A stretch of DNA of 57,396 bases, filler included, from Basidiobolus ranarum (Eukaryota), in assembly GCA_040143965.1 (NCBI GenBank). It is 7 parts of 7 records of this genome, joined end to end, with 100 filler letters (N's around TTAATTAATTAA, not from the genome) between each part and the next. Parts side by side here need not be neighbours in the genome. Positions count along the whole stretch, not along the records: positions 1 to 8,124 come from JASJQH010001014.1; 6 more parts are not named here. One strand, written 5' to 3'. This document shows, in pieces, positions 1 to 57,396 of this stretch. The position numbers were made by a program, and so were the translations under genes. The notes under the pieces were generated by a model. That model searched no databases. It had not been told where the DNA came from and was given only the letters and a program-made list of their open reading frames with translations. Numbering within the stretch: position 1 is the first letter of the stretch; each line of letters opens with the position of its first letter.

Positions 1-1
1 A

Positions 2-2157
2 CAAAAACAGCAGCAACAACATCCAGCTACGAATACATCACAATTACCTAATCAAATATCGCCACCAGGACAGCAGCTACGCCCTTCATTACCACCATCA
101 CAGCCACAGCCACAACCCTCGCCTTCACAGCAACCTAAAAAGCTACAGCAAGCAGCTCCTGTTTCTGTACCTCAAGTCCATAGCTCTCAGCATGTAACCA
201 AGTCAACTAATGTGCAAGAAAGCGATGCACAACTTGCGAACATGCCTAAAATATCCAAAGCATCAGGTAATGTGTCATCACCCGTCAGCGTGGGTATAAA
301 CGGCAAAGCTCCCGATAACAACTCTGAAGTTGCAAAGCCATCTATTAGTAGCCCAAAGTTACCCAAAACCCATAAAGCTACGACATCACCTAAGCCTGCA
401 AATCCTACACCAGTTGCACCGTCTCCACAAGCAAAGGTGCCCGAGCAATCTAAAAGTGCACAATCTAGCCCTCAAATACCGACCGACGATTCGTCGAAAC
501 CTCCGGAAATACAGGTTTGGTTTTTTCATCTTCAATAGTTCCTTCGTTTAAATCTGACAGAGTTTTCCAGGCTATTTCCATGCCTAGCACTCCTGCTACC
601 GATGGTGCTCCAAACTCGCTTGCAAATCCTGTTTCCTCCACTAGTGATAGCAATTCTAGTAGCCAATCCGCAAATCCTATTTCTTCTCCTAGTCCTAAGA
701 TCTCTAGTAATCAAAACACAAACCCTGTTTCCTCCACTAATATGAAGACCTCTAGTAGCCAACCCGCGAATCCTCTTGATATCGATCAATTTATCATGGA
801 CGAAGACTTTTCCAGTTTTTTTGGAAATGTCGATAGTGATAATCTAGGAATTGGAGAGGATATGGATGTCGACTCGTTTGGCAATATGGATTTCTTTTCA
901 AATATGGGATTCATGGGTGGATCAGGTACCCTGATTTAACAATTCATTGCATATAGAGCTGTACATTAATTCTTATTTTCTAATTAGATAACCCAGTAGA
1001 ATCACAATCAAACGGACAAGTGTTGCAACTTCATGCTCAATTAGCTGGGCACACCAACAAGGTAAGCACCTGTGCTATTTCAAGCAAAGGTGATTGGTTG
1101 GCCAGTGCTGGACATGACAAAAAGGTAAACATAATACGTTTATCCTATTTAACTACAATCACTTACTAGGATCGATTCGTGTAGGTTCTTATCTGGTCGA
1201 TATTTAATAAATCGTTGGCACACACATTGGATGGGCATACTCAACAGATAACCAATGCCAGATTTAGTCCAGATGATCGGCAGCTCTTGGCCACTGCATC
1301 ATACGATAAGACAGTGCGGATTTGGAATATTGGCTCCTCGAATAAAGTAGAGTGTGCGACAACCTTTACTGGTCATACACGATCAGTTACGGCAATTGAT
1401 TTTTGTCCAGTAGCTGGTAGTAATAGCTGCTGCTCGGTGGACGCAGAAGGGGAGTTAAAAGTCTGGAACATCTTTACCGGAATTTGCGAAAAGACAATTA
1501 GACTTGTAAGTTAACTGCGTAGACTTATGTTTGGAATACTGTATTTAATCGTTGTAACTTCAGTCTAGTACATCCAAATACTCCGGGTATTCGTCTAATC
1601 CTGTGCGTTACAACCCACAGGCGGGGTCCAAAGTTGCCACAGCGATATCCAATACACTAATATATATTGATGTGTTTGCCTGCGAAGATAATTCATCAGC
1701 TTCAGACCACCTTTCTACTCGCACCTTCGCTACTCAACACAGCAAAAATATATTCACGGTGGATTGGTCCTTGGACGGGTCTTTTCTGTTGACCGCTTCT
1801 GAAGACTTAATATGTGTATGGGATGCAACCACTTTTAAGGTTATATATACGCAGCAACCACAAACTGGAAAAATATCTAGTTGTTGTTTCCTGGCTAATA
1901 ACAATCCGACCTCCAACAGTAAAACACTTCGGGTAGCTATTGGGGAGTACGAAGTAATCTATATCTGGGCTTTTGCAGGTGGTGATGGTGAGGCCAAGTT
2001 GAAAGCAATGCCTGGTGCTCAGAATGGAGTGGTTTCCTGTTTGGCCAGTGGTTATATAAGTGATACATCGACTAATAATAAGAGTCCCATCTTACTATTG
2101 ACCAGCGCTTCCGGTTCAAAAGATGAAAATCTAAAGACTTGGATTGTTAGCACCTAG
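2..2157 (+). CDS. Q/P-rich + WD40 repeat protein, LEUNIG/LUH-like transcriptional corepressor (5' truncated by window start)
   Basis: Exons about <2-514, 571-925, 988-1124, 1185-1505, 1564-2157 joined by GT-AG introns keep one frame. N-terminal part QKQQQQHPAT...QPQPQP, acidic-aromatic segment DIDQFIMDEDFSSFF, then WD repeats GHTNKVSTCAISSKGDWLASAGHDKKVLIW, GHTQQITNARFSPDDRQLLATASYDKTVRIW, GHTRSVTAIDFCP. Confidence 0.85.
622..774 (+). repeat. 48-nt (16-aa) coding tandem repeat, about 3.2 copies
   Basis: ANPVSSTSDSNSSSQS / ANPISSPSPKISSNQN / TNPVSSTNMKTSSSQP / ANP; DNA unit begins gcaaatcctgtttcctccact. Confidence 0.85.
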
Positions 2158-2829
2158 AGTAGTGCCAGGTATTTGATCTTTATTTTTTCCGCGCACCTTG
2201 TCAGTTACCTTTTTCACACATTTTCTTGTCGATATACTAAGTTCTGGCTATACTTGTGCCGTGAGCTGTTTTGCCAACTCTTTTCAATATCTTTACCTAC
2301 TTCACATACATTTTTTTCCTAGGTACAACCTTAGCAAAATCACAAGCCAATACATCCTTCGTTTTGTACTTCTTTTGAGCAGTATTAATCTATTCATTTT
2401 TATCTTTACCTGACTTCTACTTTAGACTTTCGACCACATTTTTACATACTACACAACCGACTACTAAATATATTTCTTTCGCTGATTTTGTCCAATTGTC
2501 TCTAGTTCATATATCTCAAGCTTCATGAAAACGTACCAATTTCCACTGATACATGACATTATTGTTCGATTGTTACGTTTTTGGTTATATACTCCATTAG
2601 AAGGATACTAGAAGCTGTTTAAAAATCCAAGAATTTGAAGAAGCACATTTCTTTTATGGTACAACATATGCATTTCGGTGTACTTGTGAAGTTATTATAT
2701 TTAAGCACCCAGCGCTGCCTTGTACTCTTCAACATCTAAATAATAAGTGTGTGGATGTAGCGACGATATATCGCTTTACCTTCAAGAGCCACTACTCATC
2801 GGGAATACGCCACCTTTAGGGTTATTTAT

Positions 2830-3130
2830 TAAGCGTAGAAAACCATAGTTGTGTGCACGATAGCCAATGAGATAGGATTGATAAGAAAATAATTGTGTAA
2901 CTGGGGTCCTATCTTGTTGAAACAGATTGGTGATGTAATATTGTTATGCACAATGGTGGACATCTTAAGGGGAACATCAGAGATGCTCGTTAACAAGTCA
3001 CGGGGATAGAGATTGCTGGCAAGATATGAAGTAATGGTCGTTGTGTGGTTAACTGTAAGCGATCGCTCTCTTGAATAAATAGTCACGATCAACAGATTTT
3101 TAATAGTCACCATTGTTTGTAGAATCATCT
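2830..3130 (-). mobile_element. possible highly decayed non-LTR retrotransposon 3' (zf-RVT-like) fragment
   Basis: A stop-interrupted minus frame reads LTTQRPLLHILPAISIPVTC*RASLMFPLRCPP, loosely like the LP.R..L....P.....C..C...H..F.CP end of fungal LINE ORF2. Confidence 0.2.
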
Positions 3131-3541
3131 TTGAAACACGCGATGTTCAAAACCTTAATTCTAATGTATTCTGTTCACATCCTGTTCAAACCAATCAATA
3201 AATGGGAAATATTAACGAACCAAATTATCCAGTAATTTTATATGATTCCATATCTTTGATTTATTATCAATTTTGGAATGAATTATGAAGGTTGTAAATC
3301 GATGACTGCAGGCCCCAGGTCTTGAGAATTTGCTCTGAAATTCCCCTGAGGTCAGATAACTAGATATTCAGATGAGAAATAAACTGTCACAATTCTTATT
3401 TATATCCTTATTTGCTTCCCTTGGGAAGTTATCCACCTGCAAGTATATTTCAGCGAAATAAGACACGTATCTATCTTAAAGAACTTTAGATTTGGTCAAA
3501 GTAAAAATTTAAATACTTAGCGCCTATATTTTTTCAACTGA

Positions 3542-6505
3542 ATGGATACCAACAGTAGTTCCACTGCTTCGACTGCTCCCCATGATGAGAATTCAACCTC
3601 ATCTGACTCAGTTTCCGCAGATTCGAAGCACTCGACACATCCCGATTCCTTTGATAGTTCTCTTAATGATAATGCCCACCCTATAGCGGAATCATCCCTT
3701 ACTTCGAATACCCACTTTAACTCAGATGAGTTCCCAGTTGATTTGAAACCCAATTCTGAGGAAGGTAATGTATGGAGTACCCTCGTTAAAGAGGAGGACT
3801 CTTCACTTACGCAAGAACCTTCTCAAGATTCCACTACCTTGCCGACTGGAGATCTCAATTTACCCTCCAGTCAATCCATCTCTCGAAGCACCTCAAATAA
3901 TCTACCAGAAACCAGCTTACAAAGCGATTCTTTTGCTACTGTTTCACATATGAATACTCCAACTATAAAAATTTCTCCGAGCTTCTATACCGCGGCAGAG
4001 TGTGGAAATGGCAATGCTCTATTTGAAATATTGAACGCCCTAGTGCAGGAGACCGGTTACTCGCCCCAAGATATAATAAATACACCCTCTAGCTCTACAG
4101 GATTGACAGTATTACATTATGCAGCTTCAAGAGGTCATGTAATCCTCATTGAGTATCTTTTAGATTCTGGAGCGGAGGTAGATCTAACAGACCGCGAAGG
4201 AGAGGTAAATAATTCTACTATGTACTCATATTTTATTCTTTAAAGAGTCCTAATTCTTTCATTACAATTACAGACTGCTTTATTAAAAGCCGCTTATAGT
4301 GGTCACCTAGATGTAGTCAAATGTCTAGTTGGTAATTATGCCGTTGTGCATCAGCAAGACAAAGATGGTTGGACTGCACTACACAACGCATGCTCTGGAG
4401 GGCATTTGGAAGTGGTAAAGTGGCTATTGAAAAACACAGCTGTCGATGTAAACGTGAGAAGTAAAATGAATCATACTCCCTTGAGTACGCTATTTCAGCT
4501 TATTTGTACAAAGTAATACAACAACTCAAATTTTCATATGTTTAGTGAATGCTGCTTCCAGAGGATACTTGGAAATCATAATCTACTTATTAGATGAAGC
4601 CGATGCAGACTCGTCAATTCGAAACGATTTTGGTGAGAAAGCATATGATGTCGCAGCGGCTAGAACGGAGGCTCAAATATGTGAAATACTTGATGATAAC
4701 GAAAAAGAGGCACAAGGTATCTAGTTGCGAAGCTGATAATCAAAGATTTTGTATTAAATACTAAACCATATTACTAGATGATTATGACACTGTTAGAGAT
4801 CACTTGACTGTTTTAATAATATTGAATGAAAACCAACGTTCTCCTCAAACTCTGCTTTCTCGATTGGCATCGCCTCGATTTTCAATTGGGACTTTATCGG
4901 AAATTGGTGTTCACCCATGGACTCTGGTCAATGGTAGCCCCACCTCCAAGGAGACCATTCAATTACCTTTTTCAAATAGTGAGACTGGTTTAGAAGAAGA
5001 GTGGTTTTGGCTGACTGATTGGCAAATTGACCTGGGGCATACAAAAGTAGATCCTGAAGAAGGTTGGCAGTACGCCTATTCCTTTGATGCACCCGAAAGT
5101 AAATGGTATAGATCACCACCAGATGCCGGTTTGGGTAGTAGCTGGGTGAGAAGAAGAAGATGGATTAGAGTCATGAAGCGTAAATTAGATGTCTACAATA
5201 TGCATATTGATTTACCTTCTCCTAGTCAAAATAAGAATGTCATTTCGGCCCCTATCCAGTTAGGCGAACCTTCTAGCTCTGCTAACAGACCTAGTGCCAT
5301 TGCAATTCAGCTAAGTAACCATTTCGGTAGGTTATCTTTCTCTCAAGTTGGTGGTTTCGACATTTCTAATCAATCAATTATAGACTGCCGCGCTGACACC
5401 AATTTGAGCGAACATCAAACAAGCCGAAGCCTTCAAGCCTCCGATAGAGGTTCTCTTCCCCGTTCTAATACTGGTATTTCCACTTGATCTCTACTAAAAG
5501 GAACCCGAGATTGAATAATAACCAAACGTGCCTTTTATAGAAAATGCACAACAACGTTTTTCCACTCCTACTTCTCGTACTAGATCCAACACGATGCCGT
5601 CTATAAATAGGACACGCGCGCCACAAACTCCGGATTCATCATCTTCAAATACTAATACGACTGCGGGAGTGCCTTCACTATCACTTCGTGCAGCAAACTC
5701 TTCATCAACACCACTTTCTCCCTTATCTCCATCGCTATGGGAGTCAGATGACGAGGCATCAGACTGTCGTCAATGTGGCCGCCGATTTATGCTATTCTTT
5801 CGTCGCCATCATTGTCGGTACGGATATTTCATTTAGTTACCTTGAGATCTAACCTTGATGTTGACTTGCATTTGCTATGGAATAGGCGTTGTGGACTTGT
5901 TTTTTGTGATAGGTGTACATCTTCTCGCTTTCCTTTTCTCAATCCGGCTTCCATTGGTGATACTACAGTCGCATATCAGCGTGCCTGTGACACATGTTTT
6001 GCACTGTTGAACTCGCTACCAAAGAATTCAAGCCAATTAGTCACATCTTCGTTAATGAGCAGAAGTAATAGTCAAGCCAGTTTAATGAATGAGTGCCCGG
6101 TTTGCTTTACATCTTTGCAGAACACATTCATGAGTAGAGAAGCCCAAGAACGGCACGTTAAAGAGTGCTTGGAAAAAAGGGAATTTAACTCTTCTCCTAA
6201 AGGACCAAGATATTTGGGTGAGTGTATAGCGATCAACATCCAGTGAACCATTTTACTTATTCATTATATTCAGTTTTTAAGTTGAAAGAAGATTCCAATC
6301 TTTTGGGACAAGAATGCCCAATATGCTTCGAAGAGTTTGAACAAGGTGTGTCTCTTTTACATTGCACTAATGATAACGCTGATAACTGATGTTAGAATAC
6401 TTAGGTGAAACACTGGCTCGACTCACCTGTCTTTGCATATTTCATCGAGAATGCATTGATTCTTGGTTCGATCGTGGTAAACAGTGTCCATTCCATTCAG
6501 GCTAA
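3542..6505 (+). CDS. Ankyrin repeat + DysF (Pex24/dysferlin) + FYVE + RING protein (Pib1-like C-terminus, putative PI3P-binding E3 ligase)
   Basis: Exons about 3542-4204, 4274-4484, 4546-4716, 4778-5473, 5541-5817, 5886-6217, 6274-6345, 6405-6505. Ankyrin motifs TVLHYAASRGH, TALLKAAYSGH, TALHNACSGGH; DysF ENQR...WFWLTDWQID...EEGWQYA...WVRRRRWIR; FYVE WESD..CRQC..F..FFRRHHCRRCGLVFC..C; RING CPICFEEF...CLCIFHRECIDSWF..CPFH. Confidence 0.9.
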
Positions 6506-8124
6506 ACAATGCATTATGTATTATGAATGCTAAACATGTTTCCTTGTTCTTTTTTTGCTCATATAACAAATCAATACGGGCACCAGTCTAGTTATTCCTC
6601 CACTCGTTCATTTCTCAATAGCTATGGGGTTGGTATCCGTGTATATATAAAAATATTCATCTGATTTTCATTTTCGTAAACCTATGCTCAATATCAACCC
6701 ATTAATTGTATGGGTATCCTTTACCTTGTCTTCGTGCTTTTTAAATCGCCCCTCCAACCCTTTGTCTTCAATCTATGTATGCGTATAGTCGTAATTACAT
6801 CAAGATACGATCTACTATTCCTTGGAATAGCCAAATTTCTAGTCCAACCTAAAGAAAATGATCCTTGAGAAGAAGGCATCATTTCATACTATATACAGTA
6901 AAAATAACAATGCATTCTCCTGGAGTTTAAATAATCGATGGCAAACCTCCATCTAACACAGACGAATCAAGGTAATCACGTCTTCCATTCTCTAGTCGTC
7001 GAATTTTTAATAGCCAGTCATAGAAATACTACAATACTCAATTCTCTTGGGGAAAGTCGCCTGTAGTAAAAAGCTCTCCATATATTGGTCAATATACGGT
7101 TCAGTCTGGAATAAACAATATTTGATTCAACCACAAAACCTGAGACCCATTTATTGCTAGTCGCTATTCTCTCCACACTCCTGTTGTGACTGTTTCTATT
7201 TATTCCCGGATTTGACACATCTATTCAAGCATGAATTTAATTTTGAATTGGTTTGATAAATATTCTTGATATCCTCTAAGCAGAGTTGTCAAAGATACTG
7301 CATACCGCGGAATAATTCTGACTGCATGTATTATCCACAAGGTTTTAAATTTCTTGAACTTTATTGTGGACATTATAAATGTGTGTGCTTTTCTTGCTTC
7401 GGTATTCTCTGCATTTACTTCCTTCACTGTTCATCTTTTAACTAAAGAGATAAAAGGCTGTCTACTTCTTTTACTGAGGCGATTATATATCTTACTGTGT
7501 CGCTGCCTCTGACGAAAATAATCTTTCTACTAGTTTATATCAAGCTGGGATCTACTCATATAGTGATTTGACAGCATGTTTAGATAGTAAGTTTCCGCTG
7601 AGGGCAGCATCTATCGAGTTCCTCTCCCTTCTGATATTGATGAGCAGATTATATTCTCAATACTTTATATCATTGGTACTTTGACCTTCAAGTTCCCTTT
7701 GTACTAAAATTAGTGAGTACATGGCTGCTTTGTTACTTCATTATATGATGACTCAACTTCCCAAACTCTGTTACTTTCTATGTAATTGAACCTGGCATTT
7801 ATCAGCATGTCGAGATTGTTGGTTTAAGCATGGGTGGATGTATTGGGTTATGTAATGGTTGTTTCTATTCCCTTTGGGATGCAGGTTATGCCAAAAAATA
7901 CTTCCCAATCATTTCAGAATAGTCTACATCCTGGTTTTTCGCTTTTTAACATCCAAATGCTTTTCTTCTTTCCAGTTGGTGACTACTTTTGGGTCAGAGA
8001 ATTGAAAGATGAGAACGTTCTTGTACTTTTGTATAGTGTGGCTTCTTATTCTGTAGGCGTCATGGTTCGCTTAGTGATCATTCTTATACTAATTGTCTGG
8101 GTTATCAATAGCTCTTAGATACTT

Positions 8125-8224
8125 NNNNNNNNNNNNNNNNNNNNNNNNNNNNNNNNNNNNNNNNNNNNTTAATTAATTAANNNNNNNNNNNNNNNNNNNN
8201 NNNNNNNNNNNNNNNNNNNNNNNN
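8125..8224. other. assembly gap spacer N44-TTAATTAATTAA-N44
   Basis: Exactly 100 nt; the 12-mer puts stop codons in all six frames; the same spacer recurs six times. Confidence 0.98.
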
Positions 8225-8240
8225 GAATTAAATCATCTAG

Positions 8241-9187
8241 GCCGATACAACTAGAGACTACTTGAAAAATGTAGAACAAGGGCCTTACCAGTTACCTGAA
8301 GCCCCTGTCATTATGTCACCTGATCGCCTCTTTACGTCTTTACATCGGTAAGAGATAATCTAGTAGTTGGCTTAGTTAAATGGAGATCTTAATGGATATA
8401 ATTACTATAGGGAAGTGATCATGAGACAGCCTCAGATCTTCAAAATGGCATGCTTACGTGATATCAAACAACTCTTTGGGGGACATAATCCATTTTACGC
8501 AGGGTTTGGAAATCGAATTACTGTATGTATTTTATTGATGAAAACTCGCAGTATACTTCATTGAATTGACGAAATTTCATTTTTAGGACGCATTATCTTA
8601 CCGAAGTGTTGGTGTTCCTGTATCACGTATTTTCACTATAGAATATTCTGGGGATCTTAAACTTGAATTACTTGCGGGATACATTTCATCGTTAGTATAT
8701 AGCTTTAGATTCCAGAAAAGAAATATATTAACATCTCTCTCGTATTAGATACATCAAACTCAATGATCTGGTGGATCAGATATTTCCACCTCAAACCATC
8801 GCACTTGAAGCCGAATATAATGATTGGAATTACTGGAAAACGGACTTTGCAGAGATCGATATTCCGGAATTAGATGAACCCGAGCCACCGGTTAATGACC
8901 CATTGAAACCGGAGAACAAAAGAATCGGAATGCTACAAAGTTTAACTCGGATGGCATCTCGTAGTACGCTTTCATTGTATTACAACAAATCTGATGAGGA
9001 ATATGAAAGTAATCTATATCACAATTAAGATGAATTATCATTCAATGAAGAGGAGGAGGAGGAAGAAGAGGAGACAGAGAAGGATCCATTGGACGATACT
9101 ACAATCTCTATTGAAGAAACATCTGAGAATGAAGATATTAATGATGATATGGTTGCCTCGATTGACTTTAATGAATATCCATATTAA
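8241..9187 (+). CDS. PAH1: Lipin/Pah1/Ned1 phosphatidate phosphatase, C-terminal (LNS2) part; 5' end lost in gap
   Basis: Spliced [88 protein letters not shown]...|[23 protein letters not shown] matches the lipin C-LIP region. Ends at 9028 (TAA) or at 9187 if 8964-9029 is spliced out. Confidence 0.9.
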
Positions 9188-9781
9188 ATTGAATTGAATT
9201 GAATAGATCAGCAAACAATATATTATAGATACTTGCTTTCTCTAAACAAATTCACTCTAGATCCTTCACGTGAAGCAGATTGCTAGTTATATCTGGTGAA
9301 GTAACATTCCCAACCACCCAGTCAATAAATTACAACATATACGATGTAAGGTAATCATGGATTTTTAAACTGTTCTTTATAAATTAATGAATAATTCGAT
9401 TCCTCACCCACTCCCACTTTTTGGATTTTACTATACTATATACAAGAGTGCAACCGAGTTAATATTGAATTATATGAAAGAAAAAAGAATTAGTCAACTT
9501 TCGAAATAAACTATACCCTATATAAAAGAATGTGAATGAACTAGAGGAGTGAAGGTAAAACTGTTTAAACATCCCTCCCCTCCCAAAAAACTATTCTTGA
9601 CCAAAGCATATCAGGGTTTAAAAGGGAATCCATAATTAGATGTATATGTGTGTGTGCGTTGCGTGTTAGAAATGGATCTTTTGAAGTACAATTTCATTTC
9701 TCTCCTCGAAATTAAATTTTGTTCAACAAGTCAAAAGAGGATATTTAGACCAACGATTGGATGTTCAAAGGTATACCAATT

Positions 9782-12473
9782 TTATGTGCGATAATGTGCC
9801 CTGCCATGATGTGTATAACTAGATGGATCAGGTTGCCACGTTGAAGGAGTGACTTTGCTTTTCTGTGAGTATTGACCATCAATTGGAGTTCTTGAAGTAA
9901 TCTGCGGTGATTGAGTACTGTAATTTCCCGATTGTGACATACGCATATTAGGTGAATAAACTGGCGGTGGAATAGAGGATGCAGAGGAATAGCCCCCTGA
10001 GACGTATCCATTTGGGCTAGAATTCTCTCTACGATATGGAGCACCATAGCTACGATCTGGTGAATAGCCAGGGGCTGTATTTGTAGTAGATGGTGGGGAT
10101 GAAGCCATGTCTGATCTAGAAGTCTGCACATGGGATGGTCCACTCGAACGCTGAAGTCGAAAGAGATTTTATCAACATGAGAAGAGATGAAATATTAAAG
10201 TGCATAAGCCGTACCTCGTATGGACTATAATACGGACTAGAAGTATGTTCTCGTGATTCGTATCTACTTTGATTAGATTGAGGTACTACAGAAGGCTGCG
10301 AATACCTAGAATCGACATGAGTATTGCCGGTATAAGGGGGTTGGGGTGTACTTTGGTGTGATTGACTACGTTGGTCTTGGGGGTGGTGATGGTGATAAAG
10401 GTGTTGGTGTGCATGTGCGTGAGGATGTTGATGGGCGTGTGGACGTTGATGTTGGTGTGGGTGAGGGTGGTGTTGGTGAGGTGTATGATTGTGTTGTGGT
10501 GGATGGTTGTGAGTAAGATGAGCATGTTGATGAGGGGGGTGAGTATGTTGTGGGTGACCATGGCTATGTGGATAAGAATAGGGATGGTTGTGGGTATGGC
10601 TGTGAGCTGAATGACCGTAATGATTCAGAGGGAGTTTTGATGGAAGAGAGGGATCTGTTGATGCTCCAACATTTCCCGGCTTAAGAGTAAGTGCAGGTTC
10701 TTTTTTGGTTTCAGAGTCCTAAGTAAGCAGATAAATGAGCAAAACTGAATTATGTTACTCCGTGGTCTAAATTAGACATACCTTGCTTTGAAGACGATCC
10801 GTATATATCATATAGGCTATATAGGCATGTGTAGCATTTCTTTTGATCTTGGGATCTTGCTAGAAACTAAAGTATCAGTAAAGGTCTAACCCACGAATAG
10901 ACAAAAAACTGGATGTACCATGGACTGATATTTCTTCGAAAAGGCATTGGGCCCCTCAGTTTTTAAAGGCTGGTATGAAGGCTAAATGACTTCATTTAGG
11001 ATATTAAAACATATGAGTCAACTGCAAAGATTGATTTCTTACCTGAGATCCGCGATACCCAGCAACACTATTGTTAGGGAGATCCGAAGTCAAGCCATGA
11101 GCAACAGACTTATACTGAGGACTAGGAGCAGACCCCATCGCTGATGTATTAGAAAGTTGATTGGAGCTGTGATATCTATTGACATTAGAGTAGGAGCCAT
11201 CTGGTCGAGGTAACGATATCTAAAGCACATTGGTGAAGAGAAGCGAAAGTAAATACCACGATATCTTTCCAAACTAAAGAACAATAACTTACACTTTTAT
11301 CGCTAACTAAAGCATTCGTATATCCACTACCCGTGTTAGTGGTAGATGCTGTAATATAATTTTTGGTCAGTAAATCTGTGGATGTTGAACTTCGCAACAG
11401 AAGGTATCAATATTCTTACGATTATTCAGAAGTGAATCAAATCTAGAAGGAGAATGTCTCTTGTTCATAGAAAGCTCAGGTTCAGAAATCAGTCTTTTGT
11501 TAGACGGAGTCCCATAGTTTACTGGATAAGTCTCGGTGACCTAAGTGATAAAGCCATATAAGTTTACTGTAGATAGGAATGCTCCAGTAAACTCGACTTA
11601 CCGTATCAACACCGTCCGATCTTCTTCTTGACAAAGGAGCATTTTCTTGGGAATTTTTAAACTGGTTATCGGTGTATAACAGGTTAGTAAAAACGATAAA
11701 GGATCAAGGCAAGTAAGTTGCTAACATTCTGTAGCGGCGAGTATACTTCAGATCGATTCTCAGATGACTGTAAAGGGTTTTCGTCTACAATTTGGGAAAA
11801 TCAGGATATAAGCAATACACATAAAGTTACTTTAAAACAGTACCTAACAAAGCTGAAATAGACATGAAACTTCCTCTTTTATACCCACTACTGACAGTTG
11901 GGATATTTGGATTTTCCAATTTCTGAGGTTATAAGAAAAACAAATAAATTTCGGTTGAAATGGGTGGTAATATTAGTGGCAATAAAGTACTTGTTTCTGG
12001 GAAGCAAATTCAGGTTCCGAAGGTGTCATATTGGATAATGATGAAACGGCTGCTGCTGCTAGATCTGCTAGATTATCAGCGTGTGGAGTACACTGACTAT
12101 CCTCTTTTTTGGAGGAAGGCTCATTCCAAGTACCGGATTTCTCAGGTTGTGTGTTGTCAGAATTTTGATCAGTTGAAGCAGGTTGACTGAAATTGGCTAG
12201 AGAGACCAGAATAGAACCGGCGGCAGCTGCTAGGGTATCCAATTTAGAAAAATCCGAACCAAAGGTTTCTTGACTGGAGTTTGGAGGGGAGGGTAAGATT
12301 GAGTTGTCATTAGAGAAGTCGGTATTGGTTGGATTTTGTAAGGGAGAGTAATTGTTCTCCATAATTGAGGAGGTTAGGGGAAGCGTAGGGTTGGGGGAAG
12401 GAAAATATTTGGCTTGATTTGGATATGAGTTCTTTTTGATATTGTATTCAGCGATGTTGGCGCTTGCAGGCAT
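9782..12473 (-). CDS. multi-exon, low-complexity, His/Pro-rich protein of unknown function (putative transcriptional regulator)
   Basis: About 10-11 short exons with GT-AG boundaries link ORF 11973-12473 to ORF 9782-10129. Includes KRGSFMSISALL, QDPKIKRNATHAYIAYMIYTDRLQSK and a long H/P/Q tract (HSHTHNHPYSYPHSHGHPQHTHPPHQHAH...HHHHPQ). Confidence 0.75.
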
Positions 12474-12994
12474 TATACAGAAACTGTATCAAGTTCCTCT
12501 TATTCCGACTTAAACTAAATACACTTATTGACGAGGATTAGACGAATGCAACAGTATATATTAGAAGCAGTTGAAGGGTTCTCTTCTGAAGGATTATAAT
12601 GAGTCAAGTAAACGTACAGACTATGTAAAATAGGACAATAACTATCAAAGAAAAAAGGATAAAATTGAGAAAGAACAAAGCTAACTAAGTGTGATGGAGA
12701 GCAAGTTGTACAGGAGGTCCGGAGAAACGTGCCTTGCTCTGGCAGCTAAGAAAAAAAAAGGAATCAGTGTTTCATTTGATACTTGTGTATTAGTTGGATC
12801 TGGTAATTTCCAGCTAAACTGATTCTATTTAGACTTGAGCTGGCTTGCACAACCATACTTACTGTTAATCAACACTGACACCAGCGTCTCACCCCCTCCC
12901 TCACATACTTTATAATACAAGTGATATATGCACGCTGCGAGCACAGATGATGGGTTGGAACTAATTGAAGTTTTGATATCAGTACCAGCTATTC

Positions 12995-13070
12995 AGAATA
13001 GAATAAATAATTTAGAATAGAATGCATACAAATTCACATATATTATTTTAGAATAGAATGCATATAAATA
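12995..13070 (+). repeat. short degenerate tandem repeat (ttagaatagaatgcatayaaat units)
   Basis: agaatagaat occurs three times; ttagaatagaatgcata occurs twice about 36 nt apart. Confidence 0.7.
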
Positions 13071-13099
13071 TCAAGGGTTCTTTTTAGAATAGGCATGTG

Positions 13100-13900
13100 T
13101 GTGTTCCCGCATCCACATCTGCAGCCGCATGTGTGCATCAGTTTCCGCAAATGACTTGATGATTATTCTAAAATTGCCCATTCTGTGAGACGGTACACTG
13201 GTCACAAAGAGTGGTAACATGGCGGCTAGGGCAACATTTAAGGTGGCTGTTTGTTTAATTGGTGTGCCTATCTTGATATTCATCAGTAAAGCTAATTATT
13301 ACTTAATTTGTCCTAATTTCGCGAAAGATCTCCTTCACTGTACATATGGAACTTTAGTGATACTTCCTACTCTATGAGTGTACCTTCAAAGTTCGGAGTT
13401 CTTTGAACAGAGTCTAGTTAACCAAATATGTATGTCTTTTGAGGAGAGCCTGGCTGACGAAGTAAGTATGGCTGATCAGGTAATCCATGCCAAGAATCAA
13501 CCTGCAATTTCACCTCACAACCATGGATGTTTTGTGTGTTGCGATGAAATCTTTAACCCGATTATCTCCTGCTTGTTTCTATCCAGTGACTCAATTTGCT
13601 GTGGTCTACAGAAGAGGCAAAGAAGTGGTAAATCAGGGAAAGAAGTAGCAGTAGCAATTGAGAGCTGTCGTATCCGATGCTTGAGATTTATTGTATAACC
13701 AATCAAGCAAGTTGGGATTAGTTGTTGTTGATGTGGTGGAATGTGGGATTCAAGGAAAACATTGTCTAGTGGCTGCAATGCGAACCTGGAATACACAAGC
13801 GAGTGATTGGGAGGCTTTAAGAAGACTACATAGGAATGATAATGCATCTACTCTCGAGTTTAGTGGAGTCACGACCATACTGTAAAAGGAATTGGCCGTT
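13100..13900 (-). mobile_element. decayed non-LTR (LINE) retrotransposon 3' end, zf-RVT-like
   Basis: Minus ORF 13515-13847 has FLESHIPPH...KHRIRQLSIATATSFPDLPLLCLFCRPQQIES, similar to the FW...IP...LP.R..L....FP...C..C...E zinc-binding tail of fungal LINE ORF2; a simple repeat follows at its 3' side. Confidence 0.4.
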
Positions 13901-14247
13901 TATTTAGAAACTATGGATAATACTTAACATTCGCCAAATTTGTTAAATCTATATTATTGAAGAGTTGTGAGAATGCAGGTGTGGCAATCCTGAAGATACG
14001 CTCTATGCTAATGAGGTTGAGATACTTGCACTGGATCACTTGTAAATCGACTAGCTTGAATACTCATTCTAAAGCGCTATCTATCTATCCCCAACTACCA
14101 TGTCACACTCATGCCCTTTTGTCGATAACACATATAATCTGAATAATTAACTTGATAAAACCACATTCTGTTTACATATTCCATTTTCTATTTTTGACAA
14201 GTAACCATGCGTGAATGCCTTTATTATATACAAAACAAAATGTATTT

Positions 14248-14648
14248 CTATTCTGGTTTAGTATTTTCCTCTGTAGTGCTCTGTCGAGCGGACCAAACGT
14301 CGTGAACCTTTTGAGTACATTCGTAGAGTTCGCGTAAAGTCGCGATGCATTTTTCTGGCTCGCTCTGGTTGGAAGTTAAGCAGGCCTCGTAATCCTGTAC
14401 AGCATATGCGCACTTTAACCTGACCTCTTTCAAAGAGCCAACACTAAATGAACATGTTTGTTAGTAAGCTCAAAGAGAAAGGAGTGTGAAGTGAGTTAGA
14501 CTTACTTATCTTCCGAGCACTTGGTCAAGTCTTGTCTTTGTTGCAGGCAGTCAGTTTCCCAAGTCTCGGGATTTCTTTCGATACAACTTTGGTAGAGTCC
14601 CAACTGTAAGCCACAGTGCTTTACTACTTCGTCCAAGGTCTGATCCAT
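14248..14648 (-). CDS. twin CX9C / CHCH mitochondrial intermembrane-space protein (Mix14/Mic14-like)
   Basis: Two exons: MDQTLDEVVKHCGLQLGLYQSCIERNPETWETDCLQQRQDLTKCSEDN|VGSLKEVRLKCAYAVQDYEACLTSNQSEPEKCIATLRELYEC; four CX9C motifs. Confidence 0.85.
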
Positions 14649-15144
14649 TTTCCAGCTGACTAAGGAATAAGCACCTATTTTACGCAGTTGCTATGTAAGA
14701 AGTCAAAATTTTCAACATTTTGACTCTTGATTATCACCCCATATTTCCATCCATATATATATATGGTAAAGTGGGTTACTGTTAATCAAAACCGATAATT
14801 GCTATTATTGGTTCATTAATTAAATTATATTTTACACATTCAAACATCGTCAAGTAGATTACGTTATTTTACCTGAATATTTACGTTACTAACGGGATCA
14901 TGCATCCCTTGGTTAATAAAGTTTCAAACTAATATCAGATTATTTAGAGCAAACATACAAAGGTGAATCAAACGCCATCAAGTTATTAAATCAAAGCAAG
15001 CAATATCTTCCAGCCCGGCGAAGCTAATGAAGATGTAACACTAATTTAGAGTCAGGTGAAGTCCATACCAATTCATATATATACATGCGATATTTCCTCA
15101 ACCTTACCATACTTCTCCAATTAGTACTAAATTACGTGCAAGTC

Positions 15145-15660
15145 ATGCTTAAGCTTCTTCTCCTCATAGTTACTTTGATCGCCTCTTTCCAAGCAGTATC
15201 CAGTGCCCATTTTTCCGGATATGCTACTTTCAACTTGGGCTCCTCTATGACTAAACGCGATAATACAAAAGGCAAAAAGCAGGACAGTGATTATACCGAT
15301 GGATCAGATAGTAGTAATGACTCTTCAAGCTCATTTTCTGGAGATGGAACTTTCTTTACTCCTGATCATGATGCCTGTTCTAAGAGTGGCAAGACTTCAA
15401 GCACAGGCGACCTGATTGCTGCACTCAGTCATTATCAGTTTAATCAAAAATCTGGACAAGATACGGATCAAGCTTCTTCTTGTGGCCGATGTGTAAAGGT
15501 GTCCGGTCCCTCAGGATCGGTAGTTGTCAGAATTCAAGATCTTTGCGCTTCGTGCTCCAGTGGTGACATTGATATGACACCTTCCGCTTTCGAACATATT
15601 GCCCCTAAAGTGGCTGGAAGAGTCAAAGTTGTATGGAAGCAAGTTAGTTGTAACAAATGA
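15145..15660 (+). CDS. secreted DPBB (RlpA-like/expansin-like, loosenin-type) protein
   Basis: Signal peptide MLKLLLLIVTLIASFQAVSSA; FSGDGTFF..DAC, LIAALS, SCGRCVKVSGPSGSVVVRIQDLCASCSSGDIDMTPSAF, GRVKVVW. Confidence 0.92.
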   Translation: MLKLLLLIVTLIASFQAVSSAHFSGYATFNLGSSMTKRDNTKGKKQDSDYTDGSDSSNDSSSSFSGDGTFFTPDHDACSKSGKTSSTGDLIAALSHYQFNQKSGQDTDQASSCGRCVKVSGPSGSVVVRIQDLCASCSSGDIDMTPSAFEHIAPKVAGRVKVVWKQVSCNK

Positions 15661-16102
15661 AAGTCGGTGGTTTTGTAAGCTATCCAAGCAATAGCAAATT
15701 CTTGGCAGGATAAGAAATAAACGAATTTTGATCGCATCATGTCAATATGCCAGAGTTTTGTTGGTATTCTAAGCTCACTTGTGGAATATATTTTTGACCA
15801 CACAGATAGATAGAAATTAATATGCAGTGCAGTAGTGAGTCCAACTTCAGACATCTATAAATATCTAACTGATCCTAACCCTGGCCGCAATGCTGCTCTG
15901 GATTCCAATCACTATACAAGAATTCAAATCCTTGAACCGAATGTTTATTTAAGAAAGAACGTCACCATTCAATAAACTACAAAAGCGTACAAGTCAAAAT
16001 ATTTTATATTGGAGACATCCTACTTATACCCGTAGCCAGATGGTATAATCGAAGGATTCCTGTTTCAAGAGTAAATATTGATGGACTTCAAACGGTGGCT
16101 GT

Positions 16103-16346
16103 TCAACAGCTAGTTTGCTTCCAGGTGACCTTGACACGTCCATCATTCAAGTCTGCTATCTTCTTGAATGCTGAAGGTGTGAGATCAATGTCTCCGCTAC
16201 GGCAAGGTGCACAGCGATCTCTGATACGAACAACAACAGATCCCTTAGGCCCTTGTACCTTGACACACTTTCCACACATTGATGCCTGATCAGTGTCTTG
16301 GCCAGAACCTTGGCCGAATTGGAAGCGACTAAGAGCTGCAATCATA
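16103..16346 (-). CDS. second DPBB/expansin-like domain, 5' part lost in gap
   Basis: MIAALSRFQFGQGSGQDTDQASMCGKCVKVQGPKGSVVVRIRDRCAPCRSGDIDLTPSAFKKIADLNDGRVKVTWKQTSC; clear paralog of 15145-15660. Confidence 0.9.
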
Positions 16347-16446
16347 NNNNNNNNNNNNNNNNNNNNNNNNNNNNNNNNNNNNNNNNNNNNTTAATTAATT
16401 AANNNNNNNNNNNNNNNNNNNNNNNNNNNNNNNNNNNNNNNNNNNN
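16347..16446. other. assembly gap spacer
   Basis: N44-TTAATTAATTAA-N44. Confidence 0.98.
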
Positions 16447-17532
16447 ATTAGGGTCACGATAGAATGGTGCGCTACCCAAACATTCTGGCAAGTTCACCAA
16501 ATTCCAACCACGACCTTGAAGATATTCGATAGCACGTTGAGCAAGAGGAATGGTTTTGGAGTAACTTTCTGGTCTGAAATCGGCGGTGGTATTCCAAACG
16601 TCATGATTTAAGGAGATGAATTTACCTACTTTAGGATCAGTAGGTCCAGTTTGCTCCACGTATTCCTCATACATCTCATCGATTGTATTGACTGGATCCC
16701 AATCCACAGGATCTACATTCCAAGTTACGACGGTATAACCCATACATTTGAGAATCTTCAGAGCGGAAGCATCGGTGTCACTATAAGGTGGTCTCATACA
16801 AGTAGGCACCTTACCGAGGATTTTAGCGAGAGCATGATTTAATCTGGTCATTTCATAGACGACTTCATCTTCATCAACCGTGATTAAATCCGTATGAGCC
16901 CAAGTATGTGAGCAAATCTGATGACCAGCATTATAAGCACGTTTCACCACATCTGAAAGTTGATAAATACTTAAGGTTGGATTTAGAGTATCAGCATTCT
17001 TTTCATTCAATCCATTCACAAAAAAGGTGGATTTCACTTTCTTGGGATCTAAATAATCCAATAATCCCGGAGTAAGAACACTTGGTCCATCATCGAATGT
17101 TACCGCGAATGTTCCTGGTTGTGTACATCTGGTGATGACTTGGGCTTTAGTTTTATCATCGCATCCACCGTAATTTTTTTGACATTTAGTCCCGTAATGA
17201 TCTGAGGTATAACCACAGTATCCCCATTGACTACAGCATAATCCTGCTGCACAAGAGCCATATTTAGCACCACACTGTTCGTCTAAGTACTTGACAAGTG
17301 GAGTAGCGGTAGCCTTTGAAGTAGTGCTAGCGGTAGTTTTAGTAGAGGTAGAGCTAGTGAGGGCTCGTGCACTTGCAGAAGTGGTAGATTGTCCAGTGCT
17401 TGTAGAACTGATGGTAGTAGATAGGTTTACAGACTTAGGAGCTCCATTTGCTCTTCTGATTTTTTTATGAGGAGCAGCTTCGATAGATGTTGCAGTCAGC
17501 GCAATAAGCAGTAATGGAAGGAAAGACTTCAT
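16447..17532 (-). CDS. secreted chitin deacetylase: signal peptide, S/T linker, CBM18 (hevein) and CE4/NodB domain; 3' end in gap
   Basis: Intronless ORF; CBM18 CGAKYGSCAAGLCCSQWGYCG; CE4 motifs TFDDGP, HTWAH, RPPY, DPVDW, LNHD; ends LPECLG..FYRDPN at the gap. Confidence 0.93.
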
Positions 17533-18733
17533 AGTAAAAACCTCGGATGATTCAACAGAAACTTAAGATTATCACATTGAACATGATTCAATTTATAAAG
17601 AAACTAACCAACTGATGATCCCAAATCTACATGCAAATTGAGTAAACGATATCAGATATGGTCAAGTAATACAAATATGGTGACCACTTTTCTTGATTTG
17701 ATTTGAGCTACTGAACGGCAAGAAATTATGTACTTTTGAGGGATTCATTGGAGAGAAAGATAGTTTGAGTGCCGTTACAGTAACACTGCATAACAAGGTG
17801 CTAGACGAGAATGAGTCCATTTTTACCTAATTTAATCATTGCACTTCAAGTGGTAGACTTTCAAAAGTCTCAACCTTACACCTAGCAAGACAATGATTAC
17901 TTTACGGCCACCTCAATGAGACTTGAAATTTGACTGGTTCCATGATATGCAGAATTGAATTTGAAAAGATTGACGTTATTATGGACTTAAGTGGAGACAG
18001 ACTTCAACTGATCAAATTAGTAAGAAAGGCTGAATAATTGAAAGAGCATCAACTACTTAACAAGAAAATGACCTCCTTGATTTCCCATTGATCAACCGGT
18101 ATTTCTTACGGTTAACTTGATATTCTATTCGAAGTAAAATTTCAAGTAAAACTCCAGTCCCATACAGGTATATTCTAAGCCTCATCTAAAAATAACCTTC
18201 AAATTTATGGTAATTTCAATATCTATTATATTCCGATAAAAAGTCTGGATAAGAAGAAATTGTTTTCCTTGGTTTGCTTATATGTTTGTCAATAAAATCC
18301 CACATTTAGTTTAGCGTATACCTAACCCTAAGTGTTATATATCTATGTGCGATTTTTTTCCTATTTCATTCATCAATGCACGCAACAGGATAGTAACATG
18401 AAGATTGTAGTAGATCATTGGGTGGAGTGACTTTTTGCATGGTAAAATATATTTGAATGTGAAATAAAATCGACGTCCAATAGGGAATCCATAAAATTAG
18501 GAATTCACTGAGTGTGAATTGTAACCAACGAAATGATCGGATGTTGAATTCTGTAGTTAAATGAATGGCATGAATCCTATGTTAAGCATCTAAGCATCCA
18601 TCGATCAGACATTAGTTCACATGTAAAAATTACTCTGAAACACAGGTTTATTATATGTATATATAAGTGTATATATAAATTTTAAAGAGTGTAAGGTATA
18701 CGGAGAAAGTTGGTCATATCGTATGTTATTCCC

Positions 18734-19119
18734 TTAATCGAAGAGACCGAAACCCATATCATCATCAGATTCCTCCTTAGCTTCTTCCTTCTCCTCAACG
18801 GCAGGAGCAGCGTCAGCTGAACCAGAGGCGGCGGCACCACCAGCAGCAGCAGGGGCGGAACCAGCTGAACCAACATTCATCAATAAATCGCTGAGGTTCT
18901 TACCGGCTAAAGCCTTGGCGAAAAGAGAAGCCCAGACAGGCTCAACATCAACACCGGCAGCCTTGGTGAGGGTGGAGAGTTTGTCAGCCTTAAAGAAGGA
19001 GATATTAGTATAAAATACCAAGTTTAAAAAATTCTATCAAATGATGAACGTACGGTGATTTCAACACCGTCATCTTGAAGGATGAGGGAAGCGTATACAA
19101 TAGCTTGTTCGGCGGACAT
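18734..19119 (-). CDS. RPP1: 60S acidic ribosomal protein P1
   Basis: [49 protein letters not shown]...[13 protein letters not shown]; intron 18989-19053. Confidence 0.96.
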
Positions 19120-20390
19120 GACGGAAAAAGCAACGATCGTAAAGGAAGAAGGAAGTTCCCATCATTGTACATCCTTATTTTTGACAAATCATTATCCCGA
19201 GTACAGGAACTTTTTTCAATTTTGTATTTGACTGTTAGTGTTTAGTAATATGGAACTCGAGTAAGTTTGGTAACATTTAGTGGTTCCTTAAAATTGTTTA
19301 AAAATGGAGATTTTCATGGCAATTGTTCACTTTTATATTTCACTTGAATTCTTCAAACTACTTGGTCATTCTCTAGCAATTTGAATTCGTGATTTTATAG
19401 TATGGTTAGGATGAACTTTATCGAAATAATACACAATATACTACAATGCGAGAATCAAATAACCGAGCCACAAAGACTTCAAGTGAGTAATAACTCTCGA
19501 GTTAGTTAAGATACTTCTTGGATTCAAAGTACTGAAGAGTTATTTACTTCTCGCCAGATTTGTCTGTCTAAACTACTTGGTTGTATCGAAATAAACTCAA
19601 CATAACTAGTAATATGAATTCCTGACTTTTGGACAACTTAGCTAGCATGACCCGATGACGTAGAGGGTGTATGTTTATCCTTGAGAGGTGTTGAGTAATT
19701 TCTACATATTACGTATGTCTAGGACACAAAGAGTCAGTTTATTTAGCCAAGATTCTTAACCCGTGGTCAAGTTAAGATTGCAGGGAGGTAGGTTTATTTA
19801 CTATTGGATGAATAAACCAATAATCATTCAGGGAGATCCAATGATTTGTTACACCAGTTAACGGCGAAAGAAATGAACTAATTCCAATAATGGGACAAGA
19901 ATTTAATCAATCAATTTGGTCCACATAACACATTAAACAACGAGCATTTCTTGAATTCATTAGAAGTGAACTAAAACACTTGGGGTAGATACTTTCCAAG
20001 AGAAAACCCAGTTCACTCTATCTTTATTCCTTATTATATATCAATATATATCTCTATTTTTGACTCGGTTGCTTCTTTTTATAAAGTGTAAGTAGGTTAT
20101 ATCTTTGGGTAGAATGTGGGTTCTCGATGGAGTGTTAATCTAGGTTTTCTTTTTTTTCTTCATCCATAGGTTTTTACCCACTTTACCGTAGTCACTTTCA
20201 CTTTCATACACCATAATTTGATAAAGAAAGGGATATTTTCGTGAATAAGGTAAACTACTTTACTATTCTATTAGTTTTAAAAGAAAAGGGAACGTTTGAT
20301 AAAGAAGTAGTTCCATTCAAGTATCATCTTCTCACTAGAGTTTTTTTCTCTTCATTTTCAAGTTTGGTTACACTTCAAAAGTATATCAAC

Positions 20391-23333
<2,943 letters not shown>

Positions 23334-23929
23334 AGAAATTCCTTTATAGCACTAATCTATACTATACCCTTCGCTTCCTCTGCTCCGCTCCCATTCATCT
23401 GTGCTCGTACTTTCATATCCGCTTATGCGCTCATTAAACAACGTGTACACCTTTAGTTTAGCTCTCCCCCTAGTGACATTCATTTATTGTTAATATGTAT
23501 ACGGAATTCTTCTCGGTATTTTCCTTTTTTTTTATTGATTGTTATATCTCACATCACACCTCACTTCTCTATCATTTCGCAAACATTAATATTCCCAATG
23601 AAAGCAATCATCATATCACTTTAAAAGATGAATGTTCCCAATATTTCTATTATTCCATTAGAATACAGGGGTGGTTTTTTTGTATACATCATCACTATGA
23701 ATAGATTTGTGTGAATGATTAGAAAGTATATAAACCAAGGTGTTTGTGTAAAAATGGTTTTTAAGCATATTTAATATTCTAAATTATATCAAGAGTATTG
23801 AATTTAGGACTAACTGAAATGTGGTGATTTAGTAATGATAGCAAGCACACCAATGCAATTCAAATTTCTAATGATATAGTATGGCAGACTGGTAGCTTGG
23901 TAGTTAAAGCTGTTGAAGTATTTTGGGAG

Positions 23930-24140
23930 TTTGTTGGAAGTGGTTTGGAAAACTAGAATTGATGGTTTTTACTTATTGATTTATTGAGTGAAAAATTAAC
24001 ATTTATAGTTGTGTAAGCAAACAAATGTTAAAGTATATGGGATCCTGTTGGAAGTGGTTTGGAGAATTAGAGAAATTGGTGGTTTTCACTTGTTGATATA
24101 TTGAGTAGAAAGTTGGCATTTATAGTTTTGTCAAGATGTA
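23930..24140 (+). repeat. diverged direct repeat, about 117-nt period, 2 copies
   Basis: tgttggaagtggtttgga...catttatagtt at about 23932 and again at about 24046. Confidence 0.85.
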
Positions 24141-24149
24141 AACAGACTG

Positions 24150-24567
24150 ACGTGTAGAATGTGTTAAGGAAAGTCCCAGGAACATATGTGCAAAGTTTGG
24201 GGCTTCTAGCACAAGTTATCAAAATCTATATATCTGAGAACTTCTAAGTTGGTGTCAATATTCTAAGTAAATTCCTTATGAGAATAATGGATAATATCTT
24301 AGTGAAATATAAGATAACTAAGTACCAAGCTGTATATGACTATATAGGTGTTTAGGCAATGCTAATTTCAACAACAAATGTGTGGAATACGTTAAGGAAG
24401 GTCACAGAAACATGTGTGCAAAGTTTGAAGCCTCTAGGACAAGTTTTTCAAACTTATATATCTGAGAACTTCTAAGTTGGTAAAAATATTGCAAGTAAAT
24501 TCTGATGGAGAACAGAGTGATATCTTAGTTCAATATGGAATAACTAAAACTAAGCTATATATGACTA
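24150..24567 (+). repeat. diverged direct repeat, about 228-nt period, at least 2 copies, running into the gap
   Basis: gttaaggaa..gtc.cag.aacat.tgtgcaaagtttg..gc.tctag.acaagtt...tatatatctgagaacttctaagttggt at about 24160 and about 24390. Confidence 0.88.
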
Positions 24568-24667
24568 NNNNNNNNNNNNNNNNNNNNNNNNNNNNNNNNN
24601 NNNNNNNNNNNTTAATTAATTAANNNNNNNNNNNNNNNNNNNNNNNNNNNNNNNNNNNNNNNNNNNN
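24568..24667. other. assembly gap spacer
   Basis: N44-TTAATTAATTAA-N44. Confidence 0.98.
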
Positions 24668-26097
24668 ATATATATCTAGCACGTCTTTATCTGTGACTCT
24701 TGCTGCTTGGAATTGAAACATAACTTTGAACATAATCGAATTGCATACCAGGATTGTAACATCAAGGTTTATTTCACTCGGTGCACATTTAGGAATATTT
24801 TCTATGTTTCGTTACTTTAACCTGCGATTTCATTTTCAGTGTGCAATATTACTAGTATGTGGTATTACTCAAGGACTAGGTTTTCAGATGCAACTGCTAG
24901 TACTTTTACAGTCTACTGATACTGTGTTTCCAATTACTACGAAAACTCAGTGTTACCTATGGGAAATAACTCAGATAGAACTATATATATCTACTTATGA
25001 ATGATCTTCTTGTTAACCATAGACGACTGGCAATTTTTGCATGCATTTTCTATATAGAGCATGATTTTTACCTACATGCTCTAGAACAAGATATTTCGGT
25101 GGCTATTTGATGTAGCGCCATTTATTAACTAAATTAGGTTAACCTGCTATAAATAAATAACCTCGATATAATGCCATAGGTTATAGAGTGGCCCATTCTA
25201 GTAAGGATGCTTTATCTTGATTTAGTCAATTAACTGAAATTATCAAAACCATTGTGAATCACAATCTAACATTTTGCGACGCAAGCCAAACCATCTCTAA
25301 CATTCAATCTGGTCAGCGATCACAGCTATATAGTCACAGAAGTATAGCCAACATATCTCCTCAAAAGTACTCAGATGTTTGGGGCGGAGCCAACACCGGA
25401 GATGAGCAAAACACTTGGTCTTGCTTGTGATGTTTTCATTGTCAGCATCTATTGACTTGGATTGTTACCACTATTTCAATAACAATGAAATACATATTCC
25501 TTCAGCATAACTATGGGTACTACTTCACCCTTTGTCTAGTATCTCCTATTAAAAATGAAGGCAGGGGTGAAATTGAAACTAGACTATACTACCAGGTAGA
25601 ATAAACCTAAACCAAAAGTTGACTTGTGTCCCATTCATATTTTAATCTGAATACACGTGTTCAAAGTATTTACAGCATATGCAGGCCTGAAGGAGAACTT
25701 GAGGCACATGAATATGATGCTGCATTTCTACAGCTCAGATTTAAGGTAGTTTCACAAGATATAATACCCATACCCGTGGCAGTGCAATCATTCTGTACAT
25801 ATGGCCGTGAAGTACTGGCTCAGTTTTAAATGCTAAATAGCATGCTGTATCTGTATGTTGTAACAGTTCTCTCGGACAATCATCTCAATCCTGATGTCTT
25901 GACGAAATGACTGCTACTTTCAGATTTTATTCACACATAGATGAAGACTCTTTCGCAGATTAGTTGTCCGTAGTACAACAGCCCTATTTTGATAGTGATT
26001 GAGAAAACAAAATTACATATGGCAGGGTCAAAGTCAGACTAACTGCAAATTCTACTAATTAAATATTTTGGTGAAGTGCTGCCTATTACGTTTGTAG

Positions 26098-27645
26098 TTA
26101 CTGAACTAGCTCATCTAAGATTTCCCAGATTTCATCTTGTTCATATATAGGTCTCCCTTGTGAATCCAAGGAGCCGGGCACTCTGATGGCAACAATGCCT
26201 AGTTTCTGAATCTCTTCAAGATCCACAACAATCTGAGAATTATCCAAGTAGATTAAATGTGTAATGAATGTTCTAACTGGCTCAGGATCAATACAAGGTG
26301 AAACCGGGAAAGTCAAAGCTTGTTCTGCTAGTACGGAGGGTGATTTACATTCTGCATGTATCGCAGAGGCATCTACCTGTCTTGAAAAGTTTAGGCCATC
26401 CGTGATCGCTTGAATGAAATCGATGGCTGTATATCCTTCCGTTTCTCTATCATGCGACCCGTTCAACATCAAAATCTTGTTACGGAGTGAAGGTGAATTG
26501 GCGATAGCATTTCCGACTCCACGAAGTACCAAGCAGGGCATTATCGAAGTATAAAGAGATCCAATAGAATAAAGTAAAGTGTGCTTCGAATTAAGAAATC
26601 GCACACACTTTGGATTGGCAAGAGGAAATATTTCTTGCCCATATTCATTGATGTAGTATATACGTCTAATACGTGCTGGTAGTTTTCCACAGTCGTGCTT
26701 GTCAAATATAATATTCGAATTAACCTTAGCCAGCATGTGGTTATCACACGCTCCGTTTGCAATTGTATCCCCCGCTCTCGGTTGAACGGATGGATGTGAG
26801 ATTTCGCACTGCCCAACGATGGTTGACTCGTCGTCTAGTAAAGCAGCAATAGTGACCATGTGGTTGGTACTAATCATAGGGATCACTGTAGTAGGCTCAG
26901 AGATACCGGTTATTGCAGCAAAGAGAAATATAGCTGCTTCTAGAGAGTTGAAGAACAATCTAGCACCAGTAAGGAAAAAGTTCCCGATGCTACCATTTCT
27001 ATAGTCAAAGCGTTTATGTGCACGCTTGAGTATTTCAAAATGAAACAACGTTAAGAAACCTCGTATCGTTTCCTTTTTTTCCACTGATATTTCATTCCAT
27101 AATCTAGGATAGAAAATAAATTACTCATTTTGATAAGGGTTAGATGATGTCTTTACTGGAGAACATCATACCTGTGAGTACCCTCAACAATCTGCGTCCA
27201 TTCTAGTCGAATATATGCCTCTTCTCCATCAGCAGGTAGGCGGTAACTTAACAGTTCTTTTATTACTTTACGCTCAGCTATTGCCTCCGTATCGCCATCT
27301 TCAGTGTTAATTAATCTGGTTAGACGCGACCTCAAATCTCCAATACTTGGCCCGCCAGTAACTCTAAGAATTTCACTCTGAGTACAAATGAGTCATATGA
27401 ACATCAAAAACTTGGATTTTGGATATTAAAAGTGAACTTACTGTTGAGCCACCATTATCCGAAACACCAAGGACATAGGAAATATTTATCGTTAGTGATT
27501 GTAGAGCTTGGCATAGTGAGTTACAAGCTGAGCCGCCGGAAAAGACAAAAATTGAACGAGTTGAAGGTTTATGACAACAAGGAGTCGGAGAAGAGGAGCG
27601 ATTAGAACGAGTTTTGATGGACCCGTTGACAGAAGAAACGGACAT
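26098..27645 (-). CDS. CofD/YvcK (UPF0052) family protein, yeast YNL011C-like
   Basis: Four exons; VFSGGSACN, SDNGGST, GGPSIGDLRSRL, NGSIGNFFLTGARLF, VGQCEISHP, YSIGSLYTSIMPCL, LNGSHDRET. Confidence 0.88.
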
Positions 27646-30600
27646 AATTATTGATAAAAGAATCTGGTGATCACTAATAAATTAAAGATTTTCTTATAAT
27701 GGAAACTCAGGTTTATTAACTCCAGGTAATGGCTGTTAAGAAAAAGACCAAGAATAAGAAAATTACGAGAACTAAGATACGACCTACAGAGAATTTATAT
27801 GCCAGTATGTATTACCATGTGAATGGCCATCTCTTATCGTTGATGGCCACAGCCAGTAAGAAATAACTACTGTCTCCATTTGTTTGCTTCTCCATATAAT
27901 CACCAATTTATTCAATACATTAGATACTGAAAAGGGGTGGCTGTAAGCATGTGTAGTCAAGCTGGCCAGCAGCCACAACAAACTAACAAATGGCCATATG
28001 CTCTTATCTGGATATCAATCGTTGCATAACCCTCACACCACATGGATTCAATCCTAAGACTACGCTTTGCGAGTTGAGTATTCGCATGGAAGCAAGCCCA
28101 ACAAACTTACGATCGATAAGAGCTAATTGAATATATTCAGGATGGCCACCTATCACACAGCCGCCTAGCGATTGCATTTGGAGACATAGGGTCACTAAAT
28201 TCTTGACCCTCAAGTGCAAGTGTTCAGCTCAGGCGCAAGCACAGTTCTTGATCTAAGTATGTGTGCCAAAAAGTAGCTGTACTAGTTTATTATGCCGTTA
28301 CATATAATATGCGTGAAGTGCAAATCCTCTATGACTTGAGCCAAATACATCAATATCCCATAACTGATCATATTAGTACTGCACCGATTGGAAAAACAGC
28401 CTGGCTTATGAGTGACTACTCTCAATTGGGTACCACCAGACCAATTGAGAGTGAGGGCCACTGACACAGACGTTTGTCCTGTCCAATGGCACATTGCTGA
28501 TTCAGATTTCGCATGGTCCACAAGCTTGCACCGCCATGACTAAAGAGTCAGAACTGAAATCAGGAGTCGATGAGTAAGATTGCCTGTCACCAGGACATCC
28601 AGCTGTACGATTCACTCATGGCGGTAAGCGCTTATTTTGAAGCGTGAGGTCCCTGTAATGTTGATGAGTAATGGTACAATGAAGAGGAGAGGGTTTCAGT
28701 TTCAGTCGACGATAGCGTATCACAATGTCTTGATCTGGTGTTAATTTAATATCTCGTATTTGGCAAATGGAGTGCTACTAAGCCATAAGGGCATAATTAT
28801 ATTAATTTTGGTGGAACGTTGCTGGAGGTCAGCGATTGCTGCTTATAAAAATAGACGCTGTACATGTCAATTGGGTTCAATGGCACCTTATAGAATCGAT
28901 CTAGGAAAAGCTAGTGCTAATTTTAGGATCGGATCACGCTAGTTCAAGGTTTTTTCCGCACAGCAGTTGGTCGCAATCTCTTCAGGTGCTATTCTCTTCA
29001 ATCTGGTTGTTGTTGATTATCTGTTCGGTAGGCTCTTGCTTGCATCCTAAGCATCCAATGGCGCCTTGGTATGATAATCTGGATACTCAGATGCAACGAT
29101 CGGCAAATATGAGGGCGTTTGGTTTGGCAATGAGCTGATGCGTATTCCCAGATTGCTACTGAGCTCTTCCCAGTATGAGCCAGGGCAGTTGATAGTATAA
29201 TGGAGTATCAAGACAGTCTCATCGTCATATTTGGAGCTATTCAAAGATTCTACTGACACTCATATACCAACTTATTGTGCTTCAAACACGAATAGACTAT
29301 CAAGAGTTGTCTGAGAAAATGCTCCCCAGTTCATGCCCGAACGCCTACAACAATAATAATCTTTAACTGCTTTGCTCATGAAACAGGATCGATAATTGAC
29401 ACCCTGGCACATAGACTGCAGAATTGAATTTGTGTCTGATACATCTGATCAAACATCGCTCTTGGTTCTTCTCCCCTGAAGCTGTTGAAACTAGTCTGGG
29501 GCAAGGTAATATGGTGTAAAGGCATAACTTGCTTATCTCTGTATCAATCCATGTCTTCTAAACAGGTTTCTTATAGATCTATGTATTCAAATGGTTATAT
29601 GAACTAACAATTAGTATTGTTTCGATCCATAGGAGGAGCTACCTACTCATACATCGGCACAAGTATCATGAGGGAGGCTACTAGGGCAGCCTAGCAAAAC
29701 CATATCTTCCAAATATCCACTTGTATCTAGATCTGTTGTCTGTATTGATTCTGCTGAAATCCAGTTCCTTCCATGTTGGATCTTACCTTGAGAATGCTAT
29801 TTAATCCTTTGAAGATTTCTTCATTCATACCAGTATAAAAACACCTCTAACTCTCTGTTGAATCTTTGAGTAGAATATGAGCTAGCAAGATCAGAATGAT
29901 AGTTTCTTTGTTTTAATTTGAACTTTAAAAGCTTCAACACACTCTCTTTGATATATAACTTTAGTTTCGATGGTTTCTAGTCATGCTACTGCGCAAGTAC
30001 CCCTCGTTTGTTTAAAAATCACTTAAGCACAGTTGCTACAAAATACCAACGGAGGTCTTTTGCTCTCCTTATCAGGGTTCTTCGTTAAAAAAATCCCCTC
30101 TGAGGTATAGCAACAGATGTGTCGTGGCCAAAACTATACACGTTTTACCAGTAACCAGTAAAGATATACCTACGCTTCTAAGGGCAGACATGTATTTATT
30201 CCATAATTCACTTGGCTTACCGATGAATGCCATCAGTAAATTTACGCATATGTAACGTTTGAAGGATTGAAAGGGTTAGGATACTATTGTTTAGAGGGAA
30301 GCCATTTAGTATGTGGAATGCAATGCCTGAAAGATTACATAGGAATTCGTAATTTACAATGTGCCTTAACCATACAATTGATGAGACTATCGGCACCATC
30401 CTGTAACTCTCCCTCTCCCAATTCTCAAGATATTGATGATTATGGATTATACTAGTGGCAAGCTGTGTGATTGTTTCACTCGTCAAACATGCTCCGCTTA
30501 CCATTAAGCGAAGTAAAATTTGTCTCTGGTAACTCAGATGAATTTCAAATAGCCTAGTATTCCGTAGCATAGTGATTCAGATAATATAGCTGATTGGCTT

Positions 30601-31559
30601 AAAATACGAGGCAGAGAACACCCTGATGCGCTTTTGAAAATCGATCTCCGCCAATAAGCGTTTGCTAATTGAGCATGAGTGTGGTTTACTGGTCTTGCAT
30701 GTCTGTTGCCTCTTGATCATTTGATTCTATCCATCCTCTTTCTAACCAATACTGGCGTTGATTTCAAAATGAGGTTGCATATCCTGAACAACATATATTG
30801 AAGATGAAACACGAAACCTCTGGATTCACTTGCGTTCGCTCACTTACGGTCAAGGCTGAATGACCCGACTTGAAGTTGGTATTGTCCCATAAAGATGGAA
30901 ATCGCTACGTTCATATTTCAGCTTGGTTAGAGGAGTACTACGCTTTTAGAGTCACACCCATTTGATAGCTCATGTTGTTCTGTTACGACCCGTAATTCCA
31001 GGCTGTGACCGCTCGAAATCCTATAGCCAATCATAATTCCCACAAGAGGCATGCACGAGAATAAGGTTTTTTGGTTCATGGAATAGCTAGTGATACGAAT
31101 ATCATGGGTATCTTTTAAGATTGAGACTTAACCTTATATGTATACACGTGTAGTTATGACTGAAATCGATTGGTGCATTCGAAGCAGCTTTTATGCTTGC
31201 CATGTCTACTTGGAGTGTTTCAGCTAGACTAGTAGTAACATAGTCGATAGTACTCCCCTAGGAGCTGTCCACCTAGCACAGGATCTATATGCCTGGGTTT
31301 AGTTTTTCTCGCCAAATGAGTTACTAAGTCCGGTTCAATTCACGGATTTGCAACATCTTAGTTTCATTACAAATGGGTGTTTGCTCGGTCTACTGTATTT
31401 ATTTATATTCAGTCTAATTACAAGGATAATATCACGTGCGTTACCGATATTTGATTCTTGACAGCTTCCTATGCTGGTAACTTGCATATAAACACTAGAC
31501 TCTCCCCAATTTCCTCATTAGCATTTCCTTGACCTTCTTACTTTTGTGAGCATTGAATA

Positions 31560-32781
31560 ATGAGTACAACGTATATCACAACAAGTATCCCTAATAGAAT
31601 AGAAGAACTTAAATGGAGTGATTGGCACACTAAGGTTGCATTCTTCCCCTCTCTTTAGAAGCTTTACCGTTACTAAACGCACACTTCCAACTTTTACTTT
31701 TAGGCTACTTTGATTATTAGTGCTGGATATGTTTTAAGTGGATATGAAAGTACAATCATTTATACACTCTTAAACATTATCGGAAAGAGTCAAGGCCTCG
31801 ATAGTATCTCTATCTCCTGTATCAAAGCAATGTGGATGCTTGGGCTACTAGCAGGCGGTTTTGCTTCGGAATATGCTTCAAGTATCTACGAGAGAAGAAA
31901 TATCTACCTATACTCCTCATTGGCCTTGGCATTTTTTTCTATTGGTTCAGGTACTGATGAATGTGGTTACTTATCATCATATGCATCGTATCTAATAATC
32001 TATTACTTAGGACTTTCGATGTCTTTTGCTTCTCTTCTGTTCTATCAATTCTTTATTGGAATCTTTATTGGAGGAGAATGGGTGATTATGGTATCCTACA
32101 TCGCCGAAACAATCCCTCAGAGACACAGAACATCGGTCAACACGTTTCTGTTGGTTAGCTGGCTGTTCGGGGTCCTTCTTGCTAACTTGGTCGAGCTGCC
32201 ACTTCTTATGTTCCTTGAAGACAGCTTGTCATGGAAAATAGCACTAGGTAGTGCTTCAATATTTGGGATCCCAATATTCATTGCACGTCGTTCGCTATGT
32301 GAATCACCGGAGTGGCTATTGCGACAAGGCAGAGTTGTAGAGGCTGAATCATCTATGGCTGACATAGAGAAGCTGTCAGAGCAACCCTACAAAGAAAATG
32401 CCTCTTTAAGAGCTTCCAGTTTTGAAGTTCCTATTTTGAGGGATTATTTTGAACAGTTCCATGATTTATTCGTAGCAAATCGCCGCACAGTGCTTTTAGA
32501 GATGATTTTCAGCGCAACTATCTCTTTTGCTGGAGTCGGTATCAACTCGTATATCTCGACAGTTTTGATACCAGCACTCAACTTTTCCCACAAAGAGACC
32601 GTGATGTTTTTTCTCTGGGGAAACCTTGGAGCGTTTCTACTTGTTAGCATGACCTGCTTTGTAGTCTCTCCCATCAACCGAAGAATTTCGATGCCAATAT
32701 CCTATGGTTTATCCATATTAGGATCAGTTGTTTTGGTGGTTGCTTGCAATTTTGATAGCCGTATCTTTATCCAATTATCTT
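31560..32781 (+). CDS. MFS (sugar-porter-like) transporter resembling bacterial MFS proteins; 3' end in gap
   Basis: MSTTYITTSIPNRIEELKWSDWHTK | intron 31635-31703 | hydrophobic helices; probable in-frame intron 31951-32010; GIFIGGEW...YIAETIPQRHR; SWKIALG; RRSLCESPEWLLRQGRVVEAE. Confidence 0.85.
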
Positions 32782-32881
32782 NNNNNNNNNNNNNNNNNNN
32801 NNNNNNNNNNNNNNNNNNNNNNNNNTTAATTAATTAANNNNNNNNNNNNNNNNNNNNNNNNNNNNNNNNNNNNNNNNNNNN
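32782..32881. other. assembly gap spacer
   Basis: N44-TTAATTAATTAA-N44. Confidence 0.98.
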
Positions 32882-35093
32882 CAAAATCCCTGGCAGAATG
32901 CAAGCCAACGATATTGTGACGGTTCTCTGATGGTTTTGCTATTTAGGAGGGTGGATCCAATCCGGATCAAATCGATTTTATTTTTGTTAGGGATTGTAAC
33001 CAGTCCATTTATTCTTCAGGAGTACAAATATCTGAGCATCAGTGTCTAAGGAAGTAGTTAGTACTATTAATAGAAAACACACAAATCTGACAGCAGCCAT
33101 TACTAAGCAAAAGAAATATAGCAATACTTGGCATCAAACTGGGCCAAGTGAAGTTGATGTGATGTTAGCTAAATTGGTAACTGTAAAGAAAAGTAAGTTA
33201 GAGATGCCATCTACTTCTAGATATACCCACAGTATGCAACAAATTTGCTGCAAGCAAATAGAGCCAGAGTTAAATGACTCAGTATATGCAAGTTATCTAG
33301 AATTAGCAATAGCATACTTGCAATATCTGAGTCATTTAACTCTAAGTGTATGTTGGAATAACTTGTCTATATCTTAGTTATTAACTTCATCTTAACCCCT
33401 ACTTTGGTATACAAAGGATATCAAAGAAGGATCTGTTTGCCTTTGTTAGAGCTTATTTATAAATCATTTGTATCATACACCTCAGTTGATTTAGATTTAT
33501 ACATAATTACAAATTTAATTGTATGGAGTTTTTCCACCACATAACATAAAAATGGTTGTAATATTAGCCAACAAAAGTAAGAAATTGAAAGGAAATCCAA
33601 GTTCTGAAGTATTTCATCGGAATTGAGAAAACTGTAAATAAAACAACAATTTTTAATAACAAAGTGATGTAATAAGGGTTAGGATTAGATATCAACACTA
33701 TGGTTTAACAAATCAAATTTGTGTTTTGAAAATTGCAAGAATCGAAAAAGGGAACAAGGCTGTTAAGAAATGAGTCAACTTAGATCATGTTTGATGAAAT
33801 CGATTATGACTGATTATATGCGAATTGAATCAAGTTTAAATACGCTACGTGAGTCAATCAATAAGCGTATATATGTTGTATGCACTTCTTGCTAAATTGA
33901 TCGATCCTTTCTTTATAAATCACTCTGCTAAATTCTAACAAAGGCCACTACTGTGGAGTTATCAATCAAATAGAGGCGAATTCGTATTTAGTCCGTTACT
34001 GTAATTCAGCCCAAAATACTCCCGAGTGGTGTAGGATCTACGATATCTAAAATTGACCTCCATGGGGCCACCCTTCATACATATGTCGTTACTAATATAG
34101 CAGATCACCAGGCTTACGCCTACAACACCCGAATATTTCCTGCGCCGAAAATAAGTGTCAACTGATTTAAAAGCAATAAGGTTCATATTTCGGGATTGTA
34201 AGGGAATGATCTATTAATCTATATCGGGTATTGGGCACCATTATATGTGGCAGAACAAAGTAGTCAACGGATTAATTGTACTAAAAGCGATGTGACTTTC
34301 TTCGATCCACAAGGTCAAGCTTAAATATACAACATTAGTCACGCCGCCCTACACGTTTGACCAAAATTGAGGGTAAAACTTACGTATAAGGTGTGCAATA
34401 TTTCTGCATATGATAATCATTGTGACTATCACTTTGACGAAGTATACTCTAGGCACATGATTATCATTATAGCACTGAAACTAGATACCGGAACCATCAA
34501 GGCAAAACTACGTATTAATGGAGTAGGTTCTACTTTAACGTTGTCACCAGTAGTCAAACACTGAGAAATGTCACTTGTTGTTATCGTAATATATTTGGCA
34601 GAAATGGTAAGTATTGTATACTCAGGACTAGATATATCTGCAAAATAGGTATTCAAGGGATATATATTATTTGAGCAGTGTGAAAATCAAACCCAGCAGA
34701 ATGTGTAAAAATATAGTTATTGGGGAAAGCCATCAGCTTTAATTCTTTCACACTTTTTATGGCACTGAGGGCTGCACGTACGTTTACAATGCATGAAAGC
34801 GTGTGAGTTGTACCAGTTTATTATAAGCTCATATTCTATGATGCCCACAGCTACTGGAATATTACCTGATATACCACAACAATATTGAATATCTGTTGCA
34901 TCATCTCCATCACAGCTATAATACTTCTAGTCCATGAATATGACAGCTTGAGAGAAGTCAAATAATTCTACAGTCGCATCCTCCTCTGTACAAGTACATT
35001 CTGGAGACCTTTACATGTAAAGACCATGTATGTATGCGAAATATCAGCTCAAGAAAGAAATATATTGGAGGCCAAGAAAGAAAAGCATAATTT

Positions 35094-36011
35094 TCATTTG
35101 AATCCAGGTAATGTTTCCAAATCCAGCTCAGGATGAATACCATTCCGGGCTGAACTTTCAATGTCAGATATTGTATTAGGCATCTGGCGCTCGCTACGCC
35201 ATTTATGGGATCTCCATACTTGCTCAGTCATTAATTTGGAAGATACGGCCCCTATTGAAAAAGAAGCATTGTTAATCCCTATTCAGATATTTGCACACGA
35301 ATGGCAGTAGGTGGAACACTAACATTGGATGCTGAGGAGATCCGATTGCTCCATTACGTTGGTGAGCTTGAAGATAGTGATAAAGAAGTAGAAGACACAT
35401 ATGGACAGGGAAAATAGTAAGCCATCTTTCAAAATCAAGGAGTAGATTACCCTTGGAGACTCTCTGTACTGGGTGTATATTATTCTGGAGAAGGAAATGG
35501 TAAGGTATAAGATGCTCACCGCCTCTACCCCTATTACCATCAACATGTGGTAGAAATTGGCTACGGTGGTACATGTGCGCATATCTCCTCCAACATAGAT
35601 TAACTTTGTACTGAAGACAAGGTTGAACCAGACTCCCAAATGTATCAGGCGACAAACAATATATACCACGGTGACAGGTCGCGGGTTGTGTTGAACAGAT
35701 TTGGCTTTGAGATAGAGGATTGTATCCAAGGAAATCATACTTATACACGACGTAACGGCATATGTAATATAACGTAGTAAACATGGAGTAGTACTCAGCA
35801 TACAGCTGACTATCTGTAGTATGGAATTCAGAAACAACAGTATTGCGGCTATGAGATTCAACTTGAAGATTGCATGATGGTTGTGAATCACTGTAACGAT
35901 ACCATAATATATATTATTCAAGGCTATTGGAACTGATACCGAAGCGATCATCAAATCAACATCATGATGTAACTGTGGATATTGTGACAGTAGAGGTGTC
36001 GAGGAAGTCAT
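35094..36011 (-). CDS. orphan seven-transmembrane (GPCR-like) protein
   Basis: Exon 1 35324-36011, intron 35252-35323 (gttagt...caatag), exon 2 WAVSSKLMTEQVWRSHKW...LPGFK*. About seven hydrophobic segments; Cys before TM3 (TTPC) and in the TM4-5 loop (MRTC). Confidence 0.75.
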
Positions 36012-38779
36012 ACACTAGGCTCTGGGGATTTCCGAATCCACAACGGCTGAGAGGCACTATGCTATTGAAATCAGTTGTTGACTCGGTGCAGAAAAGTGCT
36101 CCAAACAAAAGGCGAGGCAAAGGAAAGAGCCACTAATACAACTTAGTATTGTGAATGAGCACCGTGATTTAGGGGAGAGGCGGAGTGTCGAAGAGGGGAT
36201 ATCCTGTGTGATATAACAAAAAGAAGCCCAACTAGCAATTATTCAGCTTCAAACTTGAATTCGAGTCATATCTCTAGCTGGCTGTTCATCCAGAAGCGTA
36301 ATGCTTTTATATTGGAGCAACTAGAATCTGGACCTAGCTTGGATTCCAAATGAAGAGTTGACTCTTTTGGTTACTGTAATCATACTATATGGAGGTCGCC
36401 AAATCGTATCTGTGTGAGGTGCTCGGCGTGATATATGTCCCATAAGGACAATAGATCCTTATAGATGAGCCGATGAATTTAGTCTACACTTCCAGACTTG
36501 GTTACATATACTTGGTCTATTGTGAAGAGCTCTGGTTGTTTGGTGTAATGCTTCCAAATAAGTAACATATTCATTCAAATTTAGAATTAGCATATGCGAT
36601 TAAGGTAAATAATACGAGTGTTTAATTAGATAAATAGGACACTTGGCAGTTTGTTTGAGCTTCAGACAAGATTTGACTCCAATCAATAGGCCGTTCTTCA
36701 GTATACTAGTAATCGGAATGTGATTTCTGAGGAGCTACCGAGATGATTGAGGTTAACCATGTTACGTAGAAGGCGATCCACTCCTACAATTTGTCCGTGC
36801 AAACCCAAACCTTTCAGAACAGATGAGTGATAAGACTTGGTATTGATTTCTGTGGCATTTCACGATGATTTAGCCAGTGTACCATTACCGTGGAATTCCA
36901 TCCTCTGCGCTTCACAAATCAATAGCCTTGAAGAGTTGTTCAATGGGTTTGTATATCAGTTGATTGTTGAATATGCGCGCCAAATCAAGATTCATTATCA
37001 AATTGTCTCTCAGTACGACCTTAGTTCCATTTTGTTTGAGGTTTTCGAATCGCCATGTGCGAGTTCACATTCATTTTGAGTTTAACTTGAACACTAGTGG
37101 TGAAATTGTGGGGACGTTCGGAAAATTTCGATGGAACGTTCTTTGATTCTCATCACCAAATGATATTTAAGTTATATTTGGACAGCTGTCAGATTACAGC
37201 CACTTTATGAATCACTAAAAGGAAATTAGAGAAGAATGAAGTGGTACGATGTACACAATTGGACAAAGCGTGGCTAACTCGGCTTGCGGATCCTATGTAT
37301 ACCCAACGTAGAAGGGCCACATGGAGCCAGATCAATACAAATTGAATTTTGTCAACAGAATACCACTTGAGGATTTTCTTGACAAACTTATTAAATTTAT
37401 TCCTGGCTCATTTATTAACAGCAGTATGTTGAAACATTGTGGTTGCGCAAGTACAGCTTTCTGATTGTCCTGTATCATTGTTGAGTTACTCTATAACACC
37501 TTACTAGTTGCTTTAGAATGCTGCATTAAATGCAATATTACAGTGCTATTGCTTGCCATTGCCTGTGTAGCAACTTTGTAGCTTAAACTCAAGATCACAT
37601 ATAAACCATTATGGTGTTCTGTCTGCACCTCCCTTGTTGTAATAATTTTATCTAAATTTTTTATGGAGGGCTGTGCAATAGTGTCCAAAGTAGCCATTTT
37701 GGAAGTTGATGGTCTTCATGGTGTTTCTGCTGAACTTTGCTCAAATATTGAATTTCTATGTGATTGGGGGATTACAATTTCTTCACTTGCACTATTGCTG
37801 GTAAGGAATACATATGATGAATTGATTATTGCTTTATTTTTACTTGAGTTAGTTTCTGGCATGTTAATGCCTTCCAAAGTGGATAGTGCATTGCTTGACT
37901 GCTTATCAATTAAGTCCTCTGTTCATGCTTGTTTCTTTCCTTTTGTCCTAGCAGGCATTTGCTTGGAAGCTGATTTTGATTAAGATTTTGAATGCTTTTT
38001 TTAATAGCATTGCAATTTTCAGGAAGTAAACATGGTTTAAAGAATTGCTTAGTAACAGCTTGTAATATATCAAAATTGCCAACCTTTATCAGAAATATCT
38101 TTGAAACCCCTATGACTATTCTGTGAAACCATCTCAGTAATATTTGATGATATTGATGTAAATACCTAAAATGCTACACTGATATAGGAGGTGTTCTTTT
38201 TTTCAATGTCCTTCTCTTGCTGGAACATAAATATTCAAAGAAGCCCTGCTATTATTGTCACAAATTCATGTGCTATGCAAGCCAGAAGCTTTGTAGAAAA
38301 AATAATCACAGGCACGGTAACTATACAAAGTCATCTGCAGAAAAAGCCTGATGAATGTCAACAGTACCAAATGCATAAAATCAACTTTAGGTTTGCCCAC
38401 TAAGTCCACTTGTTACACTTTTCCTTAAAGATTTGTAACAATACTGAAAATCAAGATACCATGGAGTTGCCACAGTTATATGACCAGAATGATGTAGGTA
38501 AAAATGCAACTTTGGTTGAACCAGTAAGTCTGGACAAATTGGAGGACATACTGCTACATGTTCACCTTGTTAATACAGTACTGTAGGTAGTATATCATAA
38601 GATGAAGAAGGAGATAGTAGTTTTGTTATAGACTCTGTGTTATTGGCAGGCATCAATTCACTCACAACATTTACAGTAAAGGAAGCAGCTTGGAATATTG
38701 AGGAGTGTGGAGTTCAATCAATTTTGGCAACCAGGTTTTTATTGATTTTCTTACACTTTTGCCACAGTTGATTGCCAAC

Positions 38780-39200
38780 TGCTGTTTGCCACAGATCAAT
38801 TACAAGTGGAAAACACTTGTCAAATATATGACTCATAATCCTTCAGTACTTAAACTATCTACATGTTGAGGTGGATGTTTGGTTTTCATTGGTAATCTGA
38901 AAAACCCAAAGACATGAGCTGTTTGCACACAGTTGGCAATCTCTGAATCATATAAATATCATTAATATTTTGCTAACATTCTATTGTTTCTTCATCTTGA
39001 AATTTTGATGAAATCACCCAAATATAGATTATTGATCCCATACCAAAGTACTCACTGTAAAGCTGATGCTATTACCAGTATACTTGATGGATACCACTAC
39101 CAGAATCTTAAAAGTCAAGGTTTCTTTGAGAAAATGTATGATCATTCATTTGCATTGGCGATGGATAGTTTCTTACTAAACAAATGTAACACTGGAAAGG
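38780..39200 (+). mobile_element. decayed CACTA/EnSpm (Transposase_21/Tnp2-like) N-terminal fragment
   Basis: LMKSPKYRLLIPYQSTH..ADAITSILDGYHYQNLKSQGFFEKMYDHSFALAMDSF resembles the I.D..DG..Y..L...G.F....D.AL.L..DGF segment of fungal CACTA transposases; flanked by stops. Confidence 0.6.
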
Positions 39201-39204
39201 CTTG

Positions 39205-40776
39205 CCCTTACATAAAAAAAAGTGCTTTGATCCAGATTGGATCCACCCTTCTGGATCACAATACCAACAGAGAGCCATCACAATACTGGTGGCTTGCATT
39301 CTGCAAGGAATTTTGATGGTGTGATGGCGGCTTCTAGATGGTTCTTTAATGGTATTCAAACATGTTTAAATATTCATTCTCATATTTGGCATGTGTTATT
39401 TAACTGCAGGCAATTTTCACAAAAATCTAATTTTTGAACGGCAAATTACTGGACTTACTACTGGAGGTATTCAAATTGATATGAATGCGTTTATTTAGAT
39501 GTTTTAGGCTTTGTATTCCAGCCATAATGAGAATCAAACAATACCACAATCTTGTTGTGTTTAGTCTCTACATACACACATACTTGACTGATGAGACATA
39601 ACTCATCAAAATCAATATGCTTTACCAGCAAACTACTGGTGGAACAATTGCTAAATATCACCAATTTTGAGTAGCATTGATGCTTGGCAAATAGCTGACT
39701 CTTGTAACTGTTCACAAAGAGAATAAGCTCTTAAATTTTGGCAAATTTCCATAAAGAATTCAGCCAAAATATCCCCAACTTGCATTAAACAAATGTCCTC
39801 CCATAAGTAGAGGGGTCATTGCTCAAATAGATGACCCCATGGCTAAAACAATAATACTGTGTATCTTGATATCTCTCACCAAGAAGTCTGTCTTGCAGCT
39901 TTGCTAGAACTACTATCAGATTTTCACTTAAACAAGTTGGTCCAAATTATAGAGGGACTTACTCTGTGTCCATGGATTGGGTTTTGTTGCTGCCACACAA
40001 GAATAAAATTGATTTGATCCAAATTGGATCCACCCTCCAAAATAGCAAAGCTATGAGAACTATCAAAATATTGGTGGCTTGTATTCTGCCAGAGATTTTG
40101 ATGGAGTGAGGGTGGTCTCTTGATAATATTTTGACCATATTCATACATGTTAATACAATGATCCTTGAGTTTGGCATGCATTATTCAATATCCAGCAATT
40201 TTTGCAAAAACATAATTTTTCAATGACAAAAAACTGGGTTTACTGCTGTGGGAGTTCAAATTAATATGTATGCCTTTATTTAGATATTTTAGGCTTTGTA
40301 TTCCAGCCATAATGAGAATCAAAAAATATAAGAATCTTGTTGTGTTTAGTTTCTACATATGCACAAACTTGACTGATTAGACATAACTCAACAACATTAA
40401 TATACTTTACCTGTAAACTAATGGTAGAAAAATTGCTAAACATCTGAAAATTTGAATACCACTGGCACTTGCCAAATAGCTGACTCTTGTTACCATTTAT
40501 AATGAGAATAAGCTGTTGGATTTTGGCAAGTTTTCATAAAGAATTCAGCCAATATGTCCCCAACTTGCAGTGAACAAATGTCCTGCCACATGTAGATATG
40601 TTGTTGCGTGAATAGATTACCCCAAGGCTAAAACAATAATACAGCATATCTTGATCTATCTCACTAAGAAGTCCATCTTGCAGCTTTCCTGAAAAACCAT
40701 CAGTTTTTCACACAAACAAATTAGTCCAAACTATAGAGGCACTTACTCTGTGACCATAGATTGGGCTTTGTTGCTG
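39205..40776 (+). repeat. diverged tandem duplication, about 785-nt period
   Basis: Shared anchors attggatccaccct (about 39236/40023), ttttaggctttgtattccagccataatgagaatcaaa (about 39501/40287) and gattggg.tttgttgctg (about 39975/40759). Confidence 0.92.
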
Positions 40777-40991
40777 TTATTGTGCTCAAACAATGCAAAA
40801 ACCCATGAGCACATTGAAAAGAGCCCTTTGGTGGAAGGTTAATATACTCTGGAGTCTCCTTAACCCATTGCATTACATCCATCACTGATTTTGCTGATAC
40901 ATTGTTAATTAGATTAGCATATAGTAATACTGACGATTTCCCAGAGCATCTTTTTACCACAGGTGTGCTCCATTGGGAACTCCCAGATGTA
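39205..40991 (-). mobile_element. decayed CACTA/EnSpm transposase C-terminal part with a tandemly duplicated 3' end
   Basis: At the gap edge the minus strand reads IWEFPMEHTCG (W.FPMER.CG hallmark), then after a frameshift LYANLINN; the C-terminus ...GKCQWYS...CLISQVCAYVETKHNKI..FDSHYGWNTKPK* is present twice. Confidence 0.7.
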
Positions 40992-41091
40992 NNNNNNNNN
41001 NNNNNNNNNNNNNNNNNNNNNNNNNNNNNNNNNNNTTAATTAATTAANNNNNNNNNNNNNNNNNNNNNNNNNNNNNNNNNNNNNNNNNNNN
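40992..41091. other. assembly gap spacer
   Basis: N44-TTAATTAATTAA-N44. Confidence 0.98.
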
Positions 41092-41397
41092 GACTCAGCA
41101 GAGGTTTGGTGACCAGCCTTTACAGAGACAGCGTTAGCTTGCCGCTTGTTCTTGGCCATGTTGGTGTGAACAAAGCTCACAACATCGGGACGAATAGGAG
41201 CCTTGAAAACGGCGGGAAGAGTGACATTGGCAATGGAGCCATTGCCAGACTCGGAATAGACGTTAATGACTGGTCTAGCGGCCGCGGACTATGAATCATT
41301 AGAATCGATTGTTAGAATTGATATACAGATGGATGTGCACTTTCTTATTCGGATTGATAGCTAGGGTTTACATTTATCAGCTCTTAATACATACCAT
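41092..41397 (-). CDS. RPL4: 60S ribosomal protein L4 (uL4), 5' part; remainder lost in gap
   Basis: ATG-only first coding exon (41395-41397), intron 41289-41394, then [15 protein letters not shown]...[43 protein letters not shown]. Not in the supplied ORF track. Confidence 0.95.
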
Positions 41398-41958
41398 CTT
41401 GAATCCTTGAGATGACAAAGCGGTTTGAATGAAAGGAAAGAACCATTATGATCGTCTATTGATTATTATACTTGGCGAAAGTTACTCCCAAAATCATCCT
41501 CCATCAAACAATAGTGATTGGGTGACCAATCTTGATCAAGAAAATAAGAATTTTTTATCTGGAAAATTCGTATTCGTCCAATGAATTATGAAATTTTCTT
41601 TTTTTAAACCAATTATTCATTCAAAGAGAAGAATTTGATTAAAATTAACTTGCTTTAAAGGTTTCAAGTGTTCTTATTTAAAAATTGGTTTAGCGTTTTA
41701 CACCTACTATGAGTCTTTTATTTCTAAATAAACCTTGAGTTTGAAAGAACTTGCACAGTATTAACAGGAACTATTTTTAAAAAACAACCCTTAGCTTAAC
41801 TACAAGATATATCATGAGATATTAGTTAGTTCTAGTTAAACCTCTATTAAATCGGAGATTATATAGAAAAGTCTGAAAGAACCGTTCCATTTTGACCTCT
41901 CATTTGGTAACTTCACAGTTGCATGCTTTGTAACGGAGACGGGTATATGCAAAGAAGG

Positions 41959-42986
41959 TCAACATTCCTCATAGATAGGGGGTGCAAATCGACTATAGTC
42001 AGGAGGAGGAACATCACCACAAACTCGAGGTTGATCAGTTGGCTGAATGGTAATAGGAAAATATAGCTGAACCGATTCCATATACCCTTCTGTTGTGTTT
42101 AGAAAAAATCGAGCAAAGAGTGTATGATTTACTTCAATATATTTAGTTTCACAATCGAATTGAATTTCTTGCGGTAGAGACACAGAAAAAGAGGTTGACC
42201 AAGTTTGTCCCATGGGTTTCTTGAATTCTTCAATAATGTTTGAATACTGGTTACTCTGTACAATAGGCGCTTCCTTAACACATCTATATACACTGTGCTC
42301 TACTACGTTCAACATGACTTTCTCTACTTGAAGAAGAGCATCTAGTGGATTGAATTTGAAATTAATAGGTATACTCTCTCCAGGGGAGTATATGAAAGTA
42401 GGAATCTCCACTTCATAGAAAAACCTAGAAGCCCAGACTCCAGAGATAGATGTTGTGGGCGGTTCTTGATACACCGAGGAGAAGGGGGAGAGCAAACGTC
42501 GGATAGATATTGGTGTACAGAATTTTACATCATGTTTAAGGCCAGGCCGCTCCACAAAAGCAGATAGTTTGTAAGAAATACTTCCATGAGTTGTTGTTAT
42601 GCTCTCAGGTAGAGACCCATCTAATGGAATCTCAAAATCAAATTGATGAATCTTAGACCCAAGAGTGTATACACGATCTGAGGGCTCAAGAACGTCACAA
42701 TTATACTCTATCAACGTTTCTCTCTTTGGGCACAAATCTATAAAGCATATAGTGATATTAGAGAGTTATCGAACTAAGGCATGTTGGAGCATTTAAGGAC
42801 TGTACCTGAGATCAACTTGAATTTAACCATTCCCTTAAAGCGTAGAGTGATGGATTTTACCTTGAGTGGTTTTTTAAGATTTAAACTAACGGTTCCGCGA
42901 AGAATGCAGCCCGTAGAGTCTTCCGGCGAGCCATGTATAGTTAAGCAAGGTTCAAGTAGCTTAATTTGGAGAATGTGATTAGTCAT
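41959..42986 (-). CDS. alpha-arrestin (arrestin N/C domains with PY motifs)
   Basis: LTIHGSPEDSTGCILRGTVSLNLKKPLKVKSITLRFKG | intron 42738-42805 | HQFDFEIPLDGSLPESI..HGSISYKLSA..ERPG; C-terminal PPPDY and PPIY. Confidence 0.88.
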
Positions 42987-44697
42987 GCAGAGGGTTTTTA
43001 ATGGCGAACGAGTAATATGAAGGAGTAATAGCCAGCTTGATGGATGGATAATATGTTAGATTTCTTTGAACTTGTAATAGCAATATGTAACTCAAAAATG
43101 GCGGAGACACTGAGAGTGTTGGCACATTAAATACTTGGTTTGCCAGTCCACGGAATTTTCTTTTCCGTGGTGGACAAATTGCGTTGATCATCTTCGGATG
43201 TTCTCTAAAAGGACGAACAAACATGAATTAGAAGTCAAAATCTTTTGCTCGGTCCATATTCTTCAGGTGAGATTTATCCAAATACCGATAACCCAGAGTT
43301 AACGAGCGAATTGTGTCCAATTGCACCACTATCATACATAGCTATGTCGTGGTTATCGCTGCTGATATGGCAGTATTTTAATACATAAAGAACATGCAAA
43401 TCTAACCGATATATATCTCCGAAAACGCTGTCCAAAATTGGTTGTGACGGTGACGACTTCCCAAAAAAGGGAATGACCGTGTATTCTTCGGGAGGAAGAG
43501 TTGTTTATCCGAGTATCTGATCAGATATTTTCTTTCAAAACGCTCAAAGCACTCAAAACACTGGTAATGATGATGTTTATTACCTCAGCTATACAAGCAA
43601 GTGGGAAAGACCAGGTCAAAAGTAACAGAGTTCTGGAGGACTTACAGCTACAGGATATCCTTGGGTATTTCAAGCATGTGAAGAAAAACAAGGTTATTGG
43701 GAGAATGGATTCTGTTAGAGTATTTTATATGTAACAAGCAGTAAATCCCCTCTCTATTCGGATCGACAACTACTTGTTATGGTTCTTACTGAATTCACCA
43801 GGTGTATTCACAGCCAGGCATTAACAGTGGAAACAATCTTCTAAAAAAGCGCATCTTGATTCGTTAATTTTTGGGTCATATTAATATCATTGGCTAATGT
43901 AAGCATGTTGCGTGATTACAAATAGGGCATGTATCTTCAGCGTAAGTGTGACATTTGGCTGAGTCTCTGGAGACCATTCGATTCCACTAATGCTCTATTG
44001 ATCACACTCGCAGCTGTGGACGAATGTTTGTAATATCATTATTTGGCATTCAGAGTTCATTTAGCATTCGTGTGACCACTGGCCAATCATTGATTGCTAT
44101 TCCAAAGCAATATTTCGAATAAATTAAGAGTCAGACTAACTTCCTTGTTTGGCAGTCGGCTTTGATTCGTGTTGCCTACAGATCTCTGTCAACGAGGAAC
44201 GTGAGTGGATTTGAGGGTTGGACACTGGGTTTTTAATGAACTTGACTGCTCTGGATTTATTGGTGTAATGCTACGTTAATTCTCTTGTTCTACTTAAGGT
44301 GTTTACTATTATTTTTTACTTACTATGGTGTCCTTGAAACATCAACCCTACCCCCTTAATTCTAGTTCCACACTCATTCACATAATGCAGTAAAATCCCC
44401 TCTGCCCCATCCCAGTCCATTGTTCTGAATTACCCTGACTTATTTTATTCTTTAACTTCCTTGGATTTTCTTATTTTCGATATCTGTAATACCAAGTTTC
44501 CTGCTTTCTTGGAAGATTATTATTAGAACAAACTAGCGCAAAGTTACCAACAATATCGACTTGCCTTGTTTGCCCCACTTTACTCTTCCGATAGCGATTA
44601 TCCTTTTTTAGTTTCTTCTCACTCATCTAATACAGTATCTACTCTTTGAGACTTTAGAGAAAGTCTTTACTTGCACATCTGCTTTTGAGTACATACA

Positions 44698-47271
<2,574 letters not shown>

Positions 47272-48313
47272 AGGATAAAGCTTATCGTATTTACCATATT
47301 CGATGTTTATTTCTTGGTTTTCTTTATTTTACATCGGTCGCTCCTCCAATCCAACTTCAATGACAATTACCGTTCCACCCTCGCATCTAGTATTTTGGTT
47401 TATTATATATTTTCAAAGAATTGTAGAACAGTACCCGCTTAACATCACTCACTTTATTCTAAAACCTGAATGTTCGGTTCTCTTTTGGTGAAGAACAAAC
47501 GACCTCAATGTACACTCTATACTGTATACTTTGTTCCAAATTTTCTGTCTGTTGGTATTATAAGAAGTAATATCATGGTTTTCCTCATCCCTAGCCACAT
47601 TTAACTACATAATATTCGCTTTCCTCTATTTTTCTGCTCTCAATTTCATGCTTGTTTCGATATCTTCTCGATATCTGGCATTGATCGTACTTGATTGTCC
47701 TTTCTGTAAGTATCAAGGTTTCATACTTTTGATTGAATAAAACTACCTTCGAAATATACACTTATCACTCTGCGCCCAGATGAAACTCGACTGAATCAAA
47801 AGATGTCTTCATTTTCGCGGTATACAAACCAACACTCTCCGCTGCGTCTCATCTTGAGCTGTATCTGACTTGTATCGATTGAACTAAGCGATGATCTGCA
47901 TGTACATCTTTTCAGAATAGTGGGTTTTAATTCATGCCTAAATATGTAATCACATGTGATTCTTTACTCGGATTTGAGAAATTGAAACTATTTGTATATT
48001 ATTTACTATATATTATATTCCCCTTTAAGTTAAGGATGATGGAGAGGTGAAAAATGTCACTAGATATCTTTTGGAAAATGATATCATTAGGGGATACGAA
48101 TGACTGATCATTGGATAATGGATTATTAATTGATTTAGTGGATTTTTTTACCATTTCGTGAATTCCAAGACGGAGAGTGGGGAAGAGATATAGAGTGGTA
48201 CACGGGAGATTTTTTTTCGTGATTTGTACCTCTGTATCTGTTTGCTTCTTACTATCACGTATTCCAATTGAACTTTTATTTATTTTCCACATTTTTGTTC
48301 ACTTTAACACGAC

Positions 48314-49199
48314 ATGGACCTGTCTACAAAACTTGAAGGGTTAGGTCTTTCGGAAGAGGAGGAAAAACACTTCAAAGAAATCGATACCCCTTTAAAATTT
48401 TTGAAAGTCTGCTTTCCAACATATGACGACGAACATTTAATAAGTAAATTAGAAGCTTGTGACGGTGATATAGAAAGTACAGTGGACGTCATATCAAACG
48501 ACGAGCTAAGAAACTTGGAAATATTCGGGGCTGAAGTCGACTCATTTGCTGCACACGAAGAGACTCCTGTCGATGCACCAACGAAACCTTTGACAGAACC
48601 CTCTAAACGTCAATACAATACTCCCGGTAATTTTAGTAAATCTCGTAGGCAACAACGTGAGAATCGGCCCAAGCTTCGTCAGCCCTTAAAGAAAGATGAT
48701 TTTCCGGATTTACTATCTAATAATACATCGGCTAGCCCTGAATCTTTGCCATCGTTAATATCACCACCGCAACAGTATCAACCCAAATCTCGTCAAGTTT
48801 TTAAAAAGGATGACTTTCCCGATTTATTGTCTAGTAAGACACCAGTTATCTCCAATTCCGCGTCCTCATCAACCTCACAACAACTGCCACCACCACTTCC
48901 TTCGGTAGAATCAAGTACAACTCTTCGTCACCAGGAAGAGTTTGAAGAGGATCTATCTCAATTAGCAAGTATATTTCCTGATCATGATGTACAGGCTCTA
49001 TCCGGAACACTACAAATATCCACCAGCCTTGAAAACGCCATTGATAATGTGCTAAACAACCTGAAAAGTTACAAAGCCAAGGAGAAGAATACTAAAAATG
49101 GAAATCCAACGAAATTACTCTACAGTAGACAAAGAAATATCCGAGAGATTCACGATAATTCAGAAGCGGAGATTCTACGAGCCCAGAAGTCTCCAAATT
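48314..49199 (+). CDS. tandem CUE-domain protein (possibly Cue2/Smr-type); 3' end in gap
   Basis: CUE-like LKFLKVCFPTYDDEHLISKLEACDGDIESTVDVI and LSQLASIFPDHDVQALSGTL...LENAIDNVL. An Smr domain is not visible (truncated). Confidence 0.7.
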
Positions 49200-49299
49200 N
49201 NNNNNNNNNNNNNNNNNNNNNNNNNNNNNNNNNNNNNNNNNNNTTAATTAATTAANNNNNNNNNNNNNNNNNNNNNNNNNNNNNNNNNNNNNNNNNNNN
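49200..49299. other. assembly gap spacer
   Basis: N44-TTAATTAATTAA-N44. Confidence 0.98.
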
Positions 49300-50286
49300 C
49301 CTTAAGTTACGGATGATGGGAGGAAACAAGAGAGCATACAAGCATCACCAAGTTTCAGAATTTCGGAGGAAAAGTCATAATTAGGTAATATATCTCTGCC
49401 TCCAAATATGTGCCGACCAACTCTAGGCCCATCAGGTTCACCCAAGTAAAATTTGGCGTAGATATACGCTCTCCATACCACCAAGAACATTGGGATATTA
49501 CGTTCTACGAAATGCTCAAACACGGATCGACTGATTATCTCATTGGAGGAAAATGCACTGAAGTTTTTATCATCTCTCTGCGCCTTTCGTTGATAGATTG
49601 CCAATTGTGCTACTACTAGGTCTATTGCTGGTTCATGGGTTGGCACAGTAACCGGCTGATGGGTCTCATCTCCTGAGAGAGCGTCTTGTATTTGATTTGC
49701 AAAGTAAGTCTTCATAACCCAAAATGTTCCAGCTAATACGTCGTATATATGCCCAAGAGAAACTTTTGTTTCTTCTCCTTCACTAACTGGCTCAGCTAAA
49801 GAGTCGAAAAACATGACAATTCTTTCTTTTCTTCCTGCAAGAAAATCTTTGTGTTGTTCACAGTAAAATGCAGTGGAAGTTTGGAAACAATCGTATGTTA
49901 AACCGGAAGTGGCCTTTGCAGGTATACCTTTTAAAATATTTGGAAGTTTACAAAAAGGTTCGTATAGAATATGTGGTAGGTTTAATTCTTTAGGCAACCC
50001 AATATAAATCTAAAAATGGAATGGTGAGTTGAGCATGTATAAGATTTGCTTCTTTTTTTATAGTTTTCTATACCTGGAATGTTTCTTCTGGTATTATATC
50101 GACACCATCTACTTGTTTTTTTAGACTCTTGAATACTTTGGCAATATTGTCAAGTTCAACGTTCGATACATTGTGACCATTACTACCTTCTCCTGCTAGC
50201 GAAGTCTGTGTATTATTGTGGCTATTTTCATTAAGAGTCTTTCTCGAATGAGATTCTCTCGAGTGTGAAGAATGCTTGTTTCCCAT
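49300..50286 (-). CDS. N-myristoylated protein, probably Rtc5/MEAK7-like TLDc protein; 3' part in gap
   Basis: MGNKHSS myristoylation-type start; exon 1 ends EETFQ|gtatag, exon 2 starts IYIGLPKEL; ends SSEILKLGDACMLSCFLPSS, the usual lead-in to a TLDc domain, at a probable GT donor next to the gap. Confidence 0.55.
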
Positions 50287-50758
50287 ATTTGAGGACTGGA
50301 AGTGATACTATGTGAGAGTGAAGTATGTTTTGGTCTATCCAAGCTCTAATAAAGTATATAAGTATCCCATTTTTGGATCAGTCCAACAAACCGATAAATA
50401 ATGATAGAGTGATGGGTGTCAGAGCAGAGTTTAACTTTTACACAGATCGCTAAATCATTCAATTAAGAGGTCCGAATGTAACCTTAAATTTATTCACCAG
50501 ATGTGAGATCGAGGTGGCTAATACAGGTTATTTGTTTTAATCAGTTCGTGAGTACGGTATTCGGTATAAAGATGTGTTACTGCTCTAAGCTAAGTTAATT
50601 TGAGCTCAATAGATCATTAAAGTACGCATAAGGATTCAAGAGTATCTCCATATTTTCTTCTAGTATAAAGTTGTATATACACTCATAATTATTAAAGGGC
50701 TATTGACAAAAGGATTACTGAATGGTATTGATGACTTCGTTAACATGCAATATAGACC

Positions 50759-53224
50759 TCATTTGAACCAAATGGACCCTGAGGCAAACATATTCATATC
50801 ATCTTCGTAGTCATAGCGATAGGTAAATACTTCGTTGTTCACTGATTCCCGTTCAGTTGCTCCTGTCCACAGGGCGCCTGCACCGAAATAGTCATTTCCA
50901 CTCATATTGTCACTAAAGCTGCTTAGGCTTTCAGTCCCAGCAGATCTTATATCATCATTATTGGAAATGTTGATTGCATTGAATGTTGATGTGTTCAGTC
51001 CAGAGTTGATACCAATTAGATTGGAGTTTGGTGAAAGTGATGAGGTAACCGGTGTACGAAATGGAATCATATCAATGTTAGGGGAGACTATAAATGGGGG
51101 GATATTTCCTGGTGAAGTGACTATGTTGTTTTGAGAGTCATGGTGTTGTAACGGGTCTATTTGCTGACTAAATGCATTGAATTGATCGTTTTCAGGTGGC
51201 TGGATGTTCTGCCGTGTTCTAACAAAAGAAACACCTGTCAAATCAACTTTGGGTGCATTTCCGGTAGCATTTTCGCCAGATAAGCATAAATTCACTGGTT
51301 GATGGACCATCGGTTGTCTTTGGGTTTGTAGTAATTGAAGTTGCTTTAGCTGTTGTAGGTTTAACGATCTTTGATTGGAAACGGTTGTGACTCTAGCAAC
51401 ACTGTTCAAGTCATTCATCTGTTCAGTTATACTCTGCGTCTGAGAATCAAGTGGAAGTAAATTATTAGAAGTATCAGCTTGTACAGAATGATTACTCTCA
51501 AGTGATTCATCGGAGGCGAGTCGACGAGGCCGTTTGTTAGGAATAATATTGCTAACCACAGTACGGATAGAGCCATTAGTGCTCTCAAGGCCAATTGGGC
51601 TTGACACTTCGTTAAGCCTTGGAATATTCGAATTGTTGTTGCTTGGATCCGATAAATGATTATTATCCGTATCCTTGGGAGCTCCATTGGTTTGTGCTCC
51701 TATAGCATTTCCATTTGATACTCCCTTACTATCTTTAGCTGGATTACGGTTTCGTTTTTTGATCACATTTGTTTTTAGGCTGAGAGGTCTAACGATGCCA
51801 TGAAGTTTCAAAAACAAACCACATGCATTGCATAGAGGCTGCCCTCCATGGGGATTGCGTCTCCACAACGGAGTTGTTGTTGTTTTACAATTAGAACAAC
51901 TTGGGTTTTCATTGCCGCAAGATGGGACAACATTTCGCTTGGGCTTGTTGCTTACTTTTGGGGCAAGTTTGTTAACAGGGCCAACAGAGTTAGACCCATT
52001 CATTATACCATTTTTCTCCTCGATATTTTGATAAAGAGGCAGACTCCGAGGTGGCTCGGGAAGATCTTCAGCTATCTGGATAGAAGGAAATGCTCTCACA
52101 ATATGACTAGACGAGGAACTGCTGTTCGCTCCTGGTGTGAATGGGAAACTTTTCATGGTAGAAAAATTTTGAGAATGAGGTGGGGTGGGAAGAGAATTAT
52201 TACAAATATCTGGATTCTCGGTCGAAGTGTAAGTATCTGGCTCCATAAGATTCATGAGATCCAAGTTGGATTGATCGTGGAGTTCAGGGAAATATCGAGT
52301 AGTATGATCAGTAGAGGAGTTAACCTCGTTAGGTGAAAAATCGAATTCACTACCAATTGACAGTGTACTAAAGTTATTGGATGTATTTATCATTGAAGTT
52401 GTGTCATACGTAGAAACTGCAGAAAGTTCGTTTAGGCTCCCGGTAGAAGTGGGGTTATTTTCCAAATAATTGAAAGTATTCAATTTTGTTGATGTAAAGT
52501 TGTTTGAGATTTCTCCATTCAACGGCGTTGTAGAGTTGTCCATTGATTTTGGCTTAGTAAAATTCTTTTCGAGGTACAAAGGAATAATATTAGATTATGT
52601 TAAAAATTACTTGAATGAAAATAACAATACCAAAAGTCCTTTGCTTGTAAGATAGTTATGATTCAGAGCGATGGTATTAAGGCCTAAAGATCTTTCAGGT
52701 GGTTGGTTCAATAACGTAGTTTTGTTAACGTAGCTTGCCTGCTGACCAGATTGGGCGAAAGAGCAATCCTCCTTTTTAATGACCAGGTTAGTGCAATCTT
52801 TGGTAGGAGTATCGAAACTCGTAGAAATAATGTTGTTTTGTTGTTGCGGTAAAGAGTCCATAGAATCTCGTGAGTTAATATATACTTCATTGGTTTCGTT
52901 AGAGGTTGGAGTGGCAGATCTACCTCTTGCTACTTCCTCTTTTCGAGTTTTCAAGGTCATTGCCATCATTCTCCAAGTAAGATTTTCCAAACGCTCTCCA
53001 TTAGGCAAATTATCTTTGGCTTTACTGTATAAGCGCCATATCTCAGCAGCTAACGGGTCCTTTTCTTGCATTTTATGAATGTCATCTTTTTTTGAGGTTG
53101 AATTTCTGGGTGGAAATAAAGAAGTCGAAAGTATAGCTGCATGTATACTTGAAACTGGTGGTGAGCTTAACCGAGATAGGGGAGGGCTCTCAGGTGGAGA
53201 ATACAGTTCAGGGCTCCTCGACAT
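50759..53224 (-). CDS. areA: AreA/NIT2/Gat1-like GATA transcription factor
   Basis: DUF1752-type [40 protein letters not shown]; intron 52565-52630; finger [51 protein letters not shown]. Confidence 0.9.
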
Positions 53225-55649
53225 CAGACGAGGGACAGCAATATTTTGGTTTATAGAAAAGAGAAGGTAGTGGGTATTAAAGATATTAAATCAAGTGAAC
53301 AGAAAACCAAATGTCAGAGCCTTAGTTATATTATATTTGTCAATAGACAATATACCAACGAATAAATTTATTTGTAAACTGATACAACTGATAGTGAAAG
53401 CAAAATCATAATCATCCAGATGTTCGATCGATTTTTTATCATCGCATTTACAAATTCAACTATAAAATTTTCAATACCTTTATGAAACCTACATAAACAT
53501 TGTCTTCAGAGAATAAAGAAAGAGATGTTCATAAGCATATGATACTGTGTTTCCGCACTTGGAAATAGGTTAATTTCGCTACCATTGGGATTAGATCCTA
53601 CCAGTTGATCATAATGGTGCTTTAGGGTAAAGAGATCGATCTAGTTTGTCAAAAGGAATTTATCCAATTCCGAGAATTGCACAATCAAGCCATCGTGAGC
53701 ATATTTCAGTGTTAGGAGACTTCGAGAAGTGGGACTTTATGCACTCGAGCCGAATTCTTATCTTGATCCGATAATATCAAAGTAATAATAAATATTAAAT
53801 TCTTCTCAGTCAATCCGATAACCTCCTTATTACGGAATTGGGCGTAATCTTCAGCAAGGTAGCTGTGACCTATACTTATACTTTTTTGTTTCTGAATACA
53901 ATAAAGTGGAAACTCCACATAGGGTGGACGTAGAAGCCAACACTTCTTAATGCTAGTTTGCACCCATTGCTGAAGCTTCGTATGATAGTGGTAAGCGGGA
54001 AATGAGCCTACGTACTTTAGACATCAGTTAGTTCGGGAAGGAATCTTTTGAGTGTAGCTTATCTTTAGAATCGGTATAGCATATTCAATTTACCTCAGTG
54101 ATCGGAATGACTGCTTCTTTGAGGCCAACCAGATACACGAATTTCGTGTTTCATATGATACCGTATACATAGCATGGTAGAGTGGTACAAGGGGACTATC
54201 TTTGAGTCAATGAAGGAGACAGGGTATATTGAGTTATTGTAACTTAGGGTTAGCAACATACACATTGGATCTTGATGACATGAGTTTGGATAAGCCACTA
54301 CTCTAATGGTAATGAAACCATCCAAAGCTAGTCACCAAATCAGAATAATTAAATCTATGCAGTTCTGCACGTGCCAAAGCATGATAAACATGTGAATCTT
54401 ATCTGGATTAATCTGTTTCTCACAGTGTATCTTGATATTCAATCAACATAGATAACTCATTTGTATCACTTTTCTTTATGATGAGTAGTTCTAGTGCTAC
54501 TTTATCTCACCTATACAAATGAACATGATTTCCAGATTTAAATCTGCAGCAAGAAGTAAATCTTCATGAAATAATCCCTTTGTTCGTTCTAAACACCTCA
54601 ACAATAAAGAGCTCATCAAGTAAAGCAAGACAAGCTGGGGCATCAAATAGTGCTTGACGCTTGGAAACAGGTAGAATTTAGGATACATCTATCCCTAGAT
54701 TCAATTGTAGAATTCAATAAACTGTACAATAAAGTTCAAAGAGGACTTTTGAATAATGCATGGTTGGTTCCTTGGTAATGCAATATGCTTAATTCTCGAC
54801 ACATGTAAGCTTAGTGTTTTAAATTTGTCTTTAAGATGGCAGTATTGTCTGTCCAGTTGAACAAGCGGATATATCAGTTATAATATTGCTTCTTTTGGGC
54901 CGAAGTGAGTGAGGATGGATCCAGACCTACTATTGAAAGTGTTTTATAAGAATAAAGAAAAGAGGCAGTATTTTGGCTATCGCTTGTCAAAACTACAAAG
55001 TTAACCAATATTGAAGCTCCAGATGGAGAGAGAATAATTCAAGAGAGTATCTGAATATAGCTCATGGGAGTCATAATTACTATCTTCCATCCTCAGCGCC
55101 ATTGCAGCGTGTATTCTTGTCTTTTATGCTAGTCAATATATTTAGGTAAATAGTACCGTTTGCTCAAATGATCCGACAATTATGTGCAAGGGGCTTGAAG
55201 AGATTCAACTGGGGATGTCTGTCAACAATGCGGTTGGTATGAAAAGAATATTGGGATTAGATGACTGGAAGTGAATCGGTATGTTTTTTACTAATAGAAT
55301 GCTATAGAGATCATATGCTCACGAATATCTTGAATAAGTTCAAGGATACTCGCCATATAATCAAGAAACTTAACATCAGTATAACATTGTTTTTAATATA
55401 TTTAGTCTGACTATCATTTGTAACTTTTAAGAGCATATTTCAGGATTATCTGGATACGTCTGCTTACTGTAAATCGACCAAACCTTGAATAAAATCAAAT
55501 TGTTATGTTGGTAACATCATGAAAATTCGACACTAACAAGAAACTCCTTATTTGTCCATCCATATTTTTAAGCCTCCCTTAACTCGCTACTAGTAATTGT
55601 ATTGGAAGCGACATTTGAACCCAGTGGTAGACAAGTAGTTCTCCAATGA

Positions 55650-56700
55650 AGAATATTTGGATCAGAGCTCTTACTTTATATCCAGATTTAGCATAATAAT
55701 GGTGTGAGAGGTAAAGCACCGCTACTGAAAGAAACATGCGTTTATGGTAAATCTTGCAACCAAAAAATCAAAACGAAGAGAGATCTTTATCCAAAGGTAG
55801 TTTGCGATTTCTTATAAAAATATCAATAATGATGATCAAGAGAGCTTTTATGGTAGTTTCATATATTCAACGAAAATACGAATTACCATCATAGATATTT
55901 GCCACTGCACTTCAAGCAAAAGCAACTACACTCTTACAAATTTGTCCAAGGATGGCATATCATTACTACACAAGCGATCATATTAGGTAAGAAACAAACT
56001 TTCTATTACTAGGTGCAATCGGCTTATACATGGAACTCAACATATTCCTTGGATTGATCACTGAGAAAGCTCGAAGTATCTTTCTTTATGTAATATTGAT
56101 AAATCCTAGCATCTGGCACCAACATCATTATCAGACTGATAATCCAGGTATATATCCCAAGAACTATCACCAATGATGGGATGCTCTAAAGGAATGATAT
56201 AACCGATTAAGAATAGTCACTAGAGTTCTCTCACAATTATCAAGATCGATATCTTTATAAGAATATGTCTACTTCACTGACTATCCTCTTACGGCATAAC
56301 TATGGACACTCATCTTTTCAATAAAGACCCCTTTGAGTTTCTGAAATCTCAGCTTTGGTAAAGCTAATCTTGGTGATAATCACCAAGCTAACTCTATGAG
56401 TACTAATCTACACTCCAGATGTAACAAGAATGTATCCTGTATTGAGTCGCATCAATCAAGGTCACGGTGAAGGCCCGGTCAAGGTGGTGGATGTCACCAT
56501 AGATATAACTATCTCCGCATCTTCTGGTGAAGTTACTACCAGCCATATTGAGACGAGGTAATAACGTAGTCAAGGTTGGAACAGGGCATCTACTTACCGA
56601 GCACCAAAAGACCGAGCGATGACCATGTACTTTATTTACAACTTGGCTAACAAAACACATTCAAGCAACCAGATTGCTCCTCTTGATGTTTTGGTTTGAT
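55650..56700 (+). pseudogene. possible heavily decayed rve-integrase relic
   Basis: Broken frames KKHAFMVNLATKKSK, NINNDDQESF, KDGI, NKLSITRCNRL...IPWIDH fall in the order expected for a DDE integrase core; many stops. Confidence 0.2.
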
Positions 56701-57396
56701 AATATACCATAAAATACGTATTTCTTTTGGTGAGTGTTCTTGTAGTTCAGAGCAAGATTATCTCAAGGATATCAAAGGATACAAAGTATGTGTGAGGTTT
56801 ACGAGATTGGGAATATGTGTTCTTAATTTCCTCGATTCATTTGTTGGCAATTTAGTTATATAAGGCAGATTGTTTCTTTGTGTGTGAGTGTATTTCCTTC
56901 ATTCACTTATTCTTGTGACTCTTTTATATCTCACTTCAGTATTACTCAGGTATGTGAAAGGCCCAAGTTCATATATTAACCACTCACTACCTGTCCGTAT
57001 GAAAATCTATAGGACATAGTATTTGATTCCCTTTGATATTTATGATACTATTAGCAATATTTTGAATTAGAGTAATCGTCAAACCTCCATAGATAGATAT
57101 TACTTATCAAATCCTTGATTAAAAATGCCTTACTTTCCACATTATTTTATCCGTGTAAAAGCTCCCCCTAGTTTATTTATTAGATATTGAGGTTTGTAAG
57201 GTGTATAGATATAATGGCTATACTTGAGCTTGTTAAAAGCTCAATTGAAGATAACTTGATTATGATAAACTCCGCCTTTTAATTTTGCTCAACAGACTCT
57301 GACGTTTTTTCATTGTTTCAAGTTTTCAATTAGTATCACTCCGTAATTATCTAGCATCACTAATTTAATTACGTATGTACCCAAAATCTATTGAAG

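Follow-up and report, generated by a model that had tools for sequence, protein, structure and literature searches.

The first 2,157 nucleotides of the window, by which we mean the whole 57,396-nucleotide stretch of Basidiobolus ranarum DNA analyzed here, hold the 3' part of a five-exon gene (positions 2–2157, plus strand). Its open frame of 639 codons ends with a stop codon at 2155–2157, and its exons are joined by four GT-AG introns of 56–62 nt, all lying on the same strand. The NCBI model of the gene, a hypothetical protein of 559 residues (P0001), has identical splices and starts at an internal methionine. The first exon (2–514), which is open towards the start of the contig, encodes the end of a poly-Q tract and a low-complexity linker rich in Q, P and S; it has low pLDDT and no Pfam family was found in it by a Pfam search. 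An intron of 56 nt in phase 0 follows (515–570), whose position is matched in four paralogues. The second exon (571–925) encodes a linker rich in S, P and N and, directly ahead of the propeller, an acidic-aromatic segment (760–924), which has four further copies in the genome with 71–79% identity, three of them then running into a stop. The next intron (926–987, 62 nt) lies where three WD40-less paralogues end instead. The three remaining exons, separated by introns of 60 nt (1125–1184) and 58 nt (1506–1563), all match the Pfam WD40 family (PF00400) above its cut-off: one carries the first WD40 repeat (988–1124, 29.1 bits), one canonical repeats (1185–1505, 60.2 bits) and the last the divergent C-terminal half of the propeller with the stop codon (1564–2157, 30.9 bits). 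In the spliced product a Q/S/P-rich linker leads through the acidic-aromatic segment into the propeller, and the nine motifs quoted in the initial annotation, which had read the gene as a full-length orthologue of the plant corepressor LEUNIG (LUG), all occur in this frame and in the same order.

An AlphaFold2 model of P0001 contains an all-strand domain at residues 222–557, in which most blocks of ten residues have a pLDDT of 79–96 and four loop blocks one of 58–70; the N-terminal part is of low confidence. The top PDB matches of this model in Foldseek were WDR5 propellers, and searches of the PDB by sequence and by fold yielded generic propellers only, such as WDR5. The protein has a single, C-terminal WD40 propeller, and Pfam detected no DNA-binding domain in its readable part. 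A central Q-rich region is present, as the window opens in poly-Q and an extended Q/M-rich stretch occurs in a paralogue (P0002).

The window and contig C1014 start at the same base, which lies inside the gene, within the poly-Q tract. The LisH/LUFS head of this copy is for that reason not readable, and neither is its being full-length. No exact overlap of this contig end with another contig was found; near-overlaps of C1027 with the window (20/23) and with C10029 (19/21) were set aside, as they fall in poly-Q codons. The downstream neighbor (3542–6246, plus strand) encodes ankyrin repeats and a weak FYVE match and shows no visible link to the LEUNIG-type gene. Positions 8125–57396 are other contigs joined by runs of N. 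In the rest of the window, Pfam recognized a DPBB/Barwin protein, a chitin-binding polysaccharide deacetylase, a protein kinase C-like gene, a CofD-like protein (26098–27120), an MFS transporter, an arrestin, a CUE protein and an AreA-like GATA factor.

WD40 searches of protein databases returned no named plant protein among the best 120 and 150 matches listed, both sets being crowded with multi-repeat WD40 proteins, and a search of 8000 candidates (32 hits) gave no land-plant LEUNIG. We therefore took plant sequences from metagenome loci, keeping 80 of the 249 loci obtained in a LUFS scan of metagenome contigs. One of these (L047) clusters at 90% with a Setaria “transcriptional corepressor LEUNIG_HOMOLOG”. 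Another (L074) is a plant-type LUFS-WD40 mRNA product of 931 residues, in which all eight LEUNIG motifs listed in the initial annotation are found collinearly; since it has no exact look-up match, we infer its identity as a LEUNIG.

P0001 aligns to L074 with 30% identity over 377 residues (E 3e-40). With the propeller of P0001 as query, the top matches were to the fungal family described below, followed by the eukaryotic locus L087 (150 bits) and then by nine plant proteins, a chytrid protein and the locus L081 at 122–137 bits; generic repeats (≤108 bits) and Tup1-type proteins (67 bits) came last. A profile built from the fungal WD40 domains matched all nine plant proteins with 143–166 bits in the best single stretch, with a best score of 96 bits among 287 other proteins (267 of them with WD40) and of 50 bits for the Tup1 type. 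In a structure search of the Atlas, the ten matches listed were all Streptophyta clusters, four of them named LEUNIG or LUH (LEUNIG_HOMOLOG); the Atlas feature search returned generic WD40 clusters only.

Searches from the plant side discriminated less well. A plant-built WD40 profile scored generic multi-repeat proteins at up to 155 bits, compared with 105–141 bits for 15 of 17 fungal proteins and 64 and 24 bits for the other two, and its C-terminal half favors generic repeats (77 bits, against ≤37 for the fungal proteins). With L074 as query, generic repeats (140, 135 and 134 bits) tied with P0001 (134 bits). An exon-by-exon genome search placed a Prp19-like exon first, at 68.2 bits versus 66.9 and 66.3 for the window gene exon; when spliced products were compared, the Prp19-like protein reached 95 bits and that of the window gene 134. 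In the reciprocal search that the initial annotation had proposed, query and profile from the fungal side rank plant LEUNIG above generic WD40 proteins, and the plant-built profile and the L074 query do not discriminate. Profiles of the acidic segments of plants and fungi gave no cross-match either. Together with a WD40 identity of only 30% and the failure of plant-built profiles and BLAST to rank the fungal family clearly over near-consensus repeats, this speaks for plants and fungi having each joined a LUFS domain to a generic WD40 domain, the likeness between them consisting of consensus WD40 residues. We nevertheless consider such independent fusions very unlikely, given the WD40 tree and the position of the acidic segment, whose distance to the start of the propeller is 10–26 residues in 12 of 13 proteins from fungi and plants.

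This tree was computed from 40 of 52 prepared rows over 293 columns. The 12 rows left out were three fungal, two plant, one TBL1-like, four generic and two divergent WD40 sequences from the B. ranarum genome itself; Groucho and TOPLESS rows are absent. Fourteen fungal, seven plant and two unplaced LUFS-WD40 rows lie on one side of a branch with values of 100/99, in a tree holding six generic rows and outgroups whose repeats may be out of register and which include four long branches. We assigned the outgroup labels (Tup1, TBL1, Prp19, Cdc20, RACK1, Sqt1, Utp12, F-box WD) from our reading of the sequences, and we take P0312, an NCBI “general transcription repressor”, to be Tup1. The two unplaced rows are eukaryotic loci with LUFS and WD40 from outside plants and fungi, L081:583–3598 (L083 and L084 have equal WD40 scores) and L087:1–2331, for which a “protist” origin would be a guess; their falling on the same side speaks further against independent fusions. 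Of the refuting outcome envisaged in the initial annotation, the part in which the WD40 domain groups with Tup1 or generic WD40 proteins did not occur: the domain groups with LEUNIG/LUH, and an AU test rejected a topology in which the fungal rows were held together with P0312 (p-AU 0.000135).

Within the tree, fungi alone and plants alone form groups at 100/99 each, neither nested in the other, and the two unplaced rows fall between them, nearer to the fungi (fungi plus unplaced rows, 98/95). Basidiobolus groups with Syncephalis (98/92), and Mortierellaceae and Mucorales each group as expected. All three observations stand against LEUNIG having been passed horizontally between early fungi and green plants, a scenario that would account for our having found named LUFS-WD40 proteins from land plants and non-Dikarya fungi only; it is very unlikely, and of the alternatives considered we give it the least credence. 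From its sequence, the window gene is very probably the fungal orthologue of plant LEUNIG/LEUNIG_HOMOLOG. The tree, the AU test, the structural neighbors in the Atlas and the fungal profile uphold the orthology of the WD40 domain; as for the LUFS head that a full-length orthologue requires, it is seen in seven homologues and in paralogues of the same genome, the window copy being cut by the start of its contig.

These seven homologues are named proteins of non-Dikarya fungi (Calcarisporiella, Pilobolus, Hesseltinella, Chlamydoabsidia, Sporodiniella, Mortierella and Irineochytrium) in which our own profiles found a LUFS domain near the N-terminus and the same WD40 domain at the C-terminus of a single chain. 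Full-length fungal members have 937–1453 residues; other database models of fungal homologues have no LUFS domain and may or may not be cut. Among the best 120 matches listed for the WD40 domain of P0002 were at least nine further proteins with 41–47% identity over 97–98% of the query (two from Syncephalis, one each from Calcarisporiella and Pilobolus, four from Mortierellaceae and one more). In a second search, homologues from Hesseltinella, Chlamydoabsidia, Rhizopus, Sporodiniella, Mortierella and the chytrid Irineochytrium joined these, and further searches contributed those of B. meristosporus, Actinomortierella and Benjaminiella. When the last exon was the sole query, two B. ranarum proteins were the only close matches (2/15). 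The family thus occurs in Zoopagomycota, Mucoromycota and a chytrid, so that the gene is indeed retained in an early-diverging fungus, as had been proposed, without being peculiar to Basidiobolus. The accompanying statement that LUFS proteins of Dikarya lack a WD40 domain agrees with the nine named proteins we retrieved, in none of which one was present.

Many B. ranarum genes occur as diverged duplicates, and the present one belongs to such a set. The genome contains five close LUFS exons, 86–100% identical (two on C7819 and one each on C10230, C10534 and C207), and the LUFS exon of a paralogue matched LisH in Pfam and the SSDP/SSBP2 domains of known structure at E ~1e-10. Two more distant LUFS exons have an insert of about 80 residues (C1027:5622–8048 and C865:6730–9176; L030, L031). 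This insert sits inside the LUFS domain and resembles the longer spacing seen in two ascomycete proteins; both genes run off their contigs in poly-Q, and their C-termini were not found. On C7819 (L033), a contig of 8.6 kb, two LUFS paralogues lie head to head and have in common a stretch with identical translation, as C10230 and C207 have another; either recent duplication or collapsed assembly would produce such stretches. The LUFS copy on C207 (approximately 8190–9500, minus strand; L029) seems to break off past the second Q-rich exon and is either a truncated gene or a misjoin.

The LUFS domain on C7819 is joined to a middle segment, and C6912 joins that segment (79% identity) to WD40. The acidic segment is present in five copies (window, C6912, C10029, C7340 and C365), two of which, those of the window and C6912, continue by splicing into WD40 exons; the same two were the only matches to the last exon in the genome. 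The other three (L145–L150) have the preceding intron in common and stop 4–5 codons past the next intron point of the window gene. A search covering the whole of C10029 and the initial 9 kb of both C7340 and C365 found no WD40 match, and its control recovered the three window exons. Since these tails stop just past the acidic segment, the loss of a propeller is visible among close paralogues. They form one group in a tree of six rows (100/98), and, as the homologues in other fungi and in plants have the propeller, the simplest reading would be a single recent loss followed by duplication. The ends of C7819 and C7340 overlap by 25/28 outside poly-Q, which is likely to be the join of a WD40-less copy.

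In view of these duplicates, the window copy could itself be a headless or decaying one without LUFS, acting as a WD40 competitor at most. It is true that contig C1014 holds no LUFS head, that only three middle segments were found for five heads and five tails, that the head on C207 apparently breaks off and that several database models of homologues have no LUFS. However, the frame stays open as far as the contig reaches, its end falling inside poly-Q as do the breaks in other copies, the five LUFS heads match the number of acidic tails, and LUFS is present in all candidate heads found. The WD40 domain of the window copy moreover has a short branch (0.05) and a counterpart in B. meristosporus with 86% identity. 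We therefore judge a headless duplicate to be very unlikely indeed and continue to regard the gene as very probably a LEUNIG orthologue, for which a LUFS head is predicted.

The initial annotation had also proposed a search for a SEUSS/Ldb-type partner, and the genome indeed has LIM_bind (PF01803) matches over the cut-off at three loci (C6876, C380 and C108). An intron interrupts the partner segment, and solved animal homologues exist for the pair of LUFS and LIM_bind. The Tup_N head of Tup1 was likewise found at three loci, all apart from the window gene (C7711, C7266 and C8853), and together with the rejection of a clade of fungal and Tup1-type WD40 domains in the AU test against grouping with P0312 this eliminates the window gene as Tup1. 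The architectures of the two are alike, as Tup1 and Groucho also combine an N-terminal oligomerization domain, a linker and a C-terminal WD40 propeller.

Fungal family members resemble Arabidopsis LEUNIG/LUH in the order of their parts (LUFS, Q-rich region, acidic segment, one WD40 propeller), and the paralogue LUFS exon is 50–57% identical to plant-type loci. Their WD40 domain, with only some 30% identity to the plant one, differs by loop insertions and a C-terminal half that has diverged, and the Q-rich middle of full-length members is longer. To the Dikarya proteins Flo8, Mss11, Som1/SomA and Adn2/Adn3 they are similar in the LUFS head, the Q-rich middle, the acidic-aromatic segment and a short S/P-KR-x-R motif resembling the nuclear signal of SomA. 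The main difference is that the window copy runs on into the WD40 domain, whereas the Dikarya proteins, like the three short paralogues, end at the acidic segment. Animal SSDP/SSBP2, which acts with LDB1/Chip, has a homologous LUFS domain (6s9r, 8hib, 6tyd, 6iwv; E 8e-11 to 4e-10; these entries cover the N-terminal domains), and SSDP/SSBP proteins are not known to have a WD40 propeller.

The initial annotation had suggested that Flo8/Som1 derive from a LUG-like ancestor by loss of the WD40 domain. In 13 of 17 WD40-less LUFS proteins, the most acidic-aromatic window of 40 residues, which is a measure of composition and not of sequence homology, lies at most 14 residues from the C-terminus; the four exceptions are a protein annotated as partial, one from Pigoraptor, one in which the distance is 47 residues and one whose tail is odd. 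This position, equivalent to that ahead of the propeller in the WD40-bearing proteins, fits Flo8/Som1 having been truncated where the three Basidiobolus copies were. The LUFS domain by itself is silent on the matter: the backbone of a tree of LUFS domains alone, with 34 rows and 71 columns (two proteins that the motif pattern missed were left out), was not resolved, nor were the insert-bearing genes on C1027 and C865 placed, so that it neither supports nor refutes such an origin and leaves the events without an order. The suggestion thus agrees with the position of the acidic tail and with the loss among B. ranarum paralogues, and the Dikarya genes could also go back to an earlier duplicate that had no WD40 domain, for which the insert-bearing pair is a candidate.

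Two LUFS proteins from outside fungi and land plants are of note in this context. That of the green alga [Myrmecia] bisecta (P0307) ends at the acidic tail without a WD40 domain, possibly a further loss, and that of the holozoan Pigoraptor vietnamica (P0304), which may be incomplete, has neither acidic tail nor WD40 domain.

In our best reading, LEUNIG is older than the split between plants and fungi and was shortened repeatedly. We lean towards the broader view that the entire LUFS family descends from a protein with LUFS, Q-rich region, acidic segment and WD40 propeller in this order, which would predate the divergence of plants from the lineages of fungi and animals and not be an invention of green plants, and that Flo8, Mss11, Som1 and Adn2/Adn3 as well as animal SSDP are truncations at or before the acidic segment, which were made more than once.

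By analogy to its relatives, the protein most likely works as a transcriptional co-regulator that does not itself bind DNA. The gene would have come down by vertical descent from an early eukaryote and have been retained, among fungi, in chytrids, Zoopagomycota and Mucoromycota, encoding a LUFS head, a disordered Q-rich middle, an acidic-aromatic segment and one WD40 propeller. As in plant, yeast and animal relatives, the LUFS head would oligomerize and dock on an adaptor of the SEUSS/Ldb/PtaB/Mfg1 type. The published LUH data describe LUFS as sufficient for binding of LUH to SLK (PMC4015341), and SomA-PtaB and Flo8-Mfg1 are described in PMC4631450 as fungal complexes of a LUFS protein with a partner of the LIM-domain-binding family, to which the LIM_bind genes found here belong. 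The propeller may bind transcription factors directly, as the WD domain of LUH does in sufficing for AP1 binding (PMC12643531), while the acidic segment and the Q-rich region may recruit chromatin or Mediator machinery. The output would be repression or activation depending on context, with repression about as likely as not to dominate; both the repressor activity and the binding of partners are projected from the relatives. LUH both represses and activates (PMC12643531), and Adn2 and Mss11 group with LUG/LUH and have a first LisH helix that represses in isolation (PMC9564828), so that “co-regulator” is a safer term than “corepressor”. Copies that stop past the acidic segment would act like the Flo8/Som1 activators, Dikarya LUFS proteins having been published mainly as activators.

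That LUG, Flo8 and SSDP have the LUFS domain in common, and that LUFS and LIM_bind proteins form pairs in fungi, is already published. In PANTHER and InterPro, LEUNIG and Flo8 belong to a common family, and fungal proteins may hence bear automatic labels to this effect. No report of a LUFS-WD40 protein in fungi was among the literature matches listed, which cover subscription papers thinly, and the word “LEUNIG” is absent from a part of the supplement of PMC10406608. A family study of LUG and SEU from 2026 samples streptophyte algae and land plants, and its main text has “fungi” once, in the name of a kit (PMC13395540). Copley (2016) saw no obvious WD40 orthologue of Groucho or Tup in plants and describes TOPLESS as having two propellers (PMC4943189), compared with one in the window protein.

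The fungal family pushes LEUNIG back beyond the green lineage, the range sampled in the 2026 study, and plant LUG-SEU, fungal Flo8/Som1-Mfg1/PtaB and animal SSDP-LDB would be united under one ancestral architecture. Since Flo8 and Som1 govern adhesion and filamentous growth in Dikarya, Mucorales and Basidiobolus may use a differently built regulator for these processes. The sister copies without a propeller suggest how shorter regulators of yeasts and molds, such as Flo8, arose. Basidiobolus holds both states, with and without propeller, at 71–79% identity in the tail, and such close paralogues offer a direct test of what the WD40 domain contributes, which also bears on why LUFS proteins are termed repressors in plants and activators in yeasts. 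If the ancestral architecture is as we propose, loss of the propeller would act as a repeatable switch that turns a factor-binding corepressor into an adaptor-dependent activator.
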